A stretch of 64,000 nt of DNA. Origin: an uncultured Bacteroides sp. Its GTDB lineage: Bacteria > Bacteroidota > Bacteroidia > Bacteroidales > Muribaculaceae. How positions within the stretch are numbered: position 1 is the first letter of the stretch; each line of letters begins with the position of its first letter. A program made the translations under genes and the position numbers. The notes under the pieces are model-generated. The model did no database searches. It was not told the DNA's origin and worked only from the letters and a program-made list of their open reading frames with translations. Positions 1 through 64,000 of this stretch are shown here, one piece after another. The stretch covers positions 12,495-76,494 of the forward strand of contig CAYNHP010000001.1 of assembly GCA_964397235.1 (NCBI GenBank). Reading direction: 5' to 3'.

Positions 1-655
1 TGTGGCAGTCGTCCTTGAAAATCTTGGGTGCGGGGGTGGGCTCGAGGCCTTTCAGCAGCTCGTCCTGAGGGATGGTGTGGAGGTTGCCGGCGAGGATATC
101 GTCGACGGTGCGGAGGGTAAGTCGGGCGCCCAGGGCCATCAGGCGGTCGTGGACAGAGCCTGCGTCCTCGTCGGGTCCCACTTCGATGGCTTCGCGGCTG
201 ATGATGTCGCCGGTGTCGATTTCGTGCTTGAGGAAGAAGGTTGTGACGCCCGTTTCGGTTTCCCCGGCCATGATGGCGCGGTTGATGGGGGCGGCTCCGC
301 GGTACTTCGGCAACAGCGAGCCGTGGAGGTTGAAGGTGCCAAGCCGGGGCATGGTCCACACCACTTCCGGCAGCATGCGGAAGGCGATGACTATGAAGAG
401 GTCGGCATCTATGGCGTGCAGGGCATCCACAAATGCCTCATCCTTAAGGCGTTCGGGCTGGAGCAGGGGGAGGCTGTGGGCTAAGGCATACTCCTTGACG
501 GCTGACATGGAGAGCTTCTTGCCGCGACCGGCCGGCTTGTCGGGCATCGTAACTACGGCTGCAACATTGTAGCCTCCGCTTACGAGCGCGTCGAGGCTGG
601 CCACAGCGAATTCGGGCGTGCCGAAAAATACTATCTTGAGGTCGTTCTTATTCAT
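1..655 (-). CDS. fmt: Methionyl-tRNA formyltransferase (runs off window start)
   Basis: Manual translation from ATG at 655: MNKNDLKIVFFGTPEFAVASLDALVSGGYNVAAVVTMPDKPAGRG, later FNLHGSLLPKYRGAAPIN. Absent from the ORF track because no stop lies in the window. Confidence 0.95.
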   Translation of the reverse strand, partial: MNKNDLKIVFFGTPEFAVASLDALVSGGYNVAAVVTMPDKPAGRGKKLSMSAVKEYALAHSLPLLQPERLKDEAFVDALHAIDADLFIVIAFRMLPEVVWTMPRLGTFNLHGSLLPKYRGAAPINRAIMAGETETGVTTFFLKHEIDTGDIISREAIEVGPDEDAGSVHDRLMALGARLTLRTVDDILAGNLHTIPQDELLKGLEPTPAPKIFKDDCH

Positions 656-1346
656 TTTCAGGGTTTTGGCCGGCAACCGAGGCCTCCATGGCTTGCCAGA
701 GCGTATCGGAGGGTACGGGCGCGGTGATGTCGATAAGTTTGTGGGACACAGGGTGCTCGAAGCGGATATTGCGCGCGTGGAGGGATATGCTTCCGTCAGG
801 ATTGCTGCGCTTGTCGCCGTACTTGAGGTCGCCTTTTATGGGGCATCCGATGCTTGAAAGCTGGACGCGGATCTGGTGCTTGCGGCCGGTGAACAGACGC
901 ACTTCGAGCAAGTTGTAGCGGTCGGATCTGCCGATGATTCTGTAAGCAAGACTGGCTTCCTTGGCGCCCTCGGTCGGGGCAGGGTAGGCGTAGGACTTGT
1001 TGTTGCGCTCCACCGATTTAATATAATGTGTGAGGGTATCCTCGGGCTTTTGTGGCGTTCCGCGGGTGATGGCCCAGTAGGTTTTATGCACATCTCCGGC
1101 GGCAAACATGGCATTGAGTCGGGAGAGGGCCTTGGATGTCTTGGCGAACACCACCACGCCGGACACCGGCCGGTCCAGACGGTGCACCACGCCCATGAAC
1201 ACATTGCCGGGCTTGCCGTCGCGCTCCTTAATCAGGCGCTTGAGCGATTCGGACAGCGGCTCGTCGCCCGTCTTATCGCCCTGGACAATCTCGCCCGGAG
1301 CCTTGTTTACAATAATTATATGGTTGTCTTCGTAGAGTATTTCCAT
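648..1346 (-). CDS. RluA-family RNA pseudouridine synthase
   Basis: Motifs ILYEDNHIIIVNKAPG, HRLDRPVSG (catalytic Asp), TGRKHQIRVQL and GDLKYG. Confidence 0.95.
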   Translation of the reverse strand: MEILYEDNHIIIVNKAPGEIVQGDKTGDEPLSESLKRLIKERDGKPGNVFMGVVHRLDRPVSGVVVFAKTSKALSRLNAMFAAGDVHKTYWAITRGTPQKPEDTLTHYIKSVERNNKSYAYPAPTEGAKEASLAYRIIGRSDRYNLLEVRLFTGRKHQIRVQLSSIGCPIKGDLKYGDKRSNPDGSISLHARNIRFEHPVSHKLIDITAPVPSDTLWQAMEASVAGQNPENE

Positions 1347-1460
1347 CAAGTTCGATTTTCACCGCAAAGATAAACAAAAAAACCGACATTATCGAAAAAT
1401 ATCCCGGGCTTGAAAATTTCGTTTTTCGTGGAAAGGTTTGGAAATGCCGAAAAAATGTTG

Positions 1461-1468
1461 TACCTTTG
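1461..1468 (+). promoter_or_regulatory. Bacteroidetes sigma70 -7 element for the rplY operon
   Basis: TACCTTTG matches TAnnTTTG, with an upstream TTTG at 1437-1440. Confidence 0.65.
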
Positions 1469-1547
1469 CGGTGCTTTTTAGCATCCCCGTGTGATGGGAA
1501 ATTAAGAAGCAGTCTTAATTTTTAGTAACACAATCACTTACGCAAAA

Positions 1548-2204
1548 ATGAAAGTATTCGAACTTGCGGCTACCCCCCGCACCGCCCTCGGCAAGAAGGC
1601 AACCAAGGCACTTCGCCAGCAGAATCTCATCCCCGTTGTGCTCAACGGCGGCGAAATCATCGAACTCCCCTACAACGGCACCCTCAAAGAAGGTGAAAAA
1701 ATCGTAGAAATCGGCAACGGCAAAGGCCTGATCACCACCGACCTCGCAGTAACTCAGGACGCAGTCCGCAAGCTCGTCTACACCCCCGATATCTTCGCTA
1801 TCGAACTCGATATCAACGGCGACAAGCGCATGGCCGTGCTCAAGGACATCCAGTTCCACCCCGTTAAGGACAACATCCTCCACATGGACCTCCTCGAAGT
1901 GAAGGAAGGCAAGCCCGTAACCATGGAAGTGCCCGTTAAGCTCGACGGTCACGCCGAAGGTGTTAAGGCCGGTGGTAAGCTCCAGCTGGCCATGAAGAAG
2001 ATGAAAGTTCGCGCTCCCTACACCGCTATCCCCGAGCGTCTGGTAATCAACGTGGACAACCTCGGCCTGGGCAAGACCCTCCAGGTTGGCGAACTCCACT
2101 TCGAAGGCCTCGAACTGGTCAACGCCAAGAACGCCGTAGTTTGCGCCGTTGCCCTGACCCGCGCCGCCCGTGGTGCCGCCGCTGCTGCAGCTGCAGGTAA
2201 GTAA
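1548..2204 (+). CDS. rplY: 50S ribosomal protein L25/Ctc
   Basis: RTALGKKATKALR, KDIQFHPVKDNILHMDL, GVKAGG; strongly biased codons. Confidence 0.96.
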   Translation: MKVFELAATPRTALGKKATKALRQQNLIPVVLNGGEIIELPYNGTLKEGEKIVEIGNGKGLITTDLAVTQDAVRKLVYTPDIFAIELDINGDKRMAVLKDIQFHPVKDNILHMDLLEVKEGKPVTMEVPVKLDGHAEGVKAGGKLQLAMKKMKVRAPYTAIPERLVINVDNLGLGKTLQVGELHFEGLELVNAKNAVVCAVALTRAARGAAAAAAAGK

Positions 2205-2224
2205 TCTGATTTTCAACCCGTGCT

Positions 2225-2788
2225 ATGAAATATCTCATTGTCGGGTTGGGGAACATAGGCGACGAATATCGCTACACGCGACATAACATCGGCTTTATGA
2301 TATTGGACGCCTTTGCACAGGCGTCCAATTTTTCTTTCTCCACCGAGCGCTACGGCGACGTGGCCCGCGGAAGGGTGAAGAACAAGCAGGTCGTCCTCCT
2401 CAAACCCTCCACATACATGAACCTAAGCGGCAACGCCGTGCGCTACTGGAAAGAGCACGAAGGCGTCGACCTGGACCACATCCTGGTGGTAGTCGACGAT
2501 ATTGCCCTGCCCGTAGGAGCCATACGCATCAAGGGCCGCGGCAGCGACGCCGGACACAACGGCCTGAAGAATATTGCAGCCATGCTGGGCACCGACGCCT
2601 ACCCCCGCCTGCGCTTCGGCGTGGGCAACGACTTTCCGCGCGGATGTCAGATTGACTACGTGCTGGGGCGCTTCCCCGCCGATGAGATGACGCTTGTCAA
2701 CGAACGAATCGGCGTAGCCTGCGAGGCAATCAAGGAGTATGTTCTGGCCGGGCTCGGAAACGCCATGTGCAAGTTCAACAACAAGTAA
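2225..2788 (+). CDS. pth: Peptidyl-tRNA hydrolase
   Basis: LIVGLGNIG, TRHNIGF, KPSTYMNLSG, GHNGLKNI. Confidence 0.97.
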   Translation: MKYLIVGLGNIGDEYRYTRHNIGFMILDAFAQASNFSFSTERYGDVARGRVKNKQVVLLKPSTYMNLSGNAVRYWKEHEGVDLDHILVVVDDIALPVGAIRIKGRGSDAGHNGLKNIAAMLGTDAYPRLRFGVGNDFPRGCQIDYVLGRFPADEMTLVNERIGVACEAIKEYVLAGLGNAMCKFNNK

Positions 2789-2791
2789 GCG

Positions 2792-3604
2792 ATGAAAGTG
2801 AGCCTGCTCATCTCCACCTACAACCGCCCCGATGCGCTGGAGGCATGCCTGCGGTCGGTACTGCGGCAAACCTGTGTGCCGGACGAGATTATTGTCGGCG
2901 ACGACGGCTCGGGGCCCGAAACGCGGCGCCTGGTGGAGCAGTTGCAGGCCGAACATCCCGGGGCGGTCATTCTCTACGAGTGGCAGGAGGACCGCGGCTT
3001 CCGGCTGGCCCGGATGCGAAACCGCTGCATTGCCCGGGCAACCGGTGAGTACATAATCCAGATCGACGGCGACCTGATTCTGAGCCGCCATTTTGTGGCC
3101 GACCACGTGGCGCTCGCCCGGCCGGGTTATTATGTCCGTGGCGGAAGAATACGCCTGGCGGAAAAATCTACCGCCAGGCTGCTGCAAACGCAGGCTCCAT
3201 TGCGGTTCTACACCCCTTGGCGCCCGGCAATCCACCACGACAGCCTCAAGGCCGTCCGCATGCCGCTGCTGGGACGCATCATCTCGCCCCACTATAAAAG
3301 GGCCACAACCGGCCTGGGCGCGAACACAGCCTTCTGGCGCAGCGACCTCCTGCGTGTCAACGGCTACGACGAGAACTTCGAGGGCTGGGGCGGCGAGGAC
3401 AACGACATAGAACTGCGCCTGCGGGCCGTTGGGGTCAGGTCGTTCAAACTATTCCACCTCGGCCTCGCATTCCACCTATACCACGGCGAGAGCTCCAATC
3501 CGCATTACAACCAAATCAAACAATACATCACCGCCAAGCTGGCACGCAAGGAATACGTAGCCTGCAACGGCATCGAAAAACATGAACGAAGTCAGAATAG
3601 ATAA
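2792..3604 (+). CDS. Glycosyltransferase family 2 (with GT7C-like C-terminus)
   Basis: ISTYNRP, DDGS, IDGD and VNGYDENFEGWGGED motifs. Confidence 0.92.
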   Translation: MKVSLLISTYNRPDALEACLRSVLRQTCVPDEIIVGDDGSGPETRRLVEQLQAEHPGAVILYEWQEDRGFRLARMRNRCIARATGEYIIQIDGDLILSRHFVADHVALARPGYYVRGGRIRLAEKSTARLLQTQAPLRFYTPWRPAIHHDSLKAVRMPLLGRIISPHYKRATTGLGANTAFWRSDLLRVNGYDENFEGWGGEDNDIELRLRAVGVRSFKLFHLGLAFHLYHGESSNPHYNQIKQYITAKLARKEYVACNGIEKHERSQNR

Positions 3605-4049
3605 GTGGCTGTGGGCCATGCGAATATATAAAACGCGCACCATTGCGACGGATGCCTGCAAGAAGGGTCGCGTCACCGTGGGCGACAATCCCAACCCCGT
3701 CAAGCCCTCGCGCGCCATCACCGTGGGCGACATTATTCATGTGCGCAAGTCGCCCGTGACGTTCACCTTCCGCGTGCTGGCCGTTACCGAGAACCGCCTC
3801 GGCGCGCGTCTGGTGCCCCAGTACATGGAGAACCTCACCCCACAGAGCGAGTACGACCTCCTGGAGGTGGTGAAGATTTCCGGATTTATCGACCGTCGCA
3901 AGGGCCTCGGACGTCCCACCAAGCGCGAGGGTCGCGAACTGTCCAAGTTCACCAGCGAGGCCGCCGACGACGGGTGGGATTTCGACTTCGATTTCGATGA
4001 AGACCTTGACGACGACACCGACGACACTCAAGCGCAAACCCAAAACTGA
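3582..4049 (+). CDS. hslR: S4-domain RNA-binding protein Hsp15/RqcP-like
   Basis: VRIDKWLWAMRIYKTRT, GRPTKREGR; acidic tail. Confidence 0.9.
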   Translation: MNEVRIDKWLWAMRIYKTRTIATDACKKGRVTVGDNPNPVKPSRAITVGDIIHVRKSPVTFTFRVLAVTENRLGARLVPQYMENLTPQSEYDLLEVVKISGFIDRRKGLGRPTKREGRELSKFTSEAADDGWDFDFDFDEDLDDDTDDTQAQTQN

Positions 4050-4054
4050 CCGTT

Positions 4055-5407
4055 ATGACATTTGACGAGCTTGCCCTCAGCGACGAAATACTCGATGCCC
4101 TCGACTCGATGGGTTTCGAACAGTGCACCCCGGTGCAAGAACAGGCCATCGGCATAGTGCTCGACGGCTACGACCTCATTGCCTGCGCCCAGACCGGCAC
4201 GGGCAAAACGGCCGCATACCTTCTGCCCATCATCGACCTGCTGGCCGAGCGCCCGCGTGCCGACAGGAAGGTGAAATGCGTCATCATGGTGCCCACCCAT
4301 GAGCTGGCCCAGCAGATCGACCGCCAGATGGAGGGCTTTTCCTACTTCCTGCCCGTGAGCAGCCTGGCCATCCACGGCGGCAACGACGGCAAGGCCTTCG
4401 CCCAGCAGCAACATGCCCTGCGTGCCGGCGCCGACATGGTCATCGCGACCCCCGGGCGCCTGCTGGCCCACATGAAGATGGGCTATGTGGACCTCTCCGG
4501 CGTCGAATTCTTCGTTCTGGACGAGGCCGACCGTATGCTCGACATGGGTTTCTACGACGACATCATGCGCATCGTCCGCCAGCTCCCCTCCGACCGCCAG
4601 ACGCTCATGTTCTCCGCAACCATGCCGGCGCAGATCCGCAAGATGGCCAACGATATTCTCTACGAGCCCAAGGAGGTGAAGATTGCCATTTCCAAGCCCG
4701 CCGAGAAGGTGCAGCAGTCGGTGTTCATATGCCATGAGTACCAGAAAACCGACCTCCTGAAGAATCTTTTTAAGCAGGGTTTCAACAAAAAGGTCATCGT
4801 TTTTGCTGGTTCCAAGCTGAAGGTGCACGAACTCACCCAGTCGTTGCGCCGCGACCGCTGGAAGGCTGCCGAGATGCACTCCGACCTCGATCAGGCCGCG
4901 CGCGAAAAGGTAATTCACGACTTCCGCAACGGCCGCATCGACATCCTCATTGCCACCGACATCCTCTCCCGCGGCATCGACATCGACGACATCACCATGG
5001 TGGTCAACTACGACGTCCCCGGCGAGGCCGAGGACTATGTGCACCGCATCGGACGCACCGCCCGAGCCGGAAGCGAGGGCAAAGCCGTCACCTTCGTGGG
5101 CGAGCGCGACCAACCCCGCTTCGCCCGCATCGAACGTTTCCTCAAAATCGAAGTCCCCCGCGAAGAAGTGCCCTCCGAACTGGGCGACACTCCCTCCTAC
5201 CAGCCCGACCGCCGCACCGACGGCCGCCGCGGCTCCAAGCGCCCCTCCAAGCCTAAGCAGCGCACCCCCAAAGAGGCCCAACCGGCTAAAGAAGCCAAAG
5301 CCGCCGCCCCCAAGACAGAAGCAGGCGAAGCCCCCGCTCCCGCAGCCGAAGGCCAAGACCGCCCCAAGAAGAAAAAACGCCGCTTTTACCGCCCCCGCAA
5401 ATCTTAA
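4055..5407 (+). CDS. DEAD-box RNA helicase
   Basis: AQTGTGKT, LDEADRMLDMGF, SAT, HRIGRTARAG. Confidence 0.97.
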   Translation: MTFDELALSDEILDALDSMGFEQCTPVQEQAIGIVLDGYDLIACAQTGTGKTAAYLLPIIDLLAERPRADRKVKCVIMVPTHELAQQIDRQMEGFSYFLPVSSLAIHGGNDGKAFAQQQHALRAGADMVIATPGRLLAHMKMGYVDLSGVEFFVLDEADRMLDMGFYDDIMRIVRQLPSDRQTLMFSATMPAQIRKMANDILYEPKEVKIAISKPAEKVQQSVFICHEYQKTDLLKNLFKQGFNKKVIVFAGSKLKVHELTQSLRRDRWKAAEMHSDLDQAAREKVIHDFRNGRIDILIATDILSRGIDIDDITMVVNYDVPGEAEDYVHRIGRTARAGSEGKAVTFVGERDQPRFARIERFLKIEVPREEVPSELGDTPSYQPDRRTDGRRGSKRPSKPKQRTPKEAQPAKEAKAAAPKTEAGEAPAPAAEGQDRPKKKKRRFYRPRKS

Positions 5408-5411
5408 ACCC

Positions 5412-5768
5412 ATGGAGTTAAATGGGAAAAACATCAATCGTTTAATCAGGTATCACCAATATCGTTTGAAACGTAACTGGAAGGATATCTGCTTAAAGAT
5501 TTTGGCGTGGATTTACCTCCTTTCAGCATTTTGCATCTTTGCTAACTGCTTCTCATATAATATTATTATAGCTGATAAGCCATTAGGCTATTTCATCGTA
5601 GTTATAAAAGCGGTGGGTTACTATGCACTTTTCGTATTGGTAAATCATCTTTTGGTCGGTAAGATTATTTCTCACCAAATTCTATTTGTTATTGAAATTC
5701 TCGCAGTGTTGATGTTGTTCAGTTTGTTACTGACCGACGCAAGGCTGGAGAATTGTCTCTCTTTCTGA
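5412..5768 (+). CDS. Small AT-rich membrane protein, hypothetical (118 aa)
   Basis: ATG at 5412, the 3' part of track ORF 4950..5768 (MELNGKNINRLIRYHQ...); about three hydrophobic segments; abrupt GC drop. Confidence 0.6.
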   Translation: MELNGKNINRLIRYHQYRLKRNWKDICLKILAWIYLLSAFCIFANCFSYNIIIADKPLGYFIVVIKAVGYYALFVLVNHLLVGKIISHQILFVIEILAVLMLFSLLLTDARLENCLSF

Positions 5769-5860
5769 AAACCGGCTTTAGAGGCTGACTAATGAGGTTT
5801 GTCTTTGGGTGGAGGTGTGCTAAACTTTCTAAAATCTGCCATTTTGGCACCCCGCGGCTG

Positions 5861-5876
5861 TGGCATATTGTTTGCT
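5861..5876 (+). promoter_or_regulatory. Sigma54-like -24/-12 promoter upstream of htpG
   Basis: TGGCAT-ATTGT-TTGCT fits TGGCAy-N5-TTGCw. Confidence 0.5.
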
Positions 5877-5949
5877 ATCGTTGTTATACTGATGCATGAC
5901 AAACTGGCATGGTAAGAATAACGAAATTAACGAATTAACATAAAACGAT

Positions 5950-7998
5950 ATGCAAACAGGAAAAATCGGAGTTACAACCGAGAACATTTTCCCGGTAATC
6001 AAAAAATTCCTTTACAGCGACCACGAAATCTTCCTTCGTGAGCTCGTTTCTAATGCTGTGGACGCAACCCAGAAGTTGCGCACCCTCTCCGCCTTCGGCG
6101 ACTTCAAGGGCGAAATCGGCGACATGGACGTGCGCGTCACCGTCGACAAGGAAGCCGGTACGCTCACCGTCAGCGACCACGGCATCGGCATGACCGCCGA
6201 GGACGTCGAGAAGTACATCAACCAGATCGCCTTCTCCGGCGCCGAAGAGTTCCTCAATAAATATAAAGACACCGCCACCAACATCATCGGCCATTTCGGC
6301 CTCGGATTCTATTCCGCCTTTATGGTGGCCAAGAAGGTTGTAATCAACTCGTTGAGCTACAAGGAAGGCGCAGAACCCGTGCGCTGGGAATGCGATGGCT
6401 CGCCCGAGTACTCAATGGGCAAGGGCGACCGCACCACCCGCGGCACCGACATCATCCTCTACATCGACGACGACAGCAAGGAGTTCCTCGAGCAAACCCG
6501 CGTGGACATGCTCCTGCGCAAGTATTGCCGTTTCATGCCTGTGCCCGTAATCTCCGGAAAGGAGCTTGAATATAAGGACGGCAAGTGGGAGCCTACCGAT
6601 AAGGACCTGATTATCAACAGCACCGAACCCGAGTGGACCAAGAAACCGTCGGAACTCACCGATCAGGACTATCTGAACTTCTACCACAACCTATACCCCG
6701 GCGAGGACGACCCCCTGTTCTGGATCCACCTCAATGTCGACTACCCGTTCAATCTCACGGGCATCCTCTACTTCCCCAAGATTAAGAACAACTTCGACAT
6801 CAACAAGAACCGCATCCAGCTCTACTGCAACCAGGTATATGTAACCGACTCCGTGGAAGGCGTCGTACCCGAATTCATGATGCTCCTCCAGGGCGTAATC
6901 GACTCCCCGGACATCCCCCTGAACGTGAGCCGCTCCTACCTCCAGGCCGACACCGCCGTGAAGAAAATCTCCGGCTACATCACCAAGAAGGTCGCCGGAC
7001 GTCTGGACGAACTCTTCCGCGCCGACCGCGCCGAGTTCGAAAAGAAGTGGGACGACATCCGCATCTTCATCGTCTACGGCATGCTGACCGACGAAAAATT
7101 CGCCGAAGCAGCCAAGAAGTTCCTCCTCCTGCGCGACGCTCAGGGCAAGTACTTCACCCTTGAGGAATATCGCGCTCTCGTAGAACCCGAGCAGACCGAC
7201 TCCGAGGGCAACGTAGTTTACCTCTACGCCACCGATCCCGTTGCCCAGCACAGCTACATCGAGGCTGCCGAAAAGAAGGGCTATAATGTGCTCATCCTCG
7301 ACGGCCAGCTCGACAACCACTTCGTAGGTCTGCTCGAGCGCATCGTGCCCAAAACTCAGATGGTGCGCGTGGATGCCGACATCACCGAGAACCTCATCCG
7401 CAAAGCCGACCGCAAGGTCGCGGACCTCACACCCGCTCAGCGCGCAATCCTGACCCAGCTCTTCCAGGACGCCACCGCCAAGGTCGAAAAAGCTAACTTC
7501 GTGGTGCAGTTCGAGGCACTTTCGGCTGATGCTCAGCCCGTTGTGCTCACTCAGAACGAATTCATGCGCCGAATGAAGGACATGGCCGCCATGCAGCCGG
7601 GTATGAACTTCTATGGCGAACTGCCCGATTCCTACACGCTGGTGGTCAACACCGAGCACCCGCTCGTAAAGGACATCACCGCCAAGGCCGACGCAGCTCT
7701 TGAGGCTACCGTAAGCCCCATTCTGGCCAAAATTGATGCCGACAACGCCGAGATAACCAAAATCCGCGAAGCCGCAGCCGGCAAGCCTTCGGCCGAAGAC
7801 GACCAGAAGATGAAGGACCTCGAAAAGGCCGTGACCGACTCCCGCGCCGCCGAGTCCGACGCCATCAAGGCTTACGAGCCCTCCGCGCCCAATGTCGGCC
7901 AGCTCGTCGACCTCGCCCTGCTGGCCAACGGCCTCCTCAAGGGCTCAAACCTCAGCGAATTCATCGCCCGCTCCATCAGCATGATGAGCAAGCAGTAA
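5950..7998 (+). CDS. htpG: Molecular chaperone HtpG (Hsp90)
   Basis: LYSDHEIFLRELVSNAVDA, DHGIGM, IGHFGLGFYSAFMVA, PLNVSRSYLQ. Confidence 0.98.
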   Translation: MQTGKIGVTTENIFPVIKKFLYSDHEIFLRELVSNAVDATQKLRTLSAFGDFKGEIGDMDVRVTVDKEAGTLTVSDHGIGMTAEDVEKYINQIAFSGAEEFLNKYKDTATNIIGHFGLGFYSAFMVAKKVVINSLSYKEGAEPVRWECDGSPEYSMGKGDRTTRGTDIILYIDDDSKEFLEQTRVDMLLRKYCRFMPVPVISGKELEYKDGKWEPTDKDLIINSTEPEWTKKPSELTDQDYLNFYHNLYPGEDDPLFWIHLNVDYPFNLTGILYFPKIKNNFDINKNRIQLYCNQVYVTDSVEGVVPEFMMLLQGVIDSPDIPLNVSRSYLQADTAVKKISGYITKKVAGRLDELFRADRAEFEKKWDDIRIFIVYGMLTDEKFAEAAKKFLLLRDAQGKYFTLEEYRALVEPEQTDSEGNVVYLYATDPVAQHSYIEAAEKKGYNVLILDGQLDNHFVGLLERIVPKTQMVRVDADITENLIRKADRKVADLTPAQRAILTQLFQDATAKVEKANFVVQFEALSADAQPVVLTQNEFMRRMKDMAAMQPGMNFYGELPDSYTLVVNTEHPLVKDITAKADAALEATVSPILAKIDADNAEITKIREAAAGKPSAEDDQKMKDLEKAVTDSRAAESDAIKAYEPSAPNVGQLVDLALLANGLLKGSNLSEFIARSISMMSKQ

Positions 7999-8008
7999 AA
8001 AACTTCGA

Positions 8009-8110
8009 GATTAATCCCGATAAATCTCGATTACTCACGATAAATCTTGATAAATCAGGAAAAATCACGATTAGTCCCGATTAGTCCCGATTAGTCCTGA
8101 TTAATCAAGA
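8009..8110. repeat. Degenerate 10-bp tandem array (10 units, consensus TWARTCnnGA)
   Basis: Units ttaatcccga, taaatctcga, ttactcacga, taaatcttga, taaatcagga, aaaatcacga, ttagtcccga x2, ttagtcctga, ttaatcaaga. Confidence 0.9.
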
Positions 8111-8132
8111 ATTACACTAATTCCTATTTCTC

Positions 8133-8163
8133 CAAAGCCGTCTCCACCCTGGGGACGGCTTTG
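8133..8163 (+). terminator. Intrinsic terminator after htpG
   Basis: CAAAGCCGTCTCCA-ccc-TGGGGACGGCTTTG stem followed by T-rich sequence. Confidence 0.75.
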
Positions 8164-8265
8164 TCGTTGTCACAATTCCGACACGATAAGCTCGCGCGTG
8201 TATATAATAGGTGAAAAATTACTAACTTTGTGTCGCTGTTTCAGATAAATATCAATTCCATAATA

Positions 8266-11200
8266 ATGAGAAAATTAGCTTTAATCTTTGTTGCATGTGT
8301 TCTGGCATTCCTGCCGGACAATGCAAACGCCGCCCCGGGAAGCCCCCTGCAGTTGCCTGAGAAAGGTATGGAGCAAGCCCGGTTCGACGCTCCCGTCCAA
8401 GCCTCGCAGCCTCTGTTCGGCGCTTGGGCAAATAAACACAAAGCATCTGCTTTTGCCAACAACACCCTCCTGTCGGAGGACTTCAGCCTCATGACCGAAG
8501 GTTCCGAGGCTTCTCCGTCGGCCAACGGCATTCAGGGCGAAATCCCCGCCGAACTCACCCACTCTCCCGGCTGGGAGGGAAAGACAGTCCGTCAGGCAGG
8601 CGGTTGCGTGATGTTGGACGACTTCACTCTCATGGTTCAGGGCAAGCCCATGGTGGTCCGCTACATGGATACGCCGCTGCTGGGCCTCAAGGCCACCGGC
8701 GCGATTTCGGTCAGCTTCCGCGCCCGTACAACCTCCGACGAGGGCGATACGTTCTACATCCTATGCGCCGAACACACCGGAACGAGTTCCAACACCCTTG
8801 CCACGCAGGACTTTCCCCTCTCCAAAGAGTGGCATGAGTACAATGTCGTGTTCACCGGATGCCCCGTCAACACCTTCCTTGAGTTCCAGTCGGAAGCCTC
8901 ACCCTGTTTCGTGGACGACATCGTGGTGACCCTCATCCCCGAACTGGCAACTCCCAAGGTGCTTCCCGCCACGGACATCACCGACAAAGGCTTCCGAGCC
9001 AACTGGAGCGCAGTCGATGGCGCCACGGGCTATATCCTGAACACCAACATAATCCGCTCCTCGACCGGTCAGGACCCTTATTACCTGATTGACACTGAGT
9101 TCGAGCGAATCACCGAGGGCTCGGCTGAAACACCCATCCTGAAATACATCTACTCCTACCTGGACGAGTTTATCGACTACAAAGGATGGATTGCCTACTT
9201 CCCCATGTGGGCGGGCGAGGCCCTGGGTATATCCAACAGCTACCTCAACAGCTACGGCAACGGCTACCTGCAGTCGCCCGTGCTCGACCTCACCGCAAAC
9301 GACGGCGAAGTGAGCATCGACATGCGGTATATGGCCAAGAACGTGGACATGTTCCAGATTTCGCTATACACCCAGCTCGAAACCGGCAAGATGTCGCTGC
9401 GCTCTACCCGTATGATTTACCCCCAGAAGAACGGCGACTGGGAGGACCTGAAAACTACCGTCAGCGGCGGTACGGCACGTAGCGTAATCGTTATCGTGCT
9501 CCCCGAAACCACCGAGGGCGACCTCATCATCGACCGCCTCAAGATGTGGCAGGACCTCCCCGCCGGTACGCGCTACACCATCCCCATGGCACGCACCATT
9601 GCCGAAACCAACTCGGCTTACGTTTCCACCGAGGATTGCAAGGCCGACGACCGCTTCAGCTACTCCGTGCAGGCCTATCGCGAACTCAACGGCACAACCT
9701 TCTACAGCCAGCTTTCGAACACCATCGTGGTCGGCGACGACTCCGATGAAGTGCCCGAGTCGCTCGGTAAGGCTCAGGTAAAGAGCACTGCCGTAGATGG
9801 CGGACGATTCACAGCCACATGGGAACCAGTGGCCAATGCAAACGCCTACGAAGTGTCCGTCTATCGCGAGCACTACTCCGACGGGCAGGAAAGCACCACG
9901 GTTCTCTTTGAAGATTTCAACACCATCAAAGTCGGCACCACCGACCTCGACCGCCCCAAAGCCATGAACGAGAGCGGCTACGACCGCCTGGACAAGTACA
10001 CCAACATTCCCGGCTGGGAGGTGTTCCAGGGCTTCTACGTCGACGGCGCCGTGGGTATCCTCGGCTACTGGAGCATGGTCGGCGTGGGATGCTACATGAA
10101 GTCGCCCATCCTGGACCTCTCCGGCGATAACGGCAACATGATGCTCACCCTCAAGGTTGGCTCCGACTCCTACGAGCAGGGCGCAACAGTATACCTCGCC
10201 CACGACGACCCCGCCACCGGCAAGACCATCTACGACGACATCCTGCCTCTGGACGCCATGAAGAAAGGCATGCACAGTTTCATGCAGCCAATGAAGGGCG
10301 GCCGGGCCGACTCATACCTCGTGTTCTTCCCTTACGGCTACGGCCTGAGCTACTTCGACGACATCAAGCTAACCCAGAAGCTGCCTGCCGGTACCACCTC
10401 CACCCGCGTGACGGGCATCGTTACCGGCGCCACCTCCGTGACCCTCGCAGTACCAGCCGTGGTTGAAGGCGATAAGTATTACTACACCGTGCGCCCCATC
10501 TGGGTCGACGCCTACGATAAGGAGCGCGTCTCCGGCGCTACCTCCGAAAAGGCTTATATTGAGGGCCTTGTACGCACTGCCTCCTGCTCCGGAACCGTGA
10601 AGGATACCGAAGGAAATGCCGTGGCCGGCGCACAGCTGAAACTCTTCAGCGCCGACGACCCCGGACATGTCCTCACAGCCGAAGCCAACCGCTGGGGCAA
10701 CTTCAGTGTGGAGAATGTTAGCGACTTCGATGCTCACTACGTGCTCCAGGCGTCTGCCGAGGGATTCTATTCCGCAACGGTTCAGGGACTTAAGTTCGAG
10801 GACGGCGCCGATGTGACGGACCTCGAGCTGGTGATGCGTCCCTCCGAGGGCGACAACGTGGTTGAGGTCGGAACTCCGACAGCTTCCTCCGTGGCCGGGC
10901 CCGCCTACCTGCAGTACAACAACTCCGACACCGAAACGCTCTATCCCGCATCGGCCATCGGCGTGCCCGCCGGAGCAAAGATTCTCTCAGTGGCCTACGA
11001 CGGCTATTGCCCCACCCGCAAGGATGTTTCGTATAAGATGAATGTATATATGGAGAACGTCAAGGCCGGTTCGGCTGCCGACTTCGCGGCAGGCGCCATC
11101 ACCCCGCGCGATGTTGCCGAAATGACGCCTTTCGCAGCCAAGACGGTAAAAATCGACGTCGTAGGCTCGAAGGAGGTGCCCGCTCAGCTCATGGCCTTCG

Positions 11201-11625
11201 AAAATGCCGACGGGTTTGAGTACGACGGCGGCGACCTCCGCGTCAGCGTCGCAAGCCGCGCGTCGAAGTTCAACGATGTTTACTTCCTCGTGGACGGCAC
11301 CCGCACCGGCAAGTCGGCCTACCGCTACTATGCCGCCACGCCGTCGGACAACTGGAAAGTCAACGACGCCGGTATGCCCGTGGTCCGCATGACCTACCAA
11401 AAGCCCAGCGGAATTGTTGGCGAGGCAGTTGTGGGCAGCGACCTCCGCATTGCTGTTGAAGGCAACATGCTGACCGTCGGCACCGATGTGGAAACAGAAG
11501 CCGTTGTTTACAACGTTGCCGGCGTGGCCGTTGCAACAATCCACCTCCAGGCCGGAGCAGAGCAGAGCATCGAACTCTCCGCCGGAGTCTATATCGTAAA
11601 CGGCATCAAAGTAATCGTCAAATAA
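8266..11625 (+). CDS. Large secreted multidomain protein (Fn3-like and carboxypeptidase-regulatory-like domains, T9SS-type C-terminus)
   Basis: Signal peptide MRKLALIFVACVLAFLPDNANA; three EDF/EF...EG modules; Fn3-like FRANWSAVDGATGY and FTATWEPVANANAYEV; C-terminus VYNVAGV...LSAGVYIVNGIKVIVK; promoter TAACTTTG at 8223-8230. Confidence 0.85.
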   Translation: MRKLALIFVACVLAFLPDNANAAPGSPLQLPEKGMEQARFDAPVQASQPLFGAWANKHKASAFANNTLLSEDFSLMTEGSEASPSANGIQGEIPAELTHSPGWEGKTVRQAGGCVMLDDFTLMVQGKPMVVRYMDTPLLGLKATGAISVSFRARTTSDEGDTFYILCAEHTGTSSNTLATQDFPLSKEWHEYNVVFTGCPVNTFLEFQSEASPCFVDDIVVTLIPELATPKVLPATDITDKGFRANWSAVDGATGYILNTNIIRSSTGQDPYYLIDTEFERITEGSAETPILKYIYSYLDEFIDYKGWIAYFPMWAGEALGISNSYLNSYGNGYLQSPVLDLTANDGEVSIDMRYMAKNVDMFQISLYTQLETGKMSLRSTRMIYPQKNGDWEDLKTTVSGGTARSVIVIVLPETTEGDLIIDRLKMWQDLPAGTRYTIPMARTIAETNSAYVSTEDCKADDRFSYSVQAYRELNGTTFYSQLSNTIVVGDDSDEVPESLGKAQVKSTAVDGGRFTATWEPVANANAYEVSVYREHYSDGQESTTVLFEDFNTIKVGTTDLDRPKAMNESGYDRLDKYTNIPGWEVFQGFYVDGAVGILGYWSMVGVGCYMKSPILDLSGDNGNMMLTLKVGSDSYEQGATVYLAHDDPATGKTIYDDILPLDAMKKGMHSFMQPMKGGRADSYLVFFPYGYGLSYFDDIKLTQKLPAGTTSTRVTGIVTGATSVTLAVPAVVEGDKYYYTVRPIWVDAYDKERVSGATSEKAYIEGLVRTASCSGTVKDTEGNAVAGAQLKLFSADDPGHVLTAEANRWGNFSVENVSDFDAHYVLQASAEGFYSATVQGLKFEDGADVTDLELVMRPSEGDNVVEVGTPTASSVAGPAYLQYNNSDTETLYPASAIGVPAGAKILSVAYDGYCPTRKDVSYKMNVYMENVKAGSAADFAAGAITPRDVAEMTPFAAKTVKIDVVGSKEVPAQLMAFENADGFEYDGGDLRVSVASRASKFNDVYFLVDGTRTGKSAYRYYAATPSDNWKVNDAGMPVVRMTYQKPSGIVGEAVVGSDLRIAVEGNMLTVGTDVETEAVVYNVAGVAVATIHLQAGAEQSIELSAGVYIVNGIKVIVK

Positions 11626-11643
11626 TCAATCAATTAATCAATA

Positions 11644-11669
11644 TCCCGAGCCTCTTCCGGGGCTCGGGA
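11644..11669 (+). terminator. Intergenic hairpin between the two secreted-protein genes (no U-tract; stabiliser or attenuator)
   Basis: TCCCGAGCC-tcttccgg-GGCTCGGGA. Confidence 0.5.
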
Positions 11670-11686
11670 GCAAAAATTCCTTTCAT

Positions 11687-14600
11687 ATGAAAAAGGCATT
11701 ATCATTTTTCTTGCTGATTGCCTTGACCCTGCTGGGAGCACTCCCGGCCCGGGCCTTGGAGACAAAGCAAGTGGGCACGCCGTCGACAACGACGACCGGC
11801 AACCTGCCGTTCTACTCCATGAGTAAGTACGGCCAAGGAATTAACATTTACAAGAAAGAAGCTATCGGACTCGATGCCGGCAAGGTAATCAAGTCCCTGA
11901 CTTTCCTTGGCACCATGGGAGCAGACGCCGATGGTAACACTATCCGCAGTCTTTCGGAGCTCGAAGTATACATCGGCAACACCACCTCGACCGATTTTAA
12001 TTCGTTCATTGTAGATGGGGAACCCGAGAACAATACGCCAACTACTGTCGTAAACACCGAGAATATGACCAAGTTCTTCGCCCTGACCCAGGGACAGACT
12101 TTCGATTTCGAGTCGGGCGGAACAAAGGAAAATCCCATTGAAATCTTTAGCGTTGTCAGCGAGGAAGGCTTTGAGTACACCGGCGACAACATCGTACTTT
12201 ACATAAGTGCCGGAGGTAAGGCAATCAATTGCTATTTTACCGTCTGCGCAACAACAAGTGGCATCAATTACCGCGCCCTTGGTGCTCACCGCGAGTCCAG
12301 TCACATCATTTCTGGCTACAGTATTTATACCAAAAAATGGTCGTCCGATGTAGACACAAAGAGCTATGCTCCTGTGATGATCATCGGCTACGAGGGTGAC
12401 AAGCAGGTGGTTACCGCCGAGGTGTCAGGTAAGATCTATGGCTCCAAGAGCAATGCTTCCGGCCTTGCCGGCGCCACCGTGGAATTCGACGGCAAGACCA
12501 CTACCACCGACAACTTCGGCAACTACAAGTTCACCGTCGACGACGTTGACGCCAACGCCACATATATTATAAAGGCTTCCGCTGAAGGCCACGAACCCGC
12601 CGAGCGCACAATCGACATCAAGTCCGGCGGCTCGTTCACCGGCATCGACCTCCGCCTGGAGAAAATCGCCGTACCCGCAACCCTCAGCGGCAAGGTACTC
12701 GTAAAGGGTACTACCGAAACTATTGCCGGCGCAACCCTCACCTTCAACGGCCAGACCCTCGTCAGCGGTACCGACGGTGCTTATAGCTTCGACGTTGCAA
12801 ACATCGACGACATCGACACCAACGGTCTGCCTCTGACTGCCTCCATGAAGGGCTACAACCCCTTCTCCACAAACATCCGCCTCACCGGCGACCTGACTTA
12901 CAATGTTGAAATGGAAGCCCTGCCCGAACTCCCCGGTACCGGCGTCCTGGTAGGCCAGTATGGCCTGACGGAGTACGAATACGTCCTCCCCTTCAATACC
13001 CTCGAAAACTATAGCGCTTCCGAGATGCTCTATCCCGCAGCTGCTCTTTCCGAAATGGCTGCCGGAACCAAAATCGGCTCCCTGTCGTTCTACGGCTACA
13101 TCTCCGTACCCAGCACCGGTGGCGGCGACGAAGAGGAAGAGGGTAACGGTGATCTCACCTACGACTCCTTCTACGCTCCCGTCAAAAAAGCTGCTGAGGG
13201 CGAAGCGGAGGTAATATATAAGGGCTCCATCAAAATCTACATGTTCAACAGCGAAGCCGATGCATTCCCCCGCACCGGCGCCACCGCTACCGACCTCAGC
13301 GAGATGCCTCCCGTCTACGAGGGCAATGTGGCCTTCACCTACGAAGGCGCCAACAACGCTCCCGTACAGCTCATCAACGCTCAGTTCGATGTGCCCTTTG
13401 AGTACACAGGCAAGTCGCTGACTATCTGCGTGGTATCTAATTCAAAGTCGATGAAGATTGTCAACTTCGCCTACGATGCCACCTATACCCTGAACGCCCT
13501 CGCATGCAAGGGCAACTCTGCCGAGGCTGCCGGCGCTTACTCGCTCTACACCAAGGGCCTGCCCGTGGTCCGTTTCGGTCAGTTCGTACCCGTGGGCACT
13601 GTGGCCGGCGTGGTGACCGATGCTGTCACTGAAGCCGCTGTCGAAGGCGCTTCCGTAACTCTTGGCACCGGCGAAGATGCCGTAACCGCAACCACCGACG
13701 CCGACGGCGCCTATTCCCTGAAGATGCGCGGCATCGAATACGGTCAGGACTATCGTCTGGCCATCAGCGCCGGTAAATACAACGACTACGTTGAAGAAGT
13801 TTCGTTCACCGAAGCTGCTCCCGAAGTTACCAAGGACGTTGCGCTGACCTTCGGCGTAGTAATCTCCGGCGTTGTAACCAACGGCAAGACCCAGCAGCCC
13901 ATGGCCGACGTTGAGGTTGTGCTCGGCGAAGGCGAAGATGCCCAGAAGTTCACCTCCGATGCTGAAGGCGCTTTCGTGTTCGAAGTGGACCCCGTCACCG
14001 AACTCTCCATGGCCCTTACCGCCAGCGCACCCGGCTTCAACGACTTCTCCACCACCATCGACCTGAGCAAGGTTGAGGGTAACGAAGTGACCGACGTTGC
14101 AGTTGTGATGGATGCTGAGGACGTAACCATCCCCTCCACCGCTACCGATCTCTCTGCCAAAGGCACTGCCAACTGCTACATCGTGGCTCCCGGCTCTACG
14201 GCATTCTTCGATGTGACCTACAAGGGCAACTCCACCACCGAGAAAGTGGGCGAAATCTCCGATGCTATGCTCGTATGGCAGGACTCCAAGGGCCTCATCG
14301 AATCTCTCGACTATGTCCCCGAAGAAAATGTAGTACTTATCAAGGTGGCCAACCGACCCGGTAACGCCGTCGTTTCGGTTATCGACACCTACGTGAACGT
14401 GCTCTGGAGCTGGCATATCTGGGTCACCGACTACGACTCCGACAACGATTTCACTACCGAACCCAACGACGCCGGCACCACCTGGACCTTCATGGACCGT
14501 AACCTCGGCGCAACCTCTATGGAGAAGGGTTCATTCGCCAACTACGGTATGCTCTACCAGTGGGGCCGTAAGGATCCCTTCCCCGGTGCGGCAGCCTTCA

Positions 14601-15412
14601 CCGTTCAGAACGACGACTTCTCCTATGAGGAGGACGGCGAACCCACCCTCTACAACATGGCCGGCGACGAACTGCCCACTATCCTTGACCTGGTGCAGGT
14701 GGAAGGCACATGGGCACAGTCCATCAAGAACCCCATGTCCTTCTACAAGCTCTACCAGATCAACACCGGCGAAAAGGACGAGTATGGTCAGGAAATCAAG
14801 GAGGACGTTTATCCCACCCGCGACTGGACCGACGACAGCAACGATGATGCTTGGGGCGGCGTAAGCTTCAAGAAATCCATCTACGACCCCTCGCCCGTAG
14901 GCTACAAGGTGCCCGTTTGCGACGAAGCCGGTAACACCCCCTACGCATGGCTCGAATATGCAAAGATGACCTGGAACACCGAAGCCCGTGGCGCCGAACA
15001 GGATGGCCAGTGGTTCCCCGCTACCGGTACCCGCGTAAACTTCTCCGGCGGCCTCGACTGCTCCGAGAATGGCAACCCCTACAGCGGTCTGTGGATCGGT
15101 ACGAAGGGCAAGGAAAGCGCCGACCTCGAGGCTAATCCTCAGCTCTACGCCCAGTACATGTTCATCATCAATGGCAAGCGTACCTTCAAGGTTAACAAAG
15201 ACTCCCGCGCTCAGGGCATGTCGCTCCGCTGCGTACGCGAAGAAAACCCCAGTTCCGGCGTTGAGAATGTAGCCGTTGATGGCGTTGAAGTTGACGGTGC
15301 GGTCTACACCATCGCCGGCGTCAAAGTCCTCGATGCTGCTACTCCCGAAGCTGTCCGCACCCTCGCTCCCGGCATCTACGTCGCCAAGGGCAAGAAGTTC
15401 ATGGTGAAGTAA
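11687..15412 (+). CDS. Large secreted protein: four carboxypeptidase-regulatory-like repeats, fimbrial-tip/Fib_succ-like domain, T9SS-type C-terminus
   Basis: Signal peptide; repeated SGKV...GAT...TD..G.Y.F modules; ANCYIV, WSWHIWVT, MDRNLGA, LYQWGRKDPF, GMSLRCVRE; C-terminus VYTIAGV...LAPGIYVAKGKKFMVK. Confidence 0.85.
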   Translation: MKKALSFFLLIALTLLGALPARALETKQVGTPSTTTTGNLPFYSMSKYGQGINIYKKEAIGLDAGKVIKSLTFLGTMGADADGNTIRSLSELEVYIGNTTSTDFNSFIVDGEPENNTPTTVVNTENMTKFFALTQGQTFDFESGGTKENPIEIFSVVSEEGFEYTGDNIVLYISAGGKAINCYFTVCATTSGINYRALGAHRESSHIISGYSIYTKKWSSDVDTKSYAPVMIIGYEGDKQVVTAEVSGKIYGSKSNASGLAGATVEFDGKTTTTDNFGNYKFTVDDVDANATYIIKASAEGHEPAERTIDIKSGGSFTGIDLRLEKIAVPATLSGKVLVKGTTETIAGATLTFNGQTLVSGTDGAYSFDVANIDDIDTNGLPLTASMKGYNPFSTNIRLTGDLTYNVEMEALPELPGTGVLVGQYGLTEYEYVLPFNTLENYSASEMLYPAAALSEMAAGTKIGSLSFYGYISVPSTGGGDEEEEGNGDLTYDSFYAPVKKAAEGEAEVIYKGSIKIYMFNSEADAFPRTGATATDLSEMPPVYEGNVAFTYEGANNAPVQLINAQFDVPFEYTGKSLTICVVSNSKSMKIVNFAYDATYTLNALACKGNSAEAAGAYSLYTKGLPVVRFGQFVPVGTVAGVVTDAVTEAAVEGASVTLGTGEDAVTATTDADGAYSLKMRGIEYGQDYRLAISAGKYNDYVEEVSFTEAAPEVTKDVALTFGVVISGVVTNGKTQQPMADVEVVLGEGEDAQKFTSDAEGAFVFEVDPVTELSMALTASAPGFNDFSTTIDLSKVEGNEVTDVAVVMDAEDVTIPSTATDLSAKGTANCYIVAPGSTAFFDVTYKGNSTTEKVGEISDAMLVWQDSKGLIESLDYVPEENVVLIKVANRPGNAVVSVIDTYVNVLWSWHIWVTDYDSDNDFTTEPNDAGTTWTFMDRNLGATSMEKGSFANYGMLYQWGRKDPFPGAAAFTVQNDDFSYEEDGEPTLYNMAGDELPTILDLVQVEGTWAQSIKNPMSFYKLYQINTGEKDEYGQEIKEDVYPTRDWTDDSNDDAWGGVSFKKSIYDPSPVGYKVPVCDEAGNTPYAWLEYAKMTWNTEARGAEQDGQWFPATGTRVNFSGGLDCSENGNPYSGLWIGTKGKESADLEANPQLYAQYMFIINGKRTFKVNKDSRAQGMSLRCVREENPSSGVENVAVDGVEVDGAVYTIAGVKVLDAATPEAVRTLAPGIYVAKGKKFMVK

Positions 15413-15434
15413 CAACCCTCTAACCCTCATATGC

Positions 15435-15468
15435 AAGGCTGCGCCACCCGCGCAGCCTTTGCTGTTTC
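15435..15468 (+). terminator. Intrinsic terminator
   Basis: AAGGCTGCGC-caccc-GCGCAGCCTT followed by tgctgtttc. Confidence 0.7.
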
Positions 15469-15589
15469 TATACGGCAACTGTGCCAGAAATCCCTGAACA
15501 AGTCCCCAATGCCTCCAAAAAATATTGGTCATTGTGTAAGCAGCTTGTCCTTGTGACCCGCCTATCGTGGCCGAACGTAGTGAGGCGTG

Positions 15590-15644
15590 CCCGGCCTCCA
15601 CCAGGCGGTTTGTTCCGGTGCAGGGCTTTAGCCCCTTAAACCTT
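15590..15644 (+). repeat. ~55-bp REP-like element, copy 1
   Basis: cccggcctccaccaggcggtttgttccggtgcagggctttagccccttaaacctt; near-identical to 15896-15949. Confidence 0.85.
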
Positions 15645-15770
15645 ACTTGCCATTGTATAGTCGCTGCTCCCCATGCCCCTCAGCGATTAATCTCGGTTAG
15701 TCCTATTCGCACGCGCTGAAATTTTTTTGCTTTTGTGCAATTTACTCTTGCATTTCGCGGAATTTTGTTG

Positions 15771-15778
15771 TATCTTTG
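15771..15778 (+). promoter_or_regulatory. Bacteroidetes -7 promoter element for the 15968 gene
   Basis: TATCTTTG, with an upstream TTG box. Confidence 0.6.
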
Positions 15779-15895
15779 CACTGTCAAACCGAAAGCAAAG
15801 AAAAGCCGCGGAGCGGCGTCGTTGTTGATAACCCCGGGCGCAGCGCGGGGTAAAACCAAGCAACCAAGATAGAGCCTCGATGAGGCAATGTTGTA

Positions 15896-15949
15896 CCCGG
15901 CGTCCACCAGGCGGTTTGTTCCCGTGCAGGGCTTCAGCCCCTTAACCTT
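15896..15949 (+). repeat. ~55-bp REP-like element, copy 2
   Basis: cccggcgtccaccaggcggtttgttcccgtgcagggcttcagccccttaacctt. Confidence 0.85.
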
Positions 15950-15967
15950 TAAACCTCTAAAGTAACT

Positions 15968-16498
15968 ATGAAATTCAAACAAGAATGGTTCGAAATCCTC
16001 AACCACTACAACGCCCAAATCCGCGACGCCGTAATCGCCGCAGTTACAGTCTACTTCTACACCGGCGAGGAGCCCGTCTTCTCTGACGATGTCGCCTCGG
16101 TAGCATTCGCATTCATCCGCCTCGAAATCGACCGTGCCCGCCAGCGCCGTCAAAAACGGTTGGAGGGAAGGTTTCCGGACAGTACTACAAACGCCCAACC
16201 CGAGAACCCCAAAGTACCCGAAGCAGAACTCGATGTGGTAGTAGACTACTGGAACAAATCCATGGAAGGCAAAACGATTGCTCAAATAGAAAAGATACCA
16301 CCCGAGAGTCAAACCCATGTAACCAGCCTTCTCCGAGAGCATGGCATCGATGCCGTTCGCACTGTCATTGACACAACGGCCATGAGCCGCCACTTCAACG
16401 GCGACAACCCGCGCCGCAAATCCGTCTCTTTCCAGTGGGTATTTTTCCCCGAGAACTTCCTTCGCATACTCAACCACCCCCTGCGAGCGTCCGCCTGA
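15968..16498 (+). CDS. Phage replication-organiser-like protein (DUF6291-like N-terminus)
   Basis: N-terminus F...WFEIL...AVIAAVTVYFYTGEEP...AFAFIRLEIDR; C-terminus VVDYWN...FNGDNPR..SFQWVFFPENFLRIL resembles phage replication protein C-termini. Confidence 0.65.
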   Translation: MKFKQEWFEILNHYNAQIRDAVIAAVTVYFYTGEEPVFSDDVASVAFAFIRLEIDRARQRRQKRLEGRFPDSTTNAQPENPKVPEAELDVVVDYWNKSMEGKTIAQIEKIPPESQTHVTSLLREHGIDAVRTVIDTTAMSRHFNGDNPRRKSVSFQWVFFPENFLRILNHPLRASA

Positions 16499-16543
16499 CC
16501 AAATAGTCTTGCAAAAACACAAATATATACCGGTGACCCATAA

Positions 16544-16580
16544 AAAGAACGTTGGGCCCGGCGTGGGTCCAACGTTCTTT
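16544..16580. terminator. Bidirectional terminator between convergent genes
   Basis: AAAGAACGTTGGGCCC-ggcgt-GGGTCCAACGTTCTTT. Confidence 0.85.
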
Positions 16581-16603
16581 GAGGGGAGGGTATATCGGCT
16601 TGA

Positions 16604-16936
16604 TCAGCCGTTCTTCTGGTCCTTCAGCGGTTTGCGGAAGAACAGCTTGTGGTCGATGTATTCCTGGGTGGCGATCAGCGTGGGCTTGGGAAGGCGCTCG
16701 TAGTAGCGGCTGATCTCGATCTGCTCGCGGTTTTCGCTGATTTCTTCGAGGTTGTCGTTGTAGGGTGCGAATTCCTGGAGTTTCTTTTCGAGGTCGCTCT
16801 TCATCTGCTGCGCAATCTGGTTGGCGCGCTTGCTGATGATGCATACGGTTTCATACACGTTCCCGGTGTCCTTGGAGAGCTCGATCATGTCGCGGGTGAC
16901 AGTGGTGAGCGGGGTGTTGTTTTTCTTGAAATCCAT
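16604..16936 (-). CDS. rpoZ: RNA polymerase omega subunit (Bacteroidetes type)
   Basis: TGNVYETVCIISKRANQI, NREQIEISRYYERLPKPT; downstream of bamD as is usual in Bacteroidetes. Confidence 0.92.
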   Translation of the reverse strand: MDFKKNNTPLTTVTRDMIELSKDTGNVYETVCIISKRANQIAQQMKSDLEKKLQEFAPYNDNLEEISENREQIEISRYYERLPKPTLIATQEYIDHKLFFRKPLKDQKNG

Positions 16937-16977
16937 GTTCTGATACCTTAGTGTTTTAGTTTGAAATGAGGTGAGAG

Positions 16978-17778
16978 TTAGTCCTGAACGTAGCGCTGGG
17001 CTATCTTGAAGATGTTGTCGGCTTCGTGACGGTTGCGCGAGTCAGGGTAGTTATTGATAAAGGAGTAATACTCGTCCACTACTTCGCGGAATCGGTCGGC
17101 CTTGCGCTCGTTTACCGAGTTGTTGGCTTCCTGATAGCGGGCCTTGAGGATGAGCATTTCGAGGTCTTCCTTATATTTGGAGTAAGGATAGTCTTTTACG
17201 GCGTTGCGGGCCACGATGATTGCACTCTCGTAGTTGTTGCCCAGATAGTTGCCTAAGTTGTAGTAGAGCTGGGCGTTCTGGAGCTGCTTGAGGGTGAGTT
17301 TGTCCTGAAGTTCGAAGATTGCATTCTGAGCAATTGAAACTTTGTCGGAACGGGGGAAGAAATCCAGGAATCCCTGGAGTTCTTCAATTGCCTTGATGGT
17401 GCCGGTCTGGTCCAGCTGAGGCTCGGGTGAGTCGAGGTAGTAACCGTAGCCGCAGAAGAAACGTGCCAGCTCGGTGTACTTTCCGCGAGGGTAGCGGCCG
17501 TAGTAGGTTTTGAGGTAGGAGCCTGCGGTGAGGTAGTCCTTGTTCTCGTAGTTGGCCATTCCCAGCAGGTAAAGGGCATCTTCGCCCTTGTCGGTGCCTT
17601 TGAACACGGCGATGCAATCCTCCAGCAATGTGGCGGCCTGCACGTATTTACCCTCTTCGTAGGCGCGTTTGGCGTAGTCGAACTTATAGTTGTAGTCCTG
17701 GCTCTTCTGCACACGCGCATACTCTCCGCATGAGCACATGAGGAGGGCGAGGAGGACGACTATGATGGTGTTACGCAT
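16978..17778 (-). CDS. bamD: Outer membrane protein assembly factor BamD
   Basis: Lipoprotein signal ending LMCSC; TPR helices; LDQTGTIKAIEELQGFLDFFP. Confidence 0.92.
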   Translation of the reverse strand: MRNTIIVVLLALLMCSCGEYARVQKSQDYNYKFDYAKRAYEEGKYVQAATLLEDCIAVFKGTDKGEDALYLLGMANYENKDYLTAGSYLKTYYGRYPRGKYTELARFFCGYGYYLDSPEPQLDQTGTIKAIEELQGFLDFFPRSDKVSIAQNAIFELQDKLTLKQLQNAQLYYNLGNYLGNNYESAIIVARNAVKDYPYSKYKEDLEMLILKARYQEANNSVNERKADRFREVVDEYYSFINNYPDSRNRHEADNIFKIAQRYVQD

Positions 17779-17892
17779 TGGCTTTCTATTATTCAAGATG
17801 CAAAGATAAGCGTTTCTTTGGAAAATGGAAAGCTTTCCGCCAAATTTTCTTCGGCAGAAAGGTTTATTTAACATTTAGGGCCGTTTTCAGGA

Positions 17893-18474
17893 CTATTGGC
17901 GCAAGATTTCGGGCTCGTCGGGGTTCTGAAGGTCGATTATGGCCGACGGCATGCCTCCGAGCTCCTCGCCATGGATGAATACGTCAACGTCTGTGTCGGA
18001 CTCATAGGTCCACTCAACTGCATCGGGGTTTCCGGGCTCCTCGCATACGACGGAGGTGCACATCATCGGGCCGTCCAGCTCTTCGGCTACGGCGCGCGCA
18101 AAGTCGTTGTCGGGTATTCGGATGCCAACGGTTTTGCGGCCCTTGAAGGCCTTGGGCAAGGTGTTTGAGGCCGGGAGTACGTAGGTGACAGGCCCCGGTA
18201 GCGACTCTTTCATCACGTTGAAGGCCTTGTTTTCGATGCGCGCATAGCGGGCGGCCTGGCTGAGGTCCTTGCAGATTACGGAAAGCAAGTGTTTCTCCGT
18301 CAGGCCCTTGATGCGGCACAGCTTCTCGATAGCCTTGGGGTTGAGGCCGTCGCACACCAGGGCATAGAGCGTGTCGGTGGGTATGATGGCGATGCCGCCG
18401 CGACGCAGCGTTTCGGCTACGGCTTCGATGGCGCGGGTGTCGGGCTGCCGACCGAAAATCTGAATCTGTTCCAT
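17893..18474 (-). CDS. Sua5/YciO/YrdC-family protein
   Basis: IIPTDTLYALVCD, LPGPVTYVL, TVGIRIPD. Confidence 0.9.
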   Translation of the reverse strand: MEQIQIFGRQPDTRAIEAVAETLRRGGIAIIPTDTLYALVCDGLNPKAIEKLCRIKGLTEKHLLSVICKDLSQAARYARIENKAFNVMKESLPGPVTYVLPASNTLPKAFKGRKTVGIRIPDNDFARAVAEELDGPMMCTSVVCEEPGNPDAVEWTYESDTDVDVFIHGEELGGMPSAIIDLQNPDEPEILRQ

Positions 18475-18476
18475 GC

Positions 18477-19151
18477 TTAATCGTTTACTGAGTAGCGCGT
18501 TATGGCGATGTTAGTGGCGGAGGCGTACTGCTCGAGAAGCCGCCGGGACAGGTCAATGACCTCTTGCTCGGACATCTCCGACGGCCCGTACATACACAGG
18601 GTGACGACCAGGCGCCGGGTGCCGGTGGAGAGTTTGGTCCGCTCGTTGTCGGAGGTAGGTGTGCCCACGCCTCCGACTTCGTCGCGGAACACGGGCAGCC
18701 CTTCGATGTTCAGCGGCCCTCGCCCAATACCCTCGTAGGGTTCCTCGTGGCGACCGACGCCCAGGGTGAGTGTGTCGCCGACGATTTTGTCGCCGTCGAA
18801 AGCTCCCAGCGAGTGCCCCGAGGCCATGGATATGAGGTTGCCGAGGTCGATGCCGGTCAGGGAGCGGTAGAGGTCGAGGCCTTTTACGGCGCGACGCAGA
18901 AGAGCCTCGGAGCTGGGACGGTAGCGGTTGGGGTCCTTGCCGCAGGCTTTGTAGGCGTTGCGGATGGCGTCGATGGCAGGACGATGGCGCACGCGGTCCA
19001 TGGGCAGCGTTTCCTGCCACCGGTGGCTCTCGGCCTCAACCTCGGCCCACAGTCCGTCGCTCGTTTCGGGGTTAACTATATCGGCCTCAATGAGATACAC
19101 CACAAGCTCAGGTGCGTTTTGGCGGATTATCGGTTCGAATTGGAGTTTCAA
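18477..19151 (-). CDS. B3/B4-domain (PheRS-beta-like tRNA editing) protein
   Basis: GKDPNRYRPSSEALLRR, GIGRGPLNIEGLPVFRD, GTPTSDNERT; TTG start. Confidence 0.88.
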   Translation of the reverse strand: MKLQFEPIIRQNAPELVVYLIEADIVNPETSDGLWAEVEAESHRWQETLPMDRVRHRPAIDAIRNAYKACGKDPNRYRPSSEALLRRAVKGLDLYRSLTGIDLGNLISMASGHSLGAFDGDKIVGDTLTLGVGRHEEPYEGIGRGPLNIEGLPVFRDEVGGVGTPTSDNERTKLSTGTRRLVVTLCMYGPSEMSEQEVIDLSRRLLEQYASATNIAITRYSVND

Positions 19152-19154
19152 TAT

Positions 19155-19224
19155 GGGTTAATGTTTAAGGTTTAATGTTTAAGGTTTAATGGTTGAGGCT
19201 CCAGGTTTAATGTTTATGGTTTAA
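19155..19224. repeat. 7-bp tandem array (10 units, consensus KGTTTAA)
   Basis: gggttaa tgtttaa ggtttaa tgtttaa ggtttaa tggttga ggctcca ggtttaa tgtttat ggtttaa. Confidence 0.9.
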
Positions 19225-19276
19225 GGACTATAGCTCAATCCATTAATCTAACCTTGGTTTCGTTGGCGTAATTGAA

Positions 19277-19309
19277 TAAAGCCCCGGTGCGGGTTGCTCC
19301 GGGGCTTTA
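19277..19309 (-). terminator. Terminator after acyl-CoA dehydrogenase
   Basis: TAAAGCCCCGG...CCGGGGCTTTA stem. Confidence 0.75.
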
Positions 19310-19324
19310 GGGGTAGGAGTTCGA

Positions 19325-21025
19325 TTATACGTTGTAGGCTTCGAGTTGAGCCTTGTCGAAGTTTTCGATGAATTCGATGTGGCGAGCAACTTCGGCCTGC
19401 GCCATCTTGGTGTAGACGGTGAGGGTCTTGTCGAAGCTTTCGTCGGCAGCGGCGTCCTGCAGCAGGAGGTAGCTCATAACGATGTTACCGGCCATTTCAA
19501 CCAGGCGGCGGGCCATGAAGTCGGTGTAGCGGGTGTCGGCTGCCTCGGTTACCTTGGCAACGGCGGCTTCGTACTTGGCGGTAAGGTCCTCAAGCATGGG
19601 CTTGAAAGCTGCCAGGCGTTCGGGATATTCTGCGTCGGCCATCTCCTTGATGATAGCGGAGTAGGTGCCGGTGGTGACGTGGCGGATGGCTGCTACAACC
19701 TGCAGCTGGGTGGTGCCTTCGTAGATGGAAGTGATGCGGGCGTCGCGGTAAACGCGTTCGCAGGCATAGTCCTTCATGAAGCCTGAACCGCCGTGGATCT
19801 GGATGCAGTCGTAGGCGTTCTGGTTGCAGTACTCGCTGCCCATGCCTTTTACCATAGGAGTGAGGGCATCGGCGAAGCGGCTGTAGTGCTTCATTTCGGC
19901 ACGTTCCTCGTCGGTGAGCTTACGCTCGCGGGCGATGTCCTCGTACACCTTGTAGAGGTCCACATAGCGGGCGGTGGCGTAGAGAAGGCTGCGGGAAGCG
20001 TCGAGTTTTGCCTTCATGATGGCGAGCATTTCGGCCACGGCGGGGAATTCGATGATTGCTTTGCCGAACTGCATGCGTTCCTTGGCATACTGGAGGGCTT
20101 CGCGGTAAGCGATTTCGCTCACACCCACGCTCTGGGCTGCGATGCCGAGGCGGGCGCCGTTCATCAGGGCCATAACGTACTTGATGAGGCCCATGCGGCG
20201 GCTGCCGCAAAGTTCGGCGGGAGCGTTTTTGTATACGAGCTCGCAGGTGGGAGATCCCTTGATACCCATCTTGTTCTCGATGCGGCGAACATCAACGCCA
20301 CCGTTGCGCTTGTCGTAGATGAACATCGACAGGCCGCGGCCGTCCTTGGTGCCGTTTTCGGAGCGGGCCAGCACCAGGTGGATGTCGGAGTCGCCGTTGG
20401 TGATGAAGCGTTTCACGCCGTTGAGTACCCATGTGCCGTCCTCTTTCTGAGTGGCCTTGAGCATAACCGACTGGAGGTCGGAGCCGGCGTCGGGCTCGGT
20501 GAGGTCCATGGACATGGTTTCACCTTCGCAAACGCGGGGAATATACTTGGCGCGCTGCTCTTCGGAACCGAACTCGTAGAGGGTTTCTGCGCAGTCCTGG
20601 AGGCCCCAGAGGTTTTCGAAACCGGTGTCGGCGCGCGACACGATTTCAGCGGCCATGATGTAGGGGGTGATGGGGAAGTTGAGGCCACCGAAGCGGCGGG
20701 GCATAGCCATGCCCATGAGGCCGGCCTTGCGGCAAAGTTCGAGGTTCTCCTTGGTGCCGTCGGCATATACCACGCGACCGTTCTCTACGTGGGGACCCTG
20801 ATGGTCAACGCTCTCGGCGTTTTCGGCGATGGTTCCGCCGCAGATTTCGCCTACGATTTCGAGAACCTTGTCGTAGTTGTCCATTGCGTCCTCGTAGTTG
20901 AGAGGAGCGTAGTCGAAGGTCTTGGCATCAGCGAAATTGCGCTCTTTGAGCTCAACGATCTTCTTCATCAGAGGATGATTCAGATGATGCTTCAGATCGG
21001 GATTGTCTGTATAAAAATTAGCCAT
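19325..21025 (-). CDS. Acyl-CoA dehydrogenase
   Basis: SMDLTEPDAGSDL, LNGVKRFITNG, QIHGGSGFM, IYEGTTQLQ. Confidence 0.96.
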   Translation of the reverse strand: MANFYTDNPDLKHHLNHPLMKKIVELKERNFADAKTFDYAPLNYEDAMDNYDKVLEIVGEICGGTIAENAESVDHQGPHVENGRVVYADGTKENLELCRKAGLMGMAMPRRFGGLNFPITPYIMAAEIVSRADTGFENLWGLQDCAETLYEFGSEEQRAKYIPRVCEGETMSMDLTEPDAGSDLQSVMLKATQKEDGTWVLNGVKRFITNGDSDIHLVLARSENGTKDGRGLSMFIYDKRNGGVDVRRIENKMGIKGSPTCELVYKNAPAELCGSRRMGLIKYVMALMNGARLGIAAQSVGVSEIAYREALQYAKERMQFGKAIIEFPAVAEMLAIMKAKLDASRSLLYATARYVDLYKVYEDIARERKLTDEERAEMKHYSRFADALTPMVKGMGSEYCNQNAYDCIQIHGGSGFMKDYACERVYRDARITSIYEGTTQLQVVAAIRHVTTGTYSAIIKEMADAEYPERLAAFKPMLEDLTAKYEAAVAKVTEAADTRYTDFMARRLVEMAGNIVMSYLLLQDAAADESFDKTLTVYTKMAQAEVARHIEFIENFDKAQLEAYNV

Positions 21026-21041
21026 TGCTTGTTGTTTTTTC

Positions 21042-21120
21042 GGTTTATGGGTTAAGGTTCAAAGTTTAGGGTTTAATGAGGTGAAACGTACTTTAAACAT
21101 TAAACTTTAAACATTAAACA
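21042..21120. repeat. Inverted pair of 7-bp arrays (5x GGTTTAA-like, 16-bp spacer, 4x TTAAACW)
   Basis: ggtttat gggttaa ggttcaa agtttag ggtttaa | tgaggtgaaacgtact | ttaaaca ttaaact ttaaaca ttaaaca. Confidence 0.85.
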
Positions 21121-21148
21121 CAAATGAATTAACCCTGATTGAGCTCGC

Positions 21149-22177
21149 TTACTTGGAGTTCTTTTTGTAGTATTTGATGAGCTTGGGCACCACTTCTTCC
21201 ATGTCGCCGGTGATAACGTAGTCGGCGATTTTGTTGATAGGTGCGTTGGGGTCGTTGTTGATGGAGATTATGATTGAGCTCTCCTGCATGCCGGCGATGT
21301 GCTGAATCTGGCCGGAGATGCCGCAGGCGATGTAGAGCTTGGGGCGAACGGTGACGCCGGTCTGGCCGATCTGGCGTTCGTGTTCGATGAAACCGGCGTC
21401 GACGGCGGCGCGGGAAGCACCGACTTCAGCACCGAGGGTGTCGGCCAGGTCGAACAGGAGCTGGAAGTTCTCCTTGGAGCCTACACCATAACCACCGGCT
21501 ACGATGATGGGGGAGTTCTTGATGTTGACCTTGCTCTTTTCGATGTGACGGTCGATGATTTCGACTATGAAGTCCTCGTCCTTGACATACTTTGCGGGGT
21601 CGAGATTAACCACTTCGCCCTTATATTCGGGGTCCTTGATTTCTTTCTTCATCACGCCCTCGCGCACGGTAGCCATCTGGGGGCGGCACTCGGGGTTGAC
21701 GATTGTAGCCACGATGTTGCCGCCGAAAGCGGGACGGATCTGATAGAGGAGGTCGGTGTACTCCTTGCCGGTCTTGGCGTCCTTGTGGTCGCCGATTTCC
21801 AGGGCGGTGCAGTCGGCGGTGAGGCCGCTGTGGAGGCAGGAGGACACGCGGGGGCCGAGGTCGCGGCCGATGCATGTTGCGCCCATGAGGCACACCTGAG
21901 GCTTGATTTCCTTGAACAGGTTGATAAGCACTGCGGCGTGGGGGTTGGAGGTGTAGGGATAGAGACGCTTGTCCTCTACTTTATATACGGTGTCGGCACC
22001 GTAGGGGAAAATCTGCTTTTCTACGCCGTCGAGCTTGTCGCCGATGACGAGTGCTTCGAGTTTTACGCCTAACTTGTCGGCCAGCACGCGGCCCTTGGTG
22101 AGAAGTTCGAGGCTCACATCGGCGATCTTTCCGTCTTCGTATTCGCAGTAGACTACGAGATTATTTTTGTCTGCCAT
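21149..22177 (-). CDS. etfA: Electron transfer flavoprotein alpha subunit
   Basis: GLTADCT, RPAFGGN, QIGQTGVTVRPKLYIACGISGQIQH. Confidence 0.96.
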   Translation of the reverse strand: MADKNNLVVYCEYEDGKIADVSLELLTKGRVLADKLGVKLEALVIGDKLDGVEKQIFPYGADTVYKVEDKRLYPYTSNPHAAVLINLFKEIKPQVCLMGATCIGRDLGPRVSSCLHSGLTADCTALEIGDHKDAKTGKEYTDLLYQIRPAFGGNIVATIVNPECRPQMATVREGVMKKEIKDPEYKGEVVNLDPAKYVKDEDFIVEIIDRHIEKSKVNIKNSPIIVAGGYGVGSKENFQLLFDLADTLGAEVGASRAAVDAGFIEHERQIGQTGVTVRPKLYIACGISGQIQHIAGMQESSIIISINNDPNAPINKIADYVITGDMEEVVPKLIKYYKKNSK

Positions 22178-22207
22178 AGTTTGTTTGAATTGATTTGCCG
22201 ACCGAAA

Positions 22208-23080
22208 TCAGCCGATAGTGTGGTTAGCGATGAGTTCCTTGACGAGGTTTTCGATTTCTTCGTCGTTATTTTCGAGCACGCGGCTTTCCTTGGCGGTGAA
22301 CACTACGTTCTCGATGGCCTTAACCTTTGTGGGGGAGCCGGGGAGACCGATCTGCTCGGGGTCGGCTTCGATGAAGGCTGCGTTCCATTCCTGAATGTTG
22401 AGTTCGGAGCGGTTCTTGACAATTTCAGCAACCTCTTCGGAGAGCTTGCCGGCCTCGGAGGGAGAAACGGCGTATTTGTACTTCATCAGGCGCTGTGCGT
22501 TGCGGGGACGGCAGTCGGCTGCGGAACCGTTGACGGTAACCACGCAGGGCAGGGGAGCCTTCACAGTCTCGACGCCGTGTTCGAGGCGACGCTTAACGGT
22601 GATGTGGCCGTCGGCGCAGTCCATGATTTCTTCGGCATAGGTCACCTGGGGGATGCCGAGTTTTTCGGCTACCTGAGGACCAACCTGAGCGGTGTCGCCG
22701 TCGATGGCCTGACGACCGCCGAGGATGATGTCGTAATCACCGATTTTCTTGATTGCCTGAGCCAGGGTGTAGGAGGTGGCCAGGGTGTCGGCGCCGCCCA
22801 GGGGACGGTCGGTCACAACGATGCCCTTGTCGGCACCGCGGAAGATAGCTTCGCGAACAATCTCTGCAGCACGGGGCAGACCCATGGTGAGGAGAGTGAC
22901 GGTGCTACCGGGGTTTGCGTCCTTCAACCGCAGGGCCTGCTCCAGGGCGTTGAGGTCCTCAGGGTTGAAAATCGCGGGGAGTGCGGCACGGTTAATGGTG
23001 CCGTCTTCCTTCATGGCATCTTTGCCTACGTTGCGGGTGTCGGGCACCTGCTTGGCAAGCACAATGATGTTTAAACTCAT
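22208..23080 (-). CDS. etfB: Electron transfer flavoprotein beta subunit
   Basis: KQVPDT, GADTLATS, GRQAIDGDTAQVGP. Confidence 0.96.
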   Translation of the reverse strand: MSLNIIVLAKQVPDTRNVGKDAMKEDGTINRAALPAIFNPEDLNALEQALRLKDANPGSTVTLLTMGLPRAAEIVREAIFRGADKGIVVTDRPLGGADTLATSYTLAQAIKKIGDYDIILGGRQAIDGDTAQVGPQVAEKLGIPQVTYAEEIMDCADGHITVKRRLEHGVETVKAPLPCVVTVNGSAADCRPRNAQRLMKYKYAVSPSEAGKLSEEVAEIVKNRSELNIQEWNAAFIEADPEQIGLPGSPTKVKAIENVVFTAKESRVLENNDEEIENLVKELIANHTIG

Positions 23081-23224
23081 AATGATATGGTTTTAGGTGT
23101 AATATATTTCGTCAAGTAGTTATAGGCTACAAAAGTACAAAGAATTTTTCCAAGAATGTCCACACGGGGGGGCAAAATATGCCGGGGCGGGTGTTAAAAT
23201 TCTTTAACCGAGCTTCTTCGGGCT

Positions 23225-26200
23225 TCACGCTTTCTTATCTGACATTTTGACTTTGCGCAGGCGTGGGGTCTTGCCTTTGAGGGTGCTTTCGACCCACTTG
23301 CGGGCGTTGATGAAGGCATCGATCCAGACGGTGACTTCGTCGAAGCGCTGCTTGCGGGGGTACACGGCGCACTGCCAGGGGAAGATGGCGCGTTCGAGGT
23401 GAGGCATGATGGCCACGTGGCGTCCGTCCTCGCTGCACATTGCGGCAATGTTCAGGTCGGAGCCGTTGGGGTTGCCGGGATAGCCGCTGTAGTTGTACTG
23501 CGCGGCGATTTCCGTTCCGGCGGGCACCTTGCCGTTTTCGAGTACGAACCGGCCCTCGCCGTGAGCCACCCAGATTCCGGCTTTGACTCCGGCCAGGGGG
23601 CCGAACATCACGCTGTGGCTCCGGGGAATGGTCAGCGTTACGAATTCTGACTCGAACTTGTGGGAGAGGTTGTGGGCCATGTGGATGCTGCGTTTTTCGG
23701 GGAAGCCTTCGATGACGCCGAGCTCAATCATGAGCTGGCAACCGTTGCACACGCCGAGGCTGAGGGTGTCCTCACGCTCGTAGAACCGGCGCAGGGTGGC
23801 CTTTGCAGTGTCGTTGAAGAGGAACCCGCTGGCCCATCCTTTGGCCGAACCGAGGACGTCGGAGTTGGAGAAACCGCCGCAGAACACAATCATGTTCACG
23901 TCGTCGAGGGTTTCGCGGCCGCTCATGAGGTCGGTCATGTGGACGTCCTTGACGTCGAAGCCGGCCAGGTAGAGGGAGTAGGCCATTTCGCGCTCGCCGT
24001 TGATGCCCTTGTCGCGGATGATTGCGGCGCGGACGCCCGTGGGCTTGTTGCGGCGGGTTGTGAGCATGCGTGAGGCAAGTGAACCGCTGAATTTGTTGGG
24101 GAAGCGGAATTCGACGGGCTGGATGTCGAAGTTTTCGAAGCGCTCCTGGGCGCAAGTGCCTGCACTCTGGAGGCGGTCGAAGAGATAGCTGGTGCGGAAC
24201 CAGGTTCGACGTGCGGTGGGGATTGAAAGGAGGAAGGTCTTGTCGGCGTGGGTAACGGTCATGACGCTTTCGTGGGTCGGAGCGGCGATGGGGAAGTACT
24301 TCACGCCGGAAGCATCGAGGTGCTTTTCAGCACGTTTGCGCACATTGTCCTCCACCTGGATTACCACGGCTGGATTCTCGGCGAAGAGAATCTTGACCAG
24401 GTCGGTCTCGCCGTACATGGCGAAGCCGTCGGTGTAGAAGTTCAGGCCGCCCTTGGTGTTGCCGAACTGCATTTCGAGCAGGGTGGTGATGAGGCCGCCG
24501 GCGCTTACGTCGTGCATGGCAGCTACAAGGCCGAGCGAGTTGAGCGTCTGAACCAGCTCGAAGGCTTTCTTGAAGTAGTCGGTGTCGCTTACGTCAGGAA
24601 CTTTGTCGCCTACCCGTCCGAGGGTCTGCGCGAGGGCCGAACCACCCAGGCTGAGGGGAGTGTTGCTGAAGTCGATATAATAGTATCCGGAGCAGAGGCC
24701 GGTTTTAGCTACAGGGGAAGCGATGCGGCGGATGTCCTTGACTTCGCCGGCGGCGGAGATGATAACCGTTCCGGGGGCCATGACCTTGGTACCGTCGGGG
24801 TATTTCTGGGTCATGGAGAGACTGTCCTTGCCTGTGGGAATGTTGCAGCCGAGGTCGCACACGAACTTGGAGCAAGCTTCGACGGCGCGGTAGAGAGCGG
24901 CGTCCTGGCCGGGGTTCTTGCAGGGCCACATCCAGTTGGCGCTCAGGGAGATCGCCGAGAGGCCGCCGTTGAGCGGAGCTCCTGCGATGTTGGTAAGAGC
25001 TTCGGCAACGGACAGTCGTGAGGCAGCTTCTACATCGGCGAGACCCACCTGGGGTGCGTGGCCGATGGAGGTTGCGATGCCGGCCTTTCCGTGGTAGTCG
25101 AGGGCCACGGCGCCGCAGTCGCTCAGCGGGAGCTGAATCTCGCCCTGGCACTGCTGTCGGGCCACTTTGCCCGTTACGGAGCGGTCCACCTTGTTGGTGA
25201 GCCAGTCCTTGCAGGCTACGGAGTCGAGACTGAGGACGGCGTCAAGGTAGGAAGGGATGAGGCTTTCGTCGTACTCCACAGGAGCCGGGGTTTCGACCAC
25301 GGTGGTATCGGTGATGACGGTTTTGGGCGGATTTCCGAGCATGTCGCTCACGGCAAGGTCGATTGCGGCGCGGCCGTCGGCGTGGGCAAAGTGGAGGCGA
25401 TGGTCGTCGGTGGTGCGGCCAACCACATAGAATGGGGCCCGTTCGCGGTCGGCAACCCGGCGTACGCGTTCGATGTCGCCCTCGTTGATTACGAAGCCCA
25501 TGCGTTCCTGGCTTTCGTTGCCGATGATTTCTTTGTCGGAGAGTGTGGGGTCGCCGATGGGGAGTGCGTCGATGTTGATGTCGCCGCCGGTGCTTTCAAT
25601 CAGTTCCGACAGGGCGTTGAGGTGACCGCCCGCACCGTGGTCGTGGATTGAAACGATGGGGTTGTCGTCGCTTTCGGCCAAGGAACGGATGAGGTTGGCC
25701 ACGCGCTTCTGCATTTCGGGGTTGGCACGCTGCACGGCGTTGAGTTCGATGGCGCCGGCATAGCGTCCGGTGTCGACGGAGCTGACGGCGCCGCCACCCA
25801 TTCCGATGCGGTAGTTGTCGCCGCCGGAGATTGCCACCACCTGGCCCGGTTCGGGTTCACCCTTGATTGCATCGCGCTTGGCGGCATAGCCTACGCCGCC
25901 GGCGAGCATAATCACTTTATCGTAACCCCATGTGCGACCGTTCTCTTCGTGCTCGAAGGTGAACAGTGAGCCGCAGATGAGGGGCTGGCCGAACTTGTTG
26001 CCGAAGTCCGATGCGCCGTTGGAGGCTTTGATGAGGATGTCGGCGGGTGTCTGGTACAGCCACTTGCGGGGCTGGATCATGTACTCCCAGGTGCGGTAGA
26101 GCTCATCGGCGAAACGGGGGTAGGAGGTCATGTACACCGCCGTGCCGGCCATAGGCAGGGATGCTTTGCCGCCACCCAGACGGTCGCGGATTTCGCCGCC

Positions 26201-26995
26201 GGAACCGGTGGCAGCGCCGTTGAAGGGCTCGACGGTGGTGGGGAAGTTATGGGTCTCGGCTTTGAGCGAGAGTACGGTGTCGATGGGTTTTTCGGCGAAA
26301 TAAGAAGGTTGGTCGCCGCGCTCGGGTGCAAACTGGGTGATTCGCGGGCCCTCCACGAAGGCGACATTATCCTTGTAGGCCGACACGAGGCGCCCGGGAT
26401 TGGTCTGGCTGGTGAGCTTGATGAGTTTGAACAGCGACATGGGTTTCTCCTGGCCGTCGATGATGAACGTGCCGTTGAAGATTTTATGACGGCAGTGCTC
26501 GGAGTTCACCTGCGAGAAGCCGAACACCTCGCTGTCGGTGAGCTGACGGCCCAGGCGTTCGGCCAGGGATGCCAGGTAAGCCTCTTCGTCGGGGCTCAGG
26601 GCGAGGCCTTCGGTGGCGTTGTACTCGTGGATGTCGGCGATATAAACCGGTTCGGCGGCGGTGGCATCGATGGTGAACACGTCGCCGTCGGGGTTTTGGT
26701 ACACGCGCTGGAGCATCGGGTCGAAATCCGGGTTCTCGTCGGCGGTGCGACGGAACTCTTCTATACGAAGAATGCCGTCCAATCCCATGTTCTGGGTGAT
26801 TTCGACGGCATTTGTGCTCCAGGGAGTTATCATTTCTTTACGCGGTCCGATAAATGTGCCTTTGAGGGCGTCGGCGGTGGCAATCTCTGCCTCGCCGAAA
26901 AGCCATTTCAGGCGCACAATCTCGTCCTTGGCAAGGTCGTGGTTGCTTTGGACGGCATATAAGTTGTTGTCTTGGTCGGTAAAAAATACTACCAT
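23225..26995 (-). CDS. purL: Phosphoribosylformylglycinamidine synthase (large type)
   Basis: NSEHCRHKIFN, KAETHNFPT, GGFSNSDVLG, GVCNGCQ, MPHLER. Confidence 0.98.
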   Translation of the reverse strand: MVVFFTDQDNNLYAVQSNHDLAKDEIVRLKWLFGEAEIATADALKGTFIGPRKEMITPWSTNAVEITQNMGLDGILRIEEFRRTADENPDFDPMLQRVYQNPDGDVFTIDATAAEPVYIADIHEYNATEGLALSPDEEAYLASLAERLGRQLTDSEVFGFSQVNSEHCRHKIFNGTFIIDGQEKPMSLFKLIKLTSQTNPGRLVSAYKDNVAFVEGPRITQFAPERGDQPSYFAEKPIDTVLSLKAETHNFPTTVEPFNGAATGSGGEIRDRLGGGKASLPMAGTAVYMTSYPRFADELYRTWEYMIQPRKWLYQTPADILIKASNGASDFGNKFGQPLICGSLFTFEHEENGRTWGYDKVIMLAGGVGYAAKRDAIKGEPEPGQVVAISGGDNYRIGMGGGAVSSVDTGRYAGAIELNAVQRANPEMQKRVANLIRSLAESDDNPIVSIHDHGAGGHLNALSELIESTGGDINIDALPIGDPTLSDKEIIGNESQERMGFVINEGDIERVRRVADRERAPFYVVGRTTDDHRLHFAHADGRAAIDLAVSDMLGNPPKTVITDTTVVETPAPVEYDESLIPSYLDAVLSLDSVACKDWLTNKVDRSVTGKVARQQCQGEIQLPLSDCGAVALDYHGKAGIATSIGHAPQVGLADVEAASRLSVAEALTNIAGAPLNGGLSAISLSANWMWPCKNPGQDAALYRAVEACSKFVCDLGCNIPTGKDSLSMTQKYPDGTKVMAPGTVIISAAGEVKDIRRIASPVAKTGLCSGYYYIDFSNTPLSLGGSALAQTLGRVGDKVPDVSDTDYFKKAFELVQTLNSLGLVAAMHDVSAGGLITTLLEMQFGNTKGGLNFYTDGFAMYGETDLVKILFAENPAVVIQVEDNVRKRAEKHLDASGVKYFPIAAPTHESVMTVTHADKTFLLSIPTARRTWFRTSYLFDRLQSAGTCAQERFENFDIQPVEFRFPNKFSGSLASRMLTTRRNKPTGVRAAIIRDKGINGEREMAYSLYLAGFDVKDVHMTDLMSGRETLDDVNMIVFCGGFSNSDVLGSAKGWASGFLFNDTAKATLRRFYEREDTLSLGVCNGCQLMIELGVIEGFPEKRSIHMAHNLSHKFESEFVTLTIPRSHSVMFGPLAGVKAGIWVAHGEGRFVLENGKVPAGTEIAAQYNYSGYPGNPNGSDLNIAAMCSEDGRHVAIMPHLERAIFPWQCAVYPRKQRFDEVTVWIDAFINARKWVESTLKGKTPRLRKVKMSDKKA

Positions 26996-27055
26996 TGCAG
27001 AAATATGTTGATTTACGGGTGCAAAGGTAGTAATAATTCGTCACTTATGCAAATT

Positions 27056-28189
27056 TTAGCGTGTTGCGAGGAGCTCCCGGAACAGACTTTCCCAACGGTT
27101 GATGATGGCTTGGGGGTCGTAACGTCGTGCCAGTGTGAAAGATGCGTCGCCCATAGTCCGGCGCAAATTTTCGTCGTCCATGAGCTTTTTCAGGGCGTTG
27201 ACCATTGAGCTGCCGTTCTCGGGCGGGATAAGGAAGCCTGTTGTGCCATGGGAAATGATTTCGGAAGGTCCGCAGGGACAGTCGAAAGCCACCACCGGGA
27301 TGCCGGTGCTCATGGCCTCAATCAGCGAGAGGGGTAAGCCTTCGTAGAGAGCTGTGTGCAGGAGGATGGAAGCCGAGGAATATGCCGAGCCGTCGGGGGG
27401 CATGCTCCCTTTCAGGAATACGCTGTCCTGCAGGCGTTTGCGGTTGATGATTTCCTGGAGATAGGTCTTGTCGGGCCCCTCGCCGTAGATTTCGAGCGTC
27501 CAGTCGGGGTGTGAGCTTTGGACCTGCTCCCAAACCTCAAGCATGGCGGGGTAGTTTTTCTGGTATTCCAAGCGCCCGACGGCGATGACGCGTTTGGCCA
27601 CGAGAGGTGCCGGCTCCTTCACACCGATAGTTACGAAGTTTGGGATTACGACGACGTTGGAGTGGGTTTTCCAGTGGACTGCATCGGAGGCTGTCAGGAC
27701 CACGAAGCGGTCGTAGCGGGCAAGGTTGCGGCCGTCGGTGCGGGTGAGGTGGCTGTCGATGGCACGCCAGATTCCTCTGCGCTTTTTCTGCAAGCGATAG
27801 AAACGCGAGAAGTGAAGCTCGGCCACCGTAGCGGCGCCACCGGCGATGTCGGGCAGGAATCCGACCTCGTTGCCTACGGTGGATATGACCACATCGGGAT
27901 GCTTGAGGGCGATGACCTTTTGCAGGAACTTGCGGTGGGCCTGCATCTTGCGCTTGCGGGCGAGGTACTTGCTGAGGGGGTTAAGACCGATTGTTTGGGA
28001 GTACATCACATCGGAGTCCAACCGCCGGACGCCGCGCTCAAGCGGGAAGAAATCAGGGCGCCCGGCCTGGTCGGTGGTGACGATGGTGACCTCATGCCCT
28101 CGCCGGCAAAAGGCATTGGCCTTGGCGACGACCATACGCTCCATCCCGCCGGGGTTGCAGGTTCCGTGCACGCAGTAGAGTATCTTCAT
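27056..28189 (-). CDS. Glycosyltransferase family 4
   Basis: NPGGMER, AVGRLEYQKN, YEGLPLSLIEAMSTGIPVVAFDCPCGP. Confidence 0.93.
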   Translation of the reverse strand: MKILYCVHGTCNPGGMERMVVAKANAFCRRGHEVTIVTTDQAGRPDFFPLERGVRRLDSDVMYSQTIGLNPLSKYLARKRKMQAHRKFLQKVIALKHPDVVISTVGNEVGFLPDIAGGAATVAELHFSRFYRLQKKRRGIWRAIDSHLTRTDGRNLARYDRFVVLTASDAVHWKTHSNVVVIPNFVTIGVKEPAPLVAKRVIAVGRLEYQKNYPAMLEVWEQVQSSHPDWTLEIYGEGPDKTYLQEIINRKRLQDSVFLKGSMPPDGSAYSSASILLHTALYEGLPLSLIEAMSTGIPVVAFDCPCGPSEIISHGTTGFLIPPENGSSMVNALKKLMDDENLRRTMGDASFTLARRYDPQAIINRWESLFRELLATR

Positions 28190-29562
28190 GCCTGATTGGT
28201 TCTTAGCAGGTATAACGACAGCCTGTAAACCAGGTAGTTGAGGCCGAGGATGGTGATGGTCTCTATAAGCCCACCGATAATGTCGCCGCGGAGGCAGAAG
28301 AATATCAGGCCGAGGAAGAGCAGGTAGAAAGGCGCGAAGAGGTTTCGGGTTGAGCCGGCGAAGGTTTCATAGTAGGTGTAGTCCATCTTGGACACTATCC
28401 ATGCAAGAAGGAAGGTGAAGAGTATCACGCCGACGATGCCGCACAGGATGTAGCCCTCGCCCCAGAAGTTCATGGCAATGAAGTCGTAATCGAGGTCGTA
28501 GGTGTGGGCTATACGGTAGCCGGAGTTCATGGGTTTGGTAGGCCAGAAAATGCGCGGAATCCAAAAGAGGAAGAACTCCGACACCTGCCCGGTGAAGTCC
28601 ACGAACCCGTTCTGGAACGCGAAGGCGAACGACTGGTAGGAGTCGTAGTGCATGCTGTCGAACATATGGATGTTGAATTCCGGCCAATCGAAGCCTTTAT
28701 CGCTCCAAATCCGGAAATTTTCCAACAATGGAAAAACGATGAGAAATCCGGCTACAAAGATGAGAGCGAAGCGGTTGCGGAATCGGAGTGAGGGCAGGAG
28801 CATTATCAGCAGTGCAATGTAGAACACGGCGGCCCGAACACGTTCAAGCGACGTGGGGAAGTAGGCGATGAGCATCAGGCACAGAAGCAACGCCTTGTAT
28901 GTGCGGTTTTTGCCCATGGCCAGGTAGTTAATGCAGCAGAGGGCCGAAAGGGGCCGGACAATCCAATTGAGGGCAAACTGGAGGTATATGTCGGAGGTCC
29001 GCTCGAGGGTGAATCCGAATTCGTTGCGGCTTAATCCTCTGACCAGCAGGCGAATGGGTTCGGCGTGAAAGTAGGCAACCGTGAGAACCACGCTGAGGAT
29101 TCCGAATCCGAGCATTAGGTTGCGCCACAGGCGTTTTTTCTTTTCCGAAACGGCTTCGACGGCTGGTCGGGGGCGCATGAAGGGGCGTAGGATATGGGTG
29201 TAGAAGAAGCGGTAGCTGACCTCGAAGAGCACAAGTACTCCGGCCATGATGAGGTTGACCTTGACGTAGGTGGATTCTGCGATTATGTAGCCTCCGACTG
29301 TCTGGGCCCCGGTCTTGAACTGCATGAGCGGTGCCAGGCCCATGAAGAAGAACACGAATAGATAGACCATCTTGCGGGCGGAGTAGGAGCGGTCGGGTTC
29401 GGAAAGGATTCCCAGGAGAGAGAAAATCACGACCACGGCGTTGGTGGCGAATACTGCTGCAGAGCTATGGAGCGCAGGAGCCAGCATGATGGCGATATAG
29501 ATTCCTATCACCACCACAAACTCTATCTCTATCATAGAAAGAAAAGGAAACCGTCTGAGCAT
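28186..29562 (-). CDS. Polytopic membrane protein, O-antigen polymerase (Wzy)-like
   Basis: About 11 TM segments; FWIPRIFWPTKP and GEGYILCGIVG motifs; overlaps the GT4 start. Confidence 0.7.
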   Translation of the reverse strand: MLRRFPFLSMIEIEFVVVIGIYIAIMLAPALHSSAAVFATNAVVVIFSLLGILSEPDRSYSARKMVYLFVFFFMGLAPLMQFKTGAQTVGGYIIAESTYVKVNLIMAGVLVLFEVSYRFFYTHILRPFMRPRPAVEAVSEKKKRLWRNLMLGFGILSVVLTVAYFHAEPIRLLVRGLSRNEFGFTLERTSDIYLQFALNWIVRPLSALCCINYLAMGKNRTYKALLLCLMLIAYFPTSLERVRAAVFYIALLIMLLPSLRFRNRFALIFVAGFLIVFPLLENFRIWSDKGFDWPEFNIHMFDSMHYDSYQSFAFAFQNGFVDFTGQVSEFFLFWIPRIFWPTKPMNSGYRIAHTYDLDYDFIAMNFWGEGYILCGIVGVILFTFLLAWIVSKMDYTYYETFAGSTRNLFAPFYLLFLGLIFFCLRGDIIGGLIETITILGLNYLVYRLSLYLLRTNQA

Positions 29563-29608
29563 GTGACAACAATTGGGCTATGAACTGCAAAAGTAAACAT
29601 AAATTAGC

Positions 29609-29637
29609 AAACCACCTCCATTCGGAGGTGGTTTTTT
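29609..29637. terminator. Intrinsic terminator-like hairpin
   Basis: AAACCACCTCC-attc-GGAGGTGGTTTTTT. Confidence 0.75.
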
Positions 29638-29671
29638 GAGTGTTACTGGTAAAATTTGGCTAACGGGAGAT

Positions 29672-29949
29672 CAAGAAGCAAGCTTCTTGCACTAAAAACA
29701 AAATTCATAGCTTGGGAGGGCCGGCTTCGCCGCGGGGCTTTAACCTGAGGGCGGGGTGAACCCCGCTCACTGGTTCAAACCGCCTGGCGCAGATAACACA
29801 AAGGCCCTTTTGGCTGGCTTGTTGAAGGCACTTGTGGCGAGCGGGAGCTCGCCACCTCCATACCCTTCGCCCTTAGGACGCTCCGAACGAGCGTCCCTAC
29901 ATTTGGCGTTGCGGGTCATTGTGGAGAGCGGGAGCTCGCCACCTCCATA
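29672..29949. repeat. Cluster of REP-like palindromes (BIME-like)
   Basis: CAAGAAGC-AA-GCTTCTTG; GCGGGGT-GA-ACCCCGC; two 31-bp direct copies at 29832-29862 and 29919-29949; a GTAG-type REP on the minus strand at 29873-29900. Confidence 0.8.
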
Positions 29950-29966
29950 GCCGGGGGGCCCGTTGG

Positions 29967-30506
29967 TTAGCGGGTGGCCCAGAGGGGAGCGGCGGCCTGC
30001 TGATAGGATGCGAGGCCGGACTGGGACACTTCGAAGGTGTCGAAGGTGCCGTCGCCCATAGGGAGCTGGACGTGGTTGGCGTCCACGAAGGTGAAGAGGG
30101 TGTGGGTTTCGCCCTCGAGGGTGTAGGACCAGGTCTGTGCTTCAATGTCGAAGTCGAGGCGGACGGTGCTGCCGTCGGTGAGGCTGACGATGTCGTAGCC
30201 CTTGGAGTCGGAGGTTACCATGTACTTGCCGTCGTTGCCTTCGATGATTTTGGTGCCGGCTGCGATGGGGTTGGAGCCGCTCCAGAATTCGATGCTGTTG
30301 AGCACGAGCACATCGGCCAGGCCGCATACTTCGTAGACGGGGAGCACCCAGAATGCGAAGAATACGAGTTCGTTGAGGAACTTGTTGCCCACGGTGCGGT
30401 TCCAGCTCAGCAGTCGGTTGGAGAGAGAGAAGCTGCCTATGCAGGAGGAAGAAACCGTGCCCAGAATGAGGCAGGCCACAGCCAAGGTCATTACAGATTT
30501 TTTCAT
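29967..30506 (-). CDS. DUF3332-family protein
   Basis: SSCIGSFSLSNRLLSWN, NKFLNELVF, DVLVLNSIEFWSGSNP. Confidence 0.85.
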   Translation of the reverse strand: MKKSVMTLAVACLILGTVSSSCIGSFSLSNRLLSWNRTVGNKFLNELVFFAFWVLPVYEVCGLADVLVLNSIEFWSGSNPIAAGTKIIEGNDGKYMVTSDSKGYDIVSLTDGSTVRLDFDIEAQTWSYTLEGETHTLFTFVDANHVQLPMGDGTFDTFEVSQSGLASYQQAAAPLWATR

Positions 30507-30549
30507 ACGGGATAGGATTTGGGTTTAGATGATTTTTCGGGAGTAAATG

Positions 30550-31923
30550 TCAGGCGGCGATTTCGCGGCGTGCCTGCTCATAGAAGTTGTTGATGCCCTT
30601 GACGTAGGCCACAGTTTCGGTGCCTCGGCAATAGCCGTACTTCACGACGGGGTCGTTGTAGTATTTGGGGTTCATCTTCATAAGGATTGCCTTTTCGACA
30701 TTGTCGTCCCACCGCTGTGGGTCGAGTCCGTACTTGTCGGCCAGTGCGATAGCGTCGTACACGTGGGCGATTCCGACGTTGTAGGCGGCGATGACGAATT
30801 TGAGGCGTTCCTTATCGTTGGGGACATACTTGACCAGATAGGAGTCGAGGTCGTTTATGAGACGTGTGGCAACCTTGAGGCTTGTTTCGGGATTACCCAG
30901 TGAGCTGACGCTGGTGCGATACCCGCGAGCGGTTGCCGGCATGATCTGCATAAGGCCACGTGCGCCGACCCACGAGCGTGCATTTGGTTTGAAGCGGCTC
31001 TCGGTGTAGGCCTGGGCGGCCAGCAGGCGCCAGTCCCAGCCTATTGAAGGGGCGTACTTTTTGAACAGGTCGTCGTACTGCGAAATGTAGCCTTTGGCAA
31101 AGTCGAATTTCACGGTGGGGCGGAACTTGGTCTGCTCATAGTACTGTTTCAGGAGCTCCTCGTTGGTGCGCTGAGGGGATTCGGATGCAAACCAGCGGTC
31201 GATTTCCTCGGCGAGCTCCTTGTTGTCGGGCGCCACGGCCCAGGATGCTCGCTGGGGGAAGCTCACTTCGAGCGACACGTCAAGGTCGGGAAAATAGGTG
31301 CTGTTGAGGCGCGCTATGTCGCTGTCGACGATGGCCATAGGGATTTTTCCGTCGGACACCATCTGGACCAGGTCCTCGGTGATGATTGAGTCGCCGTCGA
31401 CCTCGCGGATTTCGATGCCTCCGCCAATTTCGTCGTTGAGGTGGCTGAGGCGGCGGAGATATTTGCTGTCGGATTCGACATAGACCTCCTTGCCTACCAG
31501 CTCAGTTACGTCGGTTATAGCTGGCTGACCCTTGACCTTGGGCTGGACGAGCACCTGAGTGGTGTAGTTTTCCGGGCCGCAAGGGAGGACATACTGCTTG
31601 TAATGCCCCGTGATGGGGACTTCGTAGGCAATGAGGTCCACCTTGCCCGAGTCCAGCATGGCGATGGCCTGGGTGAGGCTTGTGGCTACTTTGAGGTCCA
31701 GCACCATGTCCTTCTGGCGCGCCAGGCTGTCGACCAGCGTGTAGTCATAACCCATTGGTTCACCTTTATAGATGAAGTAAGATGTTGGTCCGTAGAGGGT
31801 TACCACCTTGAGGGTGTCGGGGGCCGAAGTGTCGGCGTCTACGCCGGATGTGCTGCCCGTGCAGCCTTGGAAAGACAAGGCTGCCAGAAGGCTGAGGGCT
31901 GTGGAGAGGACGACTTTTCGCAT
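30550..31923 (-). CDS. MltF-like lytic transglycosylase (periplasmic-binding + SLT domains)
   Basis: Lipoprotein signal; MGYDY; WDWRLLAAQAYTESRF, GARGLMQIMP, AAYNVG. Confidence 0.9.
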   Translation of the reverse strand: MRKVVLSTALSLLAALSFQGCTGSTSGVDADTSAPDTLKVVTLYGPTSYFIYKGEPMGYDYTLVDSLARQKDMVLDLKVATSLTQAIAMLDSGKVDLIAYEVPITGHYKQYVLPCGPENYTTQVLVQPKVKGQPAITDVTELVGKEVYVESDSKYLRRLSHLNDEIGGGIEIREVDGDSIITEDLVQMVSDGKIPMAIVDSDIARLNSTYFPDLDVSLEVSFPQRASWAVAPDNKELAEEIDRWFASESPQRTNEELLKQYYEQTKFRPTVKFDFAKGYISQYDDLFKKYAPSIGWDWRLLAAQAYTESRFKPNARSWVGARGLMQIMPATARGYRTSVSSLGNPETSLKVATRLINDLDSYLVKYVPNDKERLKFVIAAYNVGIAHVYDAIALADKYGLDPQRWDDNVEKAILMKMNPKYYNDPVVKYGYCRGTETVAYVKGINNFYEQARREIAA

Positions 31924-31958
31924 ATCTTGTATATTATTTTGCGGCGAAAGCTGAATTA

Positions 31959-33128
31959 TCAATATTCAAACTCGCCCCACTCGCTCTTGATAGTCAAGTG
32001 CTTGCGGGAGTCAGCTTCCACGCGGCCCACCACCCGGGCGTCCACGCCGAATTCGGCGGCGATGGCGATGATTTCCTCGGCTGCGTCGGCCGGTACGTAG
32101 AACTCGAAGCGATGGCCCATGTTGAAGACTCGGTACATCTCCTTGGGGTCGGTTCCGGACTCGCGGTGGATGAGCTCGAACAGCGGGGGCACGGGGAAGA
32201 GATTATCCTTAATAACGTGGACGTCGCCGACAAAGTTCAGCACCTTTGTCTGGGCGCCGCCGGAGCAGTGGATCATGCCGTGGATTTTGGGCCTCATGGC
32301 GTCGAGGACCTTCTTGACGATGGGAGCGTATGTGCGCGTGGGTGAAAGGACGAGCTTACCGGCGTTGACGGGCGCACCATCAACGGGAGAGGTCAGTTCC
32401 ATGGTGCCGCAGTAGACGAGTTCGTCGGGGACGCCGGCGTCGAAGGTCTCGGGGTACTTTTCCTTGACGGACTTGCCGAAGACGTCATGGCGTGCGGATG
32501 TAAGGCCGTTGGAGCCCATGCCGCCGTTATACTCCGTTTCGTAGACAGCCTGACCGAAGGATGCGAGACCTACGATGACGTCGCCGGGGCTGATGTTGGC
32601 GTTGTCCACCACGTCGGCGCGGCGCATGCGGCAGGTTACGGTGCTGTCGACGATGATGGTGCGCACCAGGTCGCCCACGTCGGCTGTTTCGCCTCCGGTG
32701 GAGTAGATGTTCACGCCCTGACGGCGCAGCTCTTCGAGAAGCTCCTCGGTGCCGTTGATAATGGCTGATATAACCTCGCCGGGCACGATGCGCTTATTGC
32801 GGCCGATGGTGGAGGAGAGGAGGATATTGTCCGTGGCGCCCACGCACAGGAGGTCGTCGATGTTCATGATCAGGGCGTCCTGCGCGATTCCTTTCCACAC
32901 GTTCAGGTCGCCGGTTTCCTTCCAGTAGGCGTATGCGAGGGATGATTTGGTGCCGGCGCCGTCGGCGTGCATGATGTTGCACCATTCGGGGTCGCCGCCG
33001 AGGTAGTCGGGAACGATTTTGCAGAATGCGCCCGGGAAGAGGCCTTTGTCGATATTTTTGATGGCGGAATGGACATCCTCCTTGGTGGCGGACACTCCGC
33101 GCAGGTTGTAGCGTGCGCTGTCAGTCAT
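31959..33128 (-). CDS. purM: Phosphoribosylformylglycinamidine cyclo-ligase (Bacteroidetes AIR synthase)
   Basis: RGVSATKEDVH, HADGAGTKS, GGETADVGD, HCSGGAQTK, VFNMGHR. Confidence 0.93.
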   Translation of the reverse strand: MTDSARYNLRGVSATKEDVHSAIKNIDKGLFPGAFCKIVPDYLGGDPEWCNIMHADGAGTKSSLAYAYWKETGDLNVWKGIAQDALIMNIDDLLCVGATDNILLSSTIGRNKRIVPGEVISAIINGTEELLEELRRQGVNIYSTGGETADVGDLVRTIIVDSTVTCRMRRADVVDNANISPGDVIVGLASFGQAVYETEYNGGMGSNGLTSARHDVFGKSVKEKYPETFDAGVPDELVYCGTMELTSPVDGAPVNAGKLVLSPTRTYAPIVKKVLDAMRPKIHGMIHCSGGAQTKVLNFVGDVHVIKDNLFPVPPLFELIHRESGTDPKEMYRVFNMGHRFEFYVPADAAEEIIAIAAEFGVDARVVGRVEADSRKHLTIKSEWGEFEY

Positions 33129-33129
33129 T

Positions 33130-35328
33130 TTATTTCAAAGAATTGAGTTTGGTTTTATCTCCAACCAACCACACGATGTCGCCTGGGGCGAACCGGAGGT
33201 CGGGCACAGTGTCTATATGTTCTTCGCCGCGGTCGACGGCCACCACGACGGCCTCGTAGTTATCGCGAAGGGCGGACGAGCGTGGTGTCTGGCCGACAAG
33301 AGGCGACTTGTCTGAGAGCAGGATGCTTTCGAGGACCATGCGGGAGGGGTCGTCGGAGGCGCTGTCGGGCAGCGGTACCTCAATGTCGTGGAGGAAGTTC
33401 TCGAGGCTCTCGTCGGTTCCGATAACGGTGATGACGTCGCCGGGGAAGAGACGTACCTTACCTCCGGGTATGGCAATAAAGCGGTTGTCGCGCTGGATGC
33501 CGACGACGTTGACGCCGTAGCGCTGGCGCAAGTTGGAGTCCATGAGCTGGCGTCCTACAAAGGAGGACCCGGCGCCAACGACCATGTAGGCCTGGTGGAG
33601 GTCATGGACAACGGCGTTTTTCTTGCCGCTCTTGCGCAGCTCGCGTTCGTTGAGGTTGTCCATGAACTTGCTTTCGATTTTATTCATGGACTCGCGGACG
33701 CGTCGTGAGAAGTAGAGGATTATGAGGAGGACCACCGCCAGGGCGACCAGGATGCCGGCCTTGGTGGAGTAGGCCATGGTGATGGTCCGGACAATGAAAA
33801 AGATGGCGATGATGATGCGGAAGGTTGTGAGGACCACGCGGGGGATGACGCTGATTTTGGAGTTGCCATCGGCGTCCTTTTCGTCCTTGATCGGGAGGCT
33901 CAGGGCCAGCAGGAAGGGTGACATCACGATGAGCGTTGCAGCCACGCCGATGGCATTGCCCCAGTTGGACCAGAGGTCGCGCAGCCGGGGAAGGACGTAC
34001 TCGTTTGACACTATCATGATGGCCAGCAGCACGATAGAGTAGAGGACGGTGCGCCAGATGTAGCGTTTGAGCATCGCGCCCCAAGGTTTGCGCTGGGCCT
34101 CGCTGCGGTCGCATTCCTTCTGGTAGCGGTGGATGAGGAAGTTGAGGCGCGAGGGGAGGATGCGCTCCAGGAAGTTGTAGAACGGGAGCGACATTTTGAT
34201 GAAATAGGGCGTGGTGAAGGTGGTTATCACAGATACTGCGACCACGATGGGGTAGATGTTGACGTCCAGCACACCGAGGGACATGCCGAGCGTTGCGATA
34301 ATGAATGCGAATTCACCGATTTGCGTAAGGGAGAATCCTGACTGAATTGCGACTTTGAGGGTCTGACCAGTGGCGAGCATACCGAAAGTTCCGAACACGA
34401 TCATGCCCACGATGACCACGCCGCTCAGCAGCAGGATCGGCCCCCAGTACTCGGCCAGGATGTGGGGCTGAACCATCATGCCCACGGAGATGAAGAACAC
34501 GGCGCCGAAGAGGTCCTTCACGGGTGTAACCACATGCTCGATTCGTTCGGCATAGGAAGTGCCTGCAAGAATCGAACCCATCACGAAGGCACCGAGAGCG
34601 AGGGAGAAGCCGCAGTAGACGGAGAACACCGCCATGCCCAGGCAAAGGCCCATAGACACCACCAGGAGCGTCTCGCTGTTGAGGAAGCGGCGGATGCGGT
34701 TGAGCAGCGAGGGGAGCACGTAAACGCCCACCAGGAACCAGATGATGAGGAAGAATACGAGTTTGCCCACGGAGTAGAGCAGTTCGCTGCCTTCGACGCT
34801 GTTGTTGATGGCGATTGACGAAAGGAGCACCATCATCAACACCGCAAAGAGGTCCTCCACAATGAGCACCGCCAGCACAAGGGAGGCGAATTTTTTCTGG
34901 CGCAGGCCCATGTCGGTGAACGCCTTTATAATTATTGTGGTGGATGACATTGAAAGCATGCCGCCGAGGAAGAGGCTGTTGATGTTGTTGAAGTGGAGCA
35001 GATGGCCGATGGCGAATCCCGAGCCCATCATTCCCACGATGATGATCAGGGCCGTGACTACGGCCGAGCCGCCCGAGTTGAGCAGTTTACGGAAACTGAA
35101 TTCGAGGCCGAGGGAAAAGAGGAGCACCACGATACCGATCTGAGCCCAGAAGTCGATGTTCTCCTCGGTTGTTACCGAAGGAAGGTACTCGAAATTGGGA
35201 CTGGAAAGGAAGCCGGCCACGATGTAGCCGAGCACCACCGGCTGTTTGATCCATTTGAACAGCACCGTCACGACGGCGCCCAGCAGGAGGATGAATGCTA
35301 AATCGGTGATAAGACTTTCTATGTTCAT
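33130..35328 (-). CDS. CPA2 cation:proton antiporter with TrkA-C domains
   Basis: KQPVVLGYIVAG, LFSLGLEFS, SSTTIIIK, QIGEFAFIIA; two C-terminal RCK-C repeats. Confidence 0.93.
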   Translation of the reverse strand: MNIESLITDLAFILLLGAVVTVLFKWIKQPVVLGYIVAGFLSSPNFEYLPSVTTEENIDFWAQIGIVVLLFSLGLEFSFRKLLNSGGSAVVTALIIIVGMMGSGFAIGHLLHFNNINSLFLGGMLSMSSTTIIIKAFTDMGLRQKKFASLVLAVLIVEDLFAVLMMVLLSSIAINNSVEGSELLYSVGKLVFFLIIWFLVGVYVLPSLLNRIRRFLNSETLLVVSMGLCLGMAVFSVYCGFSLALGAFVMGSILAGTSYAERIEHVVTPVKDLFGAVFFISVGMMVQPHILAEYWGPILLLSGVVIVGMIVFGTFGMLATGQTLKVAIQSGFSLTQIGEFAFIIATLGMSLGVLDVNIYPIVVAVSVITTFTTPYFIKMSLPFYNFLERILPSRLNFLIHRYQKECDRSEAQRKPWGAMLKRYIWRTVLYSIVLLAIMIVSNEYVLPRLRDLWSNWGNAIGVAATLIVMSPFLLALSLPIKDEKDADGNSKISVIPRVVLTTFRIIIAIFFIVRTITMAYSTKAGILVALAVVLLIILYFSRRVRESMNKIESKFMDNLNERELRKSGKKNAVVHDLHQAYMVVGAGSSFVGRQLMDSNLRQRYGVNVVGIQRDNRFIAIPGGKVRLFPGDVITVIGTDESLENFLHDIEVPLPDSASDDPSRMVLESILLSDKSPLVGQTPRSSALRDNYEAVVVAVDRGEEHIDTVPDLRFAPGDIVWLVGDKTKLNSLK

Positions 35329-35333
35329 AGCTA

Positions 35334-36065
35334 TCAGATACTTAATTGGGATGCAAGCGAAATGGCCTTTGTGGGATGAAGTTTGCAGAGTTCTTCGAAC
35401 AGGGCGATGTAGTCGGTGGCCTCGCGCCCGAGGATGAGTATGTTCAGGCTTGTTTCGTTGTTTTCGTAGTCGTAGTTGATGTAGTAGGTGCTCATGTGGA
35501 CGCCGTTTGCCTGGAGCAGCTTGCGGTAGTCGTCAACGTCGGTGACGATGTCCGAGGTCTTGATTCGTATGGTGCGGCTTTCCGAGCCTCGACCAACCTT
35601 GTGTTCCCAGCTTTCGAGCTGGACCAATATGAAGAGAATCAGGCCGGTAGCGATGATAGAAAGCCAGTACATCCCCAGACCTACGGCCATACCGATGATT
35701 GCGACCATCCATATTCCGGCGGCCGTTGTGAGGCCGCGCACCGACCCTTTCATCTGGATGATTGCGCCGGCACCGAGGAAGCCGATGCCGCTGATGACCT
35801 GCGCCGCGATACGCCCCGGGTCGCCGTTTTTGAGACCCATGTACTCCTGGGGAACGTAGATACTCAGAAGCATGGCCAGTGTTGCGCCCATGCAAATGAG
35901 CGAGAAGGTACGGACGCCGGCGCTCTGGCCCTTGCGTTTGCGCTCGAAGCCTATGGCGGCGCCGAGCATAAGGCTCAGGCACAGCTTGTAGATTGACCCT
36001 ACGGTGTTGACTTCCACAGCGTTAATGTGGTCGTACACCGAGGTGATGATGCTCATGGCGTCCAT
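35334..36065 (-). CDS. MgtC/SapB-family protein
   Basis: IGFER, AGVRTF, DPGRIAAQVISGIGFLGAG, GLTTAAGIW. Confidence 0.95.
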   Translation of the reverse strand: MDAMSIITSVYDHINAVEVNTVGSIYKLCLSLMLGAAIGFERKRKGQSAGVRTFSLICMGATLAMLLSIYVPQEYMGLKNGDPGRIAAQVISGIGFLGAGAIIQMKGSVRGLTTAAGIWMVAIIGMAVGLGMYWLSIIATGLILFILVQLESWEHKVGRGSESRTIRIKTSDIVTDVDDYRKLLQANGVHMSTYYINYDYENNETSLNILILGREATDYIALFEELCKLHPTKAISLASQLSI

Positions 36066-37012
36066 CAATTGAGCTGGAATTTACGGGATATGAGGCGGAA
36101 GTTGTCGGCAAAGAGTTCCACGGTGTATTCGCCGGGAGTCAGGGCTGTGTCGACGTCATAATATATGGTGACTCCGGCAATTTCCTCGCCCTCGTACTCG
36201 ATGGTTTTGCGGGCAGTGAAGGGCACGTTGCCGCCCTCGAAGGGGAAGGTGGCGCCTCCACCGAGCAGTTGGCCCGAGGGAGAGATTATGCGCAGATAGA
36301 TGGTTTTTTCGCCTACGGGGGTGGAATTGTTCTGCGGAATGGTGAATGTTACCATGAGCTGGACGGCCTTGGCAACCTTCTTTTCGTTCTTTCCTTTTTT
36401 GTTCAAGGCGGTGAGGTTCAGGCCCGTAACATTCAGTTTTTCGGCCAGTGTCATTCGTTCGTTGAGCACCTTGTTGTCGCGCTGGGTTGTCTCGACCTTG
36501 CTGGTCAGCTGCTCGTTCTGCTTCTTGATGGTTGCATTTTCGTCGCGCAGCTGGGCATTTTCCTTGTTGAGGCGGTCGATTTCCTCCACATAGTGCTTGA
36601 GGAGGTCGCGCAGGGTGTTGATTTCCGAACGCAGGCGGCTGATTTCGGCGGCGCTCTTATGCTTCTGATTTGCAAGCTCCTGCTGGAGTTTCTCCACCTG
36701 CAGGCGGGCGGCCTCGTACTTGTCGTTGAGTTCGCGTTTGACGGAGTCGTCGACTATGAACTTGCGCGAGTTTTCGAACTGTGCGAATTCGGCGTTGAGG
36801 TCGTCGTACTCGCGCTCGAGGTCTTTTTGTGCCTGATCGAGCTGCATCTGTTCATATTGTGCCTGAACGGCCGCGGCCTGACGGTTGGCGCTCACGGTGG
36901 AATATACAAGGTAGGCGATGAGCAGTATGACCAGGGCTGATCCGCCGTAGACAAGCAGGTTCTTCATCTTGGCGTTGTTTCCGCCGGGGGTGGGAGTATT
37001 TTTGGGTTCCAT
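36065..37012 (-). CDS. Membrane-anchored coiled-coil protein, hypothetical
   Basis: One N-terminal TM segment, long heptad region, C-terminal beta-rich domain. Confidence 0.8.
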   Translation of the reverse strand: MEPKNTPTPGGNNAKMKNLLVYGGSALVILLIAYLVYSTVSANRQAAAVQAQYEQMQLDQAQKDLEREYDDLNAEFAQFENSRKFIVDDSVKRELNDKYEAARLQVEKLQQELANQKHKSAAEISRLRSEINTLRDLLKHYVEEIDRLNKENAQLRDENATIKKQNEQLTSKVETTQRDNKVLNERMTLAEKLNVTGLNLTALNKKGKNEKKVAKAVQLMVTFTIPQNNSTPVGEKTIYLRIISPSGQLLGGGATFPFEGGNVPFTARKTIEYEGEEIAGVTIYYDVDTALTPGEYTVELFADNFRLISRKFQLN

Positions 37013-37020
37013 TTCTTAAA

Positions 37021-37244
37021 TTCATAATTCATAATGCATAATTCATAATTCTTGCTGCGCAAGCGCCGGAGGCGATGACTTGCTTCGCAAGCGCCGGAGG
37101 CGATGACTTGCTTCGCAAGCGCCGGAGGCGATGACTTAGTGCATATTATATAATGTTTATTAATCTACTAATCTCTTAATCTCCTAATCTATTACTCTTT
37201 TAATCTCTAATCTCTAATATCTAATCTTCTAAACTCCAATCTCT
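37021..37244. repeat. Composite repeat: 4x TTCATAA, 3x 28-bp double-hairpin unit, ~11x TAATCTC(N)
   Basis: 7-mers at 37021-37051; CTTGCTKCGCAAGCGCCGGAGGCGATGA at 37051, 37079 and 37107; TAATCT-type 7/8-mers at 37161-37244. Confidence 0.92.
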
Positions 37245-37246
37245 CA

Positions 37247-38821
37247 TCAGAACGGTACTGAGCCGGTACCGGCTTGATTGAGAAAATCGTCGTTAGGGTT
37301 ATTGGCCGGGTTAAAGGCTTCCAGATCGGCAATCTTGGCAGGATCCGGGGGTATTGCACCCGCTCCATTGTCGCTGGAAGGACGCATGTTGAAGTCGGAT
37401 GCCGAGGTCTGGGAGTCGTCCCAGTTCTCGAAGCGGACATATTCGTGGCGGAATCGCATCTTGACGTCGCCGGTGGCGCCCGAGCGGTGTTTTGCGATTA
37501 TGAATTCCGCCAGGCCCTCCTGAACGTTACCGTCGGAGTCCTCTTTGCCGCGGGTATAGTACTCGGGGCGGTGGATGAAGCATACGATGTCGGCGTCCTG
37601 TTCGATGGCGCCCGACTCGCGGAGGTCGGAGAGCTGGGGGCGTTTGTCCTTATTGCCGCGGTCCTCGAGTTTTCGGTTGAGCTGCGACAGGGCGATGACA
37701 GGAATCGAAAGTTCGCGCGCCAACTGTTTGAGGTTACGCGAAATGGTGCTCACTTCCTGTTCGCGGGATCCCATCTGTACGCCGGCGGTCATGAGCTGGA
37801 GGTAGTCGATGATGATTAGTTTCACGCCGTGCTCGCGAACCAGACGTCTGGCCTTGGTGCGGAGTTCAAGCATCGAAAGGCTGGAGGTATCGTCGATAAA
37901 GAATGGTATGCCGTTGAGTTTTTGGAGGCGGTTGAACATCAGGCTATATTCCTGCGAGCTCAGCGAGCCGGAACGAATTTTGTTGCCGGGAACTTCGCAT
38001 GCGTTGGAAATCAAACGGTTGACCAACTGCACGCGACTCATTTCGAGGGAGAACACGGCCACGGGGTCGTTGTGAAGAGCTATATTGAGAGCCATTGACA
38101 GCACGAAGGCCGTCTTACCCATAGCCGGACGGGCGGCGATGATGATGAGGTCGGACTTCTGCCAGCCGGAAGTCACCTTGTCCAGTGCATGGAAGCCGGT
38201 TCCCAAGCCGCTGAGGCCGGAGTCCTGGCGGGTAGCGTTCTGCATCTGCTCTATGGCCATGGCGATGACGGGGTCGATCTGGACCACATCCTGCTTGAGG
38301 TTGCGCTGGGAGATATCGAAGAGGTTCTTTTCGGCTTCCTGGAGGAGGTCGTCGACGTCGTTGCTTTCGTCGAAGGCCCCTTCCTCCACGCGTGAGGCAA
38401 ATGTGATGAGTTGGCGTGCCAGGTGCTTCTGGGCCACGATTTTGGCGTGGAATTCTATGTGTGCGGCGGAGGCCACGTTTGCCGTGAGACCGGCCACGAA
38501 GGCCGGGCCGCCTATTTCCTCGAGCGTACCGTTGAGGCGCAGGCGGTTGGTGACGGTGATCATGTCGATTGGCTCCTGGGCGACACCGAGGCCGAGGATG
38601 GCTTCGTACACCCGTCGGTGCTTGGGCTCGTAGAATGAGTCGGGGGTCAGGAGCTCGTTCACCTGCATGAAGGCGTCCTTTTCGAGCATGAGTGCACCGA
38701 GCACAGCGGCTTCAACCTCCACCGCGCGAGGCACCAGGCGGCCGCCGGGAAGGTCGGCCGGCTGTTGGGTTTCGTTTTTGCGCGGATAGCGGTTATTGCG
38801 TGTCTGAGTGGGTGCGGGCAT
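37247..38821 (-). CDS. dnaB: Replicative DNA helicase
   Basis: AARPAMGKT, FSLEMS, IDYLQLM, ALSQLNR, DLRESGAIEQDAD, AKHRSG. Confidence 0.98.
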   Translation of the reverse strand: MPAPTQTRNNRYPRKNETQQPADLPGGRLVPRAVEVEAAVLGALMLEKDAFMQVNELLTPDSFYEPKHRRVYEAILGLGVAQEPIDMITVTNRLRLNGTLEEIGGPAFVAGLTANVASAAHIEFHAKIVAQKHLARQLITFASRVEEGAFDESNDVDDLLQEAEKNLFDISQRNLKQDVVQIDPVIAMAIEQMQNATRQDSGLSGLGTGFHALDKVTSGWQKSDLIIIAARPAMGKTAFVLSMALNIALHNDPVAVFSLEMSRVQLVNRLISNACEVPGNKIRSGSLSSQEYSLMFNRLQKLNGIPFFIDDTSSLSMLELRTKARRLVREHGVKLIIIDYLQLMTAGVQMGSREQEVSTISRNLKQLARELSIPVIALSQLNRKLEDRGNKDKRPQLSDLRESGAIEQDADIVCFIHRPEYYTRGKEDSDGNVQEGLAEFIIAKHRSGATGDVKMRFRHEYVRFENWDDSQTSASDFNMRPSSDNGAGAIPPDPAKIADLEAFNPANNPNDDFLNQAGTGSVPF

Positions 38822-38823
38822 AG

Positions 38824-39429
38824 TTAACGTGCGTTTTTGATAAAGGTTTCAGTAGGTACGAAGTAGAATTCAACGCGGCGGTTGGCTGCGCGGTTGCTAA
38901 TGGATGTGTTGGCTTTGAGAGGCTCGTCGGAGCCCAGGCCGTAGGGGATCATACCGGTGTCGGTGCTCCCGTTGTGGTTGTAGAAGTAGTCGTCGATGGC
39001 GTTTGCGCGCTCGGAGGTAAGACGGTCGCGATATGTCTCGTCGCCGGTGTCGTCGGAGTGTACGGCCAGGATGGTCTTGAAGTTTGCCGACTCCTTGATG
39101 TAGGGGTTGAGGCTGCGCAGCTTCTGGGGCGCGTCCGGCAGCAGGGTTGTGCTGTTGGGGGCGAACAGGTCGGCGCAGGGGATGGTAACCATGATGACCT
39201 CGCCCGAGCGTACGGCCTCCACCTGATATCCGGCGTGCTTGAGTGCTTTGGCCACTGAGCTCATCGCCTTGGCAATGGTGGCGGAGTGCTTCGAGGGTAC
39301 GGCCGGGTGCTTGATGTTGGCTTCTATGTCGGCGCCCATGGGGTCGAAGTCGCCGGCTTTCTGGCCGAAGAGGTCCGCACACAGGCTCAGCATCGCCGCC
39401 GCAAGGAGTATTCGCAGAGAGAGGTTCAT
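38824..39429 (-). CDS. OmpA-family protein
   Basis: Signal peptide from ATG 39429; HSDDTG...LTSERA, ANRRVEF. Confidence 0.85.
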   Translation of the reverse strand: MNLSLRILLAAAMLSLCADLFGQKAGDFDPMGADIEANIKHPAVPSKHSATIAKAMSSVAKALKHAGYQVEAVRSGEVIMVTIPCADLFAPNSTTLLPDAPQKLRSLNPYIKESANFKTILAVHSDDTGDETYRDRLTSERANAIDDYFYNHNGSTDTGMIPYGLGSDEPLKANTSISNRAANRRVEFYFVPTETFIKNAR

Positions 39430-39433
39430 GGGC

Positions 39434-39736
39434 TCAGGAGAGTGAAAATTCGTAATCAATCTCGGCGCGGACTGCCGCAAGGATGTCCTCGCGGGTGAAA
39501 TCCTTTGCCGCGGAGTTTTTGCGCACATGGCGACTGATGAAGTCCACCATGGCTTCGAGGTCGGTGGCGTCGTCTTCAACGTCATCGTCGTCAAGGTCGA
39601 TTTCGAGTTCGCCGTTGTCGTCGTAGTAATCATATATGAGGTCCAGCACTTCCAGGAGAGCATCCTCATTGCGAAGATTCTCGGGCAGGGCGGCGCTCAT
39701 GGCCTTGATGGCCTCGTTTTCGTCGAATTCTTTCAT
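39434..39736 (-). CDS. Small acidic hypothetical protein
   Basis: In operon with rimM; typical codon usage; LDLIYDYYDDNG motif. Confidence 0.75.
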   Translation of the reverse strand: MKEFDENEAIKAMSAALPENLRNEDALLEVLDLIYDYYDDNGELEIDLDDDDVEDDATDLEAMVDFISRHVRKNSAAKDFTREDILAAVRAEIDYEFSLS

Positions 39737-39790
39737 ATATTGTTTAAGTTTCGCTTCGCTAACTTAAAATTGATTGTTAATGTTTGAAGT

Positions 39791-40318
39791 TCAGAGGTCA
39801 ATGATGCCCTCGGGGAGGTTGAAGATTACCTTTTTATCGTCCTCGGAGAACTCGGTTATGAGGTCGTCGGCAGCCGGGACGAGGAATTCGCGGCCATCGG
39901 GGGCGGTGATGGTGAAGAGGACGTTGTCGGTAGTATCATCGTAACCGGAGATGGTTCCCAGGAGGACCGGCCCGTCGAAGGCGCTGAAACCGATCATATC
40001 CGAGAGGTAGAACACGTCGTCGTCGGAGTTGCCGAAGTCCTCGGGCAGTTGAGAAGCTTCAACCATCAACTCCTTGCCGACCAGCGCCTTGGCCTTTTCC
40101 TCAGTGTCGATGCCGCGGAGCATCAGCAGGCTGTTGTCGCGCTTGGGGCGACAAGAAAGGATGCGGAAGGGCACCATCAGGCCGTCGAGCTCGATGAACA
40201 CGTACTCGAGGCTGCTAAGTGGGACTTCCTCGTAGTCGGCAACGGCCTCGAGCTCGCCCTTGTAGCCGTGGAGCTTCACAATGGCCCCAACGACCGTCAG
40301 TTCATCCGCAGGCTTCAT
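39791..40318 (-). CDS. rimM: Ribosome maturation factor RimM
   Basis: VGAIVKLHGYKGEL, DGLMVPF, NLPEGIIDL. Confidence 0.92.
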   Translation of the reverse strand: MKPADELTVVGAIVKLHGYKGELEAVADYEEVPLSSLEYVFIELDGLMVPFRILSCRPKRDNSLLMLRGIDTEEKAKALVGKELMVEASQLPEDFGNSDDDVFYLSDMIGFSAFDGPVLLGTISGYDDTTDNVLFTITAPDGREFLVPAADDLITEFSEDDKKVIFNLPEGIIDL

Positions 40319-40914
40319 TTCTTCTTTTTCTTGTTGTTGGAGCGCCCTGAGGGGGTAGGCGCATGCTTATAGTCGTTCAGGCGGGTTGTGTTAGGGTCGA
40401 GGTAGATGCGGCCCTTGGACAGGATGTTTATGTCGTTGCAGATTCGGCCGTCGTCGTAAAAGTCTTTGTTCTCAGCCAGTAGAGTTTTCTTCATGTGGTT
40501 GGCCGTGAGCATAATGAGCGCTTCGCGTTCCTCGCCGGGCTCCATGGCGCAGGCCTCTTCGATGAGACGGTGAGTCAGCAGGCCGTAGTGGCGGAAGGGG
40601 AAGTTCGAGGGAAGAGCCAGAGGAATTGGTCCGGGACGGTCGGCGAACACTTCGGGGTGGACATACTCGTAGGGCGAGTCAATGTCCAGGCTGAAGTTGC
40701 TCATAATCATGAGGTGGTCCCAGAGCTTGCGGTTATGCTCTTCGCGGTCGCCCTGCGAGGGCACCAGTGCGCGCATGGCGTCCACGATGGTGCGGGCGCA
40801 TAGGTTGCGCTGTTCGCGGTCCTCCAGCGTGCAGCAATAGTCCACCATATTCTGGATGTTCCGCCCGTACTCGGGCAGAACGAGGGGTCTCATATCGTTG
40901 GTATATTTCTCCAT
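40315..40914 (-). CDS. DUF4290-family protein
   Basis: LPEYGRNIQNMVDYC, KLWDHLMIMSNFSLDIDSPY, FRHYG. Confidence 0.88.
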   Translation of the reverse strand: MEKYTNDMRPLVLPEYGRNIQNMVDYCCTLEDREQRNLCARTIVDAMRALVPSQGDREEHNRKLWDHLMIMSNFSLDIDSPYEYVHPEVFADRPGPIPLALPSNFPFRHYGLLTHRLIEEACAMEPGEEREALIMLTANHMKKTLLAENKDFYDDGRICNDINILSKGRIYLDPNTTRLNDYKHAPTPSGRSNNKKKKK

Positions 40915-41122
40915 TTTATGCCTTGGTCAATCAATCCACAAAGTTACGCCAAAAATCTCAAACCACCAAACTCAAATGCCGGCGCCGGTTTGAAAACGAG
41001 GTGTGTCAAAATTATTCTCGTTGAATTTTCGAAAATTCGGGAAAACGGCAGCTGTGAAATATTTAATAAACTTTAAGAATTAAAGATGTTTACAACGCCC
41101 GACCGATGAGTATCTTTGCAGT

Positions 41123-41866
41123 ATGAAAGCAAGTTTTTATTTTGTACTTTGGATAATTGTCTATCCGCTGTTGGGACTCATCCCGTCACAGTTCGTTCAC
41201 GACTACAGTTTTTTCGCAGCCTGCTTCATCGTGTGGGGTCTGGCCGCGGTGCTTAACCACCTGTTCGGCAACACCTTCGCCTATGCGCGGACCGTCCAGA
41301 TGATGCCGGTGCTTGAAGAGGTGTACACCTCCAATGTCGAGGCCTTCCGCAAGCGCCTCACACGCGAGGTTGTCATCGCCATAGTGACCTCGCTCTACTT
41401 CTGCGTGACCACGGCAATCATAGTGACAGCCGCGTTTACAGGTCAGAGCGGAGGGTTCCTTGAGCTGGTTATCTTCGGGGCATTCACCATTGCGATGCTC
41501 GGCAGCTCGGTGAAGCTGTTCAAGGCATGGCAGTCGCTCAAGGCCAATCCCACCAAGGACACCTGCGAGACCATCGCCATGTACACCATGCGGTTGCCAT
41601 ACGAAGAGTACAGCCAGGCCCGCTTCGATCACTCCTACGACGAAATGTTCCCGCCGCGCCCGCACTACTACTCGGTCTATATCGTTTTTTCGGTGCTTTT
41701 CTCCGTGGCAGCCGTGGTACTCGGTCTGATTTTCATGGTGCTCGGAATAATCATCTTCTTCGGCAGCTCCGGTGTAGAAGCAGGCTCCGTTGCCGGCATG
41801 TACTTGCTCTACGGTGCCCTGGCGCTCTATTACGGCGTGCGCGACCTCGTGACCAAAGAGCGCTGA
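41123..41866 (+). CDS. Hypothetical membrane protein (~6 TM)
   Basis: 247-aa ORF with hydrophobic segments; TATCTTTG promoter at 41111-41118. Confidence 0.75.
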   Translation: MKASFYFVLWIIVYPLLGLIPSQFVHDYSFFAACFIVWGLAAVLNHLFGNTFAYARTVQMMPVLEEVYTSNVEAFRKRLTREVVIAIVTSLYFCVTTAIIVTAAFTGQSGGFLELVIFGAFTIAMLGSSVKLFKAWQSLKANPTKDTCETIAMYTMRLPYEEYSQARFDHSYDEMFPPRPHYYSVYIVFSVLFSVAAVVLGLIFMVLGIIIFFGSSGVEAGSVAGMYLLYGALALYYGVRDLVTKER

Positions 41867-42008
41867 AGATGTGCGAAAATTTTTCCGGCAGAGTGGGGTG
41901 GAGTGGAGGAATTTTCGTAAATTTGCAAATTAATTAACCTGCTTCGGCCACAGGATGTATCCGCGTGTATTTACTTGTGGTCTGGCGCAGCGAAAATAAG
42001 AAAGAACA

Positions 42009-42698
42009 ATGATAGACCTTCTCATACCGCTAAGCATCACCGACTACCTCAACGCGAGCTTTTTCTTTGACTGGTTCGTTCAGAACGCCAACTACTGGTT
42101 TGTGTTCATCTTCATGGTAGTTGAGAGTTCGTTCATACCCTTTCCGTCGGAGGTGGTAGTGCCACCGGCAGCCTACCTGGCTATGCAGAAGGGCGACATG
42201 AACATCTTCCTTGTAGTGCTGGTGGCAACCGCCGGCGCGCTCGTTGGTGCGACGATCAACTACCTGCTCTCACTGTGGGTGGGACGTCCGCTGGTCTACG
42301 CCTTCGCCAACTCGCGCCTGGGCCATGCCTGCCTGATTGACAAGGCCAAGGTTGAAAAGGCCGAACGCTACTTCGACGAGCACGGAGCCGCAAGCACATT
42401 CATCGGGCGCCTGATTCCGGCGGTGCGTCAGCTCATTTCCATTCCCGCCGGTATCGCCCGCATGAACTTCGGCATCTTTGCGCTCTTCACCGCCCTGGGC
42501 GCGCTGGTGTGGAACGCTATCCTTGCCCTGCTCGGATGGTGGCTGGCCCGGACTGTCAGCATCGGGCAGCTCTACGAGGCTGTGGAGAAGTACAACAGCT
42601 ATCTCACGATAGGCGGTATTGTCCTGCTGGTGCTCTGCATCGCTTATATTATTTACAACGCTTTTAAGCCTAAAACCGACTCCAAGACCAAACAATGA
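42009..42698 (+). CDS. DedA-family membrane protein
   Basis: ESSFIPFPSEVVVPPAAY, FIGRLIPAVRQLISIPAG. Confidence 0.95.
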   Translation: MIDLLIPLSITDYLNASFFFDWFVQNANYWFVFIFMVVESSFIPFPSEVVVPPAAYLAMQKGDMNIFLVVLVATAGALVGATINYLLSLWVGRPLVYAFANSRLGHACLIDKAKVEKAERYFDEHGAASTFIGRLIPAVRQLISIPAGIARMNFGIFALFTALGALVWNAILALLGWWLARTVSIGQLYEAVEKYNSYLTIGGIVLLVLCIAYIIYNAFKPKTDSKTKQ

Positions 42699-43345
42699 TA
42701 GTATCTCCCTCTCTGCTGAGCGCCGATTTCGGGTGCCTCAAAGATTCCCTCCGCATGCTCGACGAAAGTCGCGCCGACTGGCTCCACTGCGATGTGATGG
42801 ACGGCGTATTCGTGCCCAATATTTCCTTCGGTTTTCCCGTTATCGAAGCCGTGGCCAAGCTTAGTCCCAAGCCTCTTGACGTACACCTGATGATTGTTGA
42901 CCCGGACCGCTACATCGGCCGTGTCCGTGACCTCGGAGCTATGTTCATGAATGTCCACGCCGAAGCCTGTACCCATCTCCACCGTTCCATCCAGGCCATC
43001 AAGGCCGCAGGAATGAAGGCTGCCGTGACGCTGAATCCCGCCACTCCCGTGGTGATGCTGGAGGATGTCATCGCCGACCTGGACATGGTTCTGCTGATGA
43101 GTGTCAATCCCGGTTTCGGAGGCCAATCGTTCATCCCCGGTACGCTGGCCAAGATCCGCCGGCTGCGCGAACTCATCACAGTCAGCGGTTCGTCGGCACT
43201 GATTGAAGTTGACGGCGGCATCAATGCCACCACCGGTGCTCAATGTGCCCAGGCCGGAGCCAACGCCCTTGTGGCCGGCAGCGCAATCTTCAACGCGCCG
43301 AACCCCAAAGAAGTAATTGAAACTCTTTCAAGTTTAGCAAGCTAA
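42695..43345 (+). CDS. rpe: Ribulose-phosphate 3-epimerase
   Basis: SPSLLSADF, HCDVMDGVFVPNISFG, MSVNPGFGGQ, EVDGG. Confidence 0.97.
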   Translation: MIVSPSLLSADFGCLKDSLRMLDESRADWLHCDVMDGVFVPNISFGFPVIEAVAKLSPKPLDVHLMIVDPDRYIGRVRDLGAMFMNVHAEACTHLHRSIQAIKAAGMKAAVTLNPATPVVMLEDVIADLDMVLLMSVNPGFGGQSFIPGTLAKIRRLRELITVSGSSALIEVDGGINATTGAQCAQAGANALVAGSAIFNAPNPKEVIETLSSLAS

Positions 43346-43852
43346 ACTTGAAGTTTAGGGGTTTACAGGTTTATTGGTTTAAACTGAATATCGATTTTCT
43401 ATGGAAACAGAACTGTTCTCGTTTGAGAAATTGGAAGTTTATCAACTTTCGCGCAGGCTCATTAAAGATGTGTATGGCGTCATAGATCAACTTCCTCAAT
43501 GTGAAAAATTCGCTTTGGGTCAACAGCTTCAGAGATCTATTGTTTCTGTTGCTTCTAATATAGCAGAAGGTGGAGGGAGAATCTCCTATGATGATAAAAT
43601 CCGATTCATAGAGTTCTCTTATGGTTCTCTCTTGGAAGCCTACTGCCAGATGCAACTTTGTAATGACTTAGGCTATATTTCCGAAGATAGGTTTAAAGGG
43701 TTTAAGCCACAATTCTTTGCCATTTCAAAACTTTTGAAAGGACTTAAGCAAAGTTATTGGCTTAAGATTCAAAGTAAGTAAACTTTAAACCCAAACTTAC
43801 AATTAAACCTTTAAACACATAAACTAATAAACTTGAGTTGCGCTTGCGCAAC
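43327..43852 (+). mobile_element. Candidate four-helix-bundle cassette with inverted tandem-repeat arms
   Basis: Left 12-bp palindrome plus 4x GTTTA (period 8); right 4x TAAAC (period 8) plus a hairpin; AT-rich gene between rpe and ftsK. Confidence 0.55.
43401..43781 (+). CDS. Four helix bundle protein (23S rRNA IVS / Avd-like family)
   Basis: FSFEKLEVYQ, EKFALGQQLQRSIVSVASNIAEG, SYGSLLE. Confidence 0.93.
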   Translation: METELFSFEKLEVYQLSRRLIKDVYGVIDQLPQCEKFALGQQLQRSIVSVASNIAEGGGRISYDDKIRFIEFSYGSLLEAYCQMQLCNDLGYISEDRFKGFKPQFFAISKLLKGLKQSYWLKIQSK

Positions 43853-43865
43853 GAAAATATATCAC

Positions 43866-46550
43866 ATGGACGAAATTTTTACTGAACAAGAACCTGAAGT
43901 GGAAAGTTTCGGCGAGGAGCTGGACCGCCGCATGGCCGCCGAGGAACGGCGCCGTGGGGTGCGCCGTCAGCCCGAGGCCGAAGGTGACACGCCGCGCCAA
44001 CGACGCAAGCCTGTTCAGGACCCGACCGGTCCGTCGAACCACCGTCGCCGTCCGGCAAAAGCCAAGGAGCCGAAGTATACTTTCATCGACTTTCTGCGTG
44101 ACGAGCGATTCCACTACGGTGTCGGCATCTTCATATGCTTCGTGGCAATAGTCACGGCTGTGTGTGCCTTCTCATTTATATATAGCACGCATGCCGACCA
44201 AAGCCTGACCCTGAACAAGACAGTAGCTGAAGTGGCCGCAGCGGCAGCAGAATCCGGCGAGACCATCGAGAACACCGGTGGAGCCTTCGGCGCAAAGCTT
44301 GGGCAGTGGTTGATGGTGGACTCTTTCGGCATAGGATCATTCGTCTTCGCAATCTACCTCTTCCTGGTTGGATTGGCCATCATGAAGGTCAAACGAATTT
44401 CTTTCTGGACCTTGACATTCCGGTGCCTGTTCACCATGGTAGCCGGTTCGGTGATACTCGGTTTCTTCACTTACAACCGCGCGGCTTATTTCGACCTCGG
44501 GGGTAGTCACGGCAGATATGCCAACGAGCTTCTGCTTTACTACTCCGACTGGATCGGTGCCTTCGGAGTGAGCCTGTTGCTGTTAGGTCTGCTCATAGCC
44601 ACCTACTTCAAGCCGATTAAGTGGTTCTGCGTCAAGATGGGCGGTATGCTCCGCAGGCCTAAGACCCCGGAACCTGAAGAAGAGTCGGAAGAAACTACCG
44701 ATGAGGCTCAGGCAGCCTTTGAGGCTATGGCCGGTACAGGGACGGATGAAACGCAGGAGACTACGGGCGCGGAACAACCCGAAGAGACTCCTGTTGAGGC
44801 TGAAGAGCGGCCGGACTTCGTGGTTACCAATGAAGAGATGTCGGCTGCTCCCGACAGTACTCCTGTTGCGGAAACTTCCGACGACCCCGATGCGCTCATG
44901 ACGGAAATCATGCAGCCTACCACCGAGACAGTTATCCCCACCTCCGGAGGCGAGCTGGAGCTGGTCATCACAAACACAACCGAGCCCACATCTCCCGAAA
45001 CTCCCGCCGACGACGAGCCTGTAGAGATTCACGACGGCGACCACCTCGGCCTCGACACAGTCTTCGACCCCCGCGCAACCCATTCGCAGTACGTCAAGCC
45101 GACGCTGGACCTGCTTATCGACCGCCCCAAGGGCGTGGCCACGGATGAGGCCGAGCAGAAGGCCAACATCGACATGATTGTAAATGCTCTCCGCAGCTAT
45201 GGAATTGAAATCCAGCGCATTTCGGCGACTATCGGCCCGACCGTAACCCGCTACGAGATGGTTCCGGCCGAGGGTATCCGTATCGCCAAAATCCGCTCCC
45301 TTGAGGATGATATAGCCATGAACCTCGCGGCGCTCGGCATCCGAATCATCGCCCCGATTCCGGGTAAGAACGCCGTCGGCATCGAGGTGCCCAACCGTAA
45401 ACCTCAGGTAGTGTCCATGCGCGCCATCCTGGAGTCGGACACCTTCCGCAACAACAAGATGAACCTGCCCATGGCGCTCGGTTCGACCATCACCAACGAC
45501 GTGTTCATGGCCGACCTCTGCAAGATGCCCCACCTGCTGGTGGCCGGTGCTACGGGTCAGGGTAAATCCGTAGGCCTCAATGCCATCCTGACGTCGTTAC
45601 TCTACTACAAGCACCCCGATGAACTCAAGCTCGTGCTCATCGACCCCAAGATGGTAGAATTTTCCCTCTACGAAAGCATCGCCCCGCAGTTCATGGCCCG
45701 CTTGGTGGACGAGGATAAGAGTGTAATCACCGACCCCGACATAGCCCTGAAGACGCTGGCGTCGCTCTGCGAAGAGATGGAAAGCCGCTACCGCCTCCTC
45801 ACCGAGGCCAAGGTGCGCGTAATCGAGGACTACAACGAGCGCTTCATCCAGCGCCGCCTCAACCCCGAGAAAGGTCACCGCTACCTGCCTTACATCGTGG
45901 TGGTTGTCGACGAGTTTGCCGACTTGGTGCAGAGCGCCGGCAAGGAAATTTACGCCTATATTGCCAAAATCGTGGCAAAAGCCCGTGCCGTTGGTATCCA
46001 TATGATTCTGGCGACCCAGCGCCCGTCGACCGACGTTATCACCGGTGTGATAAAGTCCAACTTCCCGGCCCGTATCGCCTTCAAGGTTACTCAGAGCGTG
46101 GACTCCAAGACCATCCTCGACCGTCCGGGCGCTCAGCGTCTCATCGGCCGCGGCGACATGCTAATCCTCATCGGCGGCGCTATCGAACGCGTGCAGTGCG
46201 CCTTCGTTGACACCCCCGAAGTGGAAGCCATCTGTGGCCACATCGAGGCCCAGCCCGGATTTGACGAGCCTTACGAGCTGCCCGAACCACCCGCCGAAGG
46301 CGAAGGGGGTGGTGGTGGACCCGTGGACGCTTCCAAAATCAACGACGAGTTCAAAAAGGTGGCGGTTTTCACCGCATCCCAGCAGACAATTTCCATCACG
46401 CTGCTCCAGCGCCAGTTCGAAATCGGCTTCGGCAAAGCCGCGCGCTATGTGGACCAGATGGAGAAGCTCGGCATCGTCGGACCGGCCAACGGCGCCAAGC
46501 CACGCCAGGTGCGCATGACGCCCGACGAGGTAACCCGCATGCTCTCGTGA
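43866..46550 (+). CDS. ftsK: DNA translocase FtsK
   Basis: N-terminal 4 TM segments, PHLLVAGATGQGKS, IDPKMVE, DEFADL, ATQRPS, gamma domain. Confidence 0.97.
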   Translation: MDEIFTEQEPEVESFGEELDRRMAAEERRRGVRRQPEAEGDTPRQRRKPVQDPTGPSNHRRRPAKAKEPKYTFIDFLRDERFHYGVGIFICFVAIVTAVCAFSFIYSTHADQSLTLNKTVAEVAAAAAESGETIENTGGAFGAKLGQWLMVDSFGIGSFVFAIYLFLVGLAIMKVKRISFWTLTFRCLFTMVAGSVILGFFTYNRAAYFDLGGSHGRYANELLLYYSDWIGAFGVSLLLLGLLIATYFKPIKWFCVKMGGMLRRPKTPEPEEESEETTDEAQAAFEAMAGTGTDETQETTGAEQPEETPVEAEERPDFVVTNEEMSAAPDSTPVAETSDDPDALMTEIMQPTTETVIPTSGGELELVITNTTEPTSPETPADDEPVEIHDGDHLGLDTVFDPRATHSQYVKPTLDLLIDRPKGVATDEAEQKANIDMIVNALRSYGIEIQRISATIGPTVTRYEMVPAEGIRIAKIRSLEDDIAMNLAALGIRIIAPIPGKNAVGIEVPNRKPQVVSMRAILESDTFRNNKMNLPMALGSTITNDVFMADLCKMPHLLVAGATGQGKSVGLNAILTSLLYYKHPDELKLVLIDPKMVEFSLYESIAPQFMARLVDEDKSVITDPDIALKTLASLCEEMESRYRLLTEAKVRVIEDYNERFIQRRLNPEKGHRYLPYIVVVVDEFADLVQSAGKEIYAYIAKIVAKARAVGIHMILATQRPSTDVITGVIKSNFPARIAFKVTQSVDSKTILDRPGAQRLIGRGDMLILIGGAIERVQCAFVDTPEVEAICGHIEAQPGFDEPYELPEPPAEGEGGGGGPVDASKINDEFKKVAVFTASQQTISITLLQRQFEIGFGKAARYVDQMEKLGIVGPANGAKPRQVRMTPDEVTRMLS

Positions 46551-46656
46551 ACTCAACCCCGGTCTACGGCGTTTAATTAGTGTCTAAAAAAGCATGGAGG
46601 TGACCTGCTCCTGTCCGCAACAAAATGCCTCCAACATAACCCATCAATCCTGACCG

Positions 46657-47073
46657 ATGACCATTAAAGCTACATACGACGAACTCAGCCGATACGCCAA
46701 AGAGCGCTTCGGCCAGCGCATTGCCTTCAGACGCGTCGACGACCGCACCCTGCAGTTGACCTACTCCAAGCTTTTCCTGAGCAAGGACATCGACCTGCGC
46801 GTGGAAGCCGTCGAACCCGCCGGGGTGGTTCTGAAGTACGATTCGGGCGTAGGTCTGATCGACAGCATCATACGCGGTGCGGTAGAACGTCTCAGTTCCG
46901 GTTTCCCCGGAGCAATTAGTTTTAAGGACGGCTCGCTGATTGAGGTGAATTTCGCTGCCATTCCACAAATGCTGACGCTGATGGCAAATGCGGCCCTGAA
47001 AGACATCGCCTTTGACGAAACTCACGCACATGTCGAATTGACATTAAAAGTACCTGAAGATGCGCAGAATTAG
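46657..47073 (+). CDS. Hypothetical protein (138 aa)
   Basis: Well-formed ORF between ftsK and the lolA-like gene, overlapping the latter's start. Confidence 0.7.
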   Translation: MTIKATYDELSRYAKERFGQRIAFRRVDDRTLQLTYSKLFLSKDIDLRVEAVEPAGVVLKYDSGVGLIDSIIRGAVERLSSGFPGAISFKDGSLIEVNFAAIPQMLTLMANAALKDIAFDETHAHVELTLKVPEDAQN

Positions 47074-47674
47074 CATATTAACTTTCCTGACGGCTCTTCT
47101 GGCGACCTTAGGCGCCTCCGCCGCTCCGACAGCCCACCAAATCCTGGCCGGCGTGCGGAAGGCTATGTTTGCCAAACCGTCGGTTGAAATCATGTTCACC
47201 CTTACTTCCGACGGTGCCTCAACCCAAGGCTCGGCAGTGATGCAGGATGCCATGTTTACTTTCGCCACTCCGCAGTTTCTGGCCTGGTACGACGGTTCTA
47301 CTCAATGGGCGTTCCAGCTCAGTACCGAAGAAGTGAACATCTCCGAGCCTACAGCCGAAGAGGTTATGGCCCTCAACCCGTTCGGTATCTTGGGCGACGC
47401 ACATAAGTATTATAATGTGTCGGTGAGTAAGAGTGCGCCGGGCATGGCCTCGGTGAAACTTACACCAAAGGCCAAAGGCACCGGTATCCTGTCCATCACG
47501 GTGGACACCGATGCGGCCAAATATATCCCTCGAGCCATACATATTGCCTTCGACGACGGGCGCTCAATGACACTGACCATCGATCGCCTCACTCCAGGCA
47601 ACCGTCTTCCGGCCAACAACTTCCGCTACGATTCCAAGCGCTATCCCGCACGTGAAATAATTGACTTACGATAA
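47060..47674 (+). CDS. LolA-like lipoprotein carrier protein
   Basis: Signal peptide; WYDGSTQW, EVNISEP, EIIDLR C-terminus; ftsK-lolA-trxB synteny. Confidence 0.85.
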   Translation: MRRISILTFLTALLATLGASAAPTAHQILAGVRKAMFAKPSVEIMFTLTSDGASTQGSAVMQDAMFTFATPQFLAWYDGSTQWAFQLSTEEVNISEPTAEEVMALNPFGILGDAHKYYNVSVSKSAPGMASVKLTPKAKGTGILSITVDTDAAKYIPRAIHIAFDDGRSMTLTIDRLTPGNRLPANNFRYDSKRYPAREIIDLR

Positions 47675-47689
47675 CCCTACCCACTGAAT

Positions 47690-48631
47690 ATGAAAGAGAT
47701 AACCACCAAATGCCTCATTATAGGCTCAGGCCCCGCGGGCTATACCGCCGGCATCTACACTTCCCGCGCCAACCTTCAGCCCGTCATGATTGAAGGCAAC
47801 CAGCCGGGCGGTCAGCTCATCACCACCACTGAAATCGAGAACTTCCCCGGCTTCCCCGAAGGCATCACGGGTCCCAAGCTCATGGAAGAAATGCGCGCAC
47901 AGGCAGTCAAGTTCGGCCTCGACATAATCCCCGGCATTGCAACGGAAGTCGACTTCAAGGAGCGCCCCTTTACGGTAAAGGTCGGTAGCGACACCACCAT
48001 CAAGGCCGAAACAGTGATTATATCTACCGGGGCCTCAGCCCGTTACCTCGGTCTGGACGACGAGCAGAAGTACCTCGGTATGGGGGTTTCCGCCTGCGCT
48101 ACCTGCGACGGTTTCTTCTTCCGTAAGCGCGTCGTGGCAATCGTGGGCGGCGGCGATACGGCATGCGAAGAAGCGCTCTACCTTGCCGGCCTCGCGTCGA
48201 AGGTTTACATGATTGTGCGTCGCGACCAGCTGCGTGCTTCAAAATATATGCAGCGCAAGGTTTTCGAGCATCCCAACATCGAAATTCTTTACAACACCCA
48301 GACCGAGGGTCTTTTCGGTACGGACGTACTCGAAGGCGCTCATCTTGTAACGAACAAGGGCACCGAGAACGAGAACCATTACGACATTGCTATCGACGGC
48401 TTCTTCCTCGCTATCGGCCATACGCCTAACACTGAGATATTTAAGGGTCAGATTGACCTCGACGACGAAGGTTATATCAAGACCCACGGCCACCGCACGG
48501 AAACTAACGTCATGGGCGTCTTTGCCGCCGGCGACGTTGCCGACCCCTACTACCAGCAGGCTATATCCGCCGCAGGTATGGGTTGCCGGGCCGCCATCGA
48601 AGCCGAGCACTTCATCCTGATGCACGAATAA
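47690..48631 (+). CDS. trxB: Thioredoxin-disulfide reductase
   Basis: IIGSGPAGYTA, SACATCDGFF, GGGDTACEEA, FAAGDV. Confidence 0.98.
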   Translation: MKEITTKCLIIGSGPAGYTAGIYTSRANLQPVMIEGNQPGGQLITTTEIENFPGFPEGITGPKLMEEMRAQAVKFGLDIIPGIATEVDFKERPFTVKVGSDTTIKAETVIISTGASARYLGLDDEQKYLGMGVSACATCDGFFFRKRVVAIVGGGDTACEEALYLAGLASKVYMIVRRDQLRASKYMQRKVFEHPNIEILYNTQTEGLFGTDVLEGAHLVTNKGTENENHYDIAIDGFFLAIGHTPNTEIFKGQIDLDDEGYIKTHGHRTETNVMGVFAAGDVADPYYQQAISAAGMGCRAAIEAEHFILMHE

Positions 48632-49113
48632 TGCCTAAAGCAGTAAAAACCAACGCCATACGCCTGCTGGAGCACGCCGGTATACCCTTCACGGCAATTC
48701 CCTACGAGTACGATGAAGAGTATGTCGACGCGGCCCATACAGCCGCCACGCTCGGCGAAGACATCAACCGCGTTTTCAAAACCCTGGTGCTTCGTGGCGA
48801 GCGCAACGGGCTCTTCGTATGCGTGGTGCCCGGAAATGCCGAGGTCGACCTCAAAAAGGCTGCCGCGGCATTCGGCGACAAAAAAGCAGAGATGATTCAC
48901 ATGCGCGAGCTTTTGCCCACCACCGGTTATATCCGCGGGGGATGCTCGCCTGTGGGCATGAAGAAAGCCCTGCCGACATTCTTCCATTCGTCGGCCCTGG
49001 ATTACGACTCCATCTACGTCAGTGCCGGCCAGCGTGGACTCCAGTTAAATATTGCCCCTCAGGCACTTATCGACTTCGTCGGCGCACGGGTGGCGGACCT
49101 AATTAAGGCATGA
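48631..49113 (+). CDS. ybaK: Cys-tRNA(Pro) deacylase
   Basis: KTNAIRLL, VFKTLV, TGYIRGGCSPVGMKK, SAGQRG. Confidence 0.95.
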   Translation: MPKAVKTNAIRLLEHAGIPFTAIPYEYDEEYVDAAHTAATLGEDINRVFKTLVLRGERNGLFVCVVPGNAEVDLKKAAAAFGDKKAEMIHMRELLPTTGYIRGGCSPVGMKKALPTFFHSSALDYDSIYVSAGQRGLQLNIAPQALIDFVGARVADLIKA

Positions 49114-50108
49114 ATACTTTCGGTAACATCTTCCGGCTGACTTCCTTCGGCGAGAGCCATGGCCCGGCGATCGGCGGGGTCATTGACGGTATGCCTGCCG
49201 GTGTGACCCTCGACCTCGGAGCAGTTCAGGCTGAGGTGGACCGTCGTCGTCCAGGCCAATCGGCACTGACAACTGCCCGCCGCGAGGACGACAGTGTGGA
49301 ATTCCTCTCAGGAATGATGAACGGTGTAACCCTCGGCACCCCAATCGGTTTCATCATCCGCAACACCGATGCCCGGAGCAAAGACTATACCGACGTTGAA
49401 CACACCTTCCGCCCGGGGCATGCCGACTACACCTACACGGCTAAATATGGCCTGCGTGACCACCGCGGAGGAGGTCGTTCTTCAGCCCGCGAAACGGCTG
49501 TGCGCGTGGTGGCCGGTGCCGTTGCACGTCAGGCTTTGGAGCAGGTAGGTATCAACGTTGAGGGTCGTATATTATCTGTTGGCAACGTGGGCCCGGAAGG
49601 CATGGAAGAGGCAATCCTCGAGGCTAAGCGGGAGCTGGACTCTCTTGGAGGTATAGTGGAGGGGCGTATCACCGGAGTCCCTGCCGGGCTGGGCGAACCC
49701 GTATTCGGCAAGCTTCAGGCCATGCTGGCCTCCGCCATGATGAGCATCAACGCCGCCAAGGGGTTCGAGTACGGACTCGGTTTTGAGCACGCCCGCATGC
49801 GAGGCTCCGAAACCATCGACGAATTCGTGAACATTGACGGTTCGATTCATGCGCCACACAACTATTCCGGGGGTATTCAAGGAGGTATTTCCAATGGTGA
49901 ACCTATAACTTTCCGGGTTGCATTCAAGCCGGTGGCATCATTGGCACGGCCAATGAATACTGTCGACGACAGCGGTCAACGCACCATTCTCCGGCTCAAA
50001 GGGCGTCACGACCCGTGTGTGGTTCCCCGCGCCGTCCCCGTCGTAGAGGCTATGGCATGCATGGTTGTACTCGATGCGCTGCTTATGTCACGTGTTTCAC
50101 GCTGGTAA
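49110..50108 (+). CDS. aroC: Chorismate synthase
   Basis: FGESHG, RPGHAD, GGGRSSARET, GGISNG, GRHDPC. Confidence 0.98.
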   Translation: MNTFGNIFRLTSFGESHGPAIGGVIDGMPAGVTLDLGAVQAEVDRRRPGQSALTTARREDDSVEFLSGMMNGVTLGTPIGFIIRNTDARSKDYTDVEHTFRPGHADYTYTAKYGLRDHRGGGRSSARETAVRVVAGAVARQALEQVGINVEGRILSVGNVGPEGMEEAILEAKRELDSLGGIVEGRITGVPAGLGEPVFGKLQAMLASAMMSINAAKGFEYGLGFEHARMRGSETIDEFVNIDGSIHAPHNYSGGIQGGISNGEPITFRVAFKPVASLARPMNTVDDSGQRTILRLKGRHDPCVVPRAVPVVEAMACMVVLDALLMSRVSRW

Positions 50109-50119
50109 AAAATTATATC

Positions 50120-51031
50120 TTGCCGAATCCTTATTATAAAGACTACGCCGACTTCTTGGCTGAGCATTTCGACGGCAAGGTGCAGAAAATCTCCGTCGAC
50201 GTCGGTGGCACCTGTCCCAACCGCGACGGCACACTCAGCACTGGTGGATGTGTTTACTGCAACAATGAAGCATTCAGCCCTATGTTTGCAAAGCGCGTCC
50301 TGCCGGTGGTAGAGCAGCTTGAAAAGGGTAAAGCCTTTTTCCGCCACAAGTACCCGACGATGCGGTATCTTGCCTATTTTCAGTCATATACTTCGACCTA
50401 CGGCGACCATCTTTCCAAGTTTTCGGCCGCTCTCGCCGACGCCGAAGTCGTCGGACTGGTCATCGGTACACGTCCCGATTGTATTCCGGACGAACTTTTG
50501 CGTGAACTCGAAGCTTTGCGGGTGGCTACCGGCAAGCCGATATTTATTGAACTCGGGGCGGAAACGGCTCATAATCAGACGTTGAGCCGCATTAACCGCT
50601 GCTGCACACGTGAGACTACCGAGGACGCAGTGCGCCGTATAGCCGCGGCAGGATTTCCAGTGGGTCTGCACCTTATACTCGGCCTACCCGGGGAGAGTGA
50701 GGAGATGATGCTCGCCACTATTGCTTGGCTCAACAAGCTGCCTGTGGATACTGTAAAATTCCATCAGCTACAGATACTTAGAGGCACGCGCATGGCAACC
50801 GAGATGCCTACGGATATCATTAACTTCACACCGGAATCCTACGCTGAATTATGCGCTAAAATAGTGTGGTTGTTGCGTCCGGACATCGCCATCGAGCGAT
50901 TTGTGGCTCAGTCGCCATCCGACCTGCTGATTGCTCCGCGCTGGGGGCTCAAAAACTACCAGTTCACAAATCTGTTGCTGAACGAGCTGGCAAAAAGTTC
51001 GGCAAGTTCGGCCAACTCCACCGGCCGGTAG
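50120..51031 (+). CDS. TIGR01212/YhcC-family radical SAM protein
   Basis: CPNRDG...GGCVYC, YFQSYTSTY, IGTRPDC, KFHQLQI; TTG start inferred. Confidence 0.9.
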   Translation: MPNPYYKDYADFLAEHFDGKVQKISVDVGGTCPNRDGTLSTGGCVYCNNEAFSPMFAKRVLPVVEQLEKGKAFFRHKYPTMRYLAYFQSYTSTYGDHLSKFSAALADAEVVGLVIGTRPDCIPDELLRELEALRVATGKPIFIELGAETAHNQTLSRINRCCTRETTEDAVRRIAAAGFPVGLHLILGLPGESEEMMLATIAWLNKLPVDTVKFHQLQILRGTRMATEMPTDIINFTPESYAELCAKIVWLLRPDIAIERFVAQSPSDLLIAPRWGLKNYQFTNLLLNELAKSSASSANSTGR

Positions 51032-51879
51032 GTCGGTAACAAGCCGCTGAGCACGCCCAATTGGCCCAATACCTCATTTGGCGTGTGATGTGCACGTAAG
51101 TACTCCATATTCAACGACTTGTCCCGCTTGGACAAACGCACGCCCTCGGCGTTGGTCACCAGCGGCAGGTGTGCGAAGCGGGGCGGTCGGTAGCCCAGAA
51201 GTTCGTAGAGATAGAGTTGCTGGGCTGTTGAGAGCAGGAGGTCACTGCCACGCACCACCTCTGTGATGCCCATCAGCGCATCATCCACAACCACCGCGAG
51301 CTGGTATGCCCACGCCCCGTCGGCGCGCCGGAGCACGAAGTCGCCGCAGTCGTGAGCCAGATTGAAACTCTGCGGCCCGGCAATGGCGTCCGTGAATGTT
51401 ATTTTGCGGTCGGGCACCCAAAGGCGCGATGCATGAGGGGATTCAGGTTCGTCCACCTGCCGAGGCATACCGTCGGGGCAGCAGTTGCGCGAATAAATCA
51501 CGCGTCCGTCGCTTTGATGTGGCGCCTGTGTGGCCATGATTTCAGCCCGTGTACATGTGCATGGATAAACCACGCCCAGGTCCTTGAGACGATTGAGCGC
51601 ATCGGCATATAAATCAAACCGTTGGCTCTGAACATAAGGCCCGGAGTCTCCGTGGTTTTCGAGTCCTCCTTCGTCCCATTTCAGCCCCAGCCAGAGGAGG
51701 TCGTCTTCAATGAGGCGTGCAAATTCAGCCTTAGAGCGCTGAGGGTCAAGGTCTTCTATTCGTAAAATCCAGCTGCCATCCTGCCGACGGACATTCAGGT
51801 ATGAGAGCAGGGCGGTGTAGAGGTTGCCCAGGTGCATTCGGCCCGAGGGCGATGGGGCGAACCGTCCGCGAACACTCAT
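50956..51879 (-). CDS. gluQ: tRNA glutamyl-Q(34) synthetase GluQRS
   Basis: RFAPSPSGRMHLGN, RIEDLD, YQLAVVVDD, VRGSDLL, RLSKR; no anticodon-binding domain. Confidence 0.92.
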   Translation of the reverse strand: MSVRGRFAPSPSGRMHLGNLYTALLSYLNVRRQDGSWILRIEDLDPQRSKAEFARLIEDDLLWLGLKWDEGGLENHGDSGPYVQSQRFDLYADALNRLKDLGVVYPCTCTRAEIMATQAPHQSDGRVIYSRNCCPDGMPRQVDEPESPHASRLWVPDRKITFTDAIAGPQSFNLAHDCGDFVLRRADGAWAYQLAVVVDDALMGITEVVRGSDLLLSTAQQLYLYELLGYRPPRFAHLPLVTNAEGVRLSKRDKSLNMEYLRAHHTPNEVLGQLGVLSGLLPTYRPVELAELAELFASSFSNRFVNW

Positions 51880-52388
51880 CCTATTGTGGGCGAAAATTCG
51901 GGCAGGAGGGTGAAGAACCGGTCGCCATAAATTGCCTGACCGTCGGCCAGCGATTGGGCTACACACACGTCGCCTGCCAGTCCGCAAATGTCGATGTGTT
52001 CGATTCCGTCGTTTTTAATTATGCGCTCGATATGTTCCCGGGCATCGTCGTTGGCAAAAATGGAGTACTCTTCTTTGTGGGCATCTCCACCTTTGAGCAA
52101 AAGGGTATATTCGGGCTGATTTGCTTCTAAAGCCTTAGCGAGTCCGGGCCAAATCTTAAATCCCTCGGTGCCGACCACGCAGTGAGCCGGCCACTCCCCG
52201 CCGTTGCTTACGAACGAGCAGTGGTTGGCCGGATGTGCATCGGAGGTAATCACAACCTGAGCGTATTCATCTCCATGGGACTCAATAAACTCAGCGAGGG
52301 CGTCCATTGCTTCTGCGGCTTCCGGCACAGGCAGGCTGCCGGTTATGAAATCAACCTGCGGGTCGACGATCATGAGCAACTTTTTCAT
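51876..52388 (-). CDS. pncA: Nicotinamidase/pyrazinamidase (isochorismatase family)
   Basis: VDPQVDFITGSL, DAHPANHCSF, WPAHCV, GLAGDVCV. Confidence 0.88.
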   Translation of the reverse strand: MKKLLMIVDPQVDFITGSLPVPEAAEAMDALAEFIESHGDEYAQVVITSDAHPANHCSFVSNGGEWPAHCVVGTEGFKIWPGLAKALEANQPEYTLLLKGGDAHKEEYSIFANDDAREHIERIIKNDGIEHIDICGLAGDVCVAQSLADGQAIYGDRFFTLLPEFSPTIG

Positions 52389-52390
52389 GA

Positions 52391-53278
52391 CTACATCACG
52401 TTGAGTACCTGCTCTTTAATCTGCTCGAGGATATCCTTCATGCGTACAACTATTGCCTGCATTTCGGCGTGGTTGCTCTTGGAGCCGAGGGTATTGATTT
52501 CACGACCCATCTCCTGAGCGATAAAGCCCAGCTTTTTACCCTGACCGGGCTGGGGAAGGGCCATCGTTTCCATGAAATAGTTCAGATGTTTGCCCAGACG
52601 TTGTTTCTCCTCGGCCACATCGAGTTTTTCGATATAGAAAATCATTTCCTGCTCAAGGCGTCCCTTATCGTATTCGATTACCGGAATCTTTGCCAGACCC
52701 TCCTCGAGGCGCGCCCGGATTCGGTCGAGGCGTTCGCGCTCGTAGCCTGAAACCGACTCTAAAAGGGCGGCAATGGCCTCGATGCGCACGGTAAAGAACT
52801 TTTCCAAAGCCTCGCCTTCAGTGCGACGGTGGGCCATAAGGGCATCCACGGCCTCCTTGGCAGCCTCGAACAGGGCGGCTGCCTGGGCTTCGTCGGCGGC
52901 TTCGGGGGTAGTTGTATGCACTGAATCCGGCATTCGCAAAAGTATTGAGAACCAATCGCTTGGCTCGGGAACTCCGAGGGTAGCGGCAGCTTCGGATATC
53001 TGACGTTTGTACTGCGCCATTGCGGCCATGTTCAGGCTGGAGGCTGCCTCGGTGTTTGCCCCGGCGAGGTCCTCTACGGTGATGGTAACGTCAACCTTGC
53101 CTCGCTCCACCGGATGCCCGATGATGTTACGAACTTCAAGTTCGTGCTCGCGGAATGCGAACGGCAGGCGGACGTTCATGTCCAATTGCTTGGAATTCAA
53201 CGACTTTATCTCAACTATAATCTTCTTCGATTCGGTGCTACGCGAAGCTTTGCCGAATCCGGTCATCGACATCAACAT
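52391..53278 (-). CDS. YicC/YloC-family endoribonuclease
   Basis: SMTGFG, EIKSLNSK, RGKVD, QEMGREINTLGSK, IKEQVLNV. Confidence 0.95.
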   Translation of the reverse strand: MLMSMTGFGKASRSTESKKIIVEIKSLNSKQLDMNVRLPFAFREHELEVRNIIGHPVERGKVDVTITVEDLAGANTEAASSLNMAAMAQYKRQISEAAATLGVPEPSDWFSILLRMPDSVHTTTPEAADEAQAAALFEAAKEAVDALMAHRRTEGEALEKFFTVRIEAIAALLESVSGYERERLDRIRARLEEGLAKIPVIEYDKGRLEQEMIFYIEKLDVAEEKQRLGKHLNYFMETMALPQPGQGKKLGFIAQEMGREINTLGSKSNHAEMQAIVVRMKDILEQIKEQVLNVM

Positions 53279-53452
53279 GCTCAAAAAAATATATTTCGGT
53301 CCAAGCACATTGCCTGTCCCAAATCTGTCACAAAGTTAGTGATAATTTTTGAAACCCCACCTACCTTTCCCAAGATTTTGAATAACCTTTTCAAAAGCCT
53401 CCACCGAGGAATGCACCCTTCTTAAAAACAATCAATTTAATAATTTACACGA

Positions 53453-53940
53453 TTATTTGATTAGACCTTTCAGACGCTGATTCAATATTTGTACAAGGTC
53501 AGCATCAGTTTCAATGCTTCCTGTCGTTATACAAGCGGTGGGATTCTTTTCTTTCCTTTTCATAAATGCATACGGCACACCATAGGAATCCAAATCCCTT
53601 CCCGAGCCGGTTTTAAATAAAACGCCACAGGAATGAGAGCCGTCCCAAAAGCCACCAAACTTGCTATGCTCAATGCCTTCAGCTATCAGGCGGGAAGCAT
53701 GGGTCCAAATGTCATAAATATTATGTTTGTAAAGGACAACCTTGTACCAATCGGGTTCGAAATTCACCACAGTCCCGCTCCAATTTCAGGCTCCACCCAG
53801 CGGTCCTCATACCCCATCGCCCATGCGATGCAATTATAAACATCACTTGTATCGCTCAGAATATGGAAGTTCGGGTCTGCACCAAGATCGGGAAATGCAC
53901 GTATCAGTTCCTGTCGGTTGAAAGGAGTATCGAGAGCCAT
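53453..53940 (-). pseudogene. Disrupted Cys/His papain-like protein (DUF7689-like)
   Basis: 5' part 53940-53764 translates MALDTPFNRQELIRAFPDLGADPNFHILSDTSDVYNCIAWAMGYEDRWVEPEIGAGLW*; the 3' part is in another frame (KVVLY...WTHASRL...SKFG...SYG..YAFMKR). Confidence 0.65.
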
Positions 53941-54341
53941 TTATCGCATGCTTCTTTTAAACTAACGAAACCGTTGTACTTCATCACACCAGGAAAAATG
54001 AGATCGAGAGCGCGCACCAACTGGCTTGGGCCCTTCTTGAGTTCCTCAACTATAAACGGAACTGCGTCGATGCCCATATTTACAATCTCCTTGAAATGAG
54101 AGTTCTCCAAGTTGTTGGTAGGAAGGAATTTAGTCTCTTGATTCCAGTACTTGAGGTTTTGAAAAAAGTTAGCTGATTTCTCTATTTCGCCTGTGTCAAT
54201 GCTATTTGATTCGCCGGTTCTTGAAATGGACGTAATTGATGATGAAAAGACAAACACCGAGTCGCTACCTTTCAATTCTCTTTCCGTGAAAGAAATCGAC
54301 GGTTGTTCGGTAATTTGTGTTATATAATCAATCTTTCTCAT
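53904..54341 (-). CDS. Hypothetical protein with C-terminal HEAT-like helical domain
   Basis: HFKEIVNMGIDAVPFIVEEL...ALDLIFPG...KWL; overlaps both neighbours; AT-rich. Confidence 0.7.
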   Translation of the reverse strand: MRKIDYITQITEQPSISFTERELKGSDSVFVFSSSITSISRTGESNSIDTGEIEKSANFFQNLKYWNQETKFLPTNNLENSHFKEIVNMGIDAVPFIVEELKKGPSQLVRALDLIFPGVMKYNGFVSLKEACDKWLSILLSTDRN

Positions 54342-54714
54342 TTCTCAGTTCCACTTTAAAAACATGTTTTGCAACTCTTTGCTTGTCGAAAAATATCTCG
54401 AAGCAATATTTACCGGGGTGCTCAAATATCAACCCCTTTAATCCGGCGACTACATTTAATTTCTGCATATTTTCCATACGTTCGAAAGGGCTGCTCGCCT
54501 CAAAAATCTTCTCCGAATTATCATCGGATGCGATGTTGAATGTCAAACGGTCAAAGGATTTCTCACATCCTTCCATATTTATCTTTGCAGCAATGGAAAA
54601 ATAAGCTCTCCATGGGAATTTAGACGCCTTGATAGAATCGAAAGTATCTACTATGGTAAGCTTACCGTTCGTCTCGGAAGCGTATTCGCAGAGGGTCAAA
54701 ATTTCCGGGTACAT
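54328..54714 (-). CDS. Beta-rich hypothetical protein (DUF6941-like)
   Basis: MYPEILTLCEYASETNGKLTIVDTFDSI...LIFEHPGKYCFEIF; minus-strand TAACTTTG promoter at 54750-54757. Confidence 0.7.
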   Translation of the reverse strand: MYPEILTLCEYASETNGKLTIVDTFDSIKASKFPWRAYFSIAAKINMEGCEKSFDRLTFNIASDDNSEKIFEASSPFERMENMQKLNVVAGLKGLIFEHPGKYCFEIFFDKQRVAKHVFKVELRNEKD

Positions 54715-54893
54715 AATTTGGGTGGTCAGGTTCCTTTTCTTGCACAACGCAAAGTTAGCTAAAAAGTTTGTTATAATCAAATTAACCAAGTTATTTATCC
54801 AAAACTTAGAATGCTATGATTACGCGCGAAAGATTTTTCCCCGCAATGCATGGGAATAAGAAGAATTTTGTATCTTTGCACAAAAAGAAAGCA

Positions 54894-55598
54894 ATGGCTG
54901 TAATTCTCAATATAGAAACAACGGGAAAGGTGTGCTCTGCGGCACTTACTGCGGAGGGTATGATTCTTGCTCATCGTGAGGACTTCGAAGGGCGCAACCA
55001 CGCACTCCTCCTGAGCGATTTCATCAAGTATTGTCTTGATTTTGCCAGAGATAAAGAGTTGAAGCTCGAAGCCGTGGCCGTGAGCCTCGGACCGGGCAGT
55101 TACACCGGACTCCGTATAGGCCTCAGTGAAGCAAAAGGTCTGGCGTATGCACTTGATATCCCTCTGATAGGTATCAACACCCTCGAACTCATGGCTACCC
55201 GGGTCATGTTCTCCGTCGACGGTATCGATCCCGAAACAATCTTCATACCCATGATAGATGCCCGGCGCATGGAGGTTTATACAGCTGCTTACGACTTCGG
55301 ACTCACCCCGCTGCTCGAACCCCAAGCGATGGTTCTAAGCGAAGATTCCTTCGCCGACCTCAAAGCCAGCGGCCGACCGATTCTTGTCTTCGGTAGCGGA
55401 GCGGAAAAAGCGCGCGAAATCCTGACCGCCGACTGTCCTCAAGCCCAATTCGTTCCCGACGTGGAGCCGCTTGCCGTGGACATGATAGCACTGGCCGACC
55501 GCGCACATCTCAGCCGCAATTTCCTCGACACAGCCTATTGCACTCCAATATACCTCAAAGATTTTCAGGCAACTAAGCCTAAACATAAAGTGCTCTGA
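54894..55598 (+). CDS. tsaB: tRNA t6A biosynthesis protein TsaB
   Basis: ILNIETT, VSLGPGSYTGLRIG, PMIDARRMEVY; promoter TATCTTTG at 54871. Confidence 0.96.
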   Translation: MAVILNIETTGKVCSAALTAEGMILAHREDFEGRNHALLLSDFIKYCLDFARDKELKLEAVAVSLGPGSYTGLRIGLSEAKGLAYALDIPLIGINTLELMATRVMFSVDGIDPETIFIPMIDARRMEVYTAAYDFGLTPLLEPQAMVLSEDSFADLKASGRPILVFGSGAEKAREILTADCPQAQFVPDVEPLAVDMIALADRAHLSRNFLDTAYCTPIYLKDFQATKPKHKVL

Positions 55599-56173
55599 TG
55601 TTCGATAACGAAGACCTCCGTCAAGCCATCGCCACGCTCCGCAGCGGAGGCGTCATTCTTTACCCTACCGACACGGTGTGGGGTTTGGGATGCGATGCAC
55701 GCTCGTCGCAGGCCGTTCGGCGCATATTCAGTATCAAACAACGGTCTGACGCCAAGGCACTGATAACTCTCGTTGGCTCGTTGGCGCAGTTGGAGCGTAC
55801 TGTAACAGGCATCCCGGATGTAGCTTACCAGCTCATTGAGTACGCCGACCGTCCCACTACAATAATTTACGACGGCATCAACCCCGCCGCAGGAATTGCA
55901 CCCGAACTTGTGGCTGCCGACGGAACTTTGGCCGTGCGTGTGACAGCCGAGGAGTTCAGTCGCGAACTCTGCCTGCGCTCGCGCATGCCGCTGGTTTCTA
56001 CATCGGCTAACTTAAGCGGGCGTCCGACCCCGGCCACCTTCGCTGAAATTGAACCGGACATTGTAGCAGCTGCGGACTATGTCTGCACCACGCGCAGGAC
56101 GGATACCACACCTCATGTCCCCTCATCGATAATTCGTTTGAGTGAGGATGGTCTTTTTAAGATAATACGTTGA
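55598..56173 (+). CDS. tsaC: L-threonylcarbamoyladenylate synthase
   Basis: LYPTDTVWGLGCDA, IKQR, LVSTSANLSG. Confidence 0.9.
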   Translation: MFDNEDLRQAIATLRSGGVILYPTDTVWGLGCDARSSQAVRRIFSIKQRSDAKALITLVGSLAQLERTVTGIPDVAYQLIEYADRPTTIIYDGINPAAGIAPELVAADGTLAVRVTAEEFSRELCLRSRMPLVSTSANLSGRPTPATFAEIEPDIVAAADYVCTTRRTDTTPHVPSSIIRLSEDGLFKIIR

Positions 56174-56175
56174 TA

Positions 56176-57984
56176 ATGACTCTATTCCCGGCTAAAATAC
56201 ACAAACGGCTCCACGACCTGTTTTTTGCCTTCCTTGCCTGGCGCGAGGCTCACATCAGCGAGAAAAACTTCGTGCTGGTGCTGGCGCTTTTTGTAGGAAT
56301 CTTCGGTGGTCTGGCAGCCCTGGTGCTGAAATTCCTGATTCACCTCATCTCCGGGCTGCTTACATCACACGTCAACCTCACCGCCGGCAATTACCTCTAC
56401 TTCCTGTTGCCTTCCGTCGGAGTGGTTCTTACGGCCCTGTACGTGCGCTATCTCGTCCGCGACAACATAAGCCACGGCGTAACCCGCGTGCTGTACGCAA
56501 TTGCCCAGCGCAAAAGCCGCCTCAAGAAGCATAACATCTATACGTCGGTCATCGCATCGTCAGTCACCATCGGCTTCGGTGGATCGGTCGGGGCCGAGGG
56601 CCCTATCGTGTACACCGGTTCCGCAATAGGTTCGAACTTGGGCCATGTGTTCCGCATGTCGCCGCGAATTCTTATGATTTTGGTCGGGTGCGGGGCTGCG
56701 GCCGGTATAGCCGGTATCTTCAAGGCTCCAATCGCCGGCATGCTTTTCACCCTCGAGGTGCTGATGCTTGACCTCACTGCAGTGTCGGTTATGCCGCTGC
56801 TCATTGCATCAATCACCAGTGCCACAATCGCCTATGCGTATACAGGCACAGAGTTTGAATTCTTCTTTGCACAGACCGAGGATTTCAACATCAACCGCAT
56901 TCCGCTGGCAATCGGTCTCGGACTCGTATGCGGATTCGCGTCGCTTTACTTCACACGGGTGATGAACATGATGGAGTCCTTTTTCGGCCGCTTCCGCAAC
57001 CCCTGGCGAAAGACCCTCATCGGGTGCGCCATTCTTTCGTTGCTGGTTTGGCTTTTCCCGCCGCTTTATGGTGAAGGCTACGGTTCGATAGTCGGACTCT
57101 TGGCCGGCGACACGTCGTCGATTGTCAACGGCTCCATTTTCTATTCCGACCGCAATCAGGTGTGGTTCCTGGCCTTGTTTATATTCGCCATCATCCTCTT
57201 CAAAGCCTTCGCCTCATCGGCCACCAATGGAGCCGGCGGCGTGGGTGGTACCTTCGCGCCGTCGCTTTACGTGGGATGTATGGCCGGCTTCCTGTACGCT
57301 TTCGCCCTCAACCACTCGGGACTCATACCGCTGGAAATGTCCACCAAGAACTTCGCGCTTATGGGCATGGCCGGCGTGATGAGCGGCGTTATGCACGCAC
57401 CTTTGATGGCAATCTTCCTCACTGCCGAACTAACCGGAGGCTACGACCTCTTCCTGCCCCTGCTGATTGTAAGCACCATTTCTTACGGTACCATCAAAAT
57501 CTTTGAGCCATATTCTATCTACACCACCCGTCTTGCAAAGCGCGGAGAGCTGCTTACACACCAGAAGGATCAGGCCGTGCTTACACTGCTCAAAATCGAC
57601 AATGTAATAGAGACCGACTTCCTCCCCGTGTACCCCGACATGACGCTCAAGGAAATGGTCGATGTCATTTCCAAATCCAACCGCAACCTCTTCCCGGTAA
57701 TCAACGAGAACCGGGAACTCGTGGGTATTGTCCTTCTGGACGACATCCGAAACATCATGTTCCGGCCTGAACTCTACCGCCGCATGCGCGTCAACACCTT
57801 CATGGTGTTGCCTCCGGCGAAGGTCGAAGTGGGGCAGAGCATGGATTCGGTGATGAAAACCTTCGACGACACCGGTGCCTGGAACTTACCCGTCGTGGAG
57901 GACGGCAAATATGTAGGCTTTGTGTCCAAATCAAAAATCTTCAACAGCTACCGCCGAGTCCTCCGCCACTACTGCGACGACTAA
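56176..57984 (+). CDS. ClC chloride channel/transporter with CBS pair
   Basis: GGSVGAEGP, FKAPIAG, GGTFAPSL; C-terminal CBS domains. Confidence 0.95.
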   Translation: MTLFPAKIHKRLHDLFFAFLAWREAHISEKNFVLVLALFVGIFGGLAALVLKFLIHLISGLLTSHVNLTAGNYLYFLLPSVGVVLTALYVRYLVRDNISHGVTRVLYAIAQRKSRLKKHNIYTSVIASSVTIGFGGSVGAEGPIVYTGSAIGSNLGHVFRMSPRILMILVGCGAAAGIAGIFKAPIAGMLFTLEVLMLDLTAVSVMPLLIASITSATIAYAYTGTEFEFFFAQTEDFNINRIPLAIGLGLVCGFASLYFTRVMNMMESFFGRFRNPWRKTLIGCAILSLLVWLFPPLYGEGYGSIVGLLAGDTSSIVNGSIFYSDRNQVWFLALFIFAIILFKAFASSATNGAGGVGGTFAPSLYVGCMAGFLYAFALNHSGLIPLEMSTKNFALMGMAGVMSGVMHAPLMAIFLTAELTGGYDLFLPLLIVSTISYGTIKIFEPYSIYTTRLAKRGELLTHQKDQAVLTLLKIDNVIETDFLPVYPDMTLKEMVDVISKSNRNLFPVINENRELVGIVLLDDIRNIMFRPELYRRMRVNTFMVLPPAKVEVGQSMDSVMKTFDDTGAWNLPVVEDGKYVGFVSKSKIFNSYRRVLRHYCDD

Positions 57985-57999
57985 CTCAACATAGAAATA

Positions 58000-58043
58000 C
58001 AACTTCACAAATTTGTGAAGTTGGAAAATTTTTGTTATATTTG
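58000..58043 (+). promoter_or_regulatory. higBA promoter with perfect 24-bp palindromic operator
   Basis: CAACTTCACAAA|TTTGTGAAGTTG (58000-58023) overlaps the -33 TTTG; -7 element TATATTTG at 58036-58043. Confidence 0.8.
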
Positions 58044-58057
58044 CATTGTATTAAAGC

Positions 58058-58374
58058 ATGATTGTCCAATTTGGCGTTGACTACCTCCGCGACCTGTTTC
58101 AAAAAGGTTACTGTAACGACAAGAAGCATCGATATCGTGCTGATGTGATAAAACGTTATCAGAGCGGCATAAACTCCTCATTTCAGCCTCAAGAGTAGAA
58201 GATTTATTCAGAATTAACTCTTTGAATTTTGAAGCGTTACATGGAAATAAGGAAGGCCTCTTTTCAATAAGAGTTAATAATCAATATAGAATTGAGTTTT
58301 CTTTAAAAGACACCGAGGAAGAACCAATTTTGACAATTTGTACTATTGTAGAACTCTCTAATCACTATAAGTAA
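58058..58374 (+). pseudogene. higB: HigB/RelE-family toxin, frameshifted
   Basis: MIVQFGVDYLRDLFQKGYCNDKKHRYRADVIKRYQSGIN, then one base missing near 58175; continues LISASRVEDLFRINSLNFEALHGNKEGLFSIRVNNQYRIEF...ELSNHYK*. Confidence 0.88.
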
Positions 58375-58375
58375 T

Positions 58376-58717
58376 ATGATTACCATCCCCGGGGTTGATC
58401 CCGACATGATAGCCAACAACATTATTCCTTCGAACCCGTCACACCCGGGCGAATTAATTAAAGACGAACTCGAGTGTAGAAAACTCACGCAGGCACGTTT
58501 GGCTGAGAGCATTGGAGTTAAACCCTCAATAATCAATGAGATTATCAAAGGGAAGAGAGGAATAAATGTCGAAATTGCCCTCCTGCTTGAAGCTGCATTA
58601 GATATTCCGGCAAATTTTTTGCTAAATCTTCAGACCCTCTATAACATGCAGTCAATCAAGGCAAATCCAACCTTCATGGAGCGCTTGTCAGCAGTGCGCA
58701 AAATCGCTATGCTATAA
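58376..58717 (+). CDS. higA: HigA-family antitoxin (Xre HTH)
   Basis: HPGELIKDEL, LTQARLAE, INEIIKGKRGI, LLNLQ. Confidence 0.93.
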   Translation: MITIPGVDPDMIANNIIPSNPSHPGELIKDELECRKLTQARLAESIGVKPSIINEIIKGKRGINVEIALLLEAALDIPANFLLNLQTLYNMQSIKANPTFMERLSAVRKIAML

Positions 58718-58730
58718 AGTGCCGGAGTTT

Positions 58731-60947
58731 TTACAGGCGGAGGCGGAGGGTGAGGCCGAACTGGCGGGGACGGCCTTGCTGCATGAAGGCGTGGCCGATG
58801 GATAGGAAGTAAAAGTTGGAGTAACGGGTAGAAGTAATATTGCGGGCCCAAAGGCGCAGGCTCCACTTGGCCGCGCCAAAGTTAACCGATGCGTTCAGGA
58901 GCCCGTAGAAAGGCTGCTTCAGCGTATTGGCTTCATTCCAGTAGATATTTCCGGCTCCGGTGAAATTGATGTTCACACTTGGCGTTATTCCCTTGAAAAC
59001 CAATGGTGAAGCCACATAATTGACTTCGGCGAACACGGTGTTCGACGGAGCATAAGGCACCCGTTTGCCTTTATAATCCGCTCTACCGTCATCGTAGCGG
59101 TGGAAACGGGCATTGGTGTAGCCGTATGCAAGGCGAGTGGTTATATCGGGTGTAGGCTCCCATTCGGCTGTCAGTTCAAACCCGCCGGAGAAAGTACGGC
59201 CTGCGTTGGTCATCACGCGCCCGGTGACGGTGCCCGGAGGAAATACAGTCAGCTGCTGGTTGCGAACATCGATGAAGAACCCTGTAGCCTGGGCATTGAA
59301 GTTGCTCGCGGGCGCCCAACGCACCCCGGCCTCGTAGTTGAAACTCTTCTCCGGTTTGTAGGCTACAATTTCTTCGAGAGAGTACAGCGGAGTGAGGCCC
59401 ATTTCGGCCATGAGGCGCTGCTGAAGCACATCGCTGAACATCTGCGTGTTGTAGCCGCCGGCCTTGTATGCTTTTGAGAACGAAACGTATGGTGTCCAGG
59501 CTCCTGCCTCATAGTTGATGGCGAGCTTTGGTAAAAGCTCCACGAATGTCTGACTTAGCGCTCCCCGGTCGTTGAGGTCTATGTCGGTGTGCGAAAATAG
59601 CTCTTCTTTGCCATCAGGCAATAGGTGCATGGTGCTGAAGCCTGTTTTGCAGTGACTGCGATAGCTGATATCGCTCTTTTCAATGTCCAACCGCAGGCCA
59701 CCTTCGAAGCGCCAGCGCCCCAGGTGGTATGTGCTCTGGTGGTAGAATGCCACGCCGCCGTTGGTGAGGTCGAAATTACTTCCGAGAGTGAAATCGCGAC
59801 CGTCCCATCGGATGGGATAATCAGGATTAATCTGGTTGCGATGATTCTCAATCAACTGGGAAATACCTGTGTCAAAGAAGGTTACGGGGGCATCCATGTC
59901 CGTGTTCTTATAGAAGCCGAACACACCTCCGAGCCAGTTGTATGCTCCGCGCGAGCCACGCACGAAGAGATCCTCCGTCAGTGCCCATTCCCGCCTGTCC
60001 TGAATCAGGGTGAAATAGTCGGCCGGCGTGAAATCCTGGTCGAGGGTCATGCGGTCGTTAAGATGCTGCACTGATGTCACCGACGTCACCAGCACGCGGC
60101 GTCCGGCCCATGCCACAGTGAGCGCGTCGGCAAACGAGCTACGGCGGTATTTGCATGGGTCGTTAAAGGAAATTTCCTCTGTATCAAGGTTTTGGTAAGG
60201 ATATCCACCCTGAACATTTCGGTTGAACACAGCAGTGTTGGTAAGCGAAAAACGCGACTTCGGGCGCCATGCTGTTTTCCAGCGTAAGCTACCGGAATTT
60301 TCGGTGTCTAACCGGTTGTTGTTGAATGCATTGCGGAAAAAGCCGTCGGTGTGATGGAATTGACCCGTCAGCGACATACCGAGCGTTGAGTTGAACGGTG
60401 CATAATAGCCGGCCGAGACCGATGTCGTATTGGCCGACCCATATTCGAGCGACGCACGGAACCCTTTGGTATTCAACGGAGAAAGGGTGCGGATGTTTAT
60501 CTGGCCGGCCATGGTGTTGCGACCGTTAAGCAGTGTTTGTGCACCCCGCAGAACTTCAATATTCTCTATGTCGGTAAGGTCGAAATCGTAGTTGTCCTTA
60601 TTCATATAGGGTATATTGTCCACCGTCAGACCTACCACCGGTTGGTCTATGCGCGCTCCGAGGCCGCGAACGTAGATGGACGATGTCATGCGCGAGCCAT
60701 AGTCCGGCATGTAGAAATTCGGCGCCACAGTGCTGATGCCTTTGGGCGCTTCAATGCCCAAACGCCGCGTCTCGGTCGACGAGATGCGCGTCACTACCAG
60801 TGTCGAGGCTACGCCGTCGGCACTCTGCTTCACGCCCATTACCTCCAGCGGCTTGAGGTTGTGAGCCCGCAAAGAGTCAGCGGCATGGTCGGCTGCTGAC
60901 AGGCTGAGCGCCGTCATTATGGTCAGGGTACAGATAAATCGCTTCAT
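58731..60947 (-). CDS. TonB-dependent receptor
   Basis: Signal peptide; plug motifs IYVRG and IEVLRGAQ; C-terminus GRPRQFGLTLRLRL. Confidence 0.93.
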   Translation of the reverse strand: MKRFICTLTIMTALSLSAADHAADSLRAHNLKPLEVMGVKQSADGVASTLVVTRISSTETRRLGIEAPKGISTVAPNFYMPDYGSRMTSSIYVRGLGARIDQPVVGLTVDNIPYMNKDNYDFDLTDIENIEVLRGAQTLLNGRNTMAGQINIRTLSPLNTKGFRASLEYGSANTTSVSAGYYAPFNSTLGMSLTGQFHHTDGFFRNAFNNNRLDTENSGSLRWKTAWRPKSRFSLTNTAVFNRNVQGGYPYQNLDTEEISFNDPCKYRRSSFADALTVAWAGRRVLVTSVTSVQHLNDRMTLDQDFTPADYFTLIQDRREWALTEDLFVRGSRGAYNWLGGVFGFYKNTDMDAPVTFFDTGISQLIENHRNQINPDYPIRWDGRDFTLGSNFDLTNGGVAFYHQSTYHLGRWRFEGGLRLDIEKSDISYRSHCKTGFSTMHLLPDGKEELFSHTDIDLNDRGALSQTFVELLPKLAINYEAGAWTPYVSFSKAYKAGGYNTQMFSDVLQQRLMAEMGLTPLYSLEEIVAYKPEKSFNYEAGVRWAPASNFNAQATGFFIDVRNQQLTVFPPGTVTGRVMTNAGRTFSGGFELTAEWEPTPDITTRLAYGYTNARFHRYDDGRADYKGKRVPYAPSNTVFAEVNYVASPLVFKGITPSVNINFTGAGNIYWNEANTLKQPFYGLLNASVNFGAAKWSLRLWARNITSTRYSNFYFLSIGHAFMQQGRPRQFGLTLRLRL

Positions 60948-62809
60948 TCTTTCTCGGATAATTCAAGCCAGCGCATCTCTTTTTCGTCGATAATGGGCCC
61001 AAGTTCGCTGTAGCGCCTTGATTTTGATGCATATTCCTCTGCATCAACCTGTTCGCCGGCGGCAAAAAATGCTTCCAGAGAGTCTTTTTCCTCATTGAGC
61101 TTCTCCAACTCCGCCTCAAGCGCCTCAAGTTCCCGTTTTTCCTTGAAAGTGAGTCGTTCAGGGCGCGATGGTTTGGGTTTACGGGTATCCGAGGACGGTT
61201 TTGGTTGTTCGGCTGCGGTCTGTTTCTGGAGGCTGTCGATGAAAGCGCGGTAGTCCGAATAATTTCCGGGGAAATCGCGCACAACTCCGTCGCCTTCCAT
61301 CACGAAGAGATGGTCAACGATGTTGTCAAGGAAATAGCGGTCGTGGCTGATGACGATGACACACCCCTTAAAATCCACCAGATACTCTTCGAGTATGCCT
61401 AACGTGATTATATCCAGGTCGTTGGTGGGCTCGTCGAGAATGAGGAAGTTAGGTTGTTGCATCAACACCGTGGCCAGATGCAGGCGGCATCGCTCTCCGC
61501 CGCTGAGGGTGTGGATATACTTTTGCTGATCCTTGGGGTTGAAAAGGAAGCGCTGCAGGTACTGCATCGGTGCGATGCGCTCGCCCGTGCTTAAGGCAAT
61601 GTCCTCGGCCAGTTCAGTGACGGCATCGACCACGCGCTTGTTCTCGTCGAAACTCAAACCGTCCTGGCGGTAGTAGCCGAAGCGGATAGTTGTCCCGACG
61701 TCCCAGCTCCCGCTGTCGATGGGTTCGAGTCCCTGAAGCATTTTCACAAAAGTCGATTTCCCGACGCCGTTCTCGCCAACTATGCCAACCTTCTCGCCGC
61801 GGGCGAAAGTGTAAGTAAAATCATCAAGAATCACCTTTTCGCCAAAGTGCTTGCTCACCCCGCGGGCCTCGAAAATCTTCGAGCCGATACGCGACGAGCC
61901 TCCTTCAAGGCGCACGTTTTTCTCGTTCAGATTCACTTGGGAGCGAGATTTGAGCTCATAGAAATTGTCTATACGGAACTTTGCCTTACCTGCCCGCGCC
62001 TGTGGCTGGCGGCTCATCCACTCCTGCTCCTTGCGCAGGGTGTTGCGTACCTTGGCCAGCTCTGCAGTCATGGCCTCTATGCGTTCGGCGCGTCTGCGCA
62101 GGTACATGTCGTAGTTTCCGTCGACTATAAAAGCCTCGTTATGGTCAAGCTCGATTATCCGAGTACAAACCCGGTCGAGGAAATAGCGGTCGTGGGTCAC
62201 AAGGAGAAGTGTGGCCCGCGAGCGTTTCAGGTAATTCTCGAGCCACTCGATTGTGGTGATATCCAAGTGGTTGGTCGGCTCATCGAGGATTAAGAACTCC
62301 GGGTCGGACATCACCGTTCGGGCCAGGGCCAAACGTTTCCGCTGTCCACCTGAAAGATGATCAACCGGAGCATTGTGGTCGTGGAGCCCGAGGCGTGTCA
62401 GAAGCTGTTTCAACCGGTCCTGATAGTCCCACGCCGAGGCTTCATCCATCTGGCGGACAGCCTCTTCCTGCTCCTGATGGCTCCCGTGGGCAATAGCCGC
62501 CTCATAGCGTCTCACAATGGCGGCCACAGGGTCGTCGGAGTCCAGGGCGGCATCCATCACTGTCATTCCCGGCTTGAACAGCGGGTCCTGAGGCAGGAAG
62601 CCTACACGCACGCCGTTGCGGAACACAACGTTGCCACTATCGGCGCTTTCCTCCCCGGCGATGATGCGCAGCAGCGTACTTTTACCGGTGCCGTTTCGGG
62701 CAACAATACCGATTTTATCGCCTTCGTCAACGCCGAAGGTGATGTCGCCGAACAGCAACCGGTCGCCGTAGCTCTTGGTCACATTTTCAAGGTTGAGGAA
62801 ATTCGCCAT
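60944..62809 (-). CDS. ABC-F family ATPase (Uup-like)
   Basis: Two ABC domains (NGTGKST, LSGGQ, LDEPTNHLD; NGVGKST, LSGGE), no TM segments, C-terminal coiled coil. Confidence 0.95.
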   Translation of the reverse strand: MANFLNLENVTKSYGDRLLFGDITFGVDEGDKIGIVARNGTGKSTLLRIIAGEESADSGNVVFRNGVRVGFLPQDPLFKPGMTVMDAALDSDDPVAAIVRRYEAAIAHGSHQEQEEAVRQMDEASAWDYQDRLKQLLTRLGLHDHNAPVDHLSGGQRKRLALARTVMSDPEFLILDEPTNHLDITTIEWLENYLKRSRATLLLVTHDRYFLDRVCTRIIELDHNEAFIVDGNYDMYLRRRAERIEAMTAELAKVRNTLRKEQEWMSRQPQARAGKAKFRIDNFYELKSRSQVNLNEKNVRLEGGSSRIGSKIFEARGVSKHFGEKVILDDFTYTFARGEKVGIVGENGVGKSTFVKMLQGLEPIDSGSWDVGTTIRFGYYRQDGLSFDENKRVVDAVTELAEDIALSTGERIAPMQYLQRFLFNPKDQQKYIHTLSGGERCRLHLATVLMQQPNFLILDEPTNDLDIITLGILEEYLVDFKGCVIVISHDRYFLDNIVDHLFVMEGDGVVRDFPGNYSDYRAFIDSLQKQTAAEQPKPSSDTRKPKPSRPERLTFKEKRELEALEAELEKLNEEKDSLEAFFAAGEQVDAEEYASKSRRYSELGPIIDEKEMRWLELSEKE

Positions 62810-62835
62810 GGTGTATTGTGCCGCTACCGTTTAAT

Positions 62836-64000
62836 TTATTGAATCACGATTTCGTCCACGAACAGCCATGCGGCAGCTCCTTCTTTGGCGCCGGGCATCT
62901 GGCGGTTGCCGGTAACGACAACGCGAACCGCCTTTGCTTCAACCGGCTCAAAGGTCAGTGTATGGGTGGCAATCTGTGCGGCTTCGCTTGATGTCGTTTC
63001 AGGATATGTTGCGGTGGCAACAGTGGTGAAGGTCTTGCCATCGGGCGAAACGGCCACGCTCATGCCGGTTGCGTCAACCACCCAGCTGGCAAAGTCTCGG
63101 TTGGTGCGGATGCTCACGCTGCTCACTTTTGTCGGCTCGCCAAGGTCGATGGTCGCATCGAGGTCGGCTCCATAGAAACCGAGCCAACCACCTGCATTGA
63201 AGGCCGCCCCACCGAACTTTCCATCCACAAGTGCCGAAGCGCCCTTGTCGGCATACTTCGGCGCGGGTTCTTCAGCCAGAACAATGGGTTTGAACGTAGC
63301 GTAGTTTATGTTGATACTATCGGCGAAGACCTTGCCCGGACCTTCCGGACGAATTGCAACAGCCTTGATTACGGCCGACTCGCTCAACTCAAGAGGTTGC
63401 TCATAGAGAGTCGCATCCTCTGTGGGCTCGCTTCCGTCGAGAGTATAATAAACGGGTGCATTGTCGATGGTGCCGAGTTCGGCAACTATAACTTTGCGCT
63501 CGGCATCCGGCTCGAGTGAGCCCGAAACTTCGAACATGTGCGTTGCGTAGCGGTAGCCGCGGTTGCGGTACTGGTTCACCAGTTGGGGCATGCGGCGGCC
63601 GAAGTCCTTGTAGTCGCGTTTGTCCTGAGCCGTCCATTGCACTTCTGCCAGTGCAGCCATACGAGGAAGTTCCATGTACTCAACCTGCGGATAGTTATCG
63701 ATGTACTCTGTCCAGAGGTTTGCCTGAACGCCGATGATATGGCGGTTCTCCTCCGGCGTGAGGTCGTCAAACACAGGGTTGAAGCTGTACACCTTCTCGA
63801 CGGGCACATATCCGCCGATTGCGTCGGGCTCGCCCTCGCGGTTGAGGGTCTGATAATAGTCGAAGTAGAAGAAATTGGTGGGTGTCATGATGGCGTCATG
63901 ACCCTGACGGGCTGCCTCTTTAGCTCCGTCGACACCGCGCCACGACATCACGGTCGCGCCCGGCGCCAGGCCTCCCTGCAAGGTTTCGTCCCAGCCTATC
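62836..64000 (-). CDS. GH20 beta-N-acetylhexosaminidase with Fn3-associated and F5/8-type C domains (5' end outside window)
   Basis: GWDE, VMSWRG, YFDYYQ, GVQANLWTEYI, PRMAALAEVQW, YYTLDGSEP, WLFVDEI. Confidence 0.93.
   Translation of the reverse strand, partial: IGWDETLQGGLAPGATVMSWRGVDGAKEAARQGHDAIMTPTNFFYFDYYQTLNREGEPDAIGGYVPVEKVYSFNPVFDDLTPEENRHIIGVQANLWTEYIDNYPQVEYMELPRMAALAEVQWTAQDKRDYKDFGRRMPQLVNQYRNRGYRYATHMFEVSGSLEPDAERKVIVAELGTIDNAPVYYTLDGSEPTEDATLYEQPLELSESAVIKAVAIRPEGPGKVFADSININYATFKPIVLAEEPAPKYADKGASALVDGKFGGAAFNAGGWLGFYGADLDATIDLGEPTKVSSVSIRTNRDFASWVVDATGMSVAVSPDGKTFTTVATATYPETTSSEAAQIATHTLTFEPVEAKAVRVVVTGNRQMPGAKEGAAAWLFVDEIVIQ

Follow-up and report, generated by a model that had tools for sequence, protein, structure and literature searches.

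Our analysis indicates that positions 43327-43852 of the window (the whole stretch of DNA analysed, 64 kb) are an IVS-type cassette outside rRNA, in which a PF05635 gene lies within inverted tandem-repeat arrays. We tentatively suggest, at a probability of roughly 0.45, that this intervening-sequence-type cassette sits in a host transcript, that the insert is looped out by pairing between its arms, and that exchange at the DNA level keeps the arms matched. The main rival explanations are not mutually exclusive.

The cassette separates rpe, encoding ribulose-phosphate 3-epimerase (42695-43345, + strand; Pfam PF00834, E 9.5e-74), from ftsK (43866-46550, + strand; Pfam FtsK_SpoIIIE plus alpha, gamma and 4TM domains), whose start codon at 43866 is consistent with those of congeners. 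At its centre is a + strand gene (43401-43781) for a four-helix-bundle protein of 126 aa belonging to PF05635 (23S_rRNA_IVP; Pfam E 1.9e-29). The G/T-rich 5' arm (43353-43381, + strand) consists of four GTTTA cores at period 8, which were read directly in the sequence at 43353, 43361, 43369 and 43377 and were recovered by the repeat finder and by a pattern count with 0 matches expected. The 3' arm (43779-43832, - strand) holds six cores that read TAAAC on the + strand, also read directly, at 43779, 43786, 43804, 43812, 43820 and 43828; it is marked by the inverted pairs I1, I2, I5 and I6 and by the pattern count, starts at the stop codon of the PF05635 gene, and in its last four cores (43804-43832) keeps period 8, mirroring the 5' arm. 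According to the repeat finder, pair I1 opposes 43351-43382 to 43803-43834 over 32 nt with 75% complementarity, and over most of their length the two arms match in the 5-nt cores only. When the four-core, period-8 pattern was sought with at most one mismatch, exactly two matches appeared in the 64-kb window, one per strand and flanking the PF05635 gene, and 0 of 100 dinucleotide shuffles of the window gave a match.

Outside the arms are two palindromes. The left one, TTCAAGTTTAGC-AA-GCTAAACTTGAA (43327-43352; pair I11, 12+12 nt, 100% complementary), is a single GTTTA unit opposed to a single TAAAC unit and contains the rpe stop codon (43343-43345), while the right one, GTTGCGC-TT-GCGCAAC (43837-43852, 7+7 nt), is a diverged mirror copy of the left (pair I8, 76% complementary to 43332-43348). 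They are probably the left and right edges of the insert. GC content is 0.32-0.39 across the insert versus 0.55-0.66 outside it, with 0.36-0.37 for the PF05635 gene and 0.56 for the genome. The first-pass annotation, which had been made from the sequence alone, gave coordinates for the repeats, the palindromes and the rpe stop that all proved exact on re-reading, and its claim that the centres of the two outer palindromes are mutually reverse-complementary agrees with I8.

Comparison of rpe-ftsK junctions for empty alleles, a check proposed at the outset, found them gene-less in about 19 congeners, in which rpe adjoins ftsK across a spacer of about 15-80 nt (rpe stop to ftsK start); a PF05635 gene is absent from every one of these junctions, and a search for arrays at those loci (57 kb) returned just one marginal case. 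Because congeners keep rpe and ftsK adjacent without the gene, the roughly 526 bp at 43327-43852 are an insertion in the source lineage, whose assembly spans 2.28 Mb and is 89% complete. The final five codons of rpe (SSLAS) and its stop are carried by the inserted DNA, and congener rpe proteins stop at a conserved Leu, two to five codons sooner. Since rpe here runs five codons past that Leu and into the left palindrome, the inserted block spans about 43327-43852, in line with the bounds first proposed, and the idea that gene and arms form one inserted unit accords with the congeners that have rpe-ftsK without either. No target duplication is visible, and no direct repeat was found at the insert edges. 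The second cassette of the source genome (L001) has its two flanks on separate contigs in congeners.

The encoded protein matches the PF05635 profile over its full length (1-106 of 106) at 102.5 bits, against a curated cut-off of 33.8. The family is widespread: of 121 Bacteroidota genomes sampled, 91 carry it, some with as many as 13 copies. To our knowledge PF05635 has no catalytic site, and we know of no sequence-specific binding by its fold. The protein carries the motif R-x3-S-x3-N-x2-E, with R45, S49, N53 and E56 invariant in the alignment; the motif has been published as GxxRxxxSxxxNxxE (PMC3936711), and the leading G is off the published spacing here. PDB entry 2GSC (XCC0516) matches residues 8-104 at E 1e-13, and by sequence the protein is a relative of this solved pentameric four-helix-bundle protein. 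Its nearest homologue elsewhere is only 58-60% identical, and the second PF05635 gene of the genome is 49% identical and has arms of a different motif. Orthologous same-site cassettes give dN/dS of 0.04-0.14; the PF05635 protein is thus under purifying selection in its relatives.

Kinship with the DGR protein Avd raises the question of whether the locus could be a DGR remnant with this gene as Avd, an explanation that we regard as extremely improbable. PF05635-Avd homology is accepted (PMC10053308), the four-helix-bundle fold is homologous and the relative XCC0516 is a pentamer, and the bAvd profile PF22296 gives a weak match (E 1.8e-4). However, that match reaches a score of 22.4 where the cut-off is 40, a search of the genome (89% complete) for a reverse transcriptase (PF00078) came back empty, and no template/variable repeat pair lies nearby, all of which sets the locus apart from a DGR.

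The arrangement of the cassette recurs around other PF05635 genes. We scored flanks by Smith-Waterman alignment of the 150 nt preceding each gene with the reverse-complemented 150 nt that follow it, using 552 ordinary genes of the source genome as control (median 15, 99th percentile 24). Congeneric loci (n=25, full length, from more than 20 congeners) had a median score of 44, and 19 of the 25 lay above the control 99th percentile. Furthermore, 60 out of 79 loci in a cross-phylum set scored at least 25, versus 10 out of 79 in direct comparison; this set spans Bacteroidota, Verrucomicrobiota, Fibrobacterota, Ignavibacteriota and Melainabacteria and includes species genomes of Muribaculaceae, Prevotellaceae, Bacteroidaceae, Flavobacteriaceae, Chitinophagaceae and Opitutales. 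In a phylum-wide sample taken by Pfam score, 20 out of 30 loci reached at least 25. These armed shares of 67-76% describe this protein's relatives or one phylum's top Pfam scorers, not the family at large; among ordinary control genes, about 1% have inverted-complementary flanks. In addition, finished plasmids of Nostoc, Anabaena and Riemerella carry PF05635 copies armed likewise. Inverted arrays are therefore strongly enriched at paralog flanks, where the first-pass annotation had proposed looking for them, and the gene-plus-arms layout is the rule for this protein's relatives across phyla.

The layout is shared and the arm motif varies by locus. The second PF05635 gene of the source genome has eight copies of AGAAGATT upstream and the inverse motif downstream; other loci have arms of GTGGAGA, GAGTAAT, GGTACGAG, GGTTAAA, GTAGGGA and others, and further congeneric motifs are GGTGAAA, GGTTGGTG, AAGAATTA and AATTAGC. 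At one site, related species have cassettes with differing arm motifs. Read inward from either side, an arm is G/T-rich, with a G:C ratio of 762:235 over 72 loci. The same inward G/T polarity was seen in the gene-less inverted pairs of the source genome, and convergent Xanthomonas pairs appear to share it (PMC4692102). Among eight orthologous pairs, identity over the paired arm core is 92-99% in seven and 75% in the eighth, and the 4-fold degenerate sites of the ORF in those pairs are 63-84% identical; judged by this comparison, the paired core is under purifying selection. Outside the paired core, arrays change fast through unit and block indels, and the loci L079 and L081 have identical ORFs and arms that differ by indels.

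The arms are members of a genome-wide, genome-specific array population. They are not private to the cassette, because the source genome (G000) has 227 AT-rich period-7/8 arrays of the same kinds, mostly solitary. Of these, 208 are intergenic, 3 are genic and 16 are at contig ends; they are enriched between co-directional genes, are present in about 26% of the co-directional spacers that measure 50 nt or more, and the array pattern gave 122 matches versus 1 for the reversed control. GTTTA accounts for 61 arrays and AGATTA for 37, exactly the motifs carried by the two cassettes of this genome, and ATTATGC, AGGCTTT and TTGACAA form other abundant families. Of 61 congeners, 9 have abundant GTTTA arrays and the others hardly any.

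Such abundance invites the explanation that the arms are chance neighbours of a foreign gene, being ordinary intergenic microsatellites of a repeat-rich genome, for which the number of arrays, their largely intergenic placement and their share of co-directional spacers all speak. We nevertheless consider coincidence very improbable, as the flank score reached by 76% of PF05635 loci is attained by about 1% of control genes, the layout also occurs in other phyla and where GTTTA arrays are not spread genome-wide, and the arms are conserved above 4-fold sites; it was rejected on the comparison with the 552 control genes.

The match between arms and scattered arrays also admits a different interpretation, namely that a PF05635 pentamer binds 7-8-nt arrays of its own motif, as ssDNA, RNA or dsDNA, and that the arms are the gene's own sites, in the way that Ssn nucleases have their NTS binding repeats on either side (PMC11893778). 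This is possible but doubtful in our judgement. Genome by genome, scattered arrays share the motif of the cassette arms: besides the GTTTA and AGATTA arrays of the source genome with its two cassettes, elsewhere, GTGGAGA arrays are confined to the genomes with GTGGAGA-armed cassettes (G006 and G075) and GAGTAAT arrays to the one with GAGTAAT arms (G064), a specificity judged between genomes, the reversed GAGTAAT being a rotation of the same repeat and an invalid control. Purifying selection on the protein, the tracking of protein clade by arm motif over at least seven sites (see below) and the published precedent of a gene flanked by repeats that it binds would also fit. However, the source genome has the three extra motif families and only two PF05635 genes, congener G004 has GTTTA arrays and no PF05635 gene was found in its genome (88% complete), and same-site cassettes of related species differ in motif. 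Moreover, the fold is without known sequence-specific binding, and binding by itself would leave the inversion of the arms unexplained.

The setting of the cassettes points to transcription along with their hosts. After syntenic loci were collapsed, both neighbours were found to lie in cassette direction at 48 independent sites and in the opposite direction at 2, with convergent or divergent neighbours at 7. The Bacteroidota -7 box TAnnTTTG is present upstream in 17 of 102 loci, 7 being expected, and a scan of the rpe-ftsK cassette gave no TAnnTTTG, no sigma-70-like site and no terminator; the right outer palindrome is without a T-run and hence was uncalled in the terminator scan. When 43320-43860 was folded as RNA, a 16-bp inter-arm stem appeared in both the MFE and the centroid structure, closing the insert through predicted pairing of 43366-43381 with 43820-43835 (both + strand; I6, 88% complementary). 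This stem is short. The fold has a stability z of -5.4, with 0 of 100 shuffles equally stable, and both outer palindromes form hairpins in it. Rfam gave two sub-threshold chance matches on the cassette and none at gathering score. Because of the orientation bias, the scarcity of promoters, the predicted stem and the conserved parts, we suggest that the cassette may be co-transcribed with its host genes and that the stem may loop the insert out.

Of the long RNA stem between the arms that had been proposed from the sequence, the pairing stands as the predicted 16-bp closing stem, but cleavage of the IVS kind cannot depend on RNase III here. RNase III (TIGR02191, PF14622, PF00636) was not found in the source genome or in 24-25 congeners, many with a completeness of 99% or more, nor in two further Muribaculaceae. 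It was detected in two other carriers and, elsewhere in the order, in 14 of 16 families, and the cultured carrier Prevotellamassilia timonensis Marseille-P2831 (locus L095) has it. The one proven fate of the IVS stem is thus unavailable in this lineage. Arm mismatches comprise 73 of G-U type versus 71 of A-C type, without wobble bias, and 28 versus 28 when oriented by the host transcript. Symmetric mismatches are what maintenance at the DNA level would predict, against selection on a single RNA strand, and are not decisive; since the arms homogenise quickly, the mismatch spectrum cannot discriminate an RNA stem from a DNA process.

This symmetry between strands would equally suit a DNA-level mobile cassette without a transposase, in which inverted arrays are substrates for insertion, inversion and loss, through hairpin formation or through homologous recombination with gene-less inverted pairs as landing pads. 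We consider such a cassette rather unlikely. It would account for the AT-richness of the insert, for filled and empty alleles among species, and for the patchiness of PF05635, carried by 26 of 61 congeners at 0-7 copies each. Gene-less inverted pairs of the same polarity do exist in the source genome, and both orientations occur at the same site (L031 versus L037; L033 versus L029, L030, L032 and L101). Moreover, related cassettes of the same arm type occupy at least seven different sites, across which the arm motif tracks the protein clade (clade statements cover supported groups only, 55 of the 97 inner branches of our quick tree being unresolved); because of this tracking, gene and arms do travel together on long time scales. 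Against mobility, cassettes persist at one site through dS 0.2-1.8 and are inherited vertically, close cassette pairs always share flanks, no near-identical cassette was found in two contexts, and there was no sign of recent movement or of a mobilising enzyme. The closest homologue at 58-60% identity, empty rpe-ftsK sites without arrays and the mostly solitary state of the arrays in the source genome tell against it as well. The first-pass term "mobile element" is accordingly not supported, given the stability of sites, the lack of near-identical copies and the absence of a target duplication. As a transposon or MITE the cassette was rejected, with no target duplication and a second copy that is 49% identical and has other arms.

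Our preferred reading remains that of an IVS-type cassette carried in a host transcript. The cassette would be transcribed within a host transcript rpe-IVP-ftsK, and its arms would pair in the host RNA, so that the closing stem loops the insert out, like the IVS stem in pre-rRNA. Looping-out might limit the harm done to the host operon and frame the expression of the cassette gene. The stem would be cut where RNase III exists, and in the source genus it would probably stay uncut. The arms would come from the 7-8-nt arrays resident in the genome and would exchange with them, and conversion or recombination between the inverted arms, at the DNA level, might keep them complementary and occasionally flip the cassette. 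The reversed cassettes at shared sites and the indel differences between the arms of L079 and L081 speak for such exchange.

PF05635, a homologue of the DGR protein Avd, ranks among the very common orphan families. In the literature that we searched, it is tied to rRNA IVS, Avd and cas loci, with no repeat arms described outside rRNA, and intergenic heptamer repeats are described without a link to the PF05635 family. Should inverted short-repeat arms prove a constant companion of the gene, there would be a common, testable handle on two old puzzles, the nature of rRNA IVS and the abundance of heptanucleotide repeats in some bacteria. We further speculate that the heptanucleotide repeats of bacteria might have their missing trans-acting partner in PF05635 proteins, each of which would recognise arrays of its own motif and assist in their upkeep or spread. 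This idea is quite unlikely on present evidence; if true, gene and arrays would make up a selfish repeat-and-gene system, of which there would be three faces: rRNA IVS, operon cassettes and the heptamer arrays between genes in Bacteroidota, cyanobacteria and Xanthomonas.

Several known systems resemble the cassette in part. Intergenic heptanucleotide repeats have been reported as GGGAATC in Xanthomonas, with 70-75 convergent (inverted) heptamer pairs, and as GGGGAYT in Nostoc (PMC4692102), and TAACTGA heptamers occur in Beggiatoaceae, cyanobacteria and Bacteroidetes (PMC4679880). Like these, the arrays described here are tandem 7-8-nt units, nearly all intergenic, commonest between co-directional genes and patchy among relatives; unlike in those papers (PMC4692102, PMC4679880), where no PF05635 link is made, arrays here enclose such a gene. 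With Ssn nucleases, flanked by the NTS/SRM repeats that they bind (PMC11893778), the cassette shares a small gene, a repeat on both sides and many further copies scattered in the genome; its flanking repeat is also a dispersed one, with 61 GTTTA arrays genome-wide, as in systems of the Ssn/NTS or REP/RAYT type. However, cleavage of ssDNA at the repeat is proven for Ssn, a GIY-YIG nuclease, whereas binding by PF05635 is putative and the family is without a known catalytic site.

Genes of the 23S_rRNA_IVP family inside cas operons have been read as CRISPR-associated (PMC3936711), and like the gene studied here they are PF05635 genes wedged between co-directional genes. Cyanobacterial PF05635 copies between cas6 and cas4 have flanking arrays, direct in L135 and inverted in L141, and because of these arrays we suggest, by analogy with the rpe-ftsK cassette, that the cas-locus copies may likewise be insertions. 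This counsels caution: PF05635 genes should not be read as functional partners of their host operons, cas loci among them.

The closest comparison is with the IVS of 23S rRNA. An account of ORF-bearing IVS (S23p ORF) names Coxiella burnetii and Leptospira (PMC4990558, with Ralph and McClelland 1993 cited there). The Coxiella burnetii IVS has a 28-bp terminal stem, within which RNase III cleaves, and tandem GACAGAT heptamers in variable number ahead of an ORF that is reported as decaying (PMC4990558). Like such elements, the rpe-ftsK cassette has a PF05635-family protein in the loop and terminal inverted repeats able to close a stem; its arms contain tandem units (period-8 GTTTA here, heptamers in Coxiella and Azospirillum); and it is sense-oriented within a putative host transcription unit, at a length of about 430-530 nt. 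Unlike them, it occupies a spacer between protein genes in place of helix 45 or 25 of rRNA, and the enzyme that excises the rRNA elements, RNase III, was not found in the source genus; in addition, the protein here is under purifying selection in relatives, whereas the Coxiella ORF is reportedly decaying. The resemblance to an intervening sequence that the first-pass annotation noticed is nonetheless real, for an Azospirillum plasmid locus (L138) lies inside LSU (23S) rRNA and has inverted heptamer arms. Because the arms of this Azospirillum IVS are inverted heptamer arrays, and the Coxiella IVS likewise combines a stem with heptamers, the rpe-ftsK cassette and the ORF-bearing rRNA IVS are, by their sequence organisation, one kind of element at two kinds of site.

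The source assembly of the window carries a second PF05635 cassette, on the minus strand of contig C3 (61969-62286; positions 1483-1869 of the sampled locus L001), whose arms consist of eight copies of AGAAGATT upstream and the inverse units downstream, and whose left and right flanks are non-adjacent in congeners. Elsewhere, four congeners and a Duncaniella (L029, L030, L032, L033 and L101) have a cassette in one and the same spacer, which separates the 3' terminus of a short-chain dehydrogenase gene from the start of the gene that follows. The arm motifs differ among the five cassettes, and one of the five is inverted.

Arrays of this kind also occur inside the window apart from the studied cassette. 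GTTTAAx arrays and their mirror lie on both sides of a native GC-rich gene (window 19158-19226 and 21093-21120), and (TTCATAA)n plus (TAATCTC)n arrays lie downstream of dnaB (37019-37248); all of these are part of the genome's total of 227. Outside the window, on other contigs of the source genome, we also observed a dispersed GC-rich core beginning CCTCAYTGCGTTCGGSCAC at seven sites (C7:534, C7:3967, C9:36723, C9:46286, C26:4683, C52:15226 and C102:72). A G-rich array immediately precedes the core at six of the seven, and at three sites inverted GTTTA/TAAAC arrays enclose it, giving a hairpin-like unit without a gene.

Cassettes were also found on cyanobacterial plasmids. A PF05635 gene with flanking heptamer arrays sits between cas6 and cas4 both in a Pseudanabaena plasmid (L135:692-1051), where the arrays are direct, and in a plasmid of Anabaena sp. 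90 (L141:716-1084), where they are inverted. The published 'CRISPR-associated' intervening-sequence protein genes may therefore be insertions like these array-flanked cassettes. On the Nostoc edaphicum plasmid pNe_5, a cassette with GTAGGGA/TCCCTAC arms (L134:689-1057) separates the two genes for ribonucleotide reductase subunits and is encoded on the strand opposite to both.

Searches with the profiles TIGR02191, PF14622 and PF00636 found no RNase III, the enzyme that cuts IVS stems of 23S rRNA, in the window's source genome, in 24-25 genomes of the host genus (completeness 99% or higher for many of these) or in two further Muribaculaceae outside that genus; the enzyme does occur in 14 of 16 other families belonging to the host's order. 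If real, the loss of rnc across the whole clade would be notable in its own right.

A GC-rich PF05635 copy (GC 0.57) was observed in another genome, at L185 (G198:C1:238002-241313). It appears to be embedded in a long reading frame, seemingly that of a methyltransferase, which extends beyond it in both directions, an arrangement reminiscent of cassettes that lie within host genes and are translated through.
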